Shown: positions 1 through 64,000 of the stretch, piece after piece
Layout: the number at the start of each line of letters is the position of its first letter
How positions within the stretch are numbered: the first letter of the stretch is position 1
Origin: an uncultured virus (IMG/VR IMGVR_UViG_3300010214_000051)
Lineage: Duplodnaviria; Heunggongvirae; Uroviricota; Caudoviricetes
IMG/VR virus record: IMGVR_UViG_3300010214_000051
Coordinates: 1-64,000 of that record
Reading direction: 5' to 3' (one strand)
DNA length: 64,000 nt
Program-made: the position numbers and the translations under genes
Notes under the pieces: generated by a model
The model's input: the letters and a program-made list of their open reading frames with translations, nothing else
Told to the model about the DNA's origin: nothing
Database searches by the model: none

Positions 1-225
1 ATGTCGCCAAATGCACCTAGTGCGGCCCCGCCCGAGCGCCTTTTGAGGCTCCCCGAAGTGCTGCAACGTACCGGCATCAGAAGCCGGTCGGGCCTCTACC
101 GCATGATCCAGGAGGGAAACTTCCCTCGCTCGCTTCGTCTCTCCCACAAGACCGCAGTCTGGCAGGAAACGTCCGTCCAGAAGTGGATCGACGAGAAAGT
201 GGCCGAGTTCGGGGCGCCTGCGTGA
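1..225 (+). CDS. AlpA-family regulator / excisionase
   Basis: RLLRLPEV..RTG..RS.LYR.I..G.FP..L.L....W signature. Confidence 0.9.
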   Translation: MSPNAPSAAPPERLLRLPEVLQRTGIRSRSGLYRMIQEGNFPRSLRLSHKTAVWQETSVQKWIDEKVAEFGAPA

Positions 226-998
226 TCGACGACCTCGACTTGCTGGCGCCCGCCGCGCCCGCGCCGGCGGACCCGCCGAAACGCCGCGGTCGGCCACCGG
301 GATCAAAGAACAAGCCGAAGCCCCCTGCCGACGATCGGGACTGGGGCGACGAGGAAATCGACCACGGCTTCGAACCCGACCTAGATGACCCCGACGTCCA
401 GATCGTGCTGAAGGGCGGCTTCCCGGACCCTGGGGCGTTTCTGCGGCCCGTCGGCGTGACCTTCATCGGGACGGTGTTGGGCATTGAACCGCGCCGCCTG
501 CATCACCGACTGCGAAACTGCCCGGTGATCGGACGACAGCCGAGAGGTCGCTTCGCCGGCGCGCCGCTCTACGACTTCAAGGAGGCCATGCGGCACTGCG
601 TGGAGCCACGCATGGACCTCGAAACCATGTTCCGCTCGATGTCGAACACCACCATGCCGCCGATCATCATGAAGGCGTTCTGGGAGGGCGTGCGGGCCAA
701 GAACAAGGTGATGGAGGAGACGGGCCACTACTGGCACGACGCTGACGTGTTGCGCATCCTTGGCGACGTCCAGATGGAGATCAAGGACGCAACCCTGCTC
801 TGGATCGAGGACCTGCCCGGCAAGGCGAACCTCTCGACCGAGGACTACCAGGCCCTGCGCGGTAAGGTCGGCGAACTGCTAGGCACGATCCAGGCGCGGA
901 TCACCGAGTGGACCAGTGAGCGGGCGACGCGCAGCGTGGTGACCGAGATTCAGAACGACATCGACGACGGCAAGCTCAGTCTGCATGGGGGCGGGTGA
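222..998 (+). CDS. Putative terminase small subunit (DUF1441/gpNu1-like)
   Basis: GTG at 222 overlaps the AlpA stop; lies upstream of terL; wHTH-like core (PLYDFKEA) and KAFW motif. Confidence 0.7.
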   Translation: MIDDLDLLAPAAPAPADPPKRRGRPPGSKNKPKPPADDRDWGDEEIDHGFEPDLDDPDVQIVLKGGFPDPGAFLRPVGVTFIGTVLGIEPRRLHHRLRNCPVIGRQPRGRFAGAPLYDFKEAMRHCVEPRMDLETMFRSMSNTTMPPIIMKAFWEGVRAKNKVMEETGHYWHDADVLRILGDVQMEIKDATLLWIEDLPGKANLSTEDYQALRGKVGELLGTIQARITEWTSERATRSVVTEIQNDIDDGKLSLHGGG

Positions 999-1887
999 GA
1001 TGGCGGCGCATGATCTGATCGGGCGCATCCCCGTTTCACCCCGCTTCGTCATTTTCAGCTCGTACGGGAACGACAGCGTCGCGCTAATCCAATGGGCACA
1101 TGAACAAGGCCTGCGCGATGTCGTTGTAGTCTACTCGGACACGCAGTGGGCCGCCGACTGGTGGGCTGCGCGCGTCGAAAAGCTTGAGTGGTGGGTCCAC
1201 AGCCTTGGTTTCTGGACAGATCGAACGACCTCCGTAGGCTTCGTCGAACTGGCGAAACAGAAGAAGGCGTTCCCGACCCAGCAGTTTCAGTGGTGCTCCT
1301 ACATCCTCAAGATTGAGCCGGGCGAGCGGTGGTTGACCGAGAACGACCCGGACAGGCGAGCCGCGTGCCTCGTTGGGGTTCGTCGGGAAGAGAGCGACGC
1401 GCGCGCAGACTTCCCTCGCTATCTTGTCAGGAGCGGCAACCATGGCGATCGGATCATGCTGGCGCCCTTCGCCGACTTCACCGAGGAACAGCGTGATGAT
1501 CTGCTTCGCCGCGCTGGTGTTGAGTCTCTACCGCACCGCTCGATGGAATGTAGTCCGTGCGTGAACTCTAATCGCAAAGACCTTCAGGCGCTCACCGAGT
1601 CCGAGATTGTTCGCCTCGAAGCGGTAGAGCACAACATGACGACGCTGTTCGGCATGACCAAGAACGGGAAACCCAGGACGATCTTTCGACCTCACCGTCA
1701 TATGGGCGCGGTGGGCATCCGCGAAGTTGTGAAATGGGCTCACGCGGGCCGAGGGAAGTACCGCGCCGATGTGACGGCGAGCGAGGAAAACGGAATCCTG
1801 TTCGAGAACATCGAGGATGAAGATGGGGAGGACTTGCCACCTGAGAAGGACGAGTGGGTCTGCAATAATGGGTACTGCGCGAACTAA
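985..1887 (+). CDS. PAPS-reductase-family (PP-loop) protein
   Basis: SSYGNDS PP-loop, WC...LK, GVRREES..R and EC.PC motifs; start may be 1000. Confidence 0.8.
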   Translation: MGAGEMAAHDLIGRIPVSPRFVIFSSYGNDSVALIQWAHEQGLRDVVVVYSDTQWAADWWAARVEKLEWWVHSLGFWTDRTTSVGFVELAKQKKAFPTQQFQWCSYILKIEPGERWLTENDPDRRAACLVGVRREESDARADFPRYLVRSGNHGDRIMLAPFADFTEEQRDDLLRRAGVESLPHRSMECSPCVNSNRKDLQALTESEIVRLEAVEHNMTTLFGMTKNGKPRTIFRPHRHMGAVGIREVVKWAHAGRGKYRADVTASEENGILFENIEDEDGEDLPPEKDEWVCNNGYCAN

Positions 1888-4010
1888 TGACCTACCCCAC
1901 CCTCGAACATCTCACCGCTGCGGCGTTCGCCAACCTCCGTCCTGACGAGCATCTGAGCGTCGCTGAGGCGGCAGGGCGCTACGTCATCATTCGGCAGCCG
2001 GGCGCCCACAGCGGCCCGTGGAGCGCTGAGAAGACACCCTACCTGCTTGAGCCGATGGACGTGCTCACCAGTCTCGAGCACGACGGGATGATCTTCCTCG
2101 GCCCGGCAAGGACAGGCAAATCACAGTGCCTGTTAAACTGGGTGGCGCACACCGCGAAGACCGATCCGACGAACATGATGGTCGTCCACATGAGCCAGAC
2201 GACCGGCCGCGAATGGTCGAAGTCGGACCTGGATCGGATGCTGCGCGACAGCCCCGAAATCAAGAAGCTGCTGAAGCCGGGGCGGCAGAACGACAACACC
2301 TACGACAAAGAGTTCCTGTCGGGGATGCGCCTGACGGTGACCTGGCCGACCGCCAATAACCTGTCGGGCAAGACCATCCGCTACAACTGGCTGATGGACT
2401 ATGACCGGATGCCGGATTCGGTGGACGGCGAGGGCAACGCCTACGACCTGACGAAGAAGCGCGCGACGACGTTCAAGCGCTTCGGCATGACGGTGGCGGA
2501 GTCGTCCCCAAACCCCGCCAAGGAAATCAGTAATCCGAAGTGGACGCCGCCCCACAAGCACTCGCATCTGGCGCCACCCATTGCGGGCATCTTCGAACTC
2601 TACAACCGTGGCGATCGCCGCCGGTGGAACTGGGCCTGCCCGCACTGCCGCGATGCCTTCGAGCCACGCTTCGATCTGTTCGACTACCCGGACAGCGAGG
2701 ACATCATGGAGGCGGCCGAGGCGGTGACGATGCACTGCCCGAACGGCTGCGTGATCGAACCTCGACTCAAGGACGAACTCAACATCGGCGGCCGCTGGGT
2801 GCGCGAGGGGATGATCTGGACGCCCGCCGACGGGCAGATCGTGGCGCGCAACGGCATGAAGCCCGCGCGCTCCAATATCGCTTCGTTCTGGATGCAAGGG
2901 CCGGCGGCCGCGTTCCAGGACTGGTCGTCGCTGGTGCTCGAATATCTGCGTGCGGAAGCGGCGTATGAGGCTACCGGCGACGAAGAACCGCTCAAGAAGA
3001 CCGTCACGACCGACCAGGGCACCTATTACATCCCGAAGGCGCGCCAGTCGGAACGGCTCCCCGAAGAACTGAAGGCGCGTGCCGAGGACTGGGGCGCGAC
3101 GGCGGAACACCGCACGGTGGCGCCGGGCGTCCGGTTCCTGATCGCGACGATCGACGTCCAGGCCCGGGCCTTCGTGGTCCAGGTGAAAGGCTTCACCCGC
3201 GACGGCGACATGATCGTCATCGACGGCTTCAAGATCGGCAAGTCCACGCGCCGCGATGACGACGGCGATCCGATGACGATCGACCCCGCTGCGTTCGGCG
3301 AAGACTGGGACATGCTCATCGACCGCGTGCTGCTGCGGCAATACCCGCTTGCCGACGGATCAGGCGTGATGTCGATCCTGGCGACCGGCTGCGACTCTGG
3401 CGGTCGTGAGGGCGTGACCCACCACGCCTATGAGTTCTGGCGCCGGCTCCGCAAGCGCTCCGACGGTCTGCACCGAAGGTTCGCACTGGTGAAGGGCGAC
3501 GGAAAGCCCACGGCCCCCCGCGTTCAGGTCACCTGGCCGGACAGCAACCAGCGCGGCGCGACTGCGGTGGCGCGCGGCGACGTGCCGGTGGTCCGCCTGA
3601 ACTCGCTGCTGCTCAAGGACCAGGTGTCCGCAATGCTGGCGCGCCGCGTGTCGGCGGACGAGCAGGGCGGCGGCATGATCCGCTATCCGACCTGGATGCC
3701 GGATTGGTTCTACACCCAGATGACGACCGAGATCCGCTCGCCGAAGGGCTGGTTGAACCCCGGCGCCCGGCGCAACGAGGCGTGGGACTTGGCCTATTAT
3801 GCCCTCGGACTCGTGCTGCGGCCCCAGGACCACACGTCGCCGCTAGTCACCGTCGCCCTGCACCGGATCGACTGGGACAACCCGCCGGGCTGGGCGGCCG
3901 AAGGGCCGGCGAACGACCTGGTCACCGTGGACCCGGCGTCGCGTCCGTTCGAGCGCGAACCGCAAGCCGAGGACATGACCTTCGAGGAACTGGGCAGGAT
4001 GCTTGCGTAA
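1887..4010 (+). CDS. Terminase large subunit, lambda GpA family
   Basis: GPARTGKS Walker A, LMDYDR Walker B, CPHC zinc motif, IDVQ nuclease motif, RNEAWD. Confidence 0.95.
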   Translation: MTYPTLEHLTAAAFANLRPDEHLSVAEAAGRYVIIRQPGAHSGPWSAEKTPYLLEPMDVLTSLEHDGMIFLGPARTGKSQCLLNWVAHTAKTDPTNMMVVHMSQTTGREWSKSDLDRMLRDSPEIKKLLKPGRQNDNTYDKEFLSGMRLTVTWPTANNLSGKTIRYNWLMDYDRMPDSVDGEGNAYDLTKKRATTFKRFGMTVAESSPNPAKEISNPKWTPPHKHSHLAPPIAGIFELYNRGDRRRWNWACPHCRDAFEPRFDLFDYPDSEDIMEAAEAVTMHCPNGCVIEPRLKDELNIGGRWVREGMIWTPADGQIVARNGMKPARSNIASFWMQGPAAAFQDWSSLVLEYLRAEAAYEATGDEEPLKKTVTTDQGTYYIPKARQSERLPEELKARAEDWGATAEHRTVAPGVRFLIATIDVQARAFVVQVKGFTRDGDMIVIDGFKIGKSTRRDDDGDPMTIDPAAFGEDWDMLIDRVLLRQYPLADGSGVMSILATGCDSGGREGVTHHAYEFWRRLRKRSDGLHRRFALVKGDGKPTAPRVQVTWPDSNQRGATAVARGDVPVVRLNSLLLKDQVSAMLARRVSADEQGGGMIRYPTWMPDWFYTQMTTEIRSPKGWLNPGARRNEAWDLAYYALGLVLRPQDHTSPLVTVALHRIDWDNPPGWAAEGPANDLVTVDPASRPFEREPQAEDMTFEELGRMLA

Positions 4011-4016
4011 TCGGTT

Positions 4017-4035
4017 TGTCCCATTTAAGTGGACA
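4017..4035. promoter_or_regulatory. 19-bp operator-like palindrome TGTC-N11-GACA
   Basis: TGTCCCATTTAAGTGGACA, intergenic, upstream of gpW/portal. Confidence 0.75.
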
Positions 4036-4089
4036 AAAGGCTCAAAGCTTCGTATTTGAGCGTGACAACCCTCGCGGAGCGACAGCTTT

Positions 4090-4302
4090 ATGACCGCAGC
4101 CGAACGACTGGTCGAAGCCGAAGGCGCGCTGCACGCGCTGCTGACGGGTCAGGCTGTCGCTGAGGTGCGCGACCAGAATGGCGAGAGCGTCCGGTACACC
4201 CAGGCCAATGTTTCGCGGCTGCGGGCCTACATCGCGCAGTTGAAGAGCGAGATTGCCGGCGGACCGGGCTGCACCGGCCCCATCGTCCCGGTCTTCTGCT
4301 GA
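4090..4302 (+). CDS. gpW-like head-to-tail joining protein
   Basis: EA..ALH.LLTG...V....GE.V.YT.AN...LRAYI..L; between terL and portal. Confidence 0.9.
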   Translation: MTAAERLVEAEGALHALLTGQAVAEVRDQNGESVRYTQANVSRLRAYIAQLKSEIAGGPGCTGPIVPVFC

Positions 4303-5996
4303 TGCAGCCGGACGAAGGGATCATCGACCTGCTGGCGCCGGTAGAGGCGCCTGCCGCCGCCGAGACCGCAATGAGCCNNNNNNNNNNAATGAGCCCTCTC
4401 GTCACGGTGGTCCGCGACAACGCCTATGACGGCGCCAGCGTCACGGACCAACTGGCGATGTGGCATCCGGCCCTGCAGTCGGCCGACGCCGAGATTGTCC
4501 CGGAAAAGGACGTGTTGGACGCGCGCACGCGAGACATGCTGCGCAACGACTCGCACATCCAGAATGCGGCGGCGATCCACAAGGACAGCATCGTCGGCGG
4601 CCTGTATCTGCTGAACGCCCGCCCGGCGACCAAGGTGCTGTTCGGCGCCGAGGACCCTGTCTGGGAAGAAGAGTTCCAAGAGGAAGTCGAGACGAAGTTC
4701 ACCCTGTGGGCGGAAAGCCCCGAGTGCTGGGTGGACGCGCAGCGGACGAAAACCCTGACGGACCTCGTGCGACTGGCCGTTGGCGTGGACCTGGCCGGCG
4801 GCGAAGTGCTGATGTCCGCCGAATGGATGGCGAACGACGGTCGCCCGGCACGGACCGCCGTGCAGATGGTCGATACGGATCGCCTGGCGACGCCGCCGGT
4901 GCTGCTGAACGCGTCGAATGTGCGCGGCGGCGTCGAGCGCGACATCTACGGGGCGCCGGTCGCCTATCACATCCGGCAGGCCCACCCGTCCGACTACCTG
5001 GACTCGCGCTTCTATCAGTTCCGCCGCGTCGCCGCCCGCAAGTCGTGGGGGCGGCCCATGATGCTGCATCTCTACGAGCAGATGCGGGCAGACCAGTCGC
5101 GCGGCATCAGCACGCTCACTTCGGCGCTGCTCGAGATGAAGATGTTGAAGGGCTTCCGCAAGGTTGAGCTTCAGCGCGCGGTCCTGGCCGCCACGTTCGC
5201 CGCCAGCATGGAATCAGAACTGCCGAACCATGAGGTCATGCGGATGCTCGGTAAGGGCGTCGATGACCCGTCCGTCACGGACTACATGCAGGCGTATCTG
5301 AAGGCCGTCACCCAGTTTTCCGGGGGCGCCAAGCAGCTGAAGATCGACGGGGCGAAAATCCCGATCCTGCCGCCCGGCACGAAGATGAACGTGAAGACGC
5401 CGGGTGCGGAAAGCCCTGCTGGCGACAAGTTCGAGATGTCGATCCTGCGCTACCTCGCGTCGGCGACGAACACGTCCTACGAGGCGCTGGCGAAGGATTA
5501 CTCGCAGCTGTCGTACTCCAGCGGCCGCCTGTCGAAGGGGCAAGTCGAAACCCATCAGGCGTCGCGCAAGAAGCGCGTGGCGGACAAGACTGCGAACTTC
5601 GTTTTCCGCCTCTGGTTCGAAGAGGCGATCAATCGCGGCTACCTCGAGACGCTGAAGCGCCCGAACGTCCCGAACTTCTACGACGGGCTGAACGCCGAAG
5701 CCTACTGTCAGGCGGACTGGATCGGCGCAGGCAGCGTCATGATCGACGCCCTGAAGGAGACGCAGGCACAGGTTCTCCAGCTGAAGAACGGCCTGAACAC
5801 CAAGGAAAACGTCATCGCCCGCATCCACGGCGGCGACTGGCGCCGGGTGTCGCGTCAGATCGCCCGCGAGATGGCGAACGACGAAAAGCTCGGCATCCCG
5901 TCCGTCTACCTCCTGGACAAGACCGACGCGGAGAACGCCCTCAGCGGCACCCCGCAGGTCCGCGAAAACGACGGCGAGAGCGGGGAAGACCAATGA
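4302..5996 (+). CDS. Portal protein, lambda family
   Basis: AR.RD..RND, GVE.D.YG.PVAYHI, Q.RG, YSS.R motifs; spans N gap 4378-4387. Confidence 0.95.
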   Translation: MQPDEGIIDLLAPVEAPAAAETAMSXXXXMSPLVTVVRDNAYDGASVTDQLAMWHPALQSADAEIVPEKDVLDARTRDMLRNDSHIQNAAAIHKDSIVGGLYLLNARPATKVLFGAEDPVWEEEFQEEVETKFTLWAESPECWVDAQRTKTLTDLVRLAVGVDLAGGEVLMSAEWMANDGRPARTAVQMVDTDRLATPPVLLNASNVRGGVERDIYGAPVAYHIRQAHPSDYLDSRFYQFRRVAARKSWGRPMMLHLYEQMRADQSRGISTLTSALLEMKMLKGFRKVELQRAVLAATFAASMESELPNHEVMRMLGKGVDDPSVTDYMQAYLKAVTQFSGGAKQLKIDGAKIPILPPGTKMNVKTPGAESPAGDKFEMSILRYLASATNTSYEALAKDYSQLSYSSGRLSKGQVETHQASRKKRVADKTANFVFRLWFEEAINRGYLETLKRPNVPNFYDGLNAEAYCQADWIGAGSVMIDALKETQAQVLQLKNGLNTKENVIARIHGGDWRRVSRQIAREMANDEKLGIPSVYLLDKTDAENALSGTPQVRENDGESGEDQ

Positions 5997-7312
5997 CGAC
6001 CATGAGCCCCATTCTCGCCCGCTTCCAGAACAGCGAGCCGGTGCTGATCGACCCGATGGCCCATGCGCACATCGACGTCTGCGCCGCGCAGGCATCCAAG
6101 ATCCTGGAGCGAATCGAGGCGGCCGCCGACGAGCCGCGCATGGATGACGGCGACGGCTTCTGGTTCTCGCCCGACGACTGGCGTGCGCAGTATCGCCCCT
6201 ACGTCGTCAAGGACGGCGTACTGCAGATCCCGGTCAAGGGCATCCTGCTGAACAACTTCGCCTGGAACTTCGGCAACTGGGCGACGGGCTACGAATACAT
6301 CTGGCGCGCGTTCGAGCGCGGCCAGCGTGACCCGGAGGTCCGAGGCGTGGCGCTCGTCTGCGACACCCCCGGCGGCGTGGTCGCGGGTAACTTCGAACTC
6401 GTCGACAAGATGCACGCCTATCCGAACCGCAAGCCCCTCATGGGGGTGGCGAGCGAGTCGGCATACTCGGCGGGCTACAGCATCATCAGCGTCGCCGATC
6501 CCGGTCAGGTCGTCGTCAGCCGGACCGGCGGCGTCGGCAGCATTGGCGTCGTGACCATGCACTTCGACGTGTCGAAGGCGATGGAGCAGCGCGGCTGGAA
6601 CGCGACGTACATCCACGCCGGCAAGCACAAGGTCGACGGCAACCCTTACGAGGCGCTGCCGGATGACGTGAAGGCGCGCATCCAGGCGCGCATCGACGAC
6701 CTCTACGGGATCTTCGTGAAGACCGTAGCCCGAAATCGGGGACTGGAGGAGCAGGCCGTTCGGGACACCGAAGCCCTGACCTACAGCGCGCCCGACGCCC
6801 TGTCTGTGGGACTGGCCGACAAGATCGGCCCGTTCGACGACGCCCTGGCTGACTTCTCGGCCAGCCTCAACCCCAACGTAGGAGATGAGACCATGGCCGA
6901 TACGTTCTCGCAGGCCGACATCGACGCTGCCGTGGCGACCGCCACTGCCAACCACGCCGCCGAACTCGCTGCGGCGCGCTCTGACGGCGCCACCGCCGAA
7001 CGCGCCCGCATCAACGACATCCTGGCTTCGGATGTCGGCAAGGATCGCCCCAAGGCCGCCCTGTCCGCCGCGCTGAAGACCGGCATGGACCTGGAAACGG
7101 CGACTGCCTTCCTGGCCGAACTGCCGAAGGAATCGGCGGCCGTCATGGAAACCAGCACGACCAACGCGGGCGCCCCGCAAGGGATGCTGGATGCCGCGAT
7201 GGACAATACCGACAACCCCAACATCGAAGCGCAGACCAAGTCCGAGCAGTCGGACGACGATCTGGCGATCGACCAGTCCTTCGGCGGCCGCAAGGCCAAG
7301 AAGGCGGCCTAA
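5993..7312 (+). CDS. S49-family prohead protease with C-terminal scaffold domain
   Basis: DTPGG, AYSAGY, GSIGV, AG.HKVDGNPYE.L motifs. Confidence 0.93.
   Translation: MTTMSPILARFQNSEPVLIDPMAHAHIDVCAAQASKILERIEAAADEPRMDDGDGFWFSPDDWRAQYRPYVVKDGVLQIPVKGILLNNFAWNFGNWATGYEYIWRAFERGQRDPEVRGVALVCDTPGGVVAGNFELVDKMHAYPNRKPLMGVASESAYSAGYSIISVADPGQVVVSRTGGVGSIGVVTMHFDVSKAMEQRGWNATYIHAGKHKVDGNPYEALPDDVKARIQARIDDLYGIFVKTVARNRGLEEQAVRDTEALTYSAPDALSVGLADKIGPFDDALADFSASLNPNVGDETMADTFSQADIDAAVATATANHAAELAAARSDGATAERARINDILASDVGKDRPKAALSAALKTGMDLETATAFLAELPKESAAVMETSTTNAGAPQGMLDAAMDNTDNPNIEAQTKSEQSDDDLAIDQSFGGRKAKKAA
6893..7312 (+). CDS. Putative nested scaffold protein (Nu3-like internal start)
   Basis: AGGAG at 6880-6884 then in-frame ATG at 6893; AER.RI..IL scaffold motif. 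Confidence 0.6.
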   Translation: MADTFSQADIDAAVATATANHAAELAAARSDGATAERARINDILASDVGKDRPKAALSAALKTGMDLETATAFLAELPKESAAVMETSTTNAGAPQGMLDAAMDNTDNPNIEAQTKSEQSDDDLAIDQSFGGRKAKKAA

Positions 7313-7339
7313 CCGCAACTCCGTAGAAGGACACCGATC

Positions 7340-7780
7340 ATGCCGATCACGCTCCCCAACTCCACCCAGTCCGCCGGCGTTCCGGGTCAATGGTCTGAAA
7401 CCATCGGCGCCACCCACCCGTCGCTGATCACCGGCCACGAGCCTGCGATCCTGACGCAAGACCATGTTGTCGCGTTCAGCCAGAGCTTCGCCGCCCTCCA
7501 GGTCGTCGGCTTCAACGCCGCCGGCGAACTGGTCAAGGCCACCTGGGACGCCACCCCGGCCAATGCCGTGAAGCCCATCGGCGTCGCCATCATCGGCGCC
7601 GTCACGGGCGCCAGCGGCGCCAAGAAGGGCATCCCGGTCTATCGGGGCGGCTGCTTCAACCCGGACCAACTGGTCTGGGACGCTTCGTTCGACAGCGACG
7701 TCAAGAAGTTCGCCGCCTTCGAGGGCTCGCCGACCCCGACGAACATCATCGTTCGTCGCCCGCGCGCCCACGCCATCTAA
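7340..7780 (+). CDS. Head decoration protein (lambda D-like)
   Basis: Between protease and capsid gene; VY.GG.FN.D.L.W motif. Confidence 0.85.
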   Translation: MPITLPNSTQSAGVPGQWSETIGATHPSLITGHEPAILTQDHVVAFSQSFAALQVVGFNAAGELVKATWDATPANAVKPIGVAIIGAVTGASGAKKGIPVYRGGCFNPDQLVWDASFDSDVKKFAAFEGSPTPTNIIVRRPRAHAI

Positions 7781-7804
7781 CCCCGCTTCGGAGAGGAACC
7801 GAAT

Positions 7805-8881
7805 ATGACTCTGCAACTCTGGTCCCCGAAGCAACTGCTTCGCCGTCGTCGCGACGACCGTATGGACGGTCGCCCGTCGTACTTCCGCGACAACTTCTTC
7901 AAGGGTCGCCACTACTCGGAGGATCGCGAGATCCTGCTGCGCGACCTGCCCGCCGCCGGTCGCAAGCTGGCGCCGTTTGTCCTGCCGACTGAGCAAGGCA
8001 AGCCCCTGGCCGAGTTCAAGGGCGAGACCATGGAGGCGCTGCTGCCTCCGTACATCAAGCCCAAGGACGTGGTTCGTGCCGTCGACGCCAAGTCGCCGCT
8101 GCCGGAAGAAGTCCTGGAAGGCCCCCTGACGCTGGCGCAGCGGTTCAACCGTCGCATCGGCGAGATCCAGGACCAGCACGTCCGCGGCATCGAGCTGCAG
8201 ATTGACTGGATGGCTGCCCGCGCCACGATCGACGGCAAGCTGACCCTCAAGTACCAGCGTGACCAGGGCGCCGCCCACCCGGAAGTCACCATCGACTTCG
8301 GCCGCGCTGCTAACCAGACCGTCGTGCTGACTGGCCCGACCTACTGGGACGACGTCGACTATCCGATCCTGGACGACGTCGAGGCCTGGGCCAACCGTAT
8401 GGCGCGGGCCAAGTATGGTCAGCGGCCCGCTGTCCTGATGGTCGGCGCCAACGTCGCTCCGCTGTTCCGCAAGAATAAGCAGGTCCGCGCCGAGATGGAT
8501 CTGACCCGTCGCGGCAACGAGGTGAACCTGCCCACGGGCATCCAGATCCTCGGCGACGGTCTGACCCGCATCGGCGACCTGTCGGGCGGCATCACCGTCT
8601 TCGCGTATCGCGACTACGTCGAGAACGCGAACGGCGACCTGGTCGACATCCTGGACCCGAACGACGTGCTGCTGGTGGCGCCGGGTAACGAAGGCGTCCT
8701 GGCCTACGGCGCGATCTTCAACGCCAAGGCGATCCAGGCCGGCCTGACGCAGACCGACATCTTCGCGTCGATGTGGGTCAGCGATGACCCGGGCGACGTG
8801 AATCTGATGCACGAGTCTTCGCCGCTGCCCATCCCGCTGTTCCCGAACCGCACGCTGAAGGCGACGGTCCTGAACGGCTGA
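7805..8881 (+). CDS. Major capsid protein (lambda E family)
   Basis: APFV.P...G, PYIKPK, IDFGR, DP......ES.PLP motifs. Confidence 0.93.
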   Translation: MTLQLWSPKQLLRRRRDDRMDGRPSYFRDNFFKGRHYSEDREILLRDLPAAGRKLAPFVLPTEQGKPLAEFKGETMEALLPPYIKPKDVVRAVDAKSPLPEEVLEGPLTLAQRFNRRIGEIQDQHVRGIELQIDWMAARATIDGKLTLKYQRDQGAAHPEVTIDFGRAANQTVVLTGPTYWDDVDYPILDDVEAWANRMARAKYGQRPAVLMVGANVAPLFRKNKQVRAEMDLTRRGNEVNLPTGIQILGDGLTRIGDLSGGITVFAYRDYVENANGDLVDILDPNDVLLVAPGNEGVLAYGAIFNAKAIQAGLTQTDIFASMWVSDDPGDVNLMHESSPLPIPLFPNRTLKATVLNG

Positions 8882-8887
8882 CCCTGC

Positions 8888-8915
8888 TGACGGCCGCCCT
8901 CCGGGGCGGCCGTCA
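8888..8915 (+). terminator. GC-rich hairpin after the capsid gene
   Basis: TGACGGCCGCCC-TCCG-GGGCGGCCGTCA perfect 12-bp stem; no U-tract. Confidence 0.55.
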
Positions 8916-8938
8916 CGTCCTCACGAAAGGAGCCCCAC

Positions 8939-9265
8939 ATGGGCAAGTATATCGCGCTTCAGGCCATCCAGTACGTCGATGCGAACGGCCTGCGCAAAAC
9001 GATCGAGCCGAAGTCGGCCAAGCATTCGGGGCTGTTCGAACACGAGTTCGACGCGAAGACGGAGAAGCGCTTGTTCTCCGTCGGCGCCATCCGCGAACCC
9101 GAGGACCTGGAAGTCCACGCTGACGCCACCAGCGTCGAGACGATGGACGACAGCCGGGACATCGACGGCGAGGCCACCGAGGTCGCTCCGAAGAAGGGCT
9201 CGGGGAAAAACGCGCCGAAGAAGACCGCCGGCGGCGACGCCGATGACGTCGACCTGGGCGTCTGA
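8939..9265 (+). CDS. Hypothetical virion-associated protein
   Basis: AAGGAG RBS, phage codon usage. Confidence 0.75.
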   Translation: MGKYIALQAIQYVDANGLRKTIEPKSAKHSGLFEHEFDAKTEKRLFSVGAIREPEDLEVHADATSVETMDDSRDIDGEATEVAPKKGSGKNAPKKTAGGDADDVDLGV

Positions 9266-9279
9266 GGAGGACACTGACC

Positions 9280-9528
9280 ATGCGCAACGTATCGGCAGTC
9301 GTTCTCCCGGGCCATGAGGCCCACTTCACCAACGCCGACGGCGAGCCGATCCGCGCCACGGATGCCGACGGCAAGGTCATGATCCCCTCCGACCAGTTCG
9401 GCGAACTCGAGGCGCTGGGCTCCGTGGTGCGTGCCCCGCGCGACCCGCTGGACCACGACAGCGACGGTCGTAAGGGCGGCTTCAATCATGCGGCCGCCGC
9501 CGCAGCCGCCGACGCCGAGAAGAAGTGA
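9280..9528 (+). CDS. Hypothetical protein
   Basis: GAGGAGG RBS; DPLDHD.DGRKGG motif. Confidence 0.7.
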   Translation: MRNVSAVVLPGHEAHFTNADGEPIRATDADGKVMIPSDQFGELEALGSVVRAPRDPLDHDSDGRKGGFNHAAAAAAADAEKK

Positions 9529-10145
9529 GGAACTGGCGCGATCATAAGCGCCAGATGCGCCGGACCGTTCATCGCACGATGGGCGTTCCGGCGATCCTCA
9601 TGCTTGCGCGGGGCGGAACCCCGCATCGCGTGACCATCCGTGGTCCGCATAACGTACGCCCCGTGACCGTCGGAGACCTGGCCGGCGGCGGGGAAGGATG
9701 GGCCGAGCGCGTCGATACGCAGCCGCGCATCCTGTTCTGGGTCGACCAGTTGCCGTTCGCCCTGCGCAAGGGCTGCATCGTCTCAGTGGAGCCGGGCGAG
9801 GCCTACCGCATTGAGGTCCCCGAGAAGCCTGACGACCGGACCATCTATGCGCAGGTTGTGCGCCTCGACAAGGCCGACGCAGCCGGGCTGCCGGTCCCGA
9901 GCAACGGGCAGACGCCGTCCGCCCCGGCAGGCGAGCATCCGGGCATTTACAAGCCGGGCTTCACCCACGTCCAGAGCGAACCCGCCGCCGCGTGGGTGGT
10001 CACTCACAACCTTGGCTACAAGCCCGCCGTCGCCGTCATTCTGGCTGACGGGACCGAGGTCGAGGCGTCCGTGGTTCACGGGACCGACAATCAACTGGTC
10101 GTCACCTTCGACCAGGCTGAAACCGGGGAGGTTCGTTGCGTCTGA
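9525..10145 (+). CDS. Head-tail joining protein with C-terminal beta-rich extension
   Basis: Position; W....R..RR.VH..M N-terminus; H.Q...A..W...HNLG..P C-terminal domain. Confidence 0.6.
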   Translation: MRNWRDHKRQMRRTVHRTMGVPAILMLARGGTPHRVTIRGPHNVRPVTVGDLAGGGEGWAERVDTQPRILFWVDQLPFALRKGCIVSVEPGEAYRIEVPEKPDDRTIYAQVVRLDKADAAGLPVPSNGQTPSAPAGEHPGIYKPGFTHVQSEPAAAWVVTHNLGYKPAVAVILADGTEVEASVVHGTDNQLVVTFDQAETGEVRCV

Positions 10146-10333
10146 TGGCCGGCAAGCCCGTCACCACTGATCTCGATTTCCGCAACCGTTCGACTGCCAA
10201 GCGGCTCCGCGAACCCGTGGAGCCCGACGAGGCGGCGACGCGCGGTTTTGTGCTCGAGCGTATCAACGAACTGCCGATCGACCAGAGCGACCCTGGCGAT
10301 TTCACCCTTATCTTTGAAAACGGACTCGTCTGA
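10145..10333 (+). CDS. Small fibre-associated protein
   Basis: P....DAATK/R-like fibre motif; coupled stop/start. Confidence 0.55.
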   Translation: MAGKPVTTDLDFRNRSTAKRLREPVEPDEAATRGFVLERINELPIDQSDPGDFTLIFENGLV

Positions 10334-10860
10334 TGGCAACCACGGTTCAACGCATCATTGACCTCGCGACGCGCATCTCGACCGAGTGCAAGTCGCTGCG
10401 CACCTTGATCAACGGGAATGCTACGGACCTGTCGGCGCTGTCGTTCTCCCCGAAGACCACCCTCGTCGCTGCGCTGAACGCGCTGAAGGATGAACTGGAC
10501 AGCGTCGCGTCGGCCGGCGGCGCCACGATCAACGACGCCGCGACCGCCTCCACGACGCAGACCTACTCGGTCACCAAGATCCGCGACCTGGTCAGCACGT
10601 CGATCGCCGCTTTGACGGCCGGCGCTCCGACGGCGCTCGACACTCTGGGCGAACTGTCCGCCGCACTGGGCGATGACGCGAACTTCGCCGCGACCATCAC
10701 CACGGCGCTCGGCAACCGGGTCCGCACGGATACGGCGACCCAGGGCCTGACCACTCAGCAGAAGACGAACGCTCGCACAAACATTGGCGCGGTCGGTGCG
10801 GATGAGATCGGCAACCCGGACACCAACTTCGTGACCACGTTCGAGGCAGGTCTGGCGTAA
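10333..10860 (+). CDS. Fibre-like protein
   Basis: APTALDTL.EL.AALG.D.NFA.TIT..L and Q.LT..QK..AR.NIGA fibre repeats. Confidence 0.75.
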   Translation: MATTVQRIIDLATRISTECKSLRTLINGNATDLSALSFSPKTTLVAALNALKDELDSVASAGGATINDAATASTTQTYSVTKIRDLVSTSIAALTAGAPTALDTLGELSAALGDDANFAATITTALGNRVRTDTATQGLTTQQKTNARTNIGAVGADEIGNPDTNFVTTFEAGLA

Positions 10861-10863
10861 ATC

Positions 10864-11283
10864 GTGGCGACCCTGGTTCAGCGCATCTCTGATCTGTCGA
10901 GCACGATCCTCTCGTGGGTCAACAAACTGCGCGTGGCGAACATCACCTTCGTCATCGACGGCGGCGGGGCGGCGATCACGACCGGGGTCAAGGGTGACAT
11001 CCAGGTGCCGTTCGCCTGTACGATCGTCGGGTGGACGCTGATGGGCGATCAGACGGGTTCGGCTGTGGTCGAGGTCAGTAAGGGGACCTACGCCAACTGG
11101 CCGACCGTCTCTGTCATCACGGCGAGCGCCAAGCCGACGCTGTCCTCGGCGCGCAAAGCGACCTCGACGACGCTGACCGGCTGGACGACGGCAGTTGCAG
11201 CGGATGACGTGTTGCAGATCGGCGTGAACTCGGCGGCGACCGTGCAGCGGCTGGTGCTGACGCTGAAGGTGAGGAAGGTCTGA
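10864..11283 (+). CDS. Putative virion appendage protein
   Basis: N-terminus paralogous to 10333 ORF; beta-rich. Confidence 0.6.
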   Translation: MATLVQRISDLSSTILSWVNKLRVANITFVIDGGGAAITTGVKGDIQVPFACTIVGWTLMGDQTGSAVVEVSKGTYANWPTVSVITASAKPTLSSARKATSTTLTGWTTAVAADDVLQIGVNSAATVQRLVLTLKVRKV

Positions 11284-11849
11284 TGCCTACCGTCTCCTAT
11301 CAGATCACGGACACGGCGGATGATGCAACGGACACCGGAGCCCTTGGTGGCCTTAGCGCAACGCAAGTGACTAACGGCATTGCCTTTGGAATGTACACAC
11401 TTATCGCTGGTCTCCGTTTCCTTGGGGTGGCCGTCCCCAAAGGGGCCACGATCACTGCCGCCACGCTGGAGCTAAAGAAGTCCGCGACCCAACAGTTTAT
11501 CGGGACCAACCATGGTCGCCTGCGCGGAGCGGCAGTCGACAACATCGCTGTTTGGTCGGCTTCCAACAGCCCCGCCACCGTCACCAAAACGACGGAGTCC
11601 GTAGTCGTAGCTGACGCGGCCACGGTCGCCTATGACGTCAAGGCCATCGTTCAGGCCATCGTCAACCGCGCCGGTTGGACATCTGGAAACGCGCTGGCCT
11701 TCGTCGGAGACCCCACAGGTGCGGACGGCGCTCTTATATGGGTCGATTATGGCGCCTCACCCGCCGACGCCGCCAAGCTATCGATCACCTATGAAACGGG
11801 CGGCGGCCCAACTGCCCGGGCCACCTTCCAAGCCATGATCATCGGGTGA
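11283..11849 (+). CDS. Putative carbohydrate-binding/adhesin virion protein
   Basis: GLRF....VP.GATIT.A.L.L and D...IVQ.IV.R.GW..GN jelly-roll-like motifs. Confidence 0.55.
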   Translation: MPTVSYQITDTADDATDTGALGGLSATQVTNGIAFGMYTLIAGLRFLGVAVPKGATITAATLELKKSATQQFIGTNHGRLRGAAVDNIAVWSASNSPATVTKTTESVVVADAATVAYDVKAIVQAIVNRAGWTSGNALAFVGDPTGADGALIWVDYGASPADAAKLSITYETGGGPTARATFQAMIIG

Positions 11850-11853
11850 CGGC

Positions 11854-12462
11854 ATGACCAGCGACGTCCAATACGTCTACCTCGTGGAAGGCCTCGCGGA
11901 CCTGGATCTCAGCGCCGAGATTCCGACGCAGGTTCGCCGGGCCGCAGCGAGGGCCGTGAATCGCGCGACGCCCAAGGGGCGCACGGCCGCCGGGCGCGCC
12001 ATCCGTCAGCACGTCAACCTTCCTGCTGGCTATCTGACAGGTTCGCAGGGCCGCCTGCAGATGAGCAAGTCGGCGACGACCGACAACCTTGAGCGGACGA
12101 TCACGGGGCGCCGACGCCCCACCTCGCTGGCGCGCTATGCGAAGGGCGGCACGAAACACAAGGGCGTCCGCGTCGTCGTGAAGCCAGGGGTGGCCCGCTA
12201 CATCAAGCGCGGCTTCCTGATGAAGCTTCGCGCCGGTTCCGAAGGCGCGCTCGGCAACCTGGGTCTTGCGATCCGAACCGACGGTGGGCCGCCCACTGCT
12301 GCGTTCAAGCCGAAGCGCATCAACGACAAGCTGTGGCTGGTCTACGGACTGTCGGTCGACACGCTGTTCCGTCGCGTCATCGGCGACATCACGCCAGGCA
12401 TCGCCGATGACATGGAAACCGAGTTCTGGCGGCAACTCGATCTCTCGACAGGCGCCAAATGA
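11854..12462 (+). CDS. Minor tail / tail completion protein (gpZ-like)
   Basis: Basic; AA.RAVNR, R.RPTSLARY motifs. Confidence 0.7.
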   Translation: MTSDVQYVYLVEGLADLDLSAEIPTQVRRAAARAVNRATPKGRTAAGRAIRQHVNLPAGYLTGSQGRLQMSKSATTDNLERTITGRRRPTSLARYAKGGTKHKGVRVVVKPGVARYIKRGFLMKLRAGSEGALGNLGLAIRTDGGPPTAAFKPKRINDKLWLVYGLSVDTLFRRVIGDITPGIADDMETEFWRQLDLSTGAK

Positions 12463-13039
12463 GTGATCCGTTTCGCCTGATCCGTTTCGCCTCCGCGTGC
12501 TGAAACGCCTGACCGCTACGATCAAGAAGGTTTCGCCGCTTGAGACCTACGTTGACCTGGACACGGGCGAACAGGTCCCGTTCACGAACGACCTGCGCGA
12601 TCGCCCTGATCCAGACGACGCTGCACTGACGCAGGAGCATGTCTTCCGAGGCCGCACCTTGTTCGGCCCATCGGACCCGCTGCCCATGGTCAGCGTTCTC
12701 GAGCACCCGCGCGCCCTCGATGCGATCGAGGAAGGTCAGAGCGGCGGCGCTTCGGTGGGCGACTGGGATCTGGTGATCCAGGGCTTCGTGAAGGACGACC
12801 CCAAGCATCCGACTGACCCGGCGCATGTGCTGGCCGCAGAAGTCGTCGCGGTGATCATGAAGTATGGCGTGGAGCCCTTCAACATCCTCGGCATGGGCTC
12901 GCAGCAGCCCTGCGTCACGCGTCTGTCGATCGGCAGTCCCGTGGTGCGTCCGGCCGAGGACGGCGTATCAGACCAGGCGTTTTTCTGGCTGACTGTGACC
13001 CTCACCCTCGCCGAGGACAGGGAAAGGCCTTTCGCATAA
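12459..13039 (+). CDS. Tail terminator-like protein; 5' end frameshifted by a 14-bp duplication
   Basis: ATG 12459 overlaps the upstream stop; removing one repeat copy gives MSDPFRLRVLKRL in frame with 12497..13039. Confidence 0.7.
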
Positions 13040-13045
13040 ACCAAA

Positions 13046-13064
13046 TGTCCCATAAAAGGGGACA
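13046..13064. promoter_or_regulatory. 19-bp operator-like palindrome
   Basis: TGTCCCATAAAAGGGGACA upstream of the major tail gene. Confidence 0.75.
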
Positions 13065-13085
13065 AACAGCACAGGAGATGTCCCC

Positions 13086-13865
13086 ATGGGGCTGATCAAG
13101 CAACACACTTACGGGTCGGGCAAGTTGCACTTCGCGCAGTTCCTGCCGAACACCCAGACCCCGGGCGCCCTGCGCTACATCGGCAACACGACCGAGCTTA
13201 CCCTGACGTCGGAGCAGGAAAAGCTCGATCACTTCGACAGCGACAACGGCATCCGCACGAAGGACGATTCCGTGGTCACGTCGCTGGAGCAGAGCGGCAC
13301 CTTCGTCACCGACAACATCAACGACGAAAACGTCGCGATGTTCTTCCTCGGGACGACCACCTCGCTGACACAAGCGTCCGGCACCGCGCAGGACGACACG
13401 ATCGCGTCGGTTGAGTTTGGCTCATATCAGTTGGGCATCACCCCCACGCGACCGACGGGCGTGCGCAAGGTCACGGTCACCAGCGTTGCGCTGTCGGCCG
13501 CGCCGGCCACGGCCTACACCGCTGGCCTGGATTATGTGGTCGACGCTGACCGCGGCCTGGTCACGATTCTGCGGGGCGGCGCGATCACCAAGGGCGCCGG
13601 CATCAAGATCACCTACTCGTTCGCCGCCTCGACCCGACAGCAGGTGATGTCTTCGAACAAGACCGTCGAAGGGCGCCTGTGGTTCGAAAGCAAGAACGCC
13701 GTCGGCCCGCAACGCGACTACACCTTCCCCTATGTGAAGCTGACGCCCAACGGCGATTTCGCGCTGAAATCGGACGACTGGTTGACCATGCCGTTCAGCG
13801 TCGAGGTGCTGACCCTGGGCGCGCTGGCGGCGGTTTACGCCGACGGCGTGGCGATGGCTTCGTAA
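13086..13865 (+). CDS. Major tail (tube) protein
   Basis: G.G.L.F, RYIGNT..L, P.V.L.P.GD.ALK.DDW motifs. Confidence 0.88.
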   Translation: MGLIKQHTYGSGKLHFAQFLPNTQTPGALRYIGNTTELTLTSEQEKLDHFDSDNGIRTKDDSVVTSLEQSGTFVTDNINDENVAMFFLGTTTSLTQASGTAQDDTIASVEFGSYQLGITPTRPTGVRKVTVTSVALSAAPATAYTAGLDYVVDADRGLVTILRGGAITKGAGIKITYSFAASTRQQVMSSNKTVEGRLWFESKNAVGPQRDYTFPYVKLTPNGDFALKSDDWLTMPFSVEVLTLGALAAVYADGVAMAS

Positions 13866-13869
13866 CAGC

Positions 13870-14322
13870 ATGTCGCATCGGAACTTGATCCCTACGCGGA
13901 GAGTCCCGATGGGGCAGGACGTCGAGGGGAACGAAATCCACCTCGACGTCCGGGGCCTGTCGCTCTCGGACGTGACGGCGATCATGCGCGACGACGGCGG
14001 TGCGGCCTTCATGGAGCGCATCTACAGCGGCGCAATCCTCTCCAAGATGACGTCCGGCGACTTCGAAGCCGTGGTTGTCGATATGCTGGACAGTCTGCCG
14101 GACGTGGTGGCCCGCGTGATCGCGCGTGCGGCGGGCATCCCGGAAGAGTGGGAGATGTTGCGTGACGTCGCGCTCGGCACCTCTCTGGAGCTGCTGGAGA
14201 CGATCGCCACTCTGACCTTCACGTCGGAACGCGTCGCAAAAAAAGTGATGGAGGTCGTGCGGAAGTACGCGGCGGAGAGCCAAAGCCCCCTGCCGACGTC
14301 CATGAGTGGGTCTGGGGGCTGA
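13870..14322 (+). CDS. Tail assembly chaperone (G)
   Basis: VRGLSL.D motif; between tube and tape measure genes. Confidence 0.8.
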   Translation: MSHRNLIPTRRVPMGQDVEGNEIHLDVRGLSLSDVTAIMRDDGGAAFMERIYSGAILSKMTSGDFEAVVVDMLDSLPDVVARVIARAAGIPEEWEMLRDVALGTSLELLETIATLTFTSERVAKKVMEVVRKYAAESQSPLPTSMSGSGG

Positions 14323-14570
14323 GGCGCCAGGCCAGCCTGCTTGTCTCTCATGGACACGCCGACGCGACCTCCTACCCGATCGGAATGCTGACGGACGAAG
14401 CCGCCATCGTGTCGGCGCGCGTCAGCGAAGAGACGGCGGGCAAGGCGCTGCTGATGCAGTCGGCGCTCGCGACGGTGCCCAACATGGGGATCAAGCCGTC
14501 CTCCGCAGAGAAGGCTCAGATGGGCTTTCGGAAACTGATTGAGACGTTGACGGGAGGCCGCGGTGGCTAA
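14238..14570 (+). CDS. Tail assembly chaperone -1 frameshift extension (GT)
   Basis: A7 run at 14238-14244; the -1 frame stays open to 14570. Confidence 0.75.
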   Translation, partial: KKSDGGRAEVRGGEPKPPADVHEWVWGLRRQASLLVSHGHADATSYPIGMLTDEAAIVSARVSEETAGKALLMQSALATVPNMGIKPSSAEKAQMGFRKLIETLTGGRGG

Positions 14571-17553
14571 TAACGAGCGCGACGTCCGCCTTAATGTCCG
14601 TGCGGTCGACAACACGTCGCCGGGCCTCAAGAAGGCTGAGGCGGCGCTGCAGCGTTTCGCTTCGGCCGCCGAGAAGGCGCAGGCCCGCCGGACAGCTAGA
14701 GCGACGGCCGATGATGCGGCGAAAATCGCGGCGGAGAACTACGAGCGCGCGACCGAGGAGGCCACGAAGTTCGGCCGCCAGCTGAACCAGATCAAGAACT
14801 GGCAGTGGTCGAGCGAGATCGTCGAGGCCCCCGAACAGCTTGCCGAGAACTTCGAGCGAGCGCGCGAGGAAGCCCGCCGCGCGAAGATCGCACTGGACGA
14901 GGCCAGGGCGGGGGTGGCGCGTTTCACCCAGTCCGGCAACGGTTTGGCGACGCTCGAAACGCGGATGGCGGGACTGGGTGCGCAGACGACGCGGACCGAG
15001 GGTTCGACCGAGCGCCTGGCCGGTGACCTGCAGCGGCTCAACAGCATCCAGACGCAGACGGCCGCCCGAGCGAATGCTGCTGCCGGCGCCCTGCGGAACC
15101 AGGCCCGCGCGGGCGACCTGGCTGGCAAGATGGTTGACGCCTATGCGTCGCGCCAGGGCCGCGGGCCTCTTGGGCTGCGCCCTTACGAGCTTCAGAACCT
15201 CTCCTATCAGATCAACGACCTGATTACGCAGATCGCCAGCGGCACGCCGCCGATGCAGGCGTTTGCGCAGCAGGGTGGGCAGATCGCGCAGATCTTCCCC
15301 AAGGCGACCGGGGCGATCATCCGCTTCATCCCGGTCATCGCCGTGGCGGCCGCCGCGATCGCGCCGTTCGTCAGCGCCGCCATGAAGGCGAACGCCGAGG
15401 CGGCGAAGATGAGCGCCATCGAGGAGACGCTACGCACGTCGGGTAACGCGGCCATGTATTCGGCGCCGCTGCTCGCGCGCGTGGTCGACCAGGTCCGCGC
15501 CTTGGGCGCCAGCGCCGACGACGCGCAGAAGATCGTCCGTATGCTGGTGCGCGAGGCGGTCGACCCGGCGTACCTCGAGCGGTTCGTAGCTGTCTCCAAA
15601 CTGGCGGCGCAGGTCTGGGGCGAAGATTTCCCTGATGCCGCAGAGAAGGTGACCGAAGCGTTCACCGGCAACGTCGATGCGATCCTGGCCCTGGACGATG
15701 AGATCGGCTTCCTGACCGCCACTGAGCGGAAGCAGATCGAGGCGTTGAAGGAGTCGAAGAAGGAGGCCGAGGCCCGGACCAAGGCGTTCGACATCTTCGC
15801 CCAGCGTTACGGTGAGACCGCCGACAAGATGGGCGGCCCGTGGCTGCAGGTGGTGAACAACCTGAAGGCCGCCTGGGACTCGTTCGTCGACTTCGTCAAC
15901 TTCATCGACTGGTCCAAGCTCAAGTCCGAGCTGAACTGGATCGCGGACAAACTGGCTGAGATCACGTCGGCGCTGCCGGGCGCCCGGGCCGCCACGAAGG
16001 ACTACGTCGCCGACGACGTGTCGAAGGCCTACGGGCGGTTGCTGGAGCTTGAAAGCACGAAGGCGCGCTTCGAGGCCCAAGGCAACCGCCTGGGCGCTGC
16101 GCAGACGGCGCGCTCCATTCAGGAACAGCGCGGCATCATCGCCCTGGGCGAGACGCGACTGGCCGGGATGCAACTGGTCGACGGCACGAGCGAACTGACC
16201 CGCCCGCGCCCGGCCAAGGACACCACGACGCGCCCTGACCCGCCGGCGCCGACAGGACGCGACCGCAGCGCCGATGACGCCAAGCGCAAACTGGAAGCGC
16301 AGCAGAAGTTCCTCGCCTCCCTGCTGGAAGAGAACGAAGCCCGCGCCTTCCAGGTGTCGCTGCTGGATGAGACGGAGCGACGGCAGCAGGTCCTGACGGC
16401 GTTGCGCGAAGCCGAGAAGGGCGCCGCAGCCGTCGGTCTGACTCTGACACAGGCGCAGAAGGACGCGATCGAACAGTCCGTCACGCGGCTCTACGACGAG
16501 CAGAAGGCCCGAGAGGCGATCAAGGCGATCGACGCCGCCCGGCTAGACCTCGCCCAGAAGCGCGGCGAGGTCGAGAGCAAAGACGCCTTCGTTCAGCGGA
16601 TACTGGCGCAGGAGGCGGTCGGCTGGTCGGAAGAGCAGAAGAACGTCTACGCCGACATCCTGCGACAGAACTGGGACATCGAGGATTCCAAGCGTCGCCA
16701 GCAGGCGCTCGAACAGACCATGTCGACCCTGGAGCAGCAGCGCGCCGAGCTTCAGCGCCAGATCCTGTTCGCCCAGGAGACCGGCGACCTGTCTAAGGCG
16801 GCGCAGTTGCAGGAGCAGTTGAACGGCGTCAATGCCGCTCTGCTGACGGCGATCGACAACATGATCGCCTTCTGGCAGGCGACGGGCGGACCTGGGGCCG
16901 CGGCTGCGATCCTGGCGCTTGAAGGTGCGCGCGACCGGGTGGAGGATGTCGGCAAGAGGGGCCTGATCACCGGCAAGCAGATCAACGAGGTCTTCGCGAG
17001 CACCGCGACGTCGGCCATTGATCGCTTCGCTCAGTCGGTGGGCGAGGGGCAGAACGTGCTCAAGAGCCTCGGGCAGGCATTCCTGCAGTTCGCGGCCGAC
17101 TTCCTGAAGCAGATCGCGCAGATGATCATGCAGCAGTTGATCTTCAACGCGATCAGTGGTGGCGGCGGGGGCGGCGGGCAGGGCGGCTTCGGCGGGATGC
17201 TCTCGTCGTTCTTCGGGTCGAAGCATACCGGCGGCCTGGTCGGCCACGGTGGCGGCTTCCGGGCGGTCAATCCGGCTGTCTTCGCCAACGCGCAGCGCTA
17301 CCACTCGGGCGGACTGGTCGGCAATGAGGTGCCGATCATCGCCAAGCGCAACGAAGAGGTGCTGACCGAGGATGATCCGCGCCACCGCTTCAACGGCGGC
17401 ATCGGTGGCGGCAACGTCACCCTGAAGAACGTCAACGTGCTCGACCCGGGCGATGTGATGGCGGCCGGACTGGAGACGGAGGCGGGCGAGCGTTCGTTCT
17501 TCAACTTCGTCACCCGCAACGCAGCTGCAATACGGGGGGCCATCGGCGGATGA
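14563..17553 (+). CDS. Tape measure protein
   Basis: 996 aa helical; NL.YQ.ND...Q..SG..P.....QQGGQI lambda TMP motif; H.GG.VG C-terminus. Confidence 0.95.
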   Translation: MANNERDVRLNVRAVDNTSPGLKKAEAALQRFASAAEKAQARRTARATADDAAKIAAENYERATEEATKFGRQLNQIKNWQWSSEIVEAPEQLAENFERAREEARRAKIALDEARAGVARFTQSGNGLATLETRMAGLGAQTTRTEGSTERLAGDLQRLNSIQTQTAARANAAAGALRNQARAGDLAGKMVDAYASRQGRGPLGLRPYELQNLSYQINDLITQIASGTPPMQAFAQQGGQIAQIFPKATGAIIRFIPVIAVAAAAIAPFVSAAMKANAEAAKMSAIEETLRTSGNAAMYSAPLLARVVDQVRALGASADDAQKIVRMLVREAVDPAYLERFVAVSKLAAQVWGEDFPDAAEKVTEAFTGNVDAILALDDEIGFLTATERKQIEALKESKKEAEARTKAFDIFAQRYGETADKMGGPWLQVVNNLKAAWDSFVDFVNFIDWSKLKSELNWIADKLAEITSALPGARAATKDYVADDVSKAYGRLLELESTKARFEAQGNRLGAAQTARSIQEQRGIIALGETRLAGMQLVDGTSELTRPRPAKDTTTRPDPPAPTGRDRSADDAKRKLEAQQKFLASLLEENEARAFQVSLLDETERRQQVLTALREAEKGAAAVGLTLTQAQKDAIEQSVTRLYDEQKAREAIKAIDAARLDLAQKRGEVESKDAFVQRILAQEAVGWSEEQKNVYADILRQNWDIEDSKRRQQALEQTMSTLEQQRAELQRQILFAQETGDLSKAAQLQEQLNGVNAALLTAIDNMIAFWQATGGPGAAAAILALEGARDRVEDVGKRGLITGKQINEVFASTATSAIDRFAQSVGEGQNVLKSLGQAFLQFAADFLKQIAQMIMQQLIFNAISGGGGGGGQGGFGGMLSSFFGSKHTGGLVGHGGGFRAVNPAVFANAQRYHSGGLVGNEVPIIAKRNEEVLTEDDPRHRFNGGIGGGNVTLKNVNVLDPGDVMAAGLETEAGERSFFNFVTRNAAAIRGAIGG

Positions 17554-18722
17554 TCGTCTGGCCGTTTTTCCCCAACTGGTCGTCGCGCTACGTCGAGACG
17601 TACGAGCATCTCACCGAAATCATCACCAGCGATTCCGGCAAGGAGCAGCGTCGCGCCTGGCGCGCCGCCGCGCGGCGTTCCGTGTCCTACGAAGCCATGG
17701 TGCAGCGCGATCGGATGCAGGCGATGCGCCGCGTTCTGCACGACCGTCCTACGGGTATCGCCTTCCCCGACGAAGTTCGCCGGCTGCGGTTGTCAGCGGC
17801 GGCATCGGGCCAGACGATCTCCCTGCCTGACGTGCCTGCCTGGCTGACGCCCGGTCACCATGTTGTCTTTGAGGCGCCCGTCAGCCGGGTCCGGGTGGTC
17901 AGGACCGTCGGCAACGTGAGCGGCAATGTCGTGACGTTCGGCGACGTGCAGAACCATGTCGTCGGAACGCGGGTCATGCCTGCATTCGTGGGCACGCTCG
18001 GCGGCGCGCAGCGTGGCAAGATCATTACCGATGGCGCCATGTCGCTGTCGGTGAAGCTCGACGTCGAACCGGGCTCCGAGATCGAGGACTCGGGCTTCCC
18101 GATGACGACCTTCAACGGGCGCGAGGTGTTCCTTCACCGCCCGGACTGGGGGCAGGGCATCGAGTTGCAGTCCGACGACCCAACGGTGTGGACCGACTTC
18201 CTGACCACGGCGAGGACGCCCTATCGTCCGGTGACGTTCTCGGGCGAACTGCTGCGGACGCGCCACCTGGTGCGCAATGCCGACGAACACAACCGGGTGG
18301 TCGGCCTGTTCCTGCGTTCGCGGGGCCGCCAGGGCGAGTTCTACGCCCCGTCGTGGGCCAACGACATCACGCTCACCGCGCCTGTCGCGGTCGGGGCGAC
18401 TGTTTTCCGTGTCGCCGGGCACGAGTTTCACGACGCCTGGGCCGCCGACCTGACGCGACGGTCGTTCATGGTTCGCCTGCGGTCCGGCGGCCTGCGGTTC
18501 TTCCGCATCGCTTCAATGGCGAAACAGACTGCGGGCGGCGTCCCGTCCACGGCCATCACGGTGACGGCGCCGACGACCGACATCCTCTCACCCGATACGG
18601 TGCGAGCAATCTCCTGGATGCCGTGCTGCCGGTTCGCATCTGACTCCCTCAGCGTGTCCTGGATCACCGATCAGGCCGCCGAGGTGCAGATAAACCTTCA
18701 CACCCTGGAAGATCTCCCATGA
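17550..18722 (+). CDS. Distal tail-like protein
   Basis: PNW....ETYE.LT....S..G.EQR motif right after the TMP. Confidence 0.75.
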   Translation: MIVWPFFPNWSSRYVETYEHLTEIITSDSGKEQRRAWRAAARRSVSYEAMVQRDRMQAMRRVLHDRPTGIAFPDEVRRLRLSAAASGQTISLPDVPAWLTPGHHVVFEAPVSRVRVVRTVGNVSGNVVTFGDVQNHVVGTRVMPAFVGTLGGAQRGKIITDGAMSLSVKLDVEPGSEIEDSGFPMTTFNGREVFLHRPDWGQGIELQSDDPTVWTDFLTTARTPYRPVTFSGELLRTRHLVRNADEHNRVVGLFLRSRGRQGEFYAPSWANDITLTAPVAVGATVFRVAGHEFHDAWAADLTRRSFMVRLRSGGLRFFRIASMAKQTAGGVPSTAITVTAPTTDILSPDTVRAISWMPCCRFASDSLSVSWITDQAAEVQINLHTLEDLP

Positions 18723-19550
18723 GCTTCAATGCGTATGAGACGAGCCGCGCGGACGGTCGCCCGTTCCACCTCTACACGTTCAGCTGCGGCCCGACCGAGA
18801 CCTGGCGGTTCACGAACCTGACCACGCCGTTCAACTTCGCCGGTCTGACGTACGAACCTCTGCCGATCACGCACGGCGAGGTGGTGTCGTCCGGCAATCT
18901 GGACAAGACGGCGCTCGAAATCCGTCTGCCGGAAAGCGGCGCGATCCCGGATCTGTTTCGCGACGAAAACCCGTCAGCGGTGGTCAGCTTGATCATTCGC
19001 CAGGGCCACGTCGCCGACGACGACTTCAAGGTGCACTGGGCCGGCAAGGTCGTGGGCACCTCCTACGAAGACGACCAGATGGTGTTGACCGGCGAGCCGA
19101 TCTCGACCTCTCTGCGGCGATCCGGCCTGACGCGCGACTTCCAGATCACCTGCCCTCTGGTGCTGTACGGCCCGGACTGTCGGGCGAACCGAGCGGCGTC
19201 CACCGTTCAGCGTGCCGCGGTTGCGGTCGACGGCCCCGTGCTGACGTTCGCGCCCGACTGGGCGACGCCGGAAATGAAGGACCACTACGTCGGCGGCGTC
19301 GCCCAGTGGACCACACCTGCGGGGCGGGTTGTCCGCAGGTCGATCGTTCGGCGCGNNNNNNNNNNACACGCATATCGTCCTGTCCAGCGACAGCGGCAAC
19401 CTCGCTCCGGGGACCAATGTTTCTCTGACCCTGGGTTGCAACAAGACGCAGGACACCTGCCGCAACGTGTTTTCCAACATCCTGAACTACGGCGGACAGC
19501 CCGAGATCCCGCTCGTCAATCCGGTCGGCATCACCAACAACTACTATTGA
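18719..19550 (+). CDS. Baseplate hub protein (DUF2163/BR0599-like); frame broken by N gap
   Basis: C...LYG..C and, after gap 19356-19365, GC.KT..TC...F.N..NYGG.P.IP..NP. Confidence 0.85.
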
Positions 19551-19568
19551 CCTTGCCTGTCGGCGGAT

Positions 19569-19587
19569 TGTCCCATAAAAAGAGACA
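19569..19587. promoter_or_regulatory. 19-bp operator-like palindrome
   Basis: TGTCCCATAAAAAGAGACA. Confidence 0.7.
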
Positions 19588-19608
19588 ATCTGCTCCATGA
19601 GGTGAAGC

Positions 19609-19842
19609 ATGGCCGTTGACTGGCTGGTGATGTTCGCCATCGCTTTGGCGATGCAGGTCGTCGCCTACCTGATCACGCCCAAGCCGAAGGGGCCTAAGCC
19701 GGAAGCCGCGCAGCAAGCCGAGAGCCCGACCGCAGACGCCGGAAAGCCGATGGGTGTCCTTTTCGGAACAGCCCGCCTCTCTGAGACAAACATCATCGGC
19801 TCCTGGGATAAATCGACCCGGCAGTACAAGGTCAAGGTCTGA
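19609..19842 (+). CDS. Small tail assembly protein
   Basis: Hydrophobic N-terminus, PKP, PTA.AG.P..V.FGT motif. Confidence 0.8.
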   Translation: MAVDWLVMFAIALAMQVVAYLITPKPKGPKPEAAQQAESPTADAGKPMGVLFGTARLSETNIIGSWDKSTRQYKVKV

Positions 19843-20045
19843 TGACGGAAGCCCGCATCACGATCGACGACATTCGGCGTGCGGGCCACTGCGTCGCCGG
19901 CGCCCGCGACTGGCTGACGCTCCACGGCTTCGACTGGCGCACGTTCCTCAACGAGGGCGCGAGCGAGGCCGACATCCTGGCGACAGGCGACGCATACGCG
20001 CAGCGCGTGGTCGCCATGAAGGCGGGGGCGCCGCCGCATGGGTAA
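19842..20045 (+). CDS. Small tail assembly protein
   Basis: C..GAR.W...HG.DW..FL..G motif. Confidence 0.8.
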   Translation: MTEARITIDDIRRAGHCVAGARDWLTLHGFDWRTFLNEGASEADILATGDAYAQRVVAMKAGAPPHG

Positions 20046-23000
20046 AAGCAGCAGCGCCAAGGCCGAGGTTGTCGAATACCGGATGTCGCTCCATGTGGCC
20101 CTCGGCCACGAGGTCGATGAGATCCGGGAAATCCGCGTCGACGAGAGGGTGGCCTGGTCGGGTCGGATCAACACGAACACGACGCTGAACATCCATCAGC
20201 CCAACCTCTTCGGCGGACAGACGAAAGAGGGTGGCCTTAGCGGTTTCGTTCAGGTGCTGATGGGGCGCCCTGATCAAGTCCTGCCGCCCGCCGTTGCGTC
20301 CCGTTACCAGCGATCGCCGAACGACTGTCCCGCGTTCCGGGGCCTGACGACGCTCATGTTCCATGGCTCGGGGATGGTGTCGACCGGGCGGCCGGGCGAG
20401 TGGGACGGCGGTCTGATCGGCGTCGCCATCAACAACGCGCGATACGACAACTCGGGCTTCCTGTGGAAGATGAACTCGACTTTCATCGCACAGAAGATCG
20501 AGGTCACGGCGACACGGGCGCCGAAGGGCATCGACAATCAGACGCCCGGCCTCAACCCGGACTACGCGCTGATCGGCAACGACGCCAACCCTGCGCACAT
20601 CATCTACGAAGCCCTGGTCAATCGGTCCTGGGGCATGTCCGGCGCGCCGGAACTGATCGACAAGGCTGTGTTCGAAGCCGAGGCTCTTCGCCTCTTCAAC
20701 GAGGGCTTCGGCCTGTCCTTCTGGTGGATGCGACAGCAGACCATCGAAGACCTGATCACCGAAATCCTAGACCACATCCAGGCGACGATCTTCGTCAATC
20801 CGAACAACGGCCTGCTGTCGATCCGGCTGCTGCGCGACGACTACGACATCGCCACGCTGCGGCACATCACGCCCGACAACGCCACTCTGTCGAACTTCAA
20901 GCGGCGCTCCAGCGGCGAGATCGTCAACGAGATCACGGTCAACTTCACCAACCCGCTGAACGAAGAGAGCGAGTCCGTCACCGGCCAGGACATCGCTTCG
21001 ATTGAGTCGCAGGGCGGAGAGAAGGTCGCGGCGTCACGCGACTATTACATGGTCCGCAGCCGGGAACTGGCGACCAAGATTCTGGACCGCGACCTGCGCG
21101 CCTCGACTGCGCCGCTGGTGTCGGCCGAGGCGAAACTCGATCGCTCGGCCTGGAACATTCTCCCGGGCGAGGTTGTGCTGCTGTCCTGGCCGCGACGGAG
21201 CATGAACGCGGTCGTCGCGCGCGTCGGCAAGGTGAGCTACGGCAAGCCGCGCGATACCGCCATTCGCGCGTCGCTCATGCAGGACGTGTTCTCCCTCACC
21301 AAGCCGCCGGTGCGCGTCCTGCCGCCGACGGACTGGGAAGATCCTACCCGCGACCCGCAGCCGCTCGACATGCAGTTGTTCACGGTGCCGAACTATTTCG
21401 TTCGCAACGTGGAGCTGCAGGACGTTCCGGTCGAACTCGGCGCCGGCGAAGCCCTGGTGGGATCTCTCGCCGACTCCGAGACCTACGACAGCTTCGACTA
21501 TGAGCTTGTCAGCGAGAGCGTGACCGCCAGCGGCGCGGCCGTCATCACGTCCAAGGGCGCCAAGTCGATGACGCCCAAGGGCTTACTGGCGACTACCCTG
21601 CCGGCGGCCGCGAACTCCACACTCCCGTTCGCGCTGTTCCCGGTCGCCGAGGAAACCCCCGTCAAGGGCGGCTTCGTGTTCATCGGCTACGGAGACGACA
21701 ATCAGGAGATCGCCCTTGTCACCGGCCAGTCGCCGGCGGGCTGGACGATAGCGCGGGGTTGCCTGGACACGGTGCCGCGCAGCTGGGCGGCAGGGACGCC
21801 TGTCTGGGTCGTCTCGCCCGGCGCCAGCATTGTCGACACGCAGACCATCCACGCCGAGGGCTCGACGGCCCGGTATCGGGGCCTGGACCGCACGGCGCGA
21901 GGGCTGCTCGGCTACGACCAGGCGCCCAGCGAATCCGTGGTCGTGACCGCCCGCCCGCACCTGCCGCTGCGTCCGGCGAACGTGTCGGTGAACAACGTCG
22001 CCTTCGGGTCGCTCACCATCGGTTCTGCCTCGACCGTCGTGGTTCGATGGGCGACGCGTAATCGGCTCACCGAGGATTCGCAGGTCCTGCTCTGGGGCGA
22101 CGGGTCCGTGCAGCCGGAATACCGGCAGGAGACGGTGATCCGCGTCTACGATGCGATGACGAATGCGCTGCTAAAGACGTACGGCGGCCTCTGGACCGAG
22201 ACTTCCGCATCCTTCAACCGCGCCGATCTTGAGCGGTATCAGGCATTGCGGTTCGAAGTCCTGTCGCGTCGCAACGGCGAGTGGTCCCTCACCGGACACA
22301 GCGTCACAGTCACCGGGCTTGCGGGAGATCCTTCGGCGCCGGGGTTGCCCGCCACGATCGCGGAGGCCGGTCCGCCCCCGTCGTTCTATCCGGCGCCGGG
22401 CGTCGGCGCGTTTGCGGCGCAAGCTGTGGCGCTGGCAGGCGCGGGGGGCGCAGAAAACCCCGCGATCGAGGTCAGCGGCACGCCCGACAACCTGGATATG
22501 CGTGGCTTGGCGACGCGATACCGCCGTCTGCCTGCGCCGGACCCCCTGACGGGAGTGACTCCCGACATCGTCTTCCCGTGGGGGTTTGGCCCGACAGCCG
22601 TCCTCAATGGCGATGACGTCCGATTCCTGATCACGGGCGTCGCCGCCGAGACGGAATACGAGGTGCAGGTCGCCTATGTCGTGGACGACCTGCCGGGAAG
22701 CTGGCGGAATCTAGGAACGGTTCTCACCACGCGGTCGATCGCGGGCGACATCACCCCTACCGCCCCGACCATCGTCAGCATCAGGAACGACATAGAGGCG
22801 GCCTTCGGCGACATCTTCGACGTATCGGAGCTGCTCGCCGATGCCCGGACCCAGCTGGACGCCCAGGGCGCAGAGATCGCAGCAGCACGGGCAGGGGAGG
22901 CCAACCTCAGCGCCCGGATCGCTGGTGTGAACCAGGCCCGCATCGACGGCGACGAGGCCAACGCCCTGGCTATCAGCGGCGTCGCGGCTCGGACGGCCAA

Positions 23001-24396
23001 CACCGAGGCCGACATCATCGATCTTGAGAATGCTGTCTCGACGGAGGCGGGCGCACGGGCGCAGGCGATCCAGCAGGTGACGGCGCGCCAGAACCTCAAT
23101 CGCAACCTTCTGCCCGGCGGAAGCGGTGAGCAAGGCATTGCCGGATGGTCTGCCCCGGCGGGGTTCCGAGCCGGTCAATGGCCGGCTTATGGCGGGCCTT
23201 TCTTCTACGAGGTGCTTACCGGCCTGGGCGCTATCGATCGCTATTACATCAGCCCGAAATCACGGATTGATGGGCTGGCGAATGTAACGATGCAGCACAA
23301 GGGCATCCTGACAGGTGTAACGGGCGGTGCATCTTTCGCTTACATCGCCTTTTTCGACGACTCCGGGGCCGACAAGGGTGCGGGTGGCTACGCTTCCATC
23401 GGCGGGGCGCCCGCGACCGCCGCCGTCCCGGCCGGCGCGACCCAGGCCTCTGCGGTTTTCCGGGTCAGCGGAACAGCTTCGACGGCCTACGCCGAACTCG
23501 GTTTCTGGCAGGTCAAGCTGGAAGGCGGGACGGTCGCCACGATCTATTCGAACGATGCGCTGGAGCAGGCTCTTTCCGCCTCGGTCACTCAGCAGGCCCT
23601 CGCGATCATCGACCTGGAGCTCCAACAGTCCGTAGCGGCCTACGAAGTGCTTGCCAACGCCTCTGGAGGCTTGCCCGCCTTCCTCCGCCTGGTGTCCGGC
23701 ATGGGCGGAGGTTACGCCGCACTGGCCGCCGAGGTCGTCGCCCTCATGAACACAGCGCCTGGCGGAAATCCCCTGATCGCCATGCAGGCCATAGGCGGCG
23801 AGGTCTTCTTCCCGCGACCAATCTATGTGGATCTCGGCGGGCGGCGGTTGATCGTGGGCCCTGGCACCGGGTGGGTGCTGTGGTTTGGTCCCAACACTAT
23901 AAACGCCGCAGGCGCGACGCGAACCAACGGTTACTTCGCCCTAGGAACGGATGGCAAAGTCTACTACGGGTCGGCCGAGTTGGGCGGCGGCGGGGGTGCG
24001 GGCGGCGCGGCGTTCGATCAAGCCCCAATCGCCGGCGATGTGAGCTCCACGTCGTGGGTGACGCTCTCCGAGATCATATTCCCTAATCGCCCCGCTGCCG
24101 GTTGGTGGCAGGCGACGCCGCGGTTGTCGGGCTTTGCCACCTCAGAGGTGAACTGCGAGATTCGTTTGATCGAACTCGGATCGAGCACCCCGCTGGCGGC
24201 TCAGCCTGTCGTCATACCGGCGGGAAGTTCTCCGGCGCGCATCGCGCTCATCGACTGGTTCCCAGCCCCGCCGTGGGCGCAGACCCGCCCGGCCGGATCG
24301 ATCGCGTTTCAACTCCAGATGCGTCGCACGGGCGGCAGTGGAACCGCCACGCTCAGCGGCTCCTTGGCCGTGACCTACACTCCGAAACCTGCCTGA
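20038..24396 (+). CDS. Tail tip / central fibre (host specificity) protein
   Basis: 1452 aa; PAFRG, ANPAHIIYE, RG.LDT.P motifs, coiled coil, C-terminal beta domains. Confidence 0.88.
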   Translation: MGKSSSAKAEVVEYRMSLHVALGHEVDEIREIRVDERVAWSGRINTNTTLNIHQPNLFGGQTKEGGLSGFVQVLMGRPDQVLPPAVASRYQRSPNDCPAFRGLTTLMFHGSGMVSTGRPGEWDGGLIGVAINNARYDNSGFLWKMNSTFIAQKIEVTATRAPKGIDNQTPGLNPDYALIGNDANPAHIIYEALVNRSWGMSGAPELIDKAVFEAEALRLFNEGFGLSFWWMRQQTIEDLITEILDHIQATIFVNPNNGLLSIRLLRDDYDIATLRHITPDNATLSNFKRRSSGEIVNEITVNFTNPLNEESESVTGQDIASIESQGGEKVAASRDYYMVRSRELATKILDRDLRASTAPLVSAEAKLDRSAWNILPGEVVLLSWPRRSMNAVVARVGKVSYGKPRDTAIRASLMQDVFSLTKPPVRVLPPTDWEDPTRDPQPLDMQLFTVPNYFVRNVELQDVPVELGAGEALVGSLADSETYDSFDYELVSESVTASGAAVITSKGAKSMTPKGLLATTLPAAANSTLPFALFPVAEETPVKGGFVFIGYGDDNQEIALVTGQSPAGWTIARGCLDTVPRSWAAGTPVWVVSPGASIVDTQTIHAEGSTARYRGLDRTARGLLGYDQAPSESVVVTARPHLPLRPANVSVNNVAFGSLTIGSASTVVVRWATRNRLTEDSQVLLWGDGSVQPEYRQETVIRVYDAMTNALLKTYGGLWTETSASFNRADLERYQALRFEVLSRRNGEWSLTGHSVTVTGLAGDPSAPGLPATIAEAGPPPSFYPAPGVGAFAAQAVALAGAGGAENPAIEVSGTPDNLDMRGLATRYRRLPAPDPLTGVTPDIVFPWGFGPTAVLNGDDVRFLITGVAAETEYEVQVAYVVDDLPGSWRNLGTVLTTRSIAGDITPTAPTIVSIRNDIEAAFGDIFDVSELLADARTQLDAQGAEIAAARAGEANLSARIAGVNQARIDGDEANALAISGVAARTANTEADIIDLENAVSTEAGARAQAIQQVTARQNLNRNLLPGGSGEQGIAGWSAPAGFRAGQWPAYGGPFFYEVLTGLGAIDRYYISPKSRIDGLANVTMQHKGILTGVTGGASFAYIAFFDDSGADKGAGGYASIGGAPATAAVPAGATQASAVFRVSGTASTAYAELGFWQVKLEGGTVATIYSNDALEQALSASVTQQALAIIDLELQQSVAAYEVLANASGGLPAFLRLVSGMGGGYAALAAEVVALMNTAPGGNPLIAMQAIGGEVFFPRPIYVDLGGRRLIVGPGTGWVLWFGPNTINAAGATRTNGYFALGTDGKVYYGSAELGGGGGAGGAAFDQAPIAGDVSSTSWVTLSEIIFPNRPAAGWWQATPRLSGFATSEVNCEIRLIELGSSTPLAAQPVVIPAGSSPARIALIDWFPAPPWAQTRPAGSIAFQLQMRRTGGSGTATLSGSLAVTYTPKPA

Positions 24397-24406
24397 GGAT
24401 CATTCT

Positions 24407-24745
24407 ATGACACAGACCGACGCCGAAAAGCTGGCCGCCGCCGAGGCCGCCATGGCTGCAGCGGCCGAAGCCGCCAAGGCCGCCCGCCTTCCGTCGGCCA
24501 GCGCTGCGGTCGAGTTACTTGAGGGGATCGCTGGAGCCGCTTTTCTTGCCGACCTCAGGGCGGCCATCGCGGTGAGCGTGGACGATCTGCCGCGCCCGCT
24601 CGGCACGCCAGGCGTCGAGGGCACCAAGCAGATGCTCCAGCGCATCGTCACGTCGATGGAGAGCGGTCTTTCCGCCGCCCAGGCGCGCGTTCAGGCGCTA
24701 CAGCCCGCTCCTGCGCCTGAGACTCCGGCCGACCCCACCTCATGA
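24407..24745 (+). CDS. Hypothetical protein (possible fibre chaperone)
   Basis: GAGG RBS; follows tail tip gene. Confidence 0.65.
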   Translation: MTQTDAEKLAAAEAAMAAAAEAAKAARLPSASAAVELLEGIAGAAFLADLRAAIAVSVDDLPRPLGTPGVEGTKQMLQRIVTSMESGLSAAQARVQALQPAPAPETPADPTS

Positions 24746-24891
24746 TCGCGCCTTTGAAACTCATCTCGGGCAACGACGATGTGGTGATCGAAGACGTAGG
24801 CCGCTCGGTCTTCGTCGATATCCAGCCTTGGCGCGATCAGGGCGCTGCCGCATACCTTGATTTCAGCGATGCTCTCCGCTTGCTGGAATGA
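24742..24891 (+). CDS. Small hypothetical ORF (49 aa)
   Basis: ATGA overlap with upstream stop; MIAPLKLISG...ALRLLE. Confidence 0.35.
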   Translation: MIAPLKLISGNDDVVIEDVGRSVFVDIQPWRDQGAAAYLDFSDALRLLE

Positions 24892-24965
24892 CTGGCCGAA
24901 AACGCTCCGCCCGCCCCGGAAGCCTGACGAACCGAGGGTTGCCAGACGGCGCCTTCTGCCGTATA

Positions 24966-24984
24966 TGTCCCATTTAAAGGGACA
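24966..24984. promoter_or_regulatory. 19-bp operator-like palindrome
   Basis: TGTCCCATTTAAAGGGACA upstream of the lysis cassette. Confidence 0.75.
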
Positions 24985-24998
24985 AGCGGACTCCTTCG

Positions 24999-25382
24999 AT
25001 GGCGCCAACGGAAAGCCTAGAGACGGCGACGGAAGCGGCGGCCAAGCTTGCTGCGGTCGTTACCGGCGGTGCTGCGACTCCTGATCGCGTTGAGCTGACA
25101 CAGCGCGACGACCGTCTGGCGATCTTCGTCCGATGCCTGTCTGGGCCGGCAATCTCCTTCATGCTCATCGGCGCGGTCGCCCTGCTTTCGTGGGGCGGCC
25201 GCGTTGGCATCTGGACGGACCAGTCGGAAATCATCCGGGCGCAGGTCGTCGGCATTGTGGCGATCGTTCTGGCCGCCGTCATGGGCATCGTCGTCTGGGT
25301 CGCGCACGTCGGCCGCCCCAGCAGTCTCAGCATCGGCGCAGGCCCCGCCTCGATCAACATTGAGCAGGGAGATCGCGAATGA
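24999..25382 (+). CDS. Two-TM membrane protein, putative holin
   Basis: Two hydrophobic helices; immediately upstream of endolysin. Confidence 0.6.
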   Translation: MAPTESLETATEAAAKLAAVVTGGAATPDRVELTQRDDRLAIFVRCLSGPAISFMLIGAVALLSWGGRVGIWTDQSEIIRAQVVGIVAIVLAAVMGIVVWVAHVGRPSSLSIGAGPASINIEQGDRE

Positions 25383-26104
25383 CGATCCTGTCTGACGACG
25401 CCTTCGTCCGACTGTTCCAAGAAGCGAACGGCCTTCGCATTGACGGCATTGCCGGTTCGGACACAGTTCGTCAGGCCGCCGCCCTCGCCACCCGTGCGGT
25501 GAACTGGCCGAAGGGTCGCCTGCTTTCAGACGACGAGTTCGTCCGCCTGTTTCAGGCTTCGCATGGGCTGAAATCGGACGGCTGGGCCGGCAACGACACG
25601 ATCGCCAAGCTCCGGTCGCTGACGAAATCGGCGCCCGTGGCCCCCGGCGCTATTCCCGACGCCTACTGGGCGATGCTGTCGCGGATCGAGAGCAACGATC
25701 GGCCTTATGTGAAGGCGCGCACGTCTTCCGCGTCGGGGCTCTATCAGTTCATCAAGTCCTCCTGGATCGGGGAGGGTGGGACGTGGGGCAAGAACGCCGC
25801 GCTCGCCTTCGGTGGCCTCAAGCCCTCTGCGGAGGAGCAGTTGGGTCGTGCAAAGACCTTCACCGCCAAAAACGCCGCCTACCTCAAGGCCAGGGGAATC
25901 CCGATCAACCGGGCCTCGCTTTACGCCGCGCATTTCTTCGGCCCTGTCACGGCGGCAAACGTCATTGGCGCCGACGTTACGGCTCGCGCCGATCACATCG
26001 CCGGTCCCGCTGCCACCGAGGCTAACGCAAGCATCCTGCGCGGCAAAACCGTGGGGCAGTTCCTGACGTGGCTCCACGGCAAGACGGGAGACTGGGCGCG
26101 ATGA
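25379..26104 (+). CDS. Endolysin: two peptidoglycan-binding repeats plus lysozyme-like/lytic transglycosylase domain
   Basis: Two LSDD.FVRLFQ...GL..DG.AG.DT repeats; IES..., SSASGLYQF, LY.AHF.G. Confidence 0.88.
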   Translation: MTILSDDAFVRLFQEANGLRIDGIAGSDTVRQAAALATRAVNWPKGRLLSDDEFVRLFQASHGLKSDGWAGNDTIAKLRSLTKSAPVAPGAIPDAYWAMLSRIESNDRPYVKARTSSASGLYQFIKSSWIGEGGTWGKNAALAFGGLKPSAEEQLGRAKTFTAKNAAYLKARGIPINRASLYAAHFFGPVTAANVIGADVTARADHIAGPAATEANASILRGKTVGQFLTWLHGKTGDWAR

Positions 26105-26517
26105 TCGACTGGGCATCCGCGAAGATCTGGCAGGCTCTCGCCGCAGTCGCAGGGCTGGTCGCGGCGGCGCTGTTGGCGTCCACGGTCGTCTTCGCCATCC
26201 AGGTTCGGGGCTTGGAGAAGGAGGTCGCGTCGATCAACGACACACTCACCTCCACCCGCGCCGACCTGACGACGTGCCGCCAGAACCAGCGTGGGCTTGA
26301 GGCCGGCATTGAGCTTCGCAACCGGATGATCATGCGCATCACGGAGGAGGGCGCCGAGCGACTGGCGGCCGCCGAAGCCGCCGTCGCCGCTGCTGAAAGC
26401 GAAGCCTCGCAGGCGCGCCGCAAGATGGACAGGCTGCTTCGCACGCCAGTCGCCGGCGACACCCTGTGCGAGCGTGTGGCTGAAGCCGATCGTCTGGTTC
26501 TGGAGACCCTTAAATGA
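26101..26517 (+). CDS. i-spanin (Rz-like)
   Basis: N-terminal TM, coiled coil, Cys residues. Confidence 0.75.
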   Translation: MIDWASAKIWQALAAVAGLVAAALLASTVVFAIQVRGLEKEVASINDTLTSTRADLTTCRQNQRGLEAGIELRNRMIMRITEEGAERLAAAEAAVAAAESEASQARRKMDRLLRTPVAGDTLCERVAEADRLVLETLK

Positions 26518-26792
26518 TCCGCTGTCTGCCGATCGCCATCGCCGGCGTCATTCTCACCGGCTGCAACACGACCCGACCAGAACCAGAAGTGCGGACTGTG
26601 GAAGTGCTGGTCCCGCAGCCGGTGACGTGCGTACCGAACAACCTGCCTCGCAAATACGAGTTCAGCGTTACGGCTGCCGACCTGACGGCCGCCCCCGACG
26701 CCGCAGCGCGTCTGCTGCTGGCCGTGGCCGGGATGCTGGAGCGCGACGCGCGGCTCGCCCAAGTTGAGCCGGTCGTGGCGGGTTGCCGTTGA
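26514..26792 (+). CDS. o-spanin (Rz1-like lipoprotein)
   Basis: LTGC lipobox, Pro-rich, terminal GCR. Confidence 0.8.
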   Translation: MIRCLPIAIAGVILTGCNTTRPEPEVRTVEVLVPQPVTCVPNNLPRKYEFSVTAADLTAAPDAAARLLLAVAGMLERDARLAQVEPVVAGCR

Positions 26793-27149
26793 ATGGGACT
26801 TGTCATCGACCCGGCCGCACTGTGGTCGCTGGCGGGCGGCGCGGTCTACGGCGGCACCCGGCTTTCGACCGCGCTGTGGGGAGGTTCCGAGATCGGCAAG
26901 CGCGCCCGCCGCCTGGCCGGGTCGCAGTTCGCCCTGGCCCTGCTGCTAGCTCCCGTCGCCGGCGCGGCCATTACGCCGCACGCACTGGAAATGTTCCCCA
27001 AGGCGTCGGTCGCGTCCGCGTCATTCACCATCGGCCTGTTTTCGAACGCAGTGTGGCCGATCCTCTCTGAACCCGCGTTTCTACGGCAGCTGGTCCACGA
27101 TGTCGCCCGCGGCGTCGCCGACCGTCTCTCCGCAGGAGTCCCGAAATGA
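26793..27149 (+). CDS. Membrane protein (holin/antiholin-like)
   Basis: About three hydrophobic segments. Confidence 0.55.
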   Translation: MGLVIDPAALWSLAGGAVYGGTRLSTALWGGSEIGKRARRLAGSQFALALLLAPVAGAAITPHALEMFPKASVASASFTIGLFSNAVWPILSEPAFLRQLVHDVARGVADRLSAGVPK

Positions 27150-27637
27150 CCGCCCTCTTCACCGGCGCCGCTCTGCTCTATGCCTCCATGGTCCTTGGCC
27201 TGTGGCAGATCCTCTCGGCGCCGGACCGACCCAACTATCCGACGTCGGGTCCCGCGAAGCGCTCCATCATGTTCGTCTACATGGCGCTGCTCGCCGCGCG
27301 CGGAATCGAGGTCGTGATGTCGCCCTCCGCCATGGTGACTGAGACGCAGGCCTGGGCTTCGGCTACGCAGGCCGCGCTATTCACGGCGTTTCTGGTTGAC
27401 CATTTGCGGAACTGGTTGCCGGCGAAGACCCATCGAAACATTCAGCGCCTGGTGGAGATCGCCTCCTGCAAGGATCGCCGCAAGCTTGCAGCGGCCCGGG
27501 CGAAGGCGATGCGGAACTCGACAGGCGGGCGCTGTGCTGATGTTAAGGCCGTCGGCCCCGCACTGGTCGCGCTGTCCCTTGAGGGAGCCACGGTGGCGGG
27601 GCCTGACGAAAGCGCCGAATCCTTCATCAATCGCTGA
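27146..27637 (+). CDS. Membrane protein
   Basis: Three hydrophobic segments and a basic tail. Confidence 0.6.
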   Translation: MTALFTGAALLYASMVLGLWQILSAPDRPNYPTSGPAKRSIMFVYMALLAARGIEVVMSPSAMVTETQAWASATQAALFTAFLVDHLRNWLPAKTHRNIQRLVEIASCKDRRKLAAARAKAMRNSTGGRCADVKAVGPALVALSLEGATVAGPDESAESFINR

Positions 27638-27910
27638 CTAGGGGCGGCGGGCGCGGCAGGCGAGACCGTGGAAGAATCCACGTTCCAGAGCCGTCCACTG
27701 TTCGCCGGGGGGCATCGCTCGGATGACCCAGCCGAGGAGCATCGGCATGTCGTGTTCGAGCATGAAGTCGCAGAGCGCGTCCGCATAGCCCATGCCGGTC
27801 TTCTCGTCGTCGGCGGGGCGGCCGACGGGTGAGACGCACCAGTAGTTTGGCGGTCGCCCGAGGCGGGCGTCCACGAAGTCGAGATCAGAAATCGGCAGTT
27901 GCGATGCCAT
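27638..27910 (-). CDS. Small hypothetical protein, probably SOS-regulated
   Basis: 90 aa ORF with a LexA box upstream. Confidence 0.65.
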   Translation of the reverse strand: MASQLPISDLDFVDARLGRPPNYWCVSPVGRPADDEKTGMGYADALCDFMLEHDMPMLLGWVIRAMPPGEQWTALERGFFHGLACRARRP

Positions 27911-27942
27911 GCTTACGGTCCCCCTTTAGGACGATATTCCTA

Positions 27943-27957
27943 GAACATTACTAGAAC
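27943..27957. promoter_or_regulatory. Alphaproteobacterial LexA (SOS) box
   Basis: GAAC-ATTACTA-GAAC matches GAAC-N7-GAAC. Confidence 0.8.
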
Positions 27958-28025
27958 AAACGAGGTTCGACTCACTAGTGGCGGTGCGTCAGACTCGGTC
28001 GTGGATGTGTTAACGGCACGACAAT

Positions 28026-28044
28026 CGTCTCTTTTAACGTGACA
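28026..28044. promoter_or_regulatory. 19-bp operator-like palindrome
   Basis: CGTCTCTTTTAACGTGACA. Confidence 0.65.
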
Positions 28045-28048
28045 TATG

Positions 28049-29977
28049 TCAAGCCAAAAAAGACATGATGTCCGTCCCGACAGTGGCGCGAGAAAATTGA
28101 GAAACCGTTGATCGAGGAGCGACAGTTTCTGGCGGCGAGTCCAGGTTAAACCGCTCGCGCAGGAAGGCGATGTAGTCCGGTTCGGCCTCCATGATGATCG
28201 CGTTCATGCCCAGGCGACGCGCGGCCTCGGCCGTCGTGCCGCTGCCGCCAAAGGGGTCGAGGACCGTCCCGCCCGGCGGCGTGATGTGACGGATGAAGTG
28301 CTCCATCAGCGAGATCGGCTTAACGGTCGGGTGACGCGATCCGGCCCGGTCTGCCTTGGTCGCCTTGCCGTGGTAGATGGCCGGCGGCATCTCCGGGTCG
28401 TCGATCAGGCCGGCGTCGATCGCCCACAGGTAGTCTTCCTCGGTGGTCGGGAAGCTGTTGAAGAAGCGGGCCGCGCTGCCGGTGTCGCCGCGCGGTTCAT
28501 AAGTCTTGCCGGAATCCGATGTCGCACCGAAGGTATTCTTCTGTGACCTCGTGGCATCGCTGCTTTTGCCCTGCTGCCCCTTGCTGTCGGGGAAGATCGC
28601 GCGCACGGCCTCGCTGTCGTCGTGCAGCAGGTTCGCCGGCCAGCGACCTTCGGGTTGCACGAACTCGTCCTCGATCTTGCGACCAGCTTCATACATCCCC
28701 GTCGCTGATCCCCACTGCTCGCGCGCTCCCTCCGATTTCCCATACGCGCCGCCGTTCAGATCGTCCGCCGTAGGCACACGGCACCCATCCACATTGAACG
28801 CCCCGACGCCGTGCTTCAGCAGGTTCAGGACGCCGTTCTTCTCGCTGAACGGCTTCTGGCCGAGGTAGACGGGCTCGAGCCGAACCTTAGCCGCGCCCAC
28901 CCGGTCGGGCGCCACAGGCACAAGCGGCGCGATAGCAATCTCGGTCGCAATAGTGCCGACTCGTGACAGCAATCTGACACAAGCTCTTTTCAAACAACTG
29001 CCCGCAATGGTGACATTCGACGAGTCGCCAATGGGTTCGTTCAGGTGAGTGGTGCAACCGCGTATGATCCGACCAGTTAATGACTTCCAGGTTTTCAGGT
29101 CGGTTGTCACTTCTGGTGTGATTGCGATGGTGAACGTGCTCCCAAGGCTCCAAAGCGCGGCCAAGGCGGTCAGCCATGATCTTACGGTGTTCGAGCACAT
29201 ATTCGTCACCAACGCGGATAGCAATGTATCCGTCAGGCCGCACATATCGACCGCCACGCCAGTTTGCGCCTCGTTCGCCGCGCTTCGAAGAAGAGGAGCA
29301 AGACCTTGAACAATACTTGGCTCGATCAGCCCATGACCGTTTAGCGTAGAAATCAGTTCCGCAGTGCTGGCATTGCTTATCAAGTCCGGCGCGAGCGCCT
29401 TTTCTCGGCACGATGGAATCTCCATCATCATGTAGAGTGCAGACTGTATCAGGTCGAAGAATGCGTCTGTCGTGTCCCTGGGCTTCTGACCCAGGTAGAC
29501 ATTTTCAAGAGCGGGCTTTTGCGTCTGTGCCCCATAGCGCCAGCCCTCCCACCCGGGAAGCTTCGGATTGTGCGCCTTCGGCATCCCACTGCCGTTTAGC
29601 CAACCGTGCATCGGGTGCATGATGAACCCGGCAACTTCCATCGCGCACGCCTGCCAGTGGCCGGTGCGGGCGCCGCTGAAAGCGAACACCATGCCGCCGG
29701 GCAGCAGGATGTCGTAGATCAGGCGCCAGAACTCAGGGTCGCGCTCGATGCCCGTGCCGTCCCACTGTTTGCCCATGAAGCCCTTGGACGCGCGGGCGAA
29801 CGCGCCGTCGGTCCCGTGCTTGGCGGGCGCAGCGCCATCCTTCCCGAAACGCTTGGTCACCGACACCAGGCCATAGGGCGGATCAGTCACAACGGAATGG
29901 ACGCGCACGCCCTGGTCGATGAGCCGACGCAGGCTGACGCGGCAGTCGCCTTCATGGAGGGTGATGCTGGGCGTCAC
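28049..29977 (-). CDS. N4/N6 DNA methyltransferase (beta class) carrying a 630-bp insertion
   Basis: TDPPY, HPTVKP..L, LDPFGGSGTT motifs. Confidence 0.92.
   Translation of the reverse strand: MTPSITLHEGDCRVSLRRLIDQGVRVHSVVTDPPYGLVSVTKRFGKDGAAPAKHGTDGAFARASKGFMGKQWDGTGIERDPEFWRLIYDILLPGGMVFAFSGARTGHWQACAMEVAGFIMHPMHGWLNGSGMPKAHNPKLPGWEGWRYGAQTQKPALENVYLGQKPRDTTDAFFDLIQSALYMMMEIPSCREKALAPDLISNASTAELISTLNGHGLIEPSIVQGLAPLLRSAANEAQTGVAVDMCGLTDTLLSALVTNMCSNTVRSWLTALAALWSLGSTFTIAITPEVTTDLKTWKSLTGRIIRGCTTHLNEPIGDSSNVTIAGSCLKRACVRLLSRVGTIATEIAIAPLVPVAPDRVGAAKVRLEPVYLGQKPFSEKNGVLNLLKHGVGAFNVDGCRVPTADDLNGGAYGKSEGAREQWGSATGMYEAGRKIEDEFVQPEGRWPANLLHDDSEAVRAIFPDSKGQQGKSSDATRSQKNTFGATSDSGKTYEPRGDTGSAARFFNSFPTTEEDYLWAIDAGLIDDPEMPPAIYHGKATKADRAGSRHPTVKPISLMEHFIRHITPPGGTVLDPFGGSGTTAEAARRLGMNAIIMEAEPDYIAFLRERFNLDSPPETVAPRSTVSQFSRATVGTDIMSFLA
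28887..29411 (-). CDS. HNH endonuclease with Zn-binding repeats, nested out of frame in the methyltransferase
   Basis: GGAG RBS + GTG; CxxC..CS..C, EHR.IM...LGR.L...EHVHH.N....DNRPENL. Confidence 0.9.
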   Translation of the reverse strand: MPRKGARAGLDKQCQHCGTDFYAKRSWADRAKYCSRSCSSSSKRGERGANWRGGRYVRPDGYIAIRVGDEYVLEHRKIMADRLGRALEPWEHVHHRNHTRSDNRPENLEVINWSDHTRLHHSPERTHWRLVECHHCGQLFEKSLCQIAVTSRHYCDRDCYRAACACGARPGGRG

Positions 29978-30363
29978 GCGAGCAGATCCAGAACTTCGGT
30001 GTTGGCGGGCAGGTCGAGAGGCGAATGGGCGAGCGCCTGTTCGATCAGATCAGCGTTCGAGGCGCTGACATTGGCATCGTCCGTCACAAGGTTATCGGTC
30101 TGACCGACCCCCTCTTCCACGGTCTCAGGCTGGCCGCGCTCGCAGATGCGCTCTTCGGTCGTCTGAGGACGGCGGTGTTTCCCGACCGTACGGTTGCGCG
30201 CCTTCTCCGTCTCAGCGTCCCAGAACGCCTGCGCCTTGGCGATGACGGCTTCCTCGGTCGCGGCGTAGATGATCGCCGGCAGGATCTGCTTGCCGACCTG
30301 AAACCGGGCACACCAGGCATGTGTCGCCGGCACATCGGCGCCGCCCCACGTCAGGATCTTCAC
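29974..30363 (-). CDS. Hypothetical protein
   Basis: Coupled ORF ending VLDLLA. Confidence 0.65.
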   Translation of the reverse strand: MKILTWGGADVPATHAWCARFQVGKQILPAIIYAATEEAVIAKAQAFWDAETEKARNRTVGKHRRPQTTEERICERGQPETVEEGVGQTDNLVTDDANVSASNADLIEQALAHSPLDLPANTEVLDLLA

Positions 30364-30662
30364 GTCGACATCTCCTCGATGATTTTGGCGGCACGCTCAT
30401 GGTGGCGCTGGCGCGACCTGCGCACTTCGTCGGACATCAGGCCGACCGAACCCTGCAGTCGATCACAGAGACGCAGGCAGCGTTCCTCTGCGCCGACGAA
30501 CAGGACGCTTTCCTTGGCGTGGTGCCGCTCGCGGTAGGCGCCCTCGCGCGTCATGAGCTTCTGCGCCGTCACGCGGACCACCCGCTGCGCTACATAACGA
30601 GGGAACTCGCCCCAGCCGTCTCTGAAAACGGCGAACTGACCGACTCTGATTTCCTGGGTCAT
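30360..30662 (-). CDS. Hypothetical protein
   Basis: Coupled ORF. Confidence 0.65.
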   Translation of the reverse strand: MTQEIRVGQFAVFRDGWGEFPRYVAQRVVRVTAQKLMTREGAYRERHHAKESVLFVGAEERCLRLCDRLQGSVGLMSDEVRRSRQRHHERAAKIIEEMST

Positions 30663-30976
30663 GCCAGCAGATCCAGAACGGGGGCGTCCGGCGCCAGCAG
30701 ATCCACCTCAGCGACGACGCCATGCACGGCGCCCTCGATCACAACCTCGCGGCCGGACGGCAGCCGTCGGCGCATCTGATATGGAACCATGCAGTTCCAG
30801 AGCGCGTCGGCAGGGTCGGCGGCCACGTCGACGGTGGCTGTCTTGCCGTCGCGGTGGACCCACGACGCCTCGAATCGACCATCCGGCCGCAGCACGATCG
30901 ACATTCGGCGACCGCCGCCCACGACCATGTGCTGCCGGATGAAGTCCTCCATGGTGCGGACGGCGCCCATGGTCAT
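30659..30976 (-). CDS. Hypothetical protein
   Basis: Coupled ORF ending VDLLAPDAPVLDLLA. Confidence 0.7.
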   Translation of the reverse strand: MTMGAVRTMEDFIRQHMVVGGGRRMSIVLRPDGRFEASWVHRDGKTATVDVAADPADALWNCMVPYQMRRRLPSGREVVIEGAVHGVVAEVDLLAPDAPVLDLLA

Positions 30977-31296
30977 GCCAACAGGTCGATTTCGGCGACC
31001 GCGTCGTCGATGTCCTCGGGGGCGTCATCCTCGAGATCGAGCAGATCCGGCGTGTCCGCCCTCGGGGCGCCCGCTGCGTCGATCATCGCCCGGCCTTCCG
31101 GGGTCGCGATCAGGCGTCCGTCGTCGCTGATCTCCATGTGCGTTTCGGCCGTGGGGTCGTCGCTCAACGACTTCAGCGCCTCCATCAGGCCGGACTTCTG
31201 GACCGGCACATGGATGTAGCCGAGCGGCGTCATCACGCCGACGGTGGGCGCGCCGTCGACCTTGCGGATGGCGGCGGTCAGGTTGCGGAGTTTCAT
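30973..31296 (-). CDS. Hypothetical protein
   Basis: Coupled ORF with acidic tail ending EIDLLA. Confidence 0.7.
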   Translation of the reverse strand: MKLRNLTAAIRKVDGAPTVGVMTPLGYIHVPVQKSGLMEALKSLSDDPTAETHMEISDDGRLIATPEGRAMIDAAGAPRADTPDLLDLEDDAPEDIDDAVAEIDLLA

Positions 31297-32249
31297 GCTG
31301 CGTCCTTCAGGCGTTGTTCGGTTTCCCGGCGTCGCGCCAGTTCGGCGCGCCCGGCTTTGGTAATGGTCCAGGTGATGCGCTTCTGGCGACCAACCTTGAC
31401 GTAGTCTTTGGCGACCCAGCCCTTCTCGTTCATCTGAGACAGGTGGCTGCCGACCAGGTAGCGCTGGACGCGCGAAAGGCCGGCGATCTCGGTGCTGAGG
31501 CGCGCGATGCCGTCGGACATGGCGACCAGTATGCGGCCCGGCCCGGTCTCGGTGGTCAGGCTTCGCTGTTTGGAGCGAGGCTGTGCCGCGTCCTGAAGCG
31601 AGTAGCCCTTGCCCCAGTGCGTCACGAGATGCCCGTCGGCCTGCAGGTCGCGCAGCTTCGTGCGGATTTTGCAGACGAAGACGTCGATGATCTTGATGCC
31701 GGCTTCGGCCGTCTCTGTGGAGTAGAGCGTCGAAAGGAGCGCGTCCTTGCTGACCACGCGGTTCTTTCGCGTGCCGAGGATGTTCAGCAGCCGTCGCTCA
31801 GAGTCAGTGAAATGCACGGGCTTGCCATTCACCGCCACGCCGGTTTCTCCGAGGGTGATGGGGCCGACGCTGATTTCGTTGGTCGCGCGCCCCAGGGCTC
31901 GCCGGACGATGGCCTTCGCGCGCGCCGCAAGGACTTCGCGGCGGACGGGTCGCACGACGTAATCGTCGGCGCCGGCCTCGAGCATCCTGGCGACCGCGTC
32001 GGCGGAGGCTTCGGTTCGCAGCACGAGGATGGGCGTGCTGCCCCGCTCTCTCAGGCGATGCAGGACATGCTCGGTCGTCGCGCCATGCAGCGTCTCGCCC
32101 AGCACGATCAGGTCGTAATCATAAATGCCGGCCAGCTGGACAGCATCGTCGGCGTCGTCCGTGTCGTAGAGCGACACCTCTGCCGCCGACAGCGCCCGTC
32201 GAACCCCGGCCGCAACCTCGCGGTCGCCTTCGATGATGAGGACTTTCAT
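31293..32249 (-). CDS. CtrA-like response regulator with degenerate receiver and extra C-terminal wHTH
   Basis: IYDYDLIVL, GADDY, KIIDVFVCKIR.KL, T.WG.GY CtrA signatures. Confidence 0.85.
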   Translation of the reverse strand: MKVLIIEGDREVAAGVRRALSAAEVSLYDTDDADDAVQLAGIYDYDLIVLGETLHGATTEHVLHRLRERGSTPILVLRTEASADAVARMLEAGADDYVVRPVRREVLAARAKAIVRRALGRATNEISVGPITLGETGVAVNGKPVHFTDSERRLLNILGTRKNRVVSKDALLSTLYSTETAEAGIKIIDVFVCKIRTKLRDLQADGHLVTHWGKGYSLQDAAQPRSKQRSLTTETGPGRILVAMSDGIARLSTEIAGLSRVQRYLVGSHLSQMNEKGWVAKDYVKVGRQKRITWTITKAGRAELARRRETEQRLKDAA

Positions 32250-32251
32250 CG

Positions 32252-32485
32252 TCAGCCCTGCATCCAGGTAGGGCCGCGTCCGCGCACCACCTCGACCCCA
32301 TCAGCCGCAACGTCCAGCCAGTGCGTTGTGGGGACCGTTGTGCCGCCATGCTGAAGCAGCCTGATGAAGCCGCTGCCCTGAGCGGCGAAAATGTCGCGCC
32401 CGCGCCGAAACACCTTCGACTGCCGGAAGACGCCTTTGCTGCGCAGGATGACGTGCCCGTCAGGGATCTCGTGGAAGAGGTCCAT
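32252..32485 (-). CDS. Hypothetical protein
   Basis: 77 aa ORF in operon. Confidence 0.65.
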   Translation of the reverse strand: MDLFHEIPDGHVILRSKGVFRQSKVFRRGRDIFAAQGSGFIRLLQHGGTTVPTTHWLDVAADGVEVVRGRGPTWMQG

Positions 32486-32488
32486 GCT

Positions 32489-32824
32489 TCAGATGTCCCC
32501 GAGCGCAGCCAGGTAGAGATCCAGGATCGCTTCCTGCTCCTGGCGCTTGGCCTTGTCCTGCTTCCGCAGGCGCAGAACCGTGCGGAGCGTGGGAACACAG
32601 TAGCCCTCGCCCTTGGCTTCGGCGAAGACCTCCTTCATGTCCTGCATGACGGCCTGCTTGTCCTCGTCGAGGCGTTCCAGTCGTTCGATGATGGACCGCA
32701 AGCGACCCTGGGCCGTGGCGGTCAGGACGTCAGGGCTGGCGTCGAAGGATGCGTCGTCCATGGTGTCCTCATTCGCAAGCGGGCGAGAGCCGTAGCCGCG
32801 GGGTTCGTCAAACAGGTCGGTCAT
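32489..32824 (-). CDS. gapR: GapR-like nucleoid-associated protein (DUF2312)
   Basis: TAQG.L.SIIER.ERL...K......KEV.AEAKG.G......RKQD.AKRQE..AILDLYL.A.G. Confidence 0.92.
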   Translation of the reverse strand: MTDLFDEPRGYGSRPLANEDTMDDASFDASPDVLTATAQGRLRSIIERLERLDEDKQAVMQDMKEVFAEAKGEGYCVPTLRTVLRLRKQDKAKRQEQEAILDLYLAALGDI

Positions 32825-32905
32825 GTCAGCCGTGCAGGTAGGTGTCGTTGCCCGCCCAGCGGGGCAGGAGGGATTTCAGTTTCGCGAGGGCTGCTCGCAG
32901 GCGGG

Positions 32906-33127
32906 TCACCCCCAGAAGCCCCCGAGCGCCAGCAGCAGGACCCAGATCAGATTGATCACGATGGTCAGGATGTCGGGCGCGGCGCCCATGGCGGCCCGGC
33001 GGCCGGCGTTCGCCAGCCCGAAGAGCCGGATGTTGTCGCGGATCGTCCGATAGGCGCTCACGCAGGCGCCCCCGATCACGAAGAACAGAAGCGTGGTTGC
33101 TGCGATCTTGGCGCCCAGCTCAACCAT
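32906..33127 (-). CDS. Small membrane protein
   Basis: Two hydrophobic segments. Confidence 0.55.
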   Translation of the reverse strand: MVELGAKIAATTLLFFVIGGACVSAYRTIRDNIRLFGLANAGRRAAMGAAPDILTIVINLIWVLLLALGGFWG

Positions 33128-33234
33128 GTCGGGCCGCCATCTGCACGATGATCGGGAGGCGACACACAGTCGCCATCAGGGTGGTGCGGAGGGATTGCGG
33201 GGGAAGGCCATACATGGTGTCAATCTTTCCGTGA

Positions 33235-33257
33235 TTAATGTCAACTTAAACGAGACA
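33235..33257. promoter_or_regulatory. CtrA box overlapping a 19-bp operator and a minus-strand TTGACA
   Basis: TTAA-TGTCAAC-TTAA (33235-33249); TGTCAACTTAAACGAGACA (33239-33257). Confidence 0.7.
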
Positions 33258-33263
33258 AATCGG

Positions 33264-34436
33264 TCATGTCAAGGCAGCGCGATCCGCCAGGCGGTCGATT
33301 TCCAGCATCAGGCGGTCGGCGCCGATGCGGGCGTGGTGACCGGGCGCGTTGTAATAGGCCTCCAGGCGATACAGGGCCTCGGCGTCGTCGGGCCGGATGT
33401 TGTTCCGGGTGACGTATTCCAGCATCGTGATGGCGATCTGGCGCGGCGGGTGGATGTCGTGCGGGAAGGCCTCGCGGATCTCGACGAAGTGCTTCGCCTT
33501 CAACAGGTCCTCACGACCGTTCTTCGACCGCCAGCGGGTCAGGTATTTCAGGATCGACCCGACGCAGAAGTCGAGGCCGTTCCGCATACAGAACTCGGTC
33601 GGCTGAATGGCGAGGCTGCGGTAGTGAGTCCCTCGGACTTGCCGCTTCATAGGGTCGATATTCTGGACTTCCTCTGCGCCAGAATCGTGCAGGTGTTTCC
33701 AAGTGCGACCATCTCGGATGTGCCAGATCGCACCCGTCGATACACCATACTCTTCAGCGAGTACCTTATGCGTTTCATCGGGGCGGCCGAGGATTTCGAT
33801 CACTTCGGATTCGGTCAGCTTTGCAGTGTTGACCTTTGCTCCGTGCGACCATGTGCCATGCTTCCGGGAGTCGGCGCTATTTTGGGCCGGCGTCCCCCAG
33901 ATCAGGTTCGTCCAGTGGTTGTTATCGCGCGTACCGTCCAGGTGGCGCACGACGTGGTCAGGGGAAGGTTTCGGACCTCGGAAGGCCATGCAGACAAGGA
34001 TGTGCGCCTTGGTGTGCCACAGACCATCGACGGGGTCGTAAAGCGCAACAGAACGATAGCCGTCTTTGTCCGGTCGAGTAGTGAGCACGCGACCCTCTGT
34101 CGGTTTTGGGGCGCAGTTTCGAGCGGGCTTCCAAGAGCGGATTTCGCCATGGCTGGATGCCTCATAATCAGGCCACCCAGGAATCGCGCGCCATTCTACG
34201 GCGACGATCTCCTCTGCAGGCGCAACCGAGAAGCCGTCCTGTTCAAGATAGGCGGCCTGCTCGGACGTCATGTCCACGCCAGCCGCGGCGAACGAGCCTT
34301 TTGCCGGCATGTCCGTCACGAAGCCATGCTCGTCGGATGCCACACACGTCTCGGGCGCTTCGTCGCCCTGATCCCAGGCCGCCTTGCAGCGAAGGCAGCG
34401 CCACCCGGCGCCAGTGTTGATGAGTTGGTGCGTCAT
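33264..34436 (-). CDS. DUF3310 (SaV / T7 gp1.7-like) protein with in-frame NUMOD4-HNH-HTH insert
   Basis: EWRAIPGWPDYEASS.G.IRS; VRHLDG.RDNN..TNL.WGT; QV.G.HY....IQP...G..LKY..R...KNG.EDL.KA. Confidence 0.85.
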   Translation of the reverse strand: MTHQLINTGAGWRCLRCKAAWDQGDEAPETCVASDEHGFVTDMPAKGSFAAAGVDMTSEQAAYLEQDGFSVAPAEEIVAVEWRAIPGWPDYEASSHGEIRSWKPARNCAPKPTEGRVLTTRPDKDGYRSVALYDPVDGLWHTKAHILVCMAFRGPKPSPDHVVRHLDGTRDNNHWTNLIWGTPAQNSADSRKHGTWSHGAKVNTAKLTESEVIEILGRPDETHKVLAEEYGVSTGAIWHIRDGRTWKHLHDSGAEEVQNIDPMKRQVRGTHYRSLAIQPTEFCMRNGLDFCVGSILKYLTRWRSKNGREDLLKAKHFVEIREAFPHDIHPPRQIAITMLEYVTRNNIRPDDAEALYRLEAYYNAPGHHARIGADRLMLEIDRLADRAALT

Positions 34437-34717
34437 GCTGCGTGGTCCTTCAGAAACGTGCGGCCGGCGTCAGTGATGCGCCACCAGCGGATTCCGCCGT
34501 GCCGCCCGTCGAGCCCTTCCACGAGCCCGGCTGCCCGCAGCTTGTGCATGAACCTGTTCGTGCGTGCCGTCTGGTTCCTCACGGCGCGAGATCCATGCCG
34601 CAGGTCGTGTTCGGGGAACGCCCGGTTCATGAAGCGTGTCGCAATGGGGCCGGCGTCGAACCGGCTGCCCGCGACGATCTTCAGCACGGCGACGGCGAGG
34701 TCCTTGTCGACGGTCAT
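34433..34717 (-). CDS. Hypothetical wHTH-like protein
   Basis: L...GLV....W.IT.AGR motif; ATG overlaps the thyA stop. Confidence 0.65.
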   Translation of the reverse strand: MTVDKDLAVAVLKIVAGSRFDAGPIATRFMNRAFPEHDLRHGSRAVRNQTARTNRFMHKLRAAGLVEGLDGRHGGIRWWRITDAGRTFLKDHAA

Positions 34718-36072
34718 GCCGAGACCTCCGCGCGAATGGCCGGATGCGGGTCGTAGCCGACCAGGGCGAAGTCCTCGGCGGCCCATGAGTCCATGTCGGC
34801 GCGAACCGGCACGATGTTCAGCTTCGGGAACGGCCGCGGCGCCCGACGGACCTGCTCTCGGGCCTGGTCGACGTGGTTGCCGTACAGGTGCAGGTCGCCG
34901 ATGAAGTAGACGAACTCGCCGGGCTGTCGCCCCAGCACGACCGCGAACATTTCCAGCAGCAGGGCGTAGCTGGCGATGTTGAACGGCGCACCAAGAAACA
35001 CGTCCGCGCTGCGCTGATACATCGACAGGCTCAGCCGCTCGTCGGCGCCGACGTAGAACTGGATCGCGATGCCGTGGCACGGCGGCAGGGCCATCATCTT
35101 CGTCTGAGAACTGTCCCAAGTGGAGATGATGTGTCGTCGTCCGTGCGGATCGTCTCGCAAGGACTGCAAGACCTCTGCGATTTGGTCGACGCCCTTGTTC
35201 TTGCGCTCGCTACCGATCAGTCGCCAACCCTCTGCCACGGGCCGTTTGCCGCGCAACATTTGGCAGAAGTTGCCCTGGTGGAGGTCGCGCGCAGTGTAGA
35301 ACTCAACGGGGTTTTCGATGACAGCAGTCTCGCCGCCGTCGTGCTTCACGTAGTGCCGCCAACCGTATTTCGCTCGCTGGTTGTCGCTGCGGCTTGCCCA
35401 GATGCAGGCTGCAGGACCGTAGGTGAATCCGTCACCAATAGTGTCCTTGTCGAGTTGATAGTCCGACCAGTTCGCCAGTTTTTTGTCCCATCCGTCCATC
35501 TCGTGTGCGTCTGCTGCGAAGACCGAAAACTCAAGCCAGCGGTCGACTACGTGAACGCCTCGATGCCCATACCAGGAGTAGGTGTCGTCGAGTTCATGAT
35601 AGCAGCGGAGGATCATGGCCGACCATGTCTGGTATAGCTTCTCCGTCACGCTGTCTGCCCGCGCGCGAGAGAAGCCGGACTTGCTCGCGATCGCCAAAAA
35701 GTCTGCCGCCGTACCTTCGCGCAGGCGCGGCGTCGGTTGCCGGATCGACTCGGGGCGGGCGCCGTAACTGCGCCAAAGGTGACCGTACACCGGGCCAAGA
35801 TTTCCATGGGAGTCGGCCCATTCGTCCCAAATCGTGACGCCCTGTTCCTGGAGCCAGCGGATGTTCGTGTCACCGCGCAATAGCCACAGCAGTTCGGCAA
35901 CCACGCCCCGCCAGAACACCTTCTTGGTCGTCAGCAGCGGGAATCCGTCGGCCATGTCGAAGCGCATCTGCCGGCCGAACACCGATCGCGTGGCCGTGTC
36001 GTTACGGGTCTGACGAACTGGCGCGTCCAGCAGTTCGCGCAACAGGTCGAGGTATTGGTTTTCCGGGTGCAT
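34714..36072 (-). CDS. thyA: Thymidylate synthase with in-frame endonuclease-domain insertion
   Basis: FPLLTTKK, ELLW, IWDEWA, LGPVYG, MALPPCH, YQRSAD.FLG.PFNIASY, GD.HLY.NH. Confidence 0.95.
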   Translation of the reverse strand: MHPENQYLDLLRELLDAPVRQTRNDTATRSVFGRQMRFDMADGFPLLTTKKVFWRGVVAELLWLLRGDTNIRWLQEQGVTIWDEWADSHGNLGPVYGHLWRSYGARPESIRQPTPRLREGTAADFLAIASKSGFSRARADSVTEKLYQTWSAMILRCYHELDDTYSWYGHRGVHVVDRWLEFSVFAADAHEMDGWDKKLANWSDYQLDKDTIGDGFTYGPAACIWASRSDNQRAKYGWRHYVKHDGGETAVIENPVEFYTARDLHQGNFCQMLRGKRPVAEGWRLIGSERKNKGVDQIAEVLQSLRDDPHGRRHIISTWDSSQTKMMALPPCHGIAIQFYVGADERLSLSMYQRSADVFLGAPFNIASYALLLEMFAVVLGRQPGEFVYFIGDLHLYGNHVDQAREQVRRAPRPFPKLNIVPVRADMDSWAAEDFALVGYDPHPAIRAEVSA

Positions 36073-36596
36073 CACGCGACCCTCCTGCAGCGAACGCCGT
36101 CCTTGACGACTGAGGCGGAGAACTTCTGATCCTTGGCCCAGCGCTGCGTATAGGAGGACGCGCAGCTCTGGATGCTCGAGACGGTTTCTCTGGGATTGCC
36201 CCGATAGAAGTCCTCCGGGGGCACTAGGAACGTGTCGCCGACCTTCATCTTGGCGAACGGCCATTTGCCCGAATACTCGCGCTGCGCCTGTTCTTCGGCG
36301 GCGGCCCCGCCATTTCCGTAGCGCTCACGGTATTCCCGGAAGGTGAGCAGCACGGGACCGCTCTCGGTGCTGATGCGCCCTGTCTCAAACGACGCCGGCT
36401 CTCGCAGTCTCCCTGGCGCCGGGTCGCCCAGCAACAGGGCGGTCAGGACGCGGCGCGGCGGGCGCCGGTCAGCCTCAGTGCGACGAAACGAACTGGTTCC
36501 GTAGAAGGCGTCCAGGTCGCTCGGCTGCGCGCGCATCTGACCTCGGTCGAACACGGTCGGAGCGTTTTTCGGATGGACAAGAGCGGTGCTGATCAT
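36072..36596 (-). CDS. Hypothetical protein
   Basis: LT..L.GDP.PGR and K.PF..M.VGD.F motifs seen in phage proteins. Confidence 0.65.
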   Translation of the reverse strand: MISTALVHPKNAPTVFDRGQMRAQPSDLDAFYGTSSFRRTEADRRPPRRVLTALLLGDPAPGRLREPASFETGRISTESGPVLLTFREYRERYGNGGAAAEEQAQREYSGKWPFAKMKVGDTFLVPPEDFYRGNPRETVSSIQSCASSYTQRWAKDQKFSASVVKDGVRCRRVA

Positions 36597-36627
36597 CGGA
36601 TTTCATCATGATGAAGTGGTTGGCGAA

Positions 36628-36646
36628 TGTCACTATAAATGGGACA
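36628..36646. promoter_or_regulatory. 19-bp operator-like palindrome
   Basis: TGTCACTATAAATGGGACA. Confidence 0.7.
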
Positions 36647-36672
36647 TCTGAGGCGGGGGAAGATGCGTCGGG

Positions 36673-36858
36673 TCACGCTGACCATGGCGGACGCGTCGGG
36701 CGCTGGCCTTCTGGAAGGCGCGATCCGTGGGTGCGCAGGCAGTTCGGGCAGGTGTGTAGGTTGCCCGGCACCATGTCGAAGCAGCAATAACAGTCGGCCG
36801 GGCGCGGCTTTCGCGCGTAGGTCGTCGCCTTGCCACGCTCGATGACGGTCAGCTTCAT
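36673..36858 (-). CDS. Small Zn-finger protein
   Basis: CYCC...CPNC. Confidence 0.55.
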   Translation of the reverse strand: MKLTVIERGKATTYARKPRPADCYCCFDMVPGNLHTCPNCLRTHGSRLPEGQRPTRPPWSA

Positions 36859-36973
36859 TACCCCTCTCCCTGTTTGGCGCGAAGGATGGCGATGCAGAAC
36901 CGGGCCCAGAAATAGAGGCCGATTAGACCGACCGGAATGGTGATCGCGTCGATGAGGGCGGACAGGTCAGCGG

Positions 36974-37165
36974 TCATAGCTCATACTCCGACGTGACTCC
37001 GGTCATCCAAAGAGCCGCCGTGATTTCGTGCAGGCTGTCCTTCAGGTCAGCAACGCGCGAAAACATGCCGTCCTGCTCGGCGGTTTCGATCTCAAACTGG
37101 ATCTCGTCCATCTCAGCCTTCAGTTCACGGGCGCGACGATAGTTTGGGCGCAGGACACTATTCAT
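36974..37165 (-). CDS. Hypothetical helical protein
   Basis: MNSVLRPNY..., GGAG RBS. Confidence 0.55.
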   Translation of the reverse strand: MNSVLRPNYRRARELKAEMDEIQFEIETAEQDGMFSRVADLKDSLHEITAALWMTGVTSEYEL

Positions 37166-37237
37166 CTTCTGCTCCCCATCAGATTTCCAAGCACAATCAA
37201 GCACCAGACGGCGGCCCATAGTGCGGGCGATATTTCC

Positions 37238-37627
37238 TCACGCATCTTCTGCTCCTGGTGCTGGAGGGAGGGGGAGCGGCTTCCACCATTTCGGCGGTCC
37301 ATAGTTAATCTCGATGATCGGGCTGTCGTGGTATTCGCCCGGCGACGTTCCAGCCCACCACCAGCCATTTTCCCAGAAGGTGTCGCCCGCCTCGGCGCGG
37401 AGCCATGCCTCACCGACGAGCCACCCGCCATCGCGATCTGGCACGGCGACAATCACCGGATGCGCCTGACCTGACAGTTCGAACGTCTCAATAGGCCGCC
37501 ACTCCACCATCTCGCGGATGCAGGCGGCGGCTTCGGTGAGGGCTGCGCGAACATAGGTCATGCCGATCTCTTCGTGCGGATCGGCGTATGTCTCCAGCCG
37601 CCCAACCAGCTCCATAGGGTCGGTCAT
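37238..37627 (-). CDS. DUF551-like protein
   Basis: WRPIET ... P.WW.PLP.PP. Confidence 0.7.
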   Translation of the reverse strand: MTDPMELVGRLETYADPHEEIGMTYVRAALTEAAACIREMVEWRPIETFELSGQAHPVIVAVPDRDGGWLVGEAWLRAEAGDTFWENGWWWAGTSPGEYHDSPIIEINYGPPKWWKPLPLPPAPGAEDA

Positions 37628-37827
37628 TGGCACATCTCCTCAATCGCCATCTGGACAAGGGTTTCGGCCAGCAGGCGGGCTTTGTGAGGCTGGACGCGGG
37701 GGCACGTTTGGATTTCCACCTTCACGCCCGCCGCCTCATGCTCCGCCGTGACAATCCCGTAGTCAGGGCCGTTCGTGTGCTGGCCGCCAAGGCGGCTGCT
37801 GATGAAGCCGAACTTTATCTCACCCAC
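37624..37827 (-). CDS. Hypothetical protein
   Basis: GGQH..G..YG....H...G motif; coupled ORF. Confidence 0.6.
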   Translation of the reverse strand: MGEIKFGFISSRLGGQHTNGPDYGIVTAEHEAAGVKVEIQTCPRVQPHKARLLAETLVQMAIEEMCQ

Positions 37828-38473
37828 GTTCGGCCTCCTTGCTGAGGAAGGTACGGACTGCCTCGCACTGTTCGAACGTCGGCAAAGACCCGTTGATCGG
37901 ATCGCGAGGGAACTCAGGCAACATGGCCCGCATCAATTCTTTCGCCTCAGCCAGCTTGCGCTCTGCTTCTCGGGCGCGAGATCCGTTTTCCATCGCCTGA
38001 TCCTGTGCGATCTGGCAGGCTTCGTGTTTGCGGTTCAGGTCTTCCCGCAGCGCCGCGACCTCTGCGATGAGGGCTAGGACGGTGGCGGGATTGGCGGCGG
38101 CGTTGAATAGGTTGATGTGATAAATCTCATCCCATCGACCCTTTTGCGCGATGGCCTCCTCAGCCAGCCGCGCCAGTTCCGCATGATCGCCGGATGAGGC
38201 GAGGGCTGCGGTTGGTGCAGTAGCCTTGTCCAAATCAGCCAAGATCAGATCCGCAATCTCAACCTGGAGCGCGGCCCGTTCCTGAGTGCTGAATGGAATG
38301 GTCATTGGAGCCTCTGCGAACGGCAGAGCAGCATGGGTAGCGGAGTGAATGATCGATCTGAGGCGGTCGTAGCTGACGGGGCCAATCGTCTGTTCCGCTA
38401 CCTTCTCGCGCGGGCTCATGGTCTCAGGCATCGGGGCGTCTCCTAGTTCAAGGATCGGGCTGTAACCGCTCAT
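37820..38473 (-). CDS. Ead/Ea22-like protein
   Basis: L..LAE.A ... AAANPATVLAL..E signature. Confidence 0.7.
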   Translation of the reverse strand: MSGYSPILELGDAPMPETMSPREKVAEQTIGPVSYDRLRSIIHSATHAALPFAEAPMTIPFSTQERAALQVEIADLILADLDKATAPTAALASSGDHAELARLAEEAIAQKGRWDEIYHINLFNAAANPATVLALIAEVAALREDLNRKHEACQIAQDQAMENGSRAREAERKLAEAKELMRAMLPEFPRDPINGSLPTFEQCEAVRTFLSKEAERG

Positions 38474-39465
38474 TCCCCCGCCTCCCCAGGTGCTGCGTCC
38501 TGTTGCAGGGCGGCGAGGGCAGTATCGGCACGGTAAAGATCACCAACTGAAATTGCCGATGTTGCTTCATGCCAATGAATTTCAGGATCCTCCCAGCGCG
38601 ACGACAGGCTTCGGAAAGCCATCGAAAACGGCTCTAACGCCTCGACCGCCACCCGCAGCTTCTCAGCCTCTGGCGCGGGTGGGGTGTCTTCGTACTGCTC
38701 GAAAGCTGCCTCGACATTGAATAGGCCGATCTCAATCCAGCGCACGATCTCAGGCAGGCCGTTGATGCAGTCGGTGATCAGTGTTGAACTTCCGCCGTCT
38801 TGCTTGCCAGCCTGAATAGCCGCGATGTGGCCTTTCAGGGTGGTAATGGCTTGCTCGATAGGCTCGACGGCATCCGCCATCGGCTGCGCTTCCTCGCGGG
38901 CTTGGGGCTGGGCGCGGGGATACAGGCCGCGAGCCTCTGCCGGGTATGATGTCCCGTCAGGCATTACCCGAACGCCGCTGTTGATGATTTGCAGCGCCAA
39001 AGCTTGATCGCATGGGCACCACATCGACCACCCGATGGTCCCGTCAGATCGTCCGGTGCGATACTGCCACGCCTCTGGTTCATCCTCCCCCGCCCCCTCG
39101 CGGGTGGCGAGGTATCCGAAATCGACGCCTGTGATTTCAACGGCGCGCTTGAAGGCAGGAGTGGTCGCGAGGTAATCAGCCATCTCCGTGAAAGCCACCG
39201 TGCACAAGACTGCCTTCAGCGCATCGTCCACCGCCCCGCCTTCCTCGCGCACAGGGGCGGCGGTGTTTCGAGCCGCCACGTAGAACGCGGTCCAGGCGGG
39301 CGTGTCTTTCAGGCGATGACCTTGTTCGTCGCGCCACGTGCCGTGCTGGATGCCGCCAATGCCCTCGACAATGTCGATCAGGTCTTCAACCGGAGCGGAC
39401 ACCATGCGGATAGGGGGAGTCATGCTGCTTGCTCCTGGCGTGGTGATTTTGTCCTGAGCGCTCAT
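38470..39465 (-). CDS. Mosaic hypothetical protein
   Basis: 331 aa; shares exact DNA linkers with 40035..40862. Confidence 0.7.
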   Translation of the reverse strand: MSAQDKITTPGASSMTPPIRMVSAPVEDLIDIVEGIGGIQHGTWRDEQGHRLKDTPAWTAFYVAARNTAAPVREEGGAVDDALKAVLCTVAFTEMADYLATTPAFKRAVEITGVDFGYLATREGAGEDEPEAWQYRTGRSDGTIGWSMWCPCDQALALQIINSGVRVMPDGTSYPAEARGLYPRAQPQAREEAQPMADAVEPIEQAITTLKGHIAAIQAGKQDGGSSTLITDCINGLPEIVRWIEIGLFNVEAAFEQYEDTPPAPEAEKLRVAVEALEPFSMAFRSLSSRWEDPEIHWHEATSAISVGDLYRADTALAALQQDAAPGEAGE

Positions 39466-39708
39466 CCCTCACCCCCACGGGATTGGCGGGCGGCCGGATG
39501 GGTCGGCATCGGCATCCAAGCAATGACCTTGTGATTAGCGTGGACGAAGCCAACTCCAGCCCAAAACCAATCATCGTCAGGGTCGCCCTTCACCGGCGCG
39601 ATGGCCTCTCCGACATGATCGCCAGTCGTGGCGATGATGACGCTTTCGCCTTCGGGCGCGTTCTCGATGTCAAAGCGCCAGGCCTCCAGCACTTCGGGGG
39701 CGGTCATG
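39462..39708 (-). CDS. DUF551-like protein (start approximate)
   Basis: W..DIE.AP ... AWMP.P. Confidence 0.6.
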
Positions 39709-40033
39709 GCTGCACCTGTTGGGCTTGATCGTCGCCCTCGTCGGACTGAGACGTGCAAAATCTGCACGGGGCCGAAAGGTGGCAGGAGCAGCTTTCAGGT
39801 TCGCGCTCGACGTATCGATCGTACGAGCGTTCGCTCTCAGCGATGAGCGCCTTTGCTTTGGGCCAGACGGACGACAGGCGATCTAGCTCGCGCTCAGCAG
39901 CCCGCAAGGCATGCTCGCGCTCGGAGCAGATGCGGTAGGCCTCGCTCCCCTTGACCCAGGTACGCAGCGCCTCGACAGCCGCAATACCGGAGCGGATGCC
40001 ATATTCGATTTCTGACAGGCGAATATCAGGCAT
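39704..40033 (-). CDS. Hypothetical protein
   Basis: CSCHLSAPC..C motif. Confidence 0.6.
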   Translation of the reverse strand: MPDIRLSEIEYGIRSGIAAVEALRTWVKGSEAYRICSEREHALRAAERELDRLSSVWPKAKALIAESERSYDRYVEREPESCSCHLSAPCRFCTSQSDEGDDQAQQVQP

Positions 40034-40034
40034 C

Positions 40035-40862
40035 TCAGCGCCCCTCCTGTTGCAGGGCGGCGAGGGCCGGGACCAGGGTATTGATGGCGTCTCGAAGCTT
40101 CGTGTCGAGTGAAGCAATAGGTTTGCCCGCCACCGACAGCGCGGACAAAGCCGAAAGAATATCCTCAGACGCACCCACAAGTCCCCGCAGCTTGTCGGCG
40201 CTCGGGGCGGCAAATAAACCAGCAACGATCTTTTCAGCCTCAAGCGCAGCCTGCTTGGTTCCGACTTCCAGTGCCCTGTGTCCGCCGTCGCCGTGAATGA
40301 CTGCCAGCAGGTTTCCTAGCGCTTCCGGCGCAGACGAACGGGCGCGGAGGGCGGCGTGGTAGAAGGCGTCGAACGCGATTTGCTTCTTGACGCTGTAGTC
40401 GGCCACGTCGCGGTTTCGGTGACGGTATGTCGCCCACCACGCTTCAAACTCGGCCGGATAGTCTCGCTCCCCCGCCTCTGCCGGGGCTTCCTCGCGGGTG
40501 GCGAGGGCGGCGCTCATGACGGTCTTCAGCGCGTCAATGTTGACCGTGATCTCTCGATCCCAAAGGTCAGCGCGCTCCGAGCCCTCTGCCATGACGTCGG
40601 CAACTTCGGCCTCGAAGTCGTCAATGGCCTCCTGAAAATCGACGCAGGCCTTCTTCACCGCCCCGCCTTCCGGCGCGGGGGCTGCGGAGAGGCCGACGAA
40701 CACAGTGTCGAAAGCGGCTTGGGCGAGGGTCCGGTAGCGATATGCCGAAAGCTCGTGGCCGAACTCAGCATCGGCCTTCACAATAGCCTGGGTCATTCCT
40801 GCCAAAACTTCGGGCGACCCCATGTAGGGCTCAACCGGCACGGTAACGCGAGGGGTGGTCAT
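40035..40862 (-). CDS. Mosaic hypothetical protein
   Basis: 275 aa; NLLA.IH.DGGH module; shared linkers. Confidence 0.7.
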   Translation of the reverse strand: MTTPRVTVPVEPYMGSPEVLAGMTQAIVKADAEFGHELSAYRYRTLAQAAFDTVFVGLSAAPAPEGGAVKKACVDFQEAIDDFEAEVADVMAEGSERADLWDREITVNIDALKTVMSAALATREEAPAEAGERDYPAEFEAWWATYRHRNRDVADYSVKKQIAFDAFYHAALRARSSAPEALGNLLAVIHGDGGHRALEVGTKQAALEAEKIVAGLFAAPSADKLRGLVGASEDILSALSALSVAGKPIASLDTKLRDAINTLVPALAALQQEGR

Positions 40863-41092
40863 CCCAACATCTCCTTCAGGTCGTCGAAGCCGCAGACATG
40901 CTCACCGCTGACGAAGATCTGCGGCACGGTCTTCCAGGCGCCGATCAAGGCGAACAGGCTGTCGAAGGCATCCTCGGACGCGTCGACGTCGTGGTAGGTG
41001 AACGGAATGCCGCGCTCCGTGAGCAGGGCTTTCGCCTTGTCGCAGTAGGGGCAGGTCGGGGTTCCGAAGATCTCGGCGTGGGTGGGGGACAT
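40859..41092 (-). CDS. Glutaredoxin
   Basis: CPYC, TVPQIF, (C)GFDDL. Confidence 0.93.
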   Translation of the reverse strand: MSPTHAEIFGTPTCPYCDKAKALLTERGIPFTYHDVDASEDAFDSLFALIGAWKTVPQIFVSGEHVCGFDDLKEMLG

Positions 41093-41094
41093 GG

Positions 41095-41688
41095 TCAGAA
41101 CGCCTTCCCGCCGTCCTTGACCCGGTTCTCGACCTTGTGGTCGGCGCGGGTGGCGTTGAAGACGCGCTTCTGGGCGATGATGTCCAGCAGGTCGATGTGC
41201 TCGATCTCGGCGATGCGGAAGGCGATCGCCACGCCCTCGGCCATTGCGCCGACGTACTGCTGCACGCGACCCTTGCGGTAGTGCTCCATGGCTCGGGCGC
41301 AGCAGCCGACCAGCGCCATCAGGCGCTCGCTGCGGGACGCGGGGCGCAGCCAGCCGATGCCGTATTCCCTCGACAGGCCGACGAACGCGGGCATCTGTGC
41401 GCCCAGCGACACTTCGGCGCCGATCTGGTCGAGTTGCCGGATGACGAAGTCGCCCAGTTCCACGTCATACATGGGCAGGTGCGGCAGCTTGTCGTCCGGC
41501 TCGCCCATGGCGCCATCAGCAGCCTCGGAGACTTCGCTGACGGCCAGCATCAGCATTTCCGGGCGGTTGCGCGTCGCGAGGATGGACTCGCCGGTCTTCA
41601 GGTCGCTCCACCATCCGGCGGCGACGTTATCGGCATGGATTTCGGTGCAGAGGCGCGCGATGTCGGCGCCTGTGATCTTCGTGGTCAT
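41095..41688 (-). CDS. MazG-like nucleotide pyrophosphohydrolase
   Basis: GWW, SE.SEA..G, ELGD..IR.LD, K..FN.TR. Confidence 0.8.
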   Translation of the reverse strand: MTTKITGADIARLCTEIHADNVAAGWWSDLKTGESILATRNRPEMLMLAVSEVSEAADGAMGEPDDKLPHLPMYDVELGDFVIRQLDQIGAEVSLGAQMPAFVGLSREYGIGWLRPASRSERLMALVGCCARAMEHYRKGRVQQYVGAMAEGVAIAFRIAEIEHIDLLDIIAQKRVFNATRADHKVENRVKDGGKAF

Positions 41689-42020
41689 CGTGTTTCTCTC
41701 AGGGGTTGTTCGACCGCTGCCAGGTCGGCCAGTTTCGCGCTGATGCAGGCGCCGTCGGGCAGCCGAACGAGCGCCCAGCCTGCCTCGATGAAGCGGATTT
41801 CTCCGACGCCGTATTCGGTGGAGACCTGGTCGCCCACACGCAGGACGCGCCCAAGCAGGCGGATGGTCGGGGTGATCCCGGTCCGCTTCTCGAACTTGGT
41901 CAGGAAGTCTGCGCCCAGCAGCCCGTCTGACATCGTCTCGGCCACGGTGGCTTCGATGAGGATCTGAACCCGGTCGCCGGGCCGGACTTCGTCGGCGGCT
42001 AGTTGCGACGCCTCAATCAT
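41685..42020 (-). CDS. Hypothetical protein
   Basis: Coupled ORF, SH3-like C-terminus. Confidence 0.6.
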   Translation of the reverse strand: MIEASQLAADEVRPGDRVQILIEATVAETMSDGLLGADFLTKFEKRTGITPTIRLLGRVLRVGDQVSTEYGVGEIRFIEAGWALVRLPDGACISAKLADLAAVEQPLRETR

Positions 42021-42427
42021 AGTGGCCTCGATAGTTCGCAGATCTCCACTTCGGAGCCTACGTCGATCCCCACGGTGAGGCCTGCGTCTTCGGCCGCTTT
42101 AATCGCCGCATTCAGGGCAGCGCACGCCCCGCGCACGGCTTCCGCCAGCTCTGCGTCCGTGGGCTCGGAGTCGGCGTAGCGGTCGGCGACGGTGAGCGGC
42201 GTACCGGGCGCCCCGGCGGTGCGGATGTCCACGACGAAGTCTTCAAGGGACAGGCTAGCGGCCCAAGGACCTACTAACGGGCGGCCCAAGCCTTCTTCGT
42301 CCTGATACGACACCTGCGCGCCACGCTGCGTCAGGGCGTAGGCGATCGCGGCGCCAACGATGGTTTTCCCGCAGCCGTCCGGGCCATCCAGGGTAACCTG
42401 CAGCCGTTTCTCCGTGGTCGTATTCAC
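42017..42427 (-). CDS. Protein with N-terminal P-loop (dTMP-kinase-like start)
   Basis: LDGPDGCGKT. Confidence 0.55.
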   Translation of the reverse strand: MNTTTEKRLQVTLDGPDGCGKTIVGAAIAYALTQRGAQVSYQDEEGLGRPLVGPWAASLSLEDFVVDIRTAGAPGTPLTVADRYADSEPTDAELAEAVRGACAALNAAIKAAEDAGLTVGIDVGSEVEICELSRPL

Positions 42428-42489
42428 TCAGTTTCTCCGTGGTCGGGTGGGTCTCGTTACCTGAAACGATGCGCAGTCTGCGAGACGCT

Positions 42490-42508
42490 TGTCAACATAA
42501 AAGAGACG
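42490..42508. promoter_or_regulatory. 19-bp operator overlapping a minus-strand TTGACA
   Basis: TGTCAACATAAAAGAGACG. Confidence 0.7.
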
Positions 42509-42799
42509 GATCGTATTTCCTCGCGGGCGCGGTTTCCCTGTCCTCGTATTTCCTCGGGGTTTCTCCGAGGGGGTGGGGCAGGGGCGCCGGCGGCCGGCCG
42601 CGGATCGGCACGGATTCGGCGTCAGTTCACGGTCTGTTCACGGTGCGAGGGCGCCTGGTTGGCACGGAAAACCCTGTAAAATCAGCGGATTAGCGACTCC
42701 TGGCGGTTGCGCGCTGCAGTGGCGCCGGGTCGCCATGGGCGCCAGCTGGCGGCAACCTGGGGACGGCGCCGCGGCTATAAGAAAAATCAGGTGGACGCG

Positions 42800-42818
42800 C
42801 GTCTCACTAAATGAGACA
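42800..42818. promoter_or_regulatory. 19-bp operator-like palindrome
   Basis: CGTCTCACTAAATGAGACA. Confidence 0.7.
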
Positions 42819-42867
42819 AACAATCATCGAAACGGGCGCGGATCGGCGCCAATCGGGAGACACGGAA

Positions 42868-43107
42868 ATGGCTCAAACAAAGATCGGCGCATTGCTCGAG
42901 GTGCTGGATGCGGGCGGTCATGTCATGGGGCGCCGCGCCAGCTACTATGACGCGAAGGCTATTCGCGACGGAATGCGCGCGAACGATTGGCTGCAGCGCG
43001 CCAGGGCGGCGACGAAAAACTATCGCGTCCGCGTCGAGGAATGCCGCGACGGGGCCGGTCGCCTCACTGTCTCGACTTTCAACCGCTCGCATTCCGTCAC
43101 GCTGTGA
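42868..43107 (+). CDS. Hypothetical early protein
   Basis: GGAG RBS. Confidence 0.6.
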   Translation: MAQTKIGALLEVLDAGGHVMGRRASYYDAKAIRDGMRANDWLQRARAATKNYRVRVEECRDGAGRLTVSTFNRSHSVTL

Positions 43108-43139
43108 TCGCCCCTTTTAAACAGACGAAAGGTCCCGCC

Positions 43140-43448
43140 ATGTCTCATTTCACTGTAACGCTTCGCCCGGGCTTTCTCGCCCGTTCCGTCGCCCTAGTCG
43201 TCGTCCCGGTCTCGCCCGACTCTTCGCATTGGACCGTTCGCGCCCGGGACAACGTCGGCGCGTTTCACCCCGTTAGGTTTCGCGGCCAGCCGCTGCAGCG
43301 GTTTCTGACGCGCGGCGACGCGGCGGCCTTCCTCACTGACAACGTGGCGCCCGCAACGGTTTGGGCCGTCGCCGAGACCCGCCCTTACGTTCGCCCGGCT
43401 ATCGGCCGCGCCGTCGAAACGGGAGTCGCGCAATGCTTCGCCGCATAG
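43140..43448 (+). CDS. Hypothetical early protein
   Basis: AAAGG RBS. Confidence 0.55.
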   Translation: MSHFTVTLRPGFLARSVALVVVPVSPDSSHWTVRARDNVGAFHPVRFRGQPLQRFLTRGDAAAFLTDNVAPATVWAVAETRPYVRPAIGRAVETGVAQCFAA

Positions 43449-43556
43449 CCCGCGACGCCTTCGCGTTGGCCGTTTTCATGGCCGTTTTCACCCTCTTCGC
43501 AATCGCCGCCGCGCCGTCGCCGGTTTGGCCCTGAAACACTGAAGGATTGAGAGAAA

Positions 43557-44114
43557 ATGACTGTTCGCATTTATGCCGCTTGCCTCGCTAGCTACAATAA
43601 CGGCGTTTTGCACGGCCGTTGGATTGACGCCAGTTCGGACGTCGACGCCATGCAAACGGAACTGGCGGCGATGCTTCGCGCCTCGCCTTATCCGAACGTC
43701 ACGGTCCGCGACCCTGAAACGGGCGAGAATGTCCCGTCCGCGGAGGAATGGGCGATACACGACTCGGAGGGCTTGCCGTCGACGTTCGGCGAATATTGTG
43801 GACTGCAGGCCGTCGCCGATTATGTCGCCCTGTGCGAAGAGCATTCGCATATCGACTCGGTCGATATGGCCGCCATTGTTGCAGACTTCGGAACAGTCGA
43901 CGCGGCGCGCGGCGCTTTAGACGATAACTTTTGTGGCATTTACCCGTCGTTCAAAGACTATGCGGAGGAAGCCGCGGACGAAATGCTTTCCGCTCATGAG
44001 AACTTGCCGGAAGCCGTTTCGCGTTACTTCGATTACGCCGCCTTCGCGCGAGACCTTCGCCACGACATGCACCCCGTTGACGTCCCGTCCGGCGTTGCCG
44101 TTTTCTATGCCTAA
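43557..44114 (+). CDS. ardA: Antirestriction protein ArdA
   Basis: IY.ACLASYN.G.LHG.WID, EEWAIHD.EG, YFDY.AFARDL; acidic. Confidence 0.93.
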   Translation: MTVRIYAACLASYNNGVLHGRWIDASSDVDAMQTELAAMLRASPYPNVTVRDPETGENVPSAEEWAIHDSEGLPSTFGEYCGLQAVADYVALCEEHSHIDSVDMAAIVADFGTVDAARGALDDNFCGIYPSFKDYAEEAADEMLSAHENLPEAVSRYFDYAAFARDLRHDMHPVDVPSGVAVFYA

Positions 44115-44116
44115 AT

Positions 44117-44135
44117 TGTCCCTAAAAATCAGACA
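44117..44135. promoter_or_regulatory. 19-bp operator-like palindrome
   Basis: TGTCCCTAAAAATCAGACA. Confidence 0.65.
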
Positions 44136-44148
44136 AAGGACTCAAGAT

Positions 44149-44736
44149 ATGCCGCAATTCCAACTTGATACGTCCGGCGCCGTTGCGATTCACGGTCGCC
44201 GCTCGCAACCAAACCCCGCCGAGTTCACGGCCTGGGATCACCTGGACCCCTTCACGCAAGGTTACATTCGGGCGCTGTTTTTCACGTCCGAAGAACATCT
44301 GTGCGAGGAAAGCGACGGCGCCCGCCATATGCCGAATGTCGCTTTCGACATGGCGACCATGGAATCGCATTATGTCGGCGACGACTCGTTTGGTTTTAGC
44401 GACCTGGCGCCTTGCGCGCTGGCGTCTATCATCGCCGATTGCGAGGCGTTTCAGGCGCGCGCCGAGGCCCTGCTAAATCTCGCTTATGATCAGCCCGGCT
44501 ATTCCGAAGAGCGCGCCGGACATGACTTTTGGATGACGCGAAACGGGCACGGTGTCGGCTTCTGGGACCGCCGCAACTTGAAGGCCGAAACGCCCGAGTC
44601 GTTGTGGGTTACCGGACAAGCGGGCGAGGGATGCGGAACCATTGGCGCGGACCTTAGCAACCTTTGCGGCTGGCGCACGGAATGGGGCGAAGTCTCGCCT
44701 TACCTGGGCGACGACGGGAAGGTGTATCTGTCATGA
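44149..44736 (+). CDS. Conserved phage hypothetical protein
   Basis: GHDFW.TRNGHG.GFWDR motif; AAGGA RBS. Confidence 0.75.
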   Translation: MPQFQLDTSGAVAIHGRRSQPNPAEFTAWDHLDPFTQGYIRALFFTSEEHLCEESDGARHMPNVAFDMATMESHYVGDDSFGFSDLAPCALASIIADCEAFQARAEALLNLAYDQPGYSEERAGHDFWMTRNGHGVGFWDRRNLKAETPESLWVTGQAGEGCGTIGADLSNLCGWRTEWGEVSPYLGDDGKVYLS

Positions 44737-44915
44737 GCGGGATCAGACTCACGCCGGGCGCGCGCCTTTGGAATGGCGCCATAGTTACCCCGCAAATGGC
44801 GGCCGCCTATAACAGCGCCAGTGAGCGAATCGAGCGCTTTGAAGCGGAGGGCCGCCGGGCGCCGGACAATCTGCTAAACGGCCGCCACAACATCATTGCG
44901 GGCGCGCGGCCATGA
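44733..44915 (+). CDS. Hypothetical protein
   Basis: ATGA-coupled ORF. Confidence 0.55.
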   Translation: MSGIRLTPGARLWNGAIVTPQMAAAYNSASERIERFEAEGRRAPDNLLNGRHNIIAGARP

Positions 44916-45226
44916 CAGACGTTTCCGCCCTTCGCGAACTGGGCCGCGCTTATGCCAACGGCCTCGCGCTTCCCAAGCTGGCGAACGCCATTGCCGCGGC
45001 CCTGGGTTACGCCTCGCCGGACGCCCTTCGCGCGGCCGCCATTGTGCGAGAGTCGCCCTCTTCAACGCGAGACCGCGACAAGGTGCACGGCGCCGCGCGG
45101 TACGCCCTCGAGGTGATAGAGGCCGCCCATGGCTTGCGTGGCATGGCTCGCCGCCGCGAGCTGGCGCCCTTGCCGCTCGCCCTGGAGTCCATCGTCGCGG
45201 CCGCCGTGTATGAGGCCGCGCCATGA
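44912..45226 (+). CDS. Hypothetical protein
   Basis: ATGA-coupled ORF. Confidence 0.6.
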   Translation: MTDVSALRELGRAYANGLALPKLANAIAAALGYASPDALRAAAIVRESPSSTRDRDKVHGAARYALEVIEAAHGLRGMARRRELAPLPLALESIVAAAVYEAAP

Positions 45227-45546
45227 CAGACGTTTCACCAGCGTTCCGCGCCGAGATCCTGGACGCCGTGGCGCTTGCCGGGCTGGACATTCCGCCGCCG
45301 GTTTTCAGGGCGAGCGGCGACAATGAGGCAGCCTTCTTTCCAACGCTCGCAAGCGCCGCCGTGTCGTTCCGTGGCGGGCCTATTGAATGGCGGGCGGCCG
45401 CATCCGTGGCGCCGCTCTTCGCGGTACACGCGGACGGCCAAGAAAAGGAACCGCTAGGCCGGGCGTTCGTGGCGTCGCTTCGCAATGCGCTGATATGGCT
45501 GGCGCTGTTCTGGGGCGTCTGCGCTCTATTGTCCCGTTTAAGTTGA
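45223..45546 (+). CDS. Hypothetical protein with C-terminal TM
   Basis: ATGA-coupled; same MTDVS start as upstream ORF. Confidence 0.55.
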   Translation: MTDVSPAFRAEILDAVALAGLDIPPPVFRASGDNEAAFFPTLASAAVSFRGGPIEWRAAASVAPLFAVHADGQEKEPLGRAFVASLRNALIWLALFWGVCALLSRLS

Positions 45547-45548
45547 CA
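45530..45548 (+). promoter_or_regulatory. 19-bp operator containing TTGACA
   Basis: TGTCCCGTTTAAGTTGACA upstream of the C4-like unit. Confidence 0.7.
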
Positions 45549-45619
45549 AATGCGAATGACTTGCATTTAGTCCGAGTCGCGCCTATGGTTTGAGCGTCGG
45601 CGGCATAATCCGCTGATAC

Positions 45620-45808
45620 GGTTTAGCAGCCGTTTCAAACCAAAGGCGCCACAACGCGCCATAGGACCGCCCTTTTGGCGCGTTTTTCTATGGCCGGACG
45701 GCGTTGGGGAGCCGCAAGGCTCGCCGCTACCTTTGGGGCGGTCTGCTAACCCGGCGTCGTCCGGTCACCATGTTTAGCAGCGTGGCGGCCGGTTTCTCAA
45801 TCCAAAGG
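45620..45808 (+). ncRNA. C4-like antisense RNA with flanking a/b target sites
   Basis: TTAGCAG and CCAAAGG occur on both sides of their complements CCTTTGG and CTGCTAA; GAGCC-GCAA-GGCTC hairpin. Confidence 0.75.
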
Positions 45809-45818
45809 AACCGAAACA

Positions 45819-46406
45819 ATGTCGCCCTATCATTTCAACATTCTCGCCGTCGACGGCGAGCCGCGCGTTTATGACCTGGACGTCGCGGAGGCGCTCCGAT
45901 TTGAGCGGCCGCGCAAAATCCGCGACATCATTGAGCGGAATGCTCTTGAACTTCAACGGTATGGGAATTTGCCCCGCCATGGGGCAAAATCAGGCGGCCG
46001 CGGTCGACCCGCTTTCGAATACCATTTGAATGAGACGCAAGCCCTTCTTATCGCCATGCTTTCGCGCACCGAACGCGCCGCCGATATCCGGCAAGCCCTG
46101 ATCACAGCCTTCCTGGACTGGCGCAACGGTAAAACCGTACCCGTCCGCGCGCACAATCGGCGACCGCCGTCGGCGCGCGACTCTTATGCGGCCTGGCATG
46201 AGGCCGCGACTCTGGGCGATATGCGGGACATTCGCTTGCGGCCGGACCCTTCTCGGATAGACCGCGCCTTTGACGTCCGGCGCCGCGAACTGGGCGCCTT
46301 GCCATATGACCAGGTGCTGGACCTGCTAGCGCGCGGCCTGGCGCGCCTGGACGACATAGCGCCGGAACCGTTGACCTATGCGCCAGGGCGGCGCGGCGAC
46401 GTGTAA
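45819..46406 (+). CDS. Antirepressor-like DNA-binding protein
   Basis: EPR..DLD.AE.L.F.RPR.IR..IERN, GRGRP..EY.LNE.QA; downstream of C4 unit. Confidence 0.7.
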   Translation: MSPYHFNILAVDGEPRVYDLDVAEALRFERPRKIRDIIERNALELQRYGNLPRHGAKSGGRGRPAFEYHLNETQALLIAMLSRTERAADIRQALITAFLDWRNGKTVPVRAHNRRPPSARDSYAAWHEAATLGDMRDIRLRPDPSRIDRAFDVRRRELGALPYDQVLDLLARGLARLDDIAPEPLTYAPGRRGDV

Positions 46407-46433
46407 GCCGCAATCCACAATCTGACGCCTATC

Positions 46434-46463
46434 GGGGCCGCTCCTAATCAGGGCGGCCCTTTC
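46434..46463. terminator. Intrinsic terminator between convergent genes
   Basis: GGGCCGC...GCGGCCC followed by T-tract. Confidence 0.6.
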
Positions 46464-47048
46464 TTATGCACGAGGCCAAGATAGATCAGTCGTCGCGAAC
46501 TCTATGACCTGATCCCCGGCGCGATAAACCGTTAGGCTCACGCGCGTGACATCCGCGCCCTTGATCCCCGTCAAGGCGCGCCGGGGATTCGTGAAGAAAA
46601 CCATGTTTGTTGAGCCGTCGCCCGCTCCAATGCCGCCCAGTGATTGACTGGGGCCGTCGCCGAACCGAACGGGGACGCTGCATTGCTCATAGGAACGGCA
46701 AAGGATTTGCCCGTCGCCTAGCAGCTTCACGTATACGTCTAGGCCCGCGTTCGGCATATCTCTAACGCATAGCTCCGCGGCGACGGCCCCATAGGGCGCC
46801 GGTTGCTGGACCAGGTTGCTAGACCTCACGCAGGCATAGCTACGCGGCCTGTCTGTCATGGGGTCCAACTCTTCGCTGTATTCCCACGCCGCGCGCACGG
46901 CTGGCGCTTTGCCATATTCAACGCCCGCGACGCTTTCGGCTATCCTGCGCTGTGTCTCGCTGTATCCGGCGTATTTGTCAGGCGGCGGGGCCTCGCTGCA
47001 GGCGGCGAGGGCGAGGGCGGCGGCGAGGGCGAGGGCGCGGCGTGTCAT
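46464..47048 (-). CDS. Lipoprotein (possible superinfection exclusion)
   Basis: MTRRALAL...LAAC lipobox; W.Y....D.MTD periplasmic domain. Confidence 0.7.
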   Translation of the reverse strand: MTRRALALAAALALAACSEAPPPDKYAGYSETQRRIAESVAGVEYGKAPAVRAAWEYSEELDPMTDRPRSYACVRSSNLVQQPAPYGAVAAELCVRDMPNAGLDVYVKLLGDGQILCRSYEQCSVPVRFGDGPSQSLGGIGAGDGSTNMVFFTNPRRALTGIKGADVTRVSLTVYRAGDQVIEFATTDLSWPRA

Positions 47049-47179
47049 GCCTCGACTATAGGGCGAACGTCGTCCTGCGAGCAACGCCTCGGCGTCTCGG
47101 CGCGGCCGGCGGACCGCATCATAAGCAAAAGTTATAGCAGGGGCGCGCGGCGACGGCTCGCGTCTGACGCGAGGTTGCA

Positions 47180-47819
47180 TTTAAAAGCGACATCCTATTG
47201 CAACTTTTACTGTAACAGCGTCGGCTGCTGATCGGAAAACGCAATGAAATCAAGGCTTTGGGTCCTCTCCGCAGCGCACAACTTTGACGGGAGGGGCGGG
47301 GAGCCCGGTTTTCGAACGATTCCAAAAGGGGCGGTAGCACCTAACCTGAGCTTATACGACATTCAGATGCAACTTTTGGAGGGCGGCTGACCAGAAAAGT
47401 TCGATTTAAATGCAACTTCAAACCTGTTCCGGGGGTGTTCCACAACCAGTTCCATCTAACCCCTTGTAACCACTATTCTTTTAACCCTCAGAACAAGTGG
47501 AACAGGTGGAACAGTAGTATAATGAATGAGAGTGAAGGAGGTAGGGGTATAGAGGGACTACAACTGGTAGACAGTGAATCACCCCCACGCGACAGTGTAT
47601 AGGAACCCCCCTGTTCCGGGGGTCCACCCGTTCCAGCATTGATTTTAAAGGGTTTTTCAGGAACAGGCCCGTTCCACAACCGAAAACCTGTTCCACCCAT
47701 GCTGATGGCACAAATGCGATTTAAATCGAACTTTCCGAAAAGTGGCATTTAGATGCAAAAAGACCCGGAAGCCGAGCCGCCGGGTCTCAAAGTGGAAATG
47801 CGATTTAAATCGAACTTTC
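47180..47819. repeat. Non-coding AT-richer repeat region, origin and/or cos candidate
   Basis: 24-bp direct repeat, an inverted partial copy and many GTTCC/GGAAC units; next to primase. Confidence 0.6.
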
Positions 47820-50349
47820 AGTCTAGTCCGTTCCAGCCCTCACGAATAAAGCATCGCTGTTTTCCGTACTGGGCGAAGCGGTGCTGCCCGCCATAAACCC
47901 AGCCTTTGACCTTGCGCATCGCGCGGCCCACCATTTGTGCTTCGCGGTCCGGGTAAACGTGGCGATCGCGGCCCATCATCACCTCCCAGATCTCCATGTA
48001 GCAGGTCCGGTTGCGGTAGCGCACCGGCTCGCCCGGCAACTGGGTAAGCCCGTCCTCCGAGCCGATGGGTGAGTCGAGCCATTCCTCGATCTGGGCGGCC
48101 AGCGCGTCGTCGGCGCCGATCTGTCGCCGGCTCTCCTGGATCTCGCGGGCATAGTCGACGGCGACCTGGCTCTTCATGAACAGCGGCAGCGTGCCGTACG
48201 GCTGCTCCGCCCGCATCTTGCGGTACATCGCGGTCGCCTCGGCCCATATCTGGTCGATCTCCGCCGACAGTCGCGACGTGTCGATTGACGCCACGCGACA
48301 TTCGACCGGCCAGAACCGTCGGGCGCCGGTGGCGTCGCGCAGATACTCGCGATCGTTGGTCGAGCCGCCCATGACACACTGCCGGTCGAACTCTTGCGGG
48401 TGGCGGGCGTAGGCGAGGCGGACAATGTCGCTCTGGCGGCTGATGAAGCCCTTGATGGTCTGGACCTCTGCTCGGGAGAAGCCCTGAAGCTCTGGCAGTT
48501 CGATGATCCAGGCGCCCTGCATCCGTTCGACCATGCCCTTGGCGTCGTGGAAGTCGCCCTCCAGTTCGGCGAACCAGTGCCGACCGAGGACCCGGAAGAA
48601 GGTAGACTTGCGCACGCCCTGCGCGCCTTCGAGAATCGGCACGAAGTCGAACTTGTGGCCCGGCTCAAAGACGCGGACGACCGCGCCCAGAAGCCACATC
48701 AGGGCAGCCTCGCGATGGTAGTCGTTGCCCTCGGCGCCGACGTAGTCGACGAAGAGCGTCGCCGCGCGGTGCTTGCCGTCCCAGGTCAGGCTGTTCAGGT
48801 AGTCCCGAATCGGGTGGAAGGCGTGCAGCCGCGCCACCTTGTCGATCGCCTCGTCGAGATCCCGCTTGCTGGTCTTCAGCCCGTAGCCGCCCTGGCGTTC
48901 CGGGGCTTCCAGGATGATGCGGATGTCGGTCGACAGGACGTCAGTCCAACGCTTGCCGTTGATGCGATGCCGCTCCTCGGACACGCGCCACATGGCGCCC
49001 TCCAACTGGCGGATCGGCTTGGGCGATTCCTTGCGTAGCGCGAAGCGCTTGGGCTCGGCGCGCTGGACCAGCAGCTGCGAGAACTCGTTGTAGCCGATGA
49101 CGCCGCGCAGCCGCTTGTCGTTGCGGATGATCAGCTCGACGTTGTGGACCGTCGGCTTGATGCCGCCGTCCTCGTTGCGCTGCAGATACTGGAACCAGTC
49201 GGGGTCGTATTCGACGACGCCCGAACCAGAGGCCGGCGCCGGGACAGCCGCGCGCTCAGGCTGCGAGAACACGTCCAGCAGGTCCGCCACATCGTCGGTC
49301 GGCGCCAGCAGGTCGATCTCGACGGGTTCGGCGGTCGACACCTCTTCCAGCAGGGCGTGACCCTGGGCGAGGCGATGGTTGGATGCCGCCTGGATCAGGC
49401 TCGCCATCCGAATCGGGTTGCGCGTCGATGCTGCGTTCTTGCCGAAGGAGCGCCAGACGGCTTTGCTGTCCTTCAGGTCGAACTTCTCGGACTGCTTGGA
49501 CCACTCGCACCAGCGGGTGAAGCCGTTGTCGGCGCCGCGGTATTCGTGGTGCAGCGCCATGCCGACCTGATACCAGTGGTCCCGGTCCTCGACCCAGTCC
49601 TCGGGCAGGTCGGCCAGCGTGGCGGCGATTTCGTTCTCCGACAGACCCATCGGCTCGGCCCGGTAGAGGGCCATCAGGTCATCGTCGTCGTCACCGAGGT
49701 TCAGGTCGTCGCTGGATGCGCCCCAGGAGGCGACTGTCTCGGGCGCGACCACGGGCGCGATGCCCAGCAGATCGCCGAAGTCGAGCGGGCGCTCCCAGAC
49801 GTAGGGCAGGCCGGTTTTGTCGTGGATCGACGGCGGCAGCACGGCCTGTTTGGCGGTGCCGAAGAACTCGATTTCCCAGTCGTGCTTGCGGACGTTCCGC
49901 TCAAGCTCGCTGTCGTAGACCATCTCCCAGCCTTCCGACTTCGCCAGCTTGCGGGTGCGGAAGGGCTTGGTGGTGATCAGATAGAGGTGGCGACTCTCGC
50001 CGCCGCTGCCCGAACGGACAGTGGGCGCCAGGCGCGCATCCGGCCACATGGCGATCAGCGCGTCCCACGCGGCCGCCGCGGCTTCGGGCTTGCGGATGTC
50101 TAGGTCGACCAGGTGCAGGTAGCCGCCGGCGACGGCGCTCACCGCTCCGGGGCGGACCCCCAGATTGTAGCCGCGCTGATATGCTGCGGCGAGGGACTCC
50201 ATCGTATGAACGGGTTTGTCGGCCCACTTCTCGCCGACTGGGCGTTTGGTGCGAGGATGCAGCCAGTGGACAGCGACACCCGCCTCGATCAGAGGGCGGG
50301 CGGCGTCCAGCATCTCGGCTTCGGACGGTAGATTCCCCATGTCGGGCAC
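47818..50349 (-). CDS. Primase-polymerase / PriCT-2 / VapE(VirE)-like helicase
   Basis: DLD, SGG..HLY, PPSIH; W..VGMALH; EG.QG..KST, IELPEL, D.TG.RRFWP. Confidence 0.92.
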   Translation of the reverse strand: MPDMGNLPSEAEMLDAARPLIEAGVAVHWLHPRTKRPVGEKWADKPVHTMESLAAAYQRGYNLGVRPGAVSAVAGGYLHLVDLDIRKPEAAAAAWDALIAMWPDARLAPTVRSGSGGESRHLYLITTKPFRTRKLAKSEGWEMVYDSELERNVRKHDWEIEFFGTAKQAVLPPSIHDKTGLPYVWERPLDFGDLLGIAPVVAPETVASWGASSDDLNLGDDDDDLMALYRAEPMGLSENEIAATLADLPEDWVEDRDHWYQVGMALHHEYRGADNGFTRWCEWSKQSEKFDLKDSKAVWRSFGKNAASTRNPIRMASLIQAASNHRLAQGHALLEEVSTAEPVEIDLLAPTDDVADLLDVFSQPERAAVPAPASGSGVVEYDPDWFQYLQRNEDGGIKPTVHNVELIIRNDKRLRGVIGYNEFSQLLVQRAEPKRFALRKESPKPIRQLEGAMWRVSEERHRINGKRWTDVLSTDIRIILEAPERQGGYGLKTSKRDLDEAIDKVARLHAFHPIRDYLNSLTWDGKHRAATLFVDYVGAEGNDYHREAALMWLLGAVVRVFEPGHKFDFVPILEGAQGVRKSTFFRVLGRHWFAELEGDFHDAKGMVERMQGAWIIELPELQGFSRAEVQTIKGFISRQSDIVRLAYARHPQEFDRQCVMGGSTNDREYLRDATGARRFWPVECRVASIDTSRLSAEIDQIWAEATAMYRKMRAEQPYGTLPLFMKSQVAVDYAREIQESRRQIGADDALAAQIEEWLDSPIGSEDGLTQLPGEPVRYRNRTCYMEIWEVMMGRDRHVYPDREAQMVGRAMRKVKGWVYGGQHRFAQYGKQRCFIREGWNGLD

Positions 50350-50360
50350 AGGCTCCCGAC

Positions 50361-50618
50361 TTAGGCGTCAGCGATGACGAAACTGATCAGATCTTCGGTC
50401 GACAGGCTTCCGCTGGAGTTGTCGATGAGCGCCCGCGCGGCGCGACTGGGAAGACGGTTCTTCTTCAGCCAGCGGTAGACGGCTGCGCGGGACACTTCCA
50501 GCGCGGCTGCGAGGGCTGGGACGTTCAGCCGACCGCGGTCGAGAAAGTCGGGCAGGCGCTGGACGAGCAGCTTGTAGAGCGGCGTTTCGTAGGACGCCAA
50601 ACTCGTGGCTTCGGTCAT
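50361..50618 (-). CDS. Cro-like HTH protein
   Basis: LAAALEVSRAAVYRW. Confidence 0.8.
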   Translation of the reverse strand: MTEATSLASYETPLYKLLVQRLPDFLDRGRLNVPALAAALEVSRAAVYRWLKKNRLPSRAARALIDNSSGSLSTEDLISFVIADA

Positions 50619-50666
50619 GGGGAACCTCTCACTGGATGAAGCCACCGTAAGCGGAGAGCCGAGTTT

Positions 50667-50706
50667 CGTCAAATAGAACGAGACGATTGTCCCTTTTAGG
50701 TTGACA
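50667..50706. promoter_or_regulatory. Tandem 19-bp operators at a divergent promoter
   Basis: CGTCAAATAGAACGAGACG and TGTCCCTTTTAGGTTGACA. Confidence 0.75.
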
Positions 50707-50777
50707 AACATTCTGAGCCGAGCATCTTAGGGAGGCCGGGGCGATCCACGCCCACCACCTTTCCCCAAAGGACTACC

Positions 50778-51260
50778 ATGAGCCTGGAAGCCAATATCGC
50801 GGCCCTGACTGAAGCCGTCGTCGCCCTGACCGACATCACCACCAAACTGCATTCCCTGCGCGCCGACGCCATCGAGCAGGTCACGGCTGCCGCCAAGCCG
50901 GGCGCCGCGAAGAAGGCCGCCGCAGCCAAGGCCGATGAGCCCGCCGCCGAGCCGAAGGCCGAGCCGAAGGCCGAAGCCAAGGCGGTCGCTCCTGCCGCCG
51001 GCGAGCCGACGCCCGAGTTCCTGAAGATGAAGAAGTCGGTCGCCGATTTCCTGGGCGGCAGTGAGCGCGAGGAAGAGCGCGAGGCCCGCAAGGCGAAGGT
51101 GCGCGAACTGCTGGCGAACCCGAAGGTCGCCGCCACGAAGCTCGAGGACGTTAAGCCCGAACTCTACCCGGCGATCGAGAGCGCCATGACCCGGCTGATC
51201 GCGGCCGGCGACCTCACGAAGCCGGCCGGGGCCGAGGACCCGCTGGACCTGGGCGTCTGA
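50778..51260 (+). CDS. Hypothetical replication-module protein
   Basis: MSLE..I..LT N-terminal helix, Ala/Pro/Lys linker, helical C-domain. Confidence 0.75.
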   Translation: MSLEANIAALTEAVVALTDITTKLHSLRADAIEQVTAAAKPGAAKKAAAAKADEPAAEPKAEPKAEAKAVAPAAGEPTPEFLKMKKSVADFLGGSEREEEREARKAKVRELLANPKVAATKLEDVKPELYPAIESAMTRLIAAGDLTKPAGAEDPLDLGV

Positions 51261-51388
51261 TCGCCCGCGCCCCTGGCTTCTGCTGGGGGCGTTCTGGCGG
51301 ACCGGCGGTGCAGGGAGCGAGATCCCCCCGCCTCGCGCACGGCAACCCCGCGTCGTCGGTCCACCTGAACGCCTCGAGATTGAGTACC

Positions 51389-51649
51389 ATGTCCACCAAG
51401 CCCACGATCACAGTCTTCACGACGAAGTACGCCATGACGACCGGCCAGGTCTTCGAGACCAAGGTCACGGATCAGGGCAACGGGACGTGCGTGCGTCGCG
51501 GCGGCGCGGGCTGGGATTTCTTCAAGTTCGACATCGACGCCTTCCACACACGCGAAGCGGCCGTGGCCGACGCCGAGAAGCGCCGTCGCCAGCGGATCGA
51601 GGACCTGCAACGGCAGATCGACAAGCTGGAAGGCTTCGATTTTGCATGA
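51389..51649 (+). CDS. Hypothetical protein
   Basis: TKYA.T.G, T.E.A..DAE.RR motif. Confidence 0.65.
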   Translation: MSTKPTITVFTTKYAMTTGQVFETKVTDQGNGTCVRRGGAGWDFFKFDIDAFHTREAAVADAEKRRRQRIEDLQRQIDKLEGFDFA

Positions 51650-52824
51650 TGAAGCACGCACGCATCGGCCCGTCGGCGGCGGAGCGCTGGTTCGTTTGCC
51701 TCGGCTCGGTCGCCCTCATCGAAAAGATGGTCGCCAGCGGAGAGATTGACCCCAACGCACCGAACCCGCCCGCTGACGAAGGCACCGCCGCGCATCATTT
51801 CCGTTCCGACGCCCTGTCGCTGGGCATGGACGCCTGGGACTTCGTGGGGCAGGCGATCACCATCCGCGGCGCCCGCTACGAATGCACTGAGGAGATGGCC
51901 GCGTTCCTGCAGCCGGGCATCGACTGGATACGCCAGCAGCCGGGCAATCGCGTGATCGAGCATCGCGTCGATCTCGGGCGCTGGATTCCCGACGGCTTCG
52001 GCACGCTGGACTGCGGCATCATCCACCTGGGTTCCCGCACGCTGATCATCAACGACCTGAAGTTCGGGTTCGTGCCGGTTGAAGCGCAGGACACTCTGCA
52101 ACTCAGGATATATGCCCTCGGCGTGCTGGACTACTATGACTTGTGGGACAAGATCGACAAGATCGTCCTGGTGATCGACCAGCCGCGCAACGGCGGGCAG
52201 AAGCTGTGGTCCGTCACGGTCGAGGAACTGGAACAGTTCGGCCAGGAGGTCCGTATCGCTGCGGCCCGCGTCAACGAGCCGGATGCGCCGCTGGTCGTGT
52301 CGCCCGCCGGCTGCCAGTGGTGCGACGTGAAGCGCAGCGTCCGGGGTTGCTCGGCCTGGAACGCCCACATGGAGGCGCTGCTCGACGACGCGTCTGACCC
52401 GGACCTCCTGACGCCCGAGCGGCGCTGGGAGATCTGCCAGATCGCGCCGCAGGCGAAGAAGTGGCTGGATCAGATCGTCAGGCAGGCCACTGACGCGGCG
52501 GTCGCGGGTAACCCTGATCCCGGCGCCAAGGCGGTGCCCGGCAAGGCCGGCAACCGCGAATACCGCGACGAGGCGAAGGCGCAGGAGATCCTGGTCGCCG
52601 CGCTCGGAGACGACGCTTTCACCCGGCAGCTGAAATCGCCGGCCCAGGCCGAGGCGCTGCTGCGTCCGGCGCGCGGGCGCGACGGCGATCCTGCCGCCTG
52701 GGCCGAACTGAACAAGATCATCGTGCGTCCGCCCGGCAAGCCGGTGCTGGCGCCGCTGAAGGACCGGCGCCTGAGCCTGTCCTACCTCGCCAAGGCGATT
52801 GACGAGTTCGAAGACCTGAACTGA
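51646..52824 (+). CDS. DUF2800 Cas4-like exonuclease
   Basis: HA...PS.A.RW..C.GS, EGT.AH, FGT.D, DLKFG, QL..YALG, QPR, C.WC. Confidence 0.9.
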   Translation: MMKHARIGPSAAERWFVCLGSVALIEKMVASGEIDPNAPNPPADEGTAAHHFRSDALSLGMDAWDFVGQAITIRGARYECTEEMAAFLQPGIDWIRQQPGNRVIEHRVDLGRWIPDGFGTLDCGIIHLGSRTLIINDLKFGFVPVEAQDTLQLRIYALGVLDYYDLWDKIDKIVLVIDQPRNGGQKLWSVTVEELEQFGQEVRIAAARVNEPDAPLVVSPAGCQWCDVKRSVRGCSAWNAHMEALLDDASDPDLLTPERRWEICQIAPQAKKWLDQIVRQATDAAVAGNPDPGAKAVPGKAGNREYRDEAKAQEILVAALGDDAFTRQLKSPAQAEALLRPARGRDGDPAAWAELNKIIVRPPGKPVLAPLKDRRLSLSYLAKAIDEFEDLN

Positions 52825-52840
52825 CCAAGGAGAGTCGACC

Positions 52841-53563
52841 ATGTCCACGCAGGACAAAGATCCCCGTACCCAAACGCTCAAGGGCGTAATCCTGTCGTTC
52901 ACCGACGGCATCAAGGAGAAGCGCCTGCCGCGCAACGCCGAACCGGGTACGAAGGAGAAGCACAACTTCAACATCATCGTGCCGTCGGGAACGCCGCACA
53001 CCGAAGAGAACCTGCGCCGCATCGGCATCGCCCTGAAGGCGGCCGGCGAGAAGCAGTGGAAGGACCCGGACGCCTACCGCAAGATCGCCGAGGACAATCC
53101 GAAGCGGGTCACGTTCAAGAAGGGCGAGCGCTTCAAGAACAAGGAAGGCCAGATTTACGCCGGCTACGAAGGCCACCACGCGTTCGCCGTGTCCGGCCCT
53201 GGCGGCGGCGAGCGTCGCCCGAAGCTGCTGGACCGCTACAAGCGCAAGCTGCGCGAGCAGGCGGACGCCGCCGAGATCAAGGACGGCCGGGTGTTCGAAG
53301 AGGGCCAGATCCTCGACATCTTCTATTCCGGCACCCGCGCTGACGTGATTGTCTCGTTTTATGGGACGGATAAGGGCTCGCGCGGCGTCTTCGCGACGGC
53401 GGAAGTCGTTCGCTCGCACCAGGAAGGCGAACGCATGGCTGGCGGCTACGTCTTCGACGAGTCGGACATGGATGAGTTCGAGGACTTCGGTGACGACGGG
53501 CTGGACGAGATCAGCGCGTCGGAGACGTCGGCGAAATCCGACGAGTTCGACCTGGGCATCTAA
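52841..53563 (+). CDS. ssDNA-binding protein (DUF2815-like)
   Basis: LSF, YSG, acidic tail; follows DUF2800. Confidence 0.8.
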   Translation: MSTQDKDPRTQTLKGVILSFTDGIKEKRLPRNAEPGTKEKHNFNIIVPSGTPHTEENLRRIGIALKAAGEKQWKDPDAYRKIAEDNPKRVTFKKGERFKNKEGQIYAGYEGHHAFAVSGPGGGERRPKLLDRYKRKLREQADAAEIKDGRVFEEGQILDIFYSGTRADVIVSFYGTDKGSRGVFATAEVVRSHQEGERMAGGYVFDESDMDEFEDFGDDGLDEISASETSAKSDEFDLGI

Positions 53564-53574
53564 GCCCGCGGATG

Positions 53575-53596
53575 CTCGGCCGCTTCGGCGGCCGGG
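53575..53596 (+). terminator. Hairpin after SSB gene
   Basis: CTCGGCCGC-TTCG-GCGGCCGGG. Confidence 0.5.
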
Positions 53597-53703
53597 TGTT
53601 CCGGCGGACCGTCATGGTGTCGTCAGACGCCCGCATCGGGCGGCCCTATCCGTGAGGACGGGCTGGCGCTGTGACGGTCCACCCGAATACCTGGGAGACG
53701 AAA

Positions 53704-54303
53704 ATGCAGCATGTGATGATCGACCTCGAGACCCTGGGTACAGCGGTGAACGCGCCGGTGCTCGCCATCGGGGCCGTGTTCTTTGAGCCGTCGACCGGAG
53801 AAATCGGCCCGAAGTTCTACGCCGGGATCGACATGGGCGACGCCTGTCGTTGGGGGCGGCCGAACGGCGACACGATCAAATGGTGGATGGGGCAGAGCGA
53901 CGAAGCGCGGCGCGCCGCCACTGCTGGCCGCGACACGTCGGCGGAGGCCTTCGGGAAGTTCCGCGGCTGGCTCGCGCAAGGCGGACTGGACATCAAGCCG
54001 TGGGGCAACGGAGCGTCGTTCGACATCAGCATCCTCGACTATGCGTTCGCCAGGATCACCGACAAGCCGGCGCCGTGGAAGTTCTGGAATGTGCGCGACT
54101 GCCGGACGATTCAGGAACTGGGTCGTCTCGTTACTGATTACCCCGGAGAGCGTCAGGGCACCCACCACCAGGCGCTCGACGACGCGCTGTTTCAGGCGCA
54201 GTGGGTCTCGCACTACTGGCAGGCGCTGACGAAGGTTTCGGCGGTCCGCGCCGCGCCTCTGCAGGCTGTCGCGTCCACCTCGGCGGTCGATCTGCTGGTA
54301 TGA
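53704..54303 (+). CDS. DEDDh 3'-5' exonuclease
   Basis: MIDLETLG, WGNGA.FD, RD.RT, H.AL.DA..QA. Confidence 0.88.
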   Translation: MQHVMIDLETLGTAVNAPVLAIGAVFFEPSTGEIGPKFYAGIDMGDACRWGRPNGDTIKWWMGQSDEARRAATAGRDTSAEAFGKFRGWLAQGGLDIKPWGNGASFDISILDYAFARITDKPAPWKFWNVRDCRTIQELGRLVTDYPGERQGTHHQALDDALFQAQWVSHYWQALTKVSAVRAAPLQAVASTSAVDLLV

Positions 54304-54488
54304 GCGACTCTCCGCAAGCCTGCGCCGCGCGCGCCGCAGACCCCCGTTGGCAGGAGGAGCAGCGTCAGAAGAACGCTGCCGCCTCGGCGCGCTTCCGCGC
54401 CTATCGCGAGAGCGTCGGGATGCCGATTGAGCGGTCCAAGACCTCCCGCGTGGCCGGTGACGGCTGGGGCGCGACGAAGGGCGACTGA
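54300..54488 (+). CDS. Small hypothetical protein
   Basis: Coupled at both ends. Confidence 0.5.
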   Translation: MSDSPQACAARAADPRWQEEQRQKNAAASARFRAYRESVGMPIERSKTSRVAGDGWGATKGD

Positions 54489-55264
54489 TGACTATCGGCG
54501 TCTATTGCATCATGCACGTCCCAAGCGGGAAGCGATATATCGGCAAATCGGTGAATGTCGAAGCACGCCTGGCGCAGCACAAATACAATCTGACTCAGCT
54601 GATTTTCGACCAGAAGAAGTGCAACAGACACCTTTGGAACGCCGTGCAGAAGTACGGGTGGGACCAGTTTGAGACCTGGATCGTAGAAGCATTCGACAAG
54701 ATAGATGAAGACTTGATCGCCGAACGCGAACTGCATTGGATGGACGAACTGCGGACCTGCGAACGGCCATTCGGGTACAATCTGCGTCGAGATAGTCGGA
54801 CCAAGATGATCGTCCATGAGGAAACTCGCGCCCTCATCTCGGCTCAGGTTTCCGGTCCACTGAACCCGAACTACGGCAACCACTGGACGGACGAGCAGCG
54901 GGCGGCGATGTCGGCTAACCGTCGATCCAGAGCGCATCGCTATGGGGACGACTGGCGCCGTACCCTGGGCGAGAGGTCGCGGGAGTTTTGGCAGGGCAAC
55001 CCTGAAAAGCGCGCCGAGATGGGCGCGAAGGTCGCTGAAATAAAGCGCGTCTACGATTTCCTTCAGTACGACCGGGACGGAAGGCTCGTCCGACGCTGGT
55101 CGAGCATGGACGAAATCGTCGCGGCTCACCCGGACTTCAAGCGACAGGTCATCTACTCGGTCTGCCACGGCTGGAAGAAGACCTACAAAGGGTTCGTCTG
55201 GCGCCAAGAGCGCAAGGCGGAACTCCCGACAGCCATGCAACTGCTTCTGTTGGCGGCAGCATGA
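54488..55264 (+). CDS. Free-standing GIY-YIG homing endonuclease
   Basis: GVY.I......K.YIG.S.N...R, E..W, GYN, NUMOD-like C-terminus. Confidence 0.9.
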   Translation: MTIGVYCIMHVPSGKRYIGKSVNVEARLAQHKYNLTQLIFDQKKCNRHLWNAVQKYGWDQFETWIVEAFDKIDEDLIAERELHWMDELRTCERPFGYNLRRDSRTKMIVHEETRALISAQVSGPLNPNYGNHWTDEQRAAMSANRRSRAHRYGDDWRRTLGERSREFWQGNPEKRAEMGAKVAEIKRVYDFLQYDRDGRLVRRWSSMDEIVAAHPDFKRQVIYSVCHGWKKTYKGFVWRQERKAELPTAMQLLLLAAA

Positions 55265-57201
55265 GCCTCCTGGTCTGCGACATCGAGGTTTATCCCAACC
55301 TATTCCTGATCGCGTTCAAGCGGTTGTCGGACGGGCGTGTCTTCACAATGGAGATGAGCGACCGTTCGCAAATCGACATCCCTCGGCTCAAGAAAATCCT
55401 CAAGGCGAATACGATCATAACTTTCAACGGGATGGCGTTCGACGTTCCGCTGATCTTCTATGCCATCAAGGGCGCGACCACGCGGCAACTGAAGTCTGCG
55501 GCGGATAGGATCATCAACGGACGGGTGAAATACTGGGATGTCGAAGACCTTCTCGGCATCAAGATTCCGCGTGACCTGGACCATCTGGACCTTATCGAAC
55601 CTCAACCCAACCCGTTCGCCAGTCTGAAGGTGCTGAACGGCCGGATGCACGGCCGCACCCTGCAAGACCTGCCATACGACCCTGACCGCGTCCTCACACA
55701 CGATGAGATGGACCAGGTCACTGCGTACTGCATCAACGATCTCGCGGCGACCGAGGCGCTTTTCAACGCCATGCGAGAGCCGCTGGAGATGCGTCAGGTC
55801 ATCGGCGCCGACCTGGGTGTAGACCTGCGTTCTAAGTCTGACACGCAGATGGGCCTCGCCATCATCAAGAACCGCGCCGAGCGCCTGTTGAGGCGCCGGA
55901 TTGAGAAAGTGCCTGTGAAGCCCGGAACCGCGTTCCGGTACAAGCCGCCGACCTACATGCAGTTCGAGACGCCCATCCTGCGGGAAATGCTTGAGCGTGT
56001 CCGCGAGCACGAGTTCGTGGTCAAGGATGACGGCAAGGTGGACCTTCCTTCCTTCCTAGCCGATACGCCCGTGGTGATTGGGGAAACGACCTACGCCATG
56101 GGTATCGGCGGGCTCCATTCCACCGAGAGCAACCGGGCTGTCCATAGCGACGAGGAACACGTCCTCCTGGACGCAGACTGCGCGGGATATTACCCGGCGA
56201 TCATCCTCACCCTGGGCATGTTCCCGCCCTCAATCGGCAAGGACTTCCTGCCGATCTTCAACGGCATCCGTGAGGATCGACTGGTCGCCAAGAGCGCCAA
56301 GGATAAGGCTCGCGACAAGGGCCTCAAGATCGCCACCAATGGCACTTTCGGGTCACTGGGCAACCGCTATTCCTTCGTCTTCGCGCCGCATCTGCTGATC
56401 GCGACAACGCTGACCGGCCAGCTTGCCCTTCTGATGCTGATCGAACGGGCCGAGCGCGCAGGCATTCAGGTCGTCAGCGCCAACACCGATGGCGTCGTTT
56501 TCCGCTGCCCTCGTGAGCACTTCGACGGCGTGGACGGTATCCGACTCAACCCCTCGTTCCTCGCCGACCTGACGAGCCAATGGGAGATCGACACCGGCTT
56601 CGATCTTGAGTTCGTTGAGTACGAGGCGATCTACAATCAGTCTGTGAACTCCTATTTTGCGTTGAAAAAGGACGGCGGACACAAACGCAAAGGCCCCATC
56701 GCTAACCCATGGTCGCCGCATCCCGACGACTTCGACCCTCGGGGCCAACTGATGAAGAACCCCCAGGCGACGATCTGCTCGGACGCCGCCCTGGCCCTGA
56801 TCAAGCACGGCACGCCGATCGAAGACACCATCTACGGCTGCACGGACATCCGGCAGTTCGTCACGGTCATCAAGGCCGACGGCGGCGCGACCTGGCGAGG
56901 CGACTATCTCGGCAAGGTGGTCCGCTATTACTGGTCGACCGACGGCGACCCGATATTCAAGGCCAAGGCGCACGCGAAGACCGGCAATCACCCGATGGTT
57001 CCGAAGACCGAGGGCGCAGCGCCTTGCATGACGTTGCCCGACGACCTGCCGGACGACATCGACTACGAGCGGTACGTCGCGGTGACGCGCGAGATCCTGA
57101 TGGACATCGGCTACGCCGAGCGCCCGGAAGTCGTGAAGCCCATTCGCCTGACCAAGGTGAACCGAAGCTACGTCCTGGGCATGTGGGCCACGGCCGCATG
57201 A
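55261..57201 (+). CDS. Family-B-like DNA polymerase with 3'-5' exonuclease
   Basis: DIEVY, FNG..FD, YC.ND; D...YYP, K...NG.FG, NTDG. Confidence 0.88.
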   Translation: MSLLVCDIEVYPNLFLIAFKRLSDGRVFTMEMSDRSQIDIPRLKKILKANTIITFNGMAFDVPLIFYAIKGATTRQLKSAADRIINGRVKYWDVEDLLGIKIPRDLDHLDLIEPQPNPFASLKVLNGRMHGRTLQDLPYDPDRVLTHDEMDQVTAYCINDLAATEALFNAMREPLEMRQVIGADLGVDLRSKSDTQMGLAIIKNRAERLLRRRIEKVPVKPGTAFRYKPPTYMQFETPILREMLERVREHEFVVKDDGKVDLPSFLADTPVVIGETTYAMGIGGLHSTESNRAVHSDEEHVLLDADCAGYYPAIILTLGMFPPSIGKDFLPIFNGIREDRLVAKSAKDKARDKGLKIATNGTFGSLGNRYSFVFAPHLLIATTLTGQLALLMLIERAERAGIQVVSANTDGVVFRCPREHFDGVDGIRLNPSFLADLTSQWEIDTGFDLEFVEYEAIYNQSVNSYFALKKDGGHKRKGPIANPWSPHPDDFDPRGQLMKNPQATICSDAALALIKHGTPIEDTIYGCTDIRQFVTVIKADGGATWRGDYLGKVVRYYWSTDGDPIFKAKAHAKTGNHPMVPKTEGAAPCMTLPDDLPDDIDYERYVAVTREILMDIGYAERPEVVKPIRLTKVNRSYVLGMWATAA

Positions 57202-58751
57202 GGCTGACCTACACCCAGGCCCGGTTGATGGCCTTGGCGACGGACCTGCCGCAATACATGAGCTTCGCGGCGCCGCTCGAGCCCGCGCATCTTTCGCACA
57301 CGATCCTGCGCGACTACCAGCTCGACATCCTGCAGCGGGCCGCCGCGCTGTTCCGGGCGGGTTATAGGCGGGTGCTGGTGGTGCTGCCGACCGGCGGCGG
57401 CAAGACCGTACTGGCGGGTCAGGCGCTGTTGGCGAGCCGCGCTGAGGCGTACACCTCGCACTTCTGGGTCCACCGCAAGGAGCTGATCGACCAGACCAGC
57501 GATTCCTTCAATGCGATGGGCCTGCCGCACAGTTTCGTCGCGGCCAAGCGTCCGTTCGACCCGACGGCCGGCACGCTGCTGGCCGGCGTTCAGACACTGG
57601 TCAATCGCCTGGACGCGGTTCTGCCGCCGAACCTGATCATCGTCGACGAAGCTCACCATGCGGTCGCCGGCACCTGGGCGAAGCTGATGGACGCCAATCC
57701 CGAGGCGTTCGTGCTGGGGCTGACGGCCACGCCGCAGCGCCTGGACGGTCGCGGGCTCATCGAGCATTTCGACGTGATGATCATGGGGCCTACGGTCGCC
57801 GATCTGATCGCGCGCGGTTTCCTGTCGCCCTTCGAATATTACGGACCGGACGTCCCGGATCTGACGGGGGTGCCGATCAGCGGCAGCGACTACCAGCGGG
57901 AATCGCTCGCCGAGGCGATGGATAAGCCCGTGCTGATCGGCAACATGGTGGACCACTACCTGCGACTGGCGAAGGGGGAGCAGGGCATCGTGTTCGGCGT
58001 CAATCGTCAGCATAGCCGTAACCTGGCCCAGGGGTTCCGTGACTGGGGCGTGCGGGCGGCGCACGTTGATTCCGACAGCGATGACCGCGAGGACATCGAC
58101 CGCGCGTTCCGTCGCGGCGAACTCGACATCATGACCAACGTCGCCCTGTTCGACGAAGGCTACGATGTCCCCGGCATCGTCTATGTCGGAGACGGCGCGC
58201 CGACGCGATCGCTGGTGAAGTTCCGCCAGAAGGTCGGCCGCGCGCTTCGCGTGATCTACGGCCCCGGCGGGGATCTCGCCTCGGACGCCGGGCGACGCGC
58301 CGCCATCGCAGCCGGGCCGAAGCCGTTCGGCGTGATCGCCGACCATGCCGGCAACGCCATCACCCACGGGCTGCCGGATGAAGATTATGAGTGGTCGCTG
58401 ACCGGCCGCGCCAAACGCGCTCGAGGCGCCTGCAACGCCGACGCCGATCCCGTGCGGCAATGCCTGGACTGCTACCGTATCTACAAGGCCGTGCTGCGAC
58501 AGTGCCCCGGCTGCGGCGCATCGGCCACCCCGACGCCGCGGGAGATCGAGCAGCGAGAAGGCGAACTGGTGAAGCTGGAGCGCGAGGGCCTGAAGCGCGC
58601 CAAACAGTTGCGCGAGAAGGCCGAGAAGCAGGCCTGTCAGTCGTTCGGCGACTTCGAGGCCCTGGCGAGGCAGCGCGGTTACGCGAACCCGCAAGGCTGG
58701 GCGCAGGTGCAAATGCAGATGAAGACGAACTATCGAGGGTTCCGCCGATGA
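57198..58751 (+). CDS. SF2 DEAH helicase
   Basis: LR.YQ, PTGGGKT, DEAHH, LTATP, EG.D.P, Q..GR, C-terminal Zn finger. Confidence 0.92.
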   Translation: MRLTYTQARLMALATDLPQYMSFAAPLEPAHLSHTILRDYQLDILQRAAALFRAGYRRVLVVLPTGGGKTVLAGQALLASRAEAYTSHFWVHRKELIDQTSDSFNAMGLPHSFVAAKRPFDPTAGTLLAGVQTLVNRLDAVLPPNLIIVDEAHHAVAGTWAKLMDANPEAFVLGLTATPQRLDGRGLIEHFDVMIMGPTVADLIARGFLSPFEYYGPDVPDLTGVPISGSDYQRESLAEAMDKPVLIGNMVDHYLRLAKGEQGIVFGVNRQHSRNLAQGFRDWGVRAAHVDSDSDDREDIDRAFRRGELDIMTNVALFDEGYDVPGIVYVGDGAPTRSLVKFRQKVGRALRVIYGPGGDLASDAGRRAAIAAGPKPFGVIADHAGNAITHGLPDEDYEWSLTGRAKRARGACNADADPVRQCLDCYRIYKAVLRQCPGCGASATPTPREIEQREGELVKLEREGLKRAKQLREKAEKQACQSFGDFEALARQRGYANPQGWAQVQMQMKTNYRGFRR

Positions 58752-59149
58752 GCGCATCTGAGAAGTCCATTCTCAACGACACGCTGGAAGCCCTCTCGGC
58801 GCTGCCGGAAACCTTCGTCTGGCGCAACAACACCGGCCAGGCCTGGCAGGGCGAGCCTGTCAGGGTCATCCCGGGCCGGACACTGATCATGGAGCCGGGC
58901 ATGGTGATCCTGCGAAATGCTCGCCCAGTGCAGTTCGGCTTGGTTGGGTCAGGCGACGGCATCGGCGCCCATGCGGGGTATCCGCTGATGATCGAGACGA
59001 AATCGGCTCGCGGCCGCCAGCGTGACCAGCAGGAAAAGTGCGAAATCGCCTGGCGAAAGGCCGGCGGAATCTACGTTCTCGGCAGCGATCCAGAGGAGAT
59101 CGTGCGCCAGGTTCGCCGCCAAGCCATTCCCGACCTGCTGCGGCGATAA
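58748..59149 (+). CDS. VRR-NUC / PD-(D/E)xK nuclease
   Basis: WRNN.G, G.GD, IE.K...GR....Q, GG.Y. Confidence 0.8.
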   Translation: MSASEKSILNDTLEALSALPETFVWRNNTGQAWQGEPVRVIPGRTLIMEPGMVILRNARPVQFGLVGSGDGIGAHAGYPLMIETKSARGRQRDQQEKCEIAWRKAGGIYVLGSDPEEIVRQVRRQAIPDLLRR

Positions 59150-59199
59150 GGCGGCCTTATGAAAAAATAATCGACGATAACTATTATTTCCTCTTGCGC

Positions 59200-59239
59200 G
59201 GTCACGCTAAGTGAGACATCAATCGCATGTTAGTTGACA
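59200..59239. promoter_or_regulatory. Operator(s) and TTGACA upstream of the repressor
   Basis: GGTCACGCTAAGTGAGACA and degenerate AATCGCATGTTAGTTGACA. Confidence 0.6.
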
Positions 59240-59267
59240 CTTGTCTCAATCGGAGGATGATTTTTCA

Positions 59268-59951
59268 ATGGCTGCGAATCAAACCGCTGCTGCTCCGGGT
59301 GACGCGGGCCAGAGTGCGGGCGCAGTCCGTCATCCTGAACTCGCCGCCCGTATCCAGAGGGCTCTCGACATTCACCCCCGGGCGCCGAACGGCCGCGGGC
59401 AGTACGCCTGGTTGGTCCGCGAGTTCAAGACACGCTACGGCATCGAGGTTACGCGCGAGGGCGTGCGGCGCTGGGTCATCGGCGAAGTGGAGCCCAGGTC
59501 CGAGCGGCGAGAACAGCTTGCTGAAATCCTCGACGTGTCGGTCGCCTGGCTGATGTCGGGCTACGATCCGACGCTGACGCCGAAAGTCTCTCGCTCGTCT
59601 CAGGAAAACCCTGCTGCGGACATCGTGGCGGGTATGCTGAAGCTCAACGGCTGGGTCGCGGCCATGCCCGATAGTCGCCGCGCTGACATTCAGGCGAACT
59701 TGCGCGGCCGCCGCTATGAGTTTGAGGTCAAGTCGATCCCGGCCGAGAAGCAGGCGGCGTTCGACGTGATGGTCGCGGACGTTGGCGACGTGGTCACCCT
59801 GGCGCTAATCGAGCGCGACGGGTTTTCGTTCGACCTGATCGAGGTCCGCGGCGAGCCCGGCGCAACCGTGAAGGTGCACAAGAAGGCTGACGGCTACGCT
59901 GCAACGGGCGGCGAGGTCATCCGCATCACGGATCTCAAGCGGCCGATATAA
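59268..59951 (+). CDS. XRE-family HTH repressor
   Basis: VT.E.VRRW..G...P......LA..L.VS..WL..G; GGAGG RBS. Confidence 0.8.
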   Translation: MAANQTAAAPGDAGQSAGAVRHPELAARIQRALDIHPRAPNGRGQYAWLVREFKTRYGIEVTREGVRRWVIGEVEPRSERREQLAEILDVSVAWLMSGYDPTLTPKVSRSSQENPAADIVAGMLKLNGWVAAMPDSRRADIQANLRGRRYEFEVKSIPAEKQAAFDVMVADVGDVVTLALIERDGFSFDLIEVRGEPGATVKVHKKADGYAATGGEVIRITDLKRPI

Positions 59952-59962
59952 ATAGAGACATT

Positions 59963-59981
59963 CGTCTCAAAAATAGTGACA
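59963..59981. promoter_or_regulatory. 19-bp operator-like palindrome
   Basis: CGTCTCAAAAATAGTGACA. Confidence 0.7.
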
Positions 59982-60027
59982 AGCAAGAGCGGTGCGGCTA
60001 GGGTGGACTCCTTATCGGAGACCGCCC

Positions 60028-60528
60028 TTGCCAACATCTGCCCGCTACGACTTTTTGCCCCCAGGCGTGACCTGTAAGGCCGCGCCTCGCGATATTACCG
60101 GAGAACGTTTCGATCGACTCGTTGCACTTCGTTGCGTCGGCAAACATGAAACCGGGTCGCTTCTATGGGAATGTCGCTGCGATTGTGGCGGGACCAAGGT
60201 TGTGCGTTCCAGCCATCTCGTGAACAAGAAGACGCGCTCATGCGGCTGCTATCGTTCTTATCCGAGGAAGCGGGGACACACGCCTTGGAACAAAGGTTTA
60301 TCGTATCAAACCAAGGGCGACACCGAGGTTTTCAGAAGCAAAAAGGCATTCACTGAAGCGGCGCTGCGCCGTTTCGGTAATAAATGCTCGGAATGCGGTT
60401 GGGACAAAGGGCGATGTGACGCGCATCATATTGTCCACAGGTCTAAGGGCGGTCTCAACACAATCGAAAACGCGAAGATTTTGTGCCCCAACTGTCACCG
60501 AGTCCACCATGAAAAGGCGGGCTGGTGA
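60028..60528 (+). CDS. Free-standing HNH endonuclease
   Basis: W.C.CDCG, SCGC, C..CG...HHI.....GG.N...N...LCPNCH..HH. Confidence 0.88.
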   Translation: MPTSARYDFLPPGVTCKAAPRDITGERFDRLVALRCVGKHETGSLLWECRCDCGGTKVVRSSHLVNKKTRSCGCYRSYPRKRGHTPWNKGLSYQTKGDTEVFRSKKAFTEAALRRFGNKCSECGWDKGRCDAHHIVHRSKGGLNTIENAKILCPNCHRVHHEKAGW

Positions 60529-62363
60529 TGCGTTTCGGCAGTGTTTGCAGTGGCATCGAAGCCGCCTCTATTGCGTTCGCGCCCCTTGGTTGGGAGGCCG
60601 CGTGGTTGGCAGAGGTCGACGTGGCTGCGTCGCAGGTTCTCTCCCATCGGCTCGGTGCGACGGCGCCCGTCTTCCCGCTCAACGGGACAGAGAAGGCAAT
60701 CTCGCGTCTGAAATGGGGTGGTCGGATCACCAACTGGGGCGACATGACCCGTGTCGCAGAGATGGTTCGCTCGGGTGAAGCCGAGGCGCCTGACGTTCTG
60801 TGCGGAGGAACCCCGTGCCAGTCGTTCTCTATCGCGGGTCTTCGGCGCGGCCTTGACGACGCGCGAGGCAATCTCGCGCTCGCGTTTATTCAACTGGCGA
60901 ATGCGATTGACGAACGTCGTGCTGCCGAGGGCAAGGAGCCTTGTATTGTCATATTTGAGAACGTCCCCGGACTCCAGTCCTCCCATGATAACGCCTTCGG
61001 CTGTTTCCTCGCCGGACTTGCCGGGGATGACGACGCTCTTGAGCCTGGCCCACGACCTGGACCAGCACGGTCCTCTGCCTACTGGACATGGGACAAAAAG
61101 GCCGGTCAGCACCGCGCTAAGTGGCCGGACGCGGGTGCTGCTGTTGGACCCCAGAGGGCAGTCGGCTGGCGGATCGGCGATGCCCAATGGTTCGGCTTGG
61201 CCCAACGACGCCGTCGTATCTTCGTTGTCGCAAGTGCTCGTGAGGGGTTCGATCCCGCAGCAATACTTCTTGAGTTCGACGGCGTGCGCCGGGATTCTCC
61301 GCCGAGCCGAGAAACGGGGCAAGAAGTTGCCGGAACCCTTGATGCTCGCACTGATGGCGGCGGTTTCCCAGGATCAGACGGAGCCGCACAGTATCACGTC
61401 GTCCCTCATGGACTCGGAAGCGGACGACCTGATGGATCTGTTGGGCTAGGGTTCGCGGTTGAAGTCTGCCCGACGCNNNNNNNNNNCGCAGGCGGGAACA
61501 CGACCGGGGGCGATCGTCCGCCTGGCACCGACGTCGACACAGCTGATAGTCTCATCGTGCAGGCGGTCCCGACCTGGTGGGACGGATCGCCGGTCAGTCA
61601 GACGCTCGACGCCGTTCTCTACAAGGGGCAGACGATGCCCGAGAAGAACCGCTTCCCGGCGGTGCTTCAGCCGGTCGCGTTCACGCAGAACAGCCGAGAC
61701 GAAGTCCGCCTCATCAACGGCGACGGGCAGATAGCAGGGACACTTAGTGCAGAGGGCGGGACGCACCAGACGAACTATATCGCGCAATCCGTCGCCCTCC
61801 GTGGTCGAGACGGCGGCGCCACCGCAGAACTTGGTGGCGAAGCGGCCTATGCGCTGCGGGCGTCCGATGGCGGCGGGAGCGATCCCTATGTGCTGGCGCC
61901 GGTGGTCTGCGTCACAGGCGACGTCACCCACACGCTGAAGGCCGAAGGGTTCGACGCGTCAGAGGATGGCACGGGTCGCGGTCAGCCGATTGTAGCTTTT
62001 GACACCTACAATCAATCGACCAGTGATGTGACACATACGCTCAGGAATCCGAACGGAACCTTCGGGGACGCACTGCCTGCCGTCTTCAACGGCGCCACCA
62101 TGGCCGTCCGCCGCCTGATGCCCATCGAATGTCACTATCTTCAAGGTTTTCCGGGCGACTGGTGCGCCGTCCTGACCGGGCCGAAGGGCGACAAGATCGC
62201 TGCCGACGGCCCGCAATACAAGCAGCTTGGGAACTCCTGGGCGGTCAATCACGCCCGCTGGGTCGGCTATCGGATCGCCGCGTGGCTCGCCGCGAATCCG
62301 TCGCGCCCGGTGATCGAGATGGAGTTCGACGAGAACCTGCTGATGTGGGCGCTCGCGGCATGA
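60525..62363 (+). CDS. DNA (cytosine-5) methyltransferase with long repetitive variable region
   Basis: SVCSGI, GGTPCQ.FS, ENV, Q.R.R.F, RRL.P.EC..LQGFP, YKQLGNS; spans N gap 61477-61486. Confidence 0.93.
   Translation: MMRFGSVCSGIEAASIAFAPLGWEAAWLAEVDVAASQVLSHRLGATAPVFPLNGTEKAISRLKWGGRITNWGDMTRVAEMVRSGEAEAPDVLCGGTPCQSFSIAGLRRGLDDARGNLALAFIQLANAIDERRAAEGKEPCIVIFENVPGLQSSHDNAFGCFLAGLAGDDDALEPGPRPGPARSSAYWTWDKKAGQHRAKWPDAGAAVGPQRAVGWRIGDAQWFGLAQRRRRIFVVASAREGFDPAAILLEFDGVRRDSPPSRETGQEVAGTLDARTDGGGFPGSDGAAQYHVVPHGLGSGRPDGSVGLGFAVEVCPTXXXXAGGNTTGGDRPPGTDVDTADSLIVQAVPTWWDGSPVSQTLDAVLYKGQTMPEKNRFPAVLQPVAFTQNSRDEVRLINGDGQIAGTLSAEGGTHQTNYIAQSVALRGRDGGATAELGGEAAYALRASDGGGSDPYVLAPVVCVTGDVTHTLKAEGFDASEDGTGRGQPIVAFDTYNQSTSDVTHTLRNPNGTFGDALPAVFNGATMAVRRLMPIECHYLQGFPGDWCAVLTGPKGDKIAADGPQYKQLGNSWAVNHARWVGYRIAAWLAANPSRPVIEMEFDENLLMWALAA
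61180..61449 (+). CDS. Overprinted alternative-frame ORF inside the C5 methyltransferase (start uncertain)
   Basis: Frame open 60751-61449; SSLSQVL...PQQYFLS..AC.GILRRA..RGK.LP; ends DDLMDLLG. Confidence 0.6.
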   Translation: MPNGSAWPNDAVVSSLSQVLVRGSIPQQYFLSSTACAGILRRAEKRGKKLPEPLMLALMAAVSQDQTEPHSITSSLMDSEADDLMDLLG

Positions 62364-62860
62364 CCGTCCTCGTCGTCACCGGCCATCGCCCTCACAAGCT
62401 TGGCGGCAACACGCCTCGCGTTCGCCTGGCCCTCGGTGGACTGGCGACCGAGTATCTGTGCCGCGAGCGGCCGGCGCAGGTCATCACCGGCATGGCGCTC
62501 GGCTGGGACCTGGCGGTCGCCGGCGCCTGCGTGGCGCTCGATATTCCATTCATCGCGGCGGTGCCGTTCGAGGGTCAGGAGATCCGCTGGCCCGACGACG
62601 CGCAAACTCGCTACCGGGATATGCTGGCGGCCGCCAGCGACGTGCAGATCGTTTCCCCGTGGCGGTGCAGCAGCGCCTACCAGGCGCGCAACGAGTGGAT
62701 GGTGGATCGCGGCGACAAGCTTGCCGCCCTGTGGGACGGCTCCTGGGGCGGCACGTTCAACTGCGTGAAGTATGCGCAGAAGCGCGGCCTGCCGATCGAC
62801 CAGTTGTGGGAACGCTGGACTCTCGATGAAGAGGCGAGGGCTCTGTTGGGGTCTGTGTAA
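62360..62860 (+). CDS. SLOG (YspA/DUF1273-like) protein
   Basis: TGHRP.KL, GMA.G.D, RN.WMVD, WDG..GGT..CV.YA. Confidence 0.88.
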   Translation: MTVLVVTGHRPHKLGGNTPRVRLALGGLATEYLCRERPAQVITGMALGWDLAVAGACVALDIPFIAAVPFEGQEIRWPDDAQTRYRDMLAAASDVQIVSPWRCSSAYQARNEWMVDRGDKLAALWDGSWGGTFNCVKYAQKRGLPIDQLWERWTLDEEARALLGSV

Positions 62861-62862
62861 TG

Positions 62863-63352
62863 TCACCGACGCCGCCGCGCCGGACACGCCTCTTCAATCA
62901 CGTCGATCTGCTGCCCGGCGCCCGCCAGCGAAAACGTGGCCTCCTGGACGCCTCGACCATGGACGCGGATCGCCAGCGGCAGCTCTGACCGAAATGCCGT
63001 CAGCATCGCTTCTGCGTCGCGTCCTTGAATCTGCGCGCTGGTGCCGGACATCAGATGGAAGGTGCTCCGCTTGATCTCCCCATCGCCCACCTTCCAGTCG
63101 ACATAGACCTGATCCCGCCCGAGGAATGCCGGCCACTGGAGGGCCACCTTCCGTCGGTCCGCCGCGCAGGTCAGGATCAACATGGCCTTCTCGGGCCGAC
63201 CGATGACGTTGATGATCGGTTCGTCCGATTCCNNNNNNNNNNCCCGCCAGATAGGTTCGCTGCTGGTCGAGCGCAGAGGTGGTGTCGTCGATCAGCCATT
63301 CCGTCGGCGCGGTGGTCTGCAGCAGGGCTGCGGCGATGAGGGCGGTGAACAT
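62863..63352 (-). CDS. Secreted/periplasmic protein; frame broken by N gap
   Basis: Signal-peptide-like start at 63352; continues into 62863..63183 across gap 63233-63242. Confidence 0.6.
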
Positions 63353-63356
63353 GGTT

Positions 63357-64000
63357 CTACGATAGGCCTTGTTTCTCAGCTTCGTCCAGATGGTTGCTCC
63401 ACCACGTCATCATCGCGCGGCGCTCTGCTAGATATTCCGCCGCATTGTATGCCGACCGCACAGCATCGCCGGGAACGTGGGCCAGTTGGCGTTCGATGAC
63501 GTCGGCACGAAAGAGCCCGCTCTCGTTCGCCAGCGTGGAAGCGGTGCCTCGGAAACCGTGCACGGTCGCCCGCGAATGGTAGCCCATCCGATAGAGCGCA
63601 TAGATCAGGGTGTTGGCGGACATCATGCCGCCCAGGACGCCAGGCGCGATGTACGCGCTGCCTCTTCCTGCCGCTTTGAGGCGGGCGAGGATCGCCTGCG
63701 ACTGCGGGGTCAGGGGGACCAGGTGGTCGCGCGACATCTTCATACGTTCGGCCGGGATGCGCCACAGGTCGCCGTCGATCTCCGACCACTCGGCCCCTCG
63801 CACCTCGCCGGTCCGCGTCCAGGTGTGGATCAGGAACTCGAGCGCCAGCGGCGTGACCGGGTCGCCTTCGTATGCTCGCAACCTGCGGACGAACTCGGGC
63901 AGCTCGTTCGCCGGGAGCTTGGCCTGGTGCCGCACCCGGGGCGAAGGCTTGAGCGCGCCACGAAGATCTCCGGTCGGGTCACGCTCTGCTCGGCCGGTGG
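63357..64000 (-). CDS. int: Tyrosine integrase (P4-like), C-terminal part
   Basis: R.GE...A.W.E, W.IPA.RMK...H.VPL, HGFR, IE.QLAH, AYN...Y...R; 5' end lies beyond the window. Confidence 0.93.
   Translation of the reverse strand, partial: TGRAERDPTGDLRGALKPSPRVRHQAKLPANELPEFVRRLRAYEGDPVTPLALEFLIHTWTRTGEVRGAEWSEIDGDLWRIPAERMKMSRDHLVPLTPQSQAILARLKAAGRGSAYIAPGVLGGMMSANTLIYALYRMGYHSRATVHGFRGTASTLANESGLFRADVIERQLAHVPGDAVRSAYNAAEYLAERRAMMTWWSNHLDEAEKQGLS

Follow-up and report, generated by a model that had tools for sequence, protein, structure and literature searches.

A ShiLan-type out-of-frame HNH element in a phage DNA methyltransferase, with a probable overprinted helical insert

The DNA analyzed here (hereafter the window) is a stretch of 64,000 nucleotides that forms part of a 64.5-kb provirus record with lambda-type terminase, portal, capsid and tail genes along with a gene for a GapR-like protein; the latter gene, together with the Rhodobacter-phage relatives of the methylase discussed below, suggests an alphaproteobacterial host. 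A minus-strand ORF (29977..28049) spans 642 amino acids with zero internal stops and encodes a beta-class N6/N4 DNA methyltransferase that is reduced to 432 amino acids when the insert described below is subtracted. The ORF matches the Pfam family N6_N4_Mtase in two separate stretches, and the top Foldseek matches of its structural model are M.BceJIV, M.RsrI, M.MboIIA and CcrM. Both the catalytic DPPY (29873..29884, minus strand), which we take to be motif IV, and the SAM-binding DPFGGSGTT (28232..28258, minus strand), presumably motif I, are intact; the N-terminal location of the former, the C-terminal location of the latter and the predicted fold resembling M.RsrI and CcrM are those of beta-class amino-methyltransferases.

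The methylase gene contains a complete second gene, which encodes a 174-aa HNH endonuclease (28887..29411, minus strand, from a GTG start to a TAA stop) and is offset by 566 nt, that is, located in the third frame of the methylase. The predicted nuclease consists of an N-terminal Cys4 finger, an HNH core (HNH_3, E = 7.8e-7; residues 75-117, 29061..29189, minus strand) and a C-terminal Cys4 finger, with all eight finger cysteines invariant in the five aligned HNHs, and its TAA stop overlaps the Ala-Lys codons immediately ahead of the second copy of a motif that occurs twice in the methylase. The first copy, LENVYLGQKP (29480..29509, minus strand), starts at residue 157 and the second one, LEPVYLGQKP (28850..28879, minus strand), at residue 367, 630 nt away. 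Five synonymous codons and a single residue distinguish the two copies, which include a direct repeat of 18/20 nt (29481-29500 and 28851-28870; repeat family D14) with a longest exact run of 8 nt. Because D14 is one of 40 similar-sized repeat families in 3.5 kb, the DNA repeat is weak evidence when taken alone, and it gains meaning through the peptide and the family. A preliminary description of this DNA had already listed the duplicated motif with its 630-nt spacing, the HNH gene with its GGAG and GTG, the unbroken methylase frame that leaves 432 amino acids (642-210) and the absence of intein ends, and these points agree with the sequence and the repeat listing. With respect to the intein ends, we found no Hint domain and neither a Cys/Ser start, nor a His-Asn end, nor a Cys/Ser/Thr after the site.

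The thymidylate synthase ORF of the window (36264..34714) contains, between WRSYG and GVDQ, a 189-aa in-frame HNH-like domain (35194-35760, minus strand; PHROG 2081, E = 5e-36) with no visible intein ends, possibly a second non-splicing insertion, in this case in frame. A C5 methylase gene (60525..62363), which also includes a run of N, contains a 232-aa ORF nested in another frame (60751-61449, plus strand); this ORF has zero matches in Pfam or PHROG, and we take its C-terminus to be reminiscent of the alternate-frame beta subunit of M.EcoHK31I-type enzymes. An HNH-like ORF, recognized by eye, adjoins this gene (59992-60528). The window further encodes a CtrA-like response regulator that has an extra winged helix (31293-32249), the GapR-like protein (32489-32824) and a NUMOD4-HNH-DUF3310 fusion (33264-34436).

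Among 50,697 phage records searched with tblastn, the top matches of the HNH protein are methylases with the ShiLan domain (40-43%) and a sequence from cyanophage Cr-LKS3 (46%); when translated, these matches display the site, frame, stop position and duplicated strand of the window. The identity to the ShiLan HNH is 43% over 82% of the query (E = 2e-24). The ShiLan domain is a hidden HNH insertion in the gp65-type DNA methylases of mycobacteriophages (Arsenault et al. 2025, PMC11855218; Gosselin et al. 2023, PMC9957025). The 2025 paper on this domain covers ten phages and Pacc40, documents a hidden HNH, an unbroken host frame and an 11-aa duplication in which the insert opens with 11 residues similar to the 11 that follow the site, proposes looping-out of the insert, and describes zero protein-splicing features and host methylases that are not essential (PMC11855218). 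The insert in the window shares with ShiLan the PF01555 methylase, the site at LK/PAFEPIVVARKP, a third-frame HNH with two zinc fingers, the open host frame, the duplicated 11-aa motif, the place of the HNH stop (TAA on the codon matching the host Lys; TAAC in ShiLan), the patchy distribution and a greater similarity of the inserts than of the host genes. It differs in belonging to another host clade, in the presence of YLGQKP instead of VVARKP in both copies, and in length (210 vs 202 aa). The HNH start codon here is located about 100 nt into the insert, behind GGAG, whereas the GTG start proposed for ShiLan lies 18 bp into the insert, with no ribosome-binding site, and would be used by leaderless initiation (PMC11855218). 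However, ShiLan itself has GGAGG 6 nt ahead of a GTG at +98, so that this looks like a matter of start-site calling rather than a difference between families. Given the same site, frame, stop and duplication, the insert in the window is, judging by its sequence, a ShiLan homologue and thus a member of a published kind; the design is not new, and the single locus is ordinary within its class. The preliminary description cited ShiLan as a similar case; the likeness is closer than it claimed, the insert being a homologue in the very same position, and the motif duplication, which it had presented as a new twist, is already part of the published account (PMC11855218). The words promoter, purifying, synonymous, amphipathic and metagenom are absent from that paper.

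A search with an alignment of five HNH sequences yielded at least 183 loci (at least 80 viral, 23 from genomes and at least 80 from metagenomes) which, together with the window and eight earlier loci, comprise a screened set of 192 loci, 191 of them with an HNH match; a scan of viral contigs with the single HNH protein gave one match, to an unrelated free HNH. At least 139 of the screened loci lie inside the same methylase family, and 52 were assigned to a free class, of which L043, found at another methylase site, is a member; redundant records are counted in these raw numbers. Both copies of the motif were located in at least 123 loci, which form 67 clusters, with a copy-to-copy spacing of 164-256 aa (mode 192 among the 123 loci listed). 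The 16 of the 139 inserted loci that lack a located pair of copies are L068, L083, L191, L069, L080 and 11 others that are truncated at contig ends or were missed by the pattern and have zero stops in the core. In the HNH tree, which includes the ShiLan-site group, the HNH of the window falls in an open fork beside long-branch free HNHs and belongs to no starred set. The nested HNH genes carry no annotation in the named phage records that were fetched.

Some loci depart from the common arrangement. In L068, L083 and L191, which loosely group with L069 and have no obvious -10 box, a related HNH is found out of frame in the loop preceding the intact motif; the duplication is absent, the frame is open, and this arrangement is possibly a simpler ancestral or a derived state. 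Three loci seem to represent states of decay: in L069, the C-terminal half of the methylase is gone and the host frame contains 12 stops; in L080, the N-terminal half has been replaced by another gene and the frame is still open; and L082 has a single nonsense codon, in the leader. In L043 (3915-4334), a distinct HNH lies out of frame after GAVNI, which is a third site used in this methylase family, with the host frame open across 720 aa, and in L023 (3530-4360) an out-of-frame HNH resides within an apparent intein, again in the same methylase family.

The boundaries of the insert can be set from the family data. We place the 630-nt mobile insert at 28877..29506 (minus strand), in a register that is uncertain by a few codons, so that the element-borne span would begin at about codon 5 of the motif in copy 1 and end at codon 4-5 in copy 2. 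Across 77 close pairs, diversity falls at codons 5-6 of the motif in copy 1 and climbs at codons 6-7 in copy 2, which implies that copy 1 belongs to the element from its Glu on, in recoded form, and that copy 2 belongs to the host from about its Pro on; the third-base content is consistent with this division. In 26 empty alleles, the site aligns as KPA/LEP. Such alleles are common: they are present in Rhodobacter phage methylases (49-54% identity) and in most of a set of 58 loci. One DNA contig (run X2) lacks exactly 630 nt, jumping from 28862 to 29493, with 67-69 nt aligned on each side; 13 of the 136 aligned letters differ from the window, which makes this contig the empty allele of another phage rather than an excision product. 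Run X10 is an empty allele with a different loop.

Comparison of inserts and exons points to mobility. As a rule, the two inserts of a pair resemble each other much more closely than the exons do (25 disjoint pairs), with amino acid identities of 97% vs 54%, 96% vs 57% and 95% vs 57% in three example pairs. In an exon-only tree, built by a quick search from 40 of the 67 inserted representatives (those with complete exons) and 42 empty rows, the methylase of the window nests with 25 empty alleles (SH-aLRT 100), apart from all other carriers. P0001 and run X1 carry a near-identical insert (97% at the amino acid level) in a methylase with different N- and C-terminal loops, a pattern that may reflect either recent spread or exon mosaicism within the clade of the window. 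The insert thus appears to be a mobile homing element that would cleave the empty allele. The preliminary description had expected a mobile element without protein splicing, insert-free alleles and junctions that could be fixed by alignment to them; the empty alleles were recovered both as loci and as the shorter contig, and together with the close pairs they set the register to within a few codons.

The open host frame carries little weight in a single sequence: 8976 of 20000 within-gene synonymous shuffles (45%) of the window leave it open, and the probability of an open frame given the codon usage of the host (P0) is 0.16. An open frame is thus within chance for one sequence, and the significance comes from the family. 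When each HNH was recoded with the codon usage of its own locus, the 80 non-redundant inserted alleles were found to contain 0 host-frame stops vs 359.6 expected (two of the 80 cores were mis-cut and contribute nothing to the counts), whereas the 30 controls (29 free HNHs and L069) contain 123 vs 121.2 expected. A stop between the copies occurs in only one of the 123 alleles listed (L082), and among close relatives outside an intact methylase, the free-standing L249 contains 16 such stops, compared with the 12 of L069. At the level of the population of alleles, these sequences indicate that the methylase frame is translated straight through, which would give a 642-aa protein.

The wobble positions of the HNH gene seem to specify more than the absence of stops. 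Fourfold-degenerate HNH sites carry column-specific bases that fix host-frame residues (for example, Leu in 95%, Val in 73% and Asp in 72%); 73 of 110 fourfold columns depart from host usage, partly through stop avoidance and AT bias, and 12 columns, chosen after the column deviations had been seen, all differ from the free HNHs. Synonymous choice shifts the host-frame composition toward Glu, Asp, Gln, Leu and Cys and away from Gly, Pro, Val, Trp and Tyr. With stops left out, the hydropathy shift caused by synonymous choice alone has its maximum at 100 degrees (p=0.003 for columns 55-130 and 0.017 for all columns, vs 0.41 for the free-HNH control), although these p-values overstate independence because the 67-80 alleles share ancestry. 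The ratio of substitution rates at codon positions 3 and 2 is 2.75 in 25 inserted pairs vs 5.3 in a free control of only 5 pairs, a hint of host-frame constraint. The HNH-frame identity is equal to or greater than the host-frame identity in all 25 pairs, so the host frame is the weaker constraint. Collectively, the statistics show that the HNH wobble positions are tuned toward an amphipathic-helical reading of the host frame, the fold itself being a prediction. In the window, the helices are predicted in residues 169-352 (28922..29473, minus strand), where several host-frame residues favored in the family (columns 81, 116, 120, 125 and 164) are missing. Two AlphaFold runs, with and without the 26 empty alleles, modeled the insert helices at pLDDT of 40-70 and copy 1 below 50, so that a stable domain is a prediction only. 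Searches of PHROGs, Pfam and the ESM Atlas with the host-frame insert retrieved zero families; the ESM Atlas matches at 0.90 are short hypothetical proteins, at chance level.

The duplication is maintained as a beta-strand peptide and not as a DNA repeat. Residues shared by both copies use an identical codon in 132 of 377 cases vs 157 expected, and the longest exact run between the copies across the family has a median of 5 and a maximum of 8 nt. In copy 1, over 67 clusters, K is found in 67, A/G in 67 and P in 62, and substitutions are restricted to strand formers regardless of the middle base; because the search itself required KPxxE in copy 1 as well as the end of copy 2, conservation there is not counted. 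Where the codons of copy 1 have C or G in the middle, position 8 is occupied only by Thr and Cys (17/17 and 9/9), and position 9 is Trp or Cys in 15 of 17. The copies co-vary within alleles (210 vs 143 +/- 6; 0 of 5000 permutations, with kinship not removed), and in the clade of the window both resemble the local host sequence. Copy 2, mostly the host's own strand, is part of the core sheet in both AlphaFold runs and copy 1 has no confident placement; mutual information with the neighboring strands gives 13 and 26 of 108 pairs with z>2 for the two copies, values that are confounded by kinship. Both copies remain strand-like, and either could form the core strand; the role of copy 1 may accordingly be that of a rebuilt core strand, of a spare or placeholder strand, or of an operator as well.

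The leader between copy 1 and the HNH gene contains candidate expression signals. A start codon is found 4-13 codons ahead of the first Cys pair in 61 of the 67 clusters, mostly 101 nt past the start of copy 1. A Shine-Dalgarno sequence of at least 4 nt precedes it in 46 of 61 leaders vs 22 of 193 control sites; in the window, this is GGAG (29420..29423, minus strand), 8 nt ahead of the start. A TAnnnT box is present 28-51 nt upstream of the start in 41 of 61 leaders, exactly 39 nt upstream in 27, compared with 134/854, 83/787 and 48/596 control windows (8-16%) and with 20.5 expected from recoding that preserves the peptide. In the 31 main-register alleles, TATAAT is matched at 61-96% per base. 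The -35-like hexamers peak at a spacer of 17 (10/45), some leaders, such as that of L076, are a perfect TTGACA-17-TATAAT, and the rare codon ATA accounts for 23 of 28 Ile codons at the -10 place vs 186 of 1194 (16%) in exons. The predicted extended -10 box of the window, TG-n-TACAGT (29443..29451, minus strand), is weak here and near-consensus in many relatives; a generic promoter and terminator scan of the window reported 0 sites and missed it. We infer that the HNH gene carries its own sigma70-type promoter, Shine-Dalgarno sequence and start codon within the first 100 nt of the insert. The conservation of the host frame in the leader (II, LEAxLW) is partly due to these signals rather than to the protein. 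GGAAC before and GAACCT after the -10 box recur in leaders of inserted alleles, which may reflect a coding constraint or a regulator site. In a literature survey that covered a minority of the subscription journals, the only accounts of this kind were the two Gogarten-lab papers and one preprint, and the promoter cassette and the helix-level selection appear in none of them.

Other systems share individual features with this element. Pacc40 gp60 is an out-of-frame HNH insertion within a methylase with an open host frame (PMC11855218), but in another methylase family, at another site and with another nuclease. Aeh1 mobE is an HNH gene inside the coding region of nrdA, likewise with no splicing, and an element-derived peptide there became needed for enzyme assembly (PMC3045599); the Aeh1 NrdA is, however, split into two polypeptides, whereas here a single chain would be made with the HNH overprinted. 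The T4 genes for I-TevI, for I-TevII and for I-TevIII have their own promoter inside the interrupted gene and a homing-site look-alike beside it, but reside in self-splicing group I introns (PMC2988022), of which none was found here. Inteins with out-of-frame endonucleases also encode the endonuclease in frame 3, within a host frame that is open, but possess splicing domains (bioRxiv 10.1101/2025.01.02.630785); the insert in the window has none.

The explanation that probably accounts for these observations is a ShiLan-type homing element that does not splice, whose HNH is expressed separately and whose 642-aa host methylase contains an overprinted helical insert. Under this scenario, the HNH would be expressed from its own sigma70-type promoter, Shine-Dalgarno sequence and start codon in the first 100 nt, and would cut insert-free alleles at or near the DNA of the KPAxEPIxxxxKP strand, with repair from the carrier copying the element in. 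The methylase frame would be read through the insert, and the overprinted amphipathic-helix domain would hang from a variable loop beside the last strand of the sheet. The element would open with a recoded peptide copy of the interrupted strand, such that the position in the sheet could be taken by either copy, or the spare could pack alongside; the recoding of copy 1 plausibly protects the carrier from cutting. A different emphasis, compatible with this explanation but of rather low probability as the main reason for the retention of copy 1, is that copy 1 is kept mainly as DNA, namely, as an uncleavable look-alike of the homing site and an HNH autorepressor site near the -35 element, as in I-TevI. 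Copy 1 indeed ends where the -35 hexamer starts, the copies co-vary within alleles, the first and second bases of codons 10, 12 and 13 are 91-97% alike between the copies, and there is a precedent in T4 (PMC2988022); nevertheless, the third bases are near even, and the Thr/Cys at position 8 and Trp/Cys at position 9 are a protein signature. It is improbable that the long methylase is made but inactive or dispensable, with the frame kept open and helical solely to avoid toxic or aggregating products or downstream polarity. Such methylases are not essential (PMC11855218), exons refreshed at each homing event mean that intact catalytic motifs prove little, and the insert is modeled with low confidence; yet the element-borne copy 1 shows strand-type conservation in elements that range from 30 to 67% GC, which is difficult to account for unless copy 1 aids folding of the enzyme, and translation of the HNH itself would guard most of the insert against polarity.

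The remaining explanations all restore a short enzyme. Strand-like copies at both ends that could join the junctions, along with the invariant Lys of copy 1, would suit an unknown protein-splicing or proteolytic step that joins both copies after translation, but we regard this as very unlikely considering that a Hint domain is absent, that neither a Cys/Ser/Thr start nor a His-Asn end is conserved among the 139 loci listed, and that no such step was found for ShiLan (PMC11855218). Bypass of the insert by ribosomes that leave copy 1 and resume at copy 2, or excision of the DNA by recombination between the copies, would yield the 432-aa enzyme, and the matching codons at both ends and the contig shorter by exactly 630 nt could be read this way; we give either route scant credence, given that the exact runs are short and synonymous identity is below chance, that the shorter contig is another phage's allele, and that neither route requires an open, helix-tuned frame. 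The preliminary description had offered three mechanisms, of which carriage of the insert in the protein stands, whereas translational bypass and excision by recombination are unsupported because stops are purged, selection is of the helix type, and wobble likeness is no more than expected by chance. An unrecognized intron would fit the internal promoter, Shine-Dalgarno sequence and nested HNH typical of phage group I introns (PMC2988022), but RNA splicing is hardly credible here: the HNH gene takes up all but about 100 nt of the insert, the folding energy of the HNH part is ordinary (mean z of -0.45 for 20 alleles out of the 80), and a spliced insert would keep its host-frame stops, which are instead purged. 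A group I/II ribozyme core was absent in an Rfam search with E up to 5, where the 4 matches were chance ones, none of them an intron.

The two questions raised in the ShiLan paper, namely, how the hidden HNH is translated and whether the insert is retained in the methylase, receive testable answers from the family. Tentatively, ShiLan-type elements might be a large and old class of self-contained, non-splicing cassettes that get round the disruption of their host by overprinting, in which the helical domain arose de novo in HNH wobble positions and the duplicated strand serves both as a spare and as an operator of the nuclease; copy 1, as a spare, could let the N-terminal half-sheet fold during translation or alternate with copy 2 in the slot. 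If the non-splicing explanation is true, these elements would represent a third way, besides RNA splicing and protein splicing, for a homing gene to reside inside a conserved coding site, and would provide dozens of natural alleles, from 30 to 67% GC, that show a new protein domain arising through overprinting.
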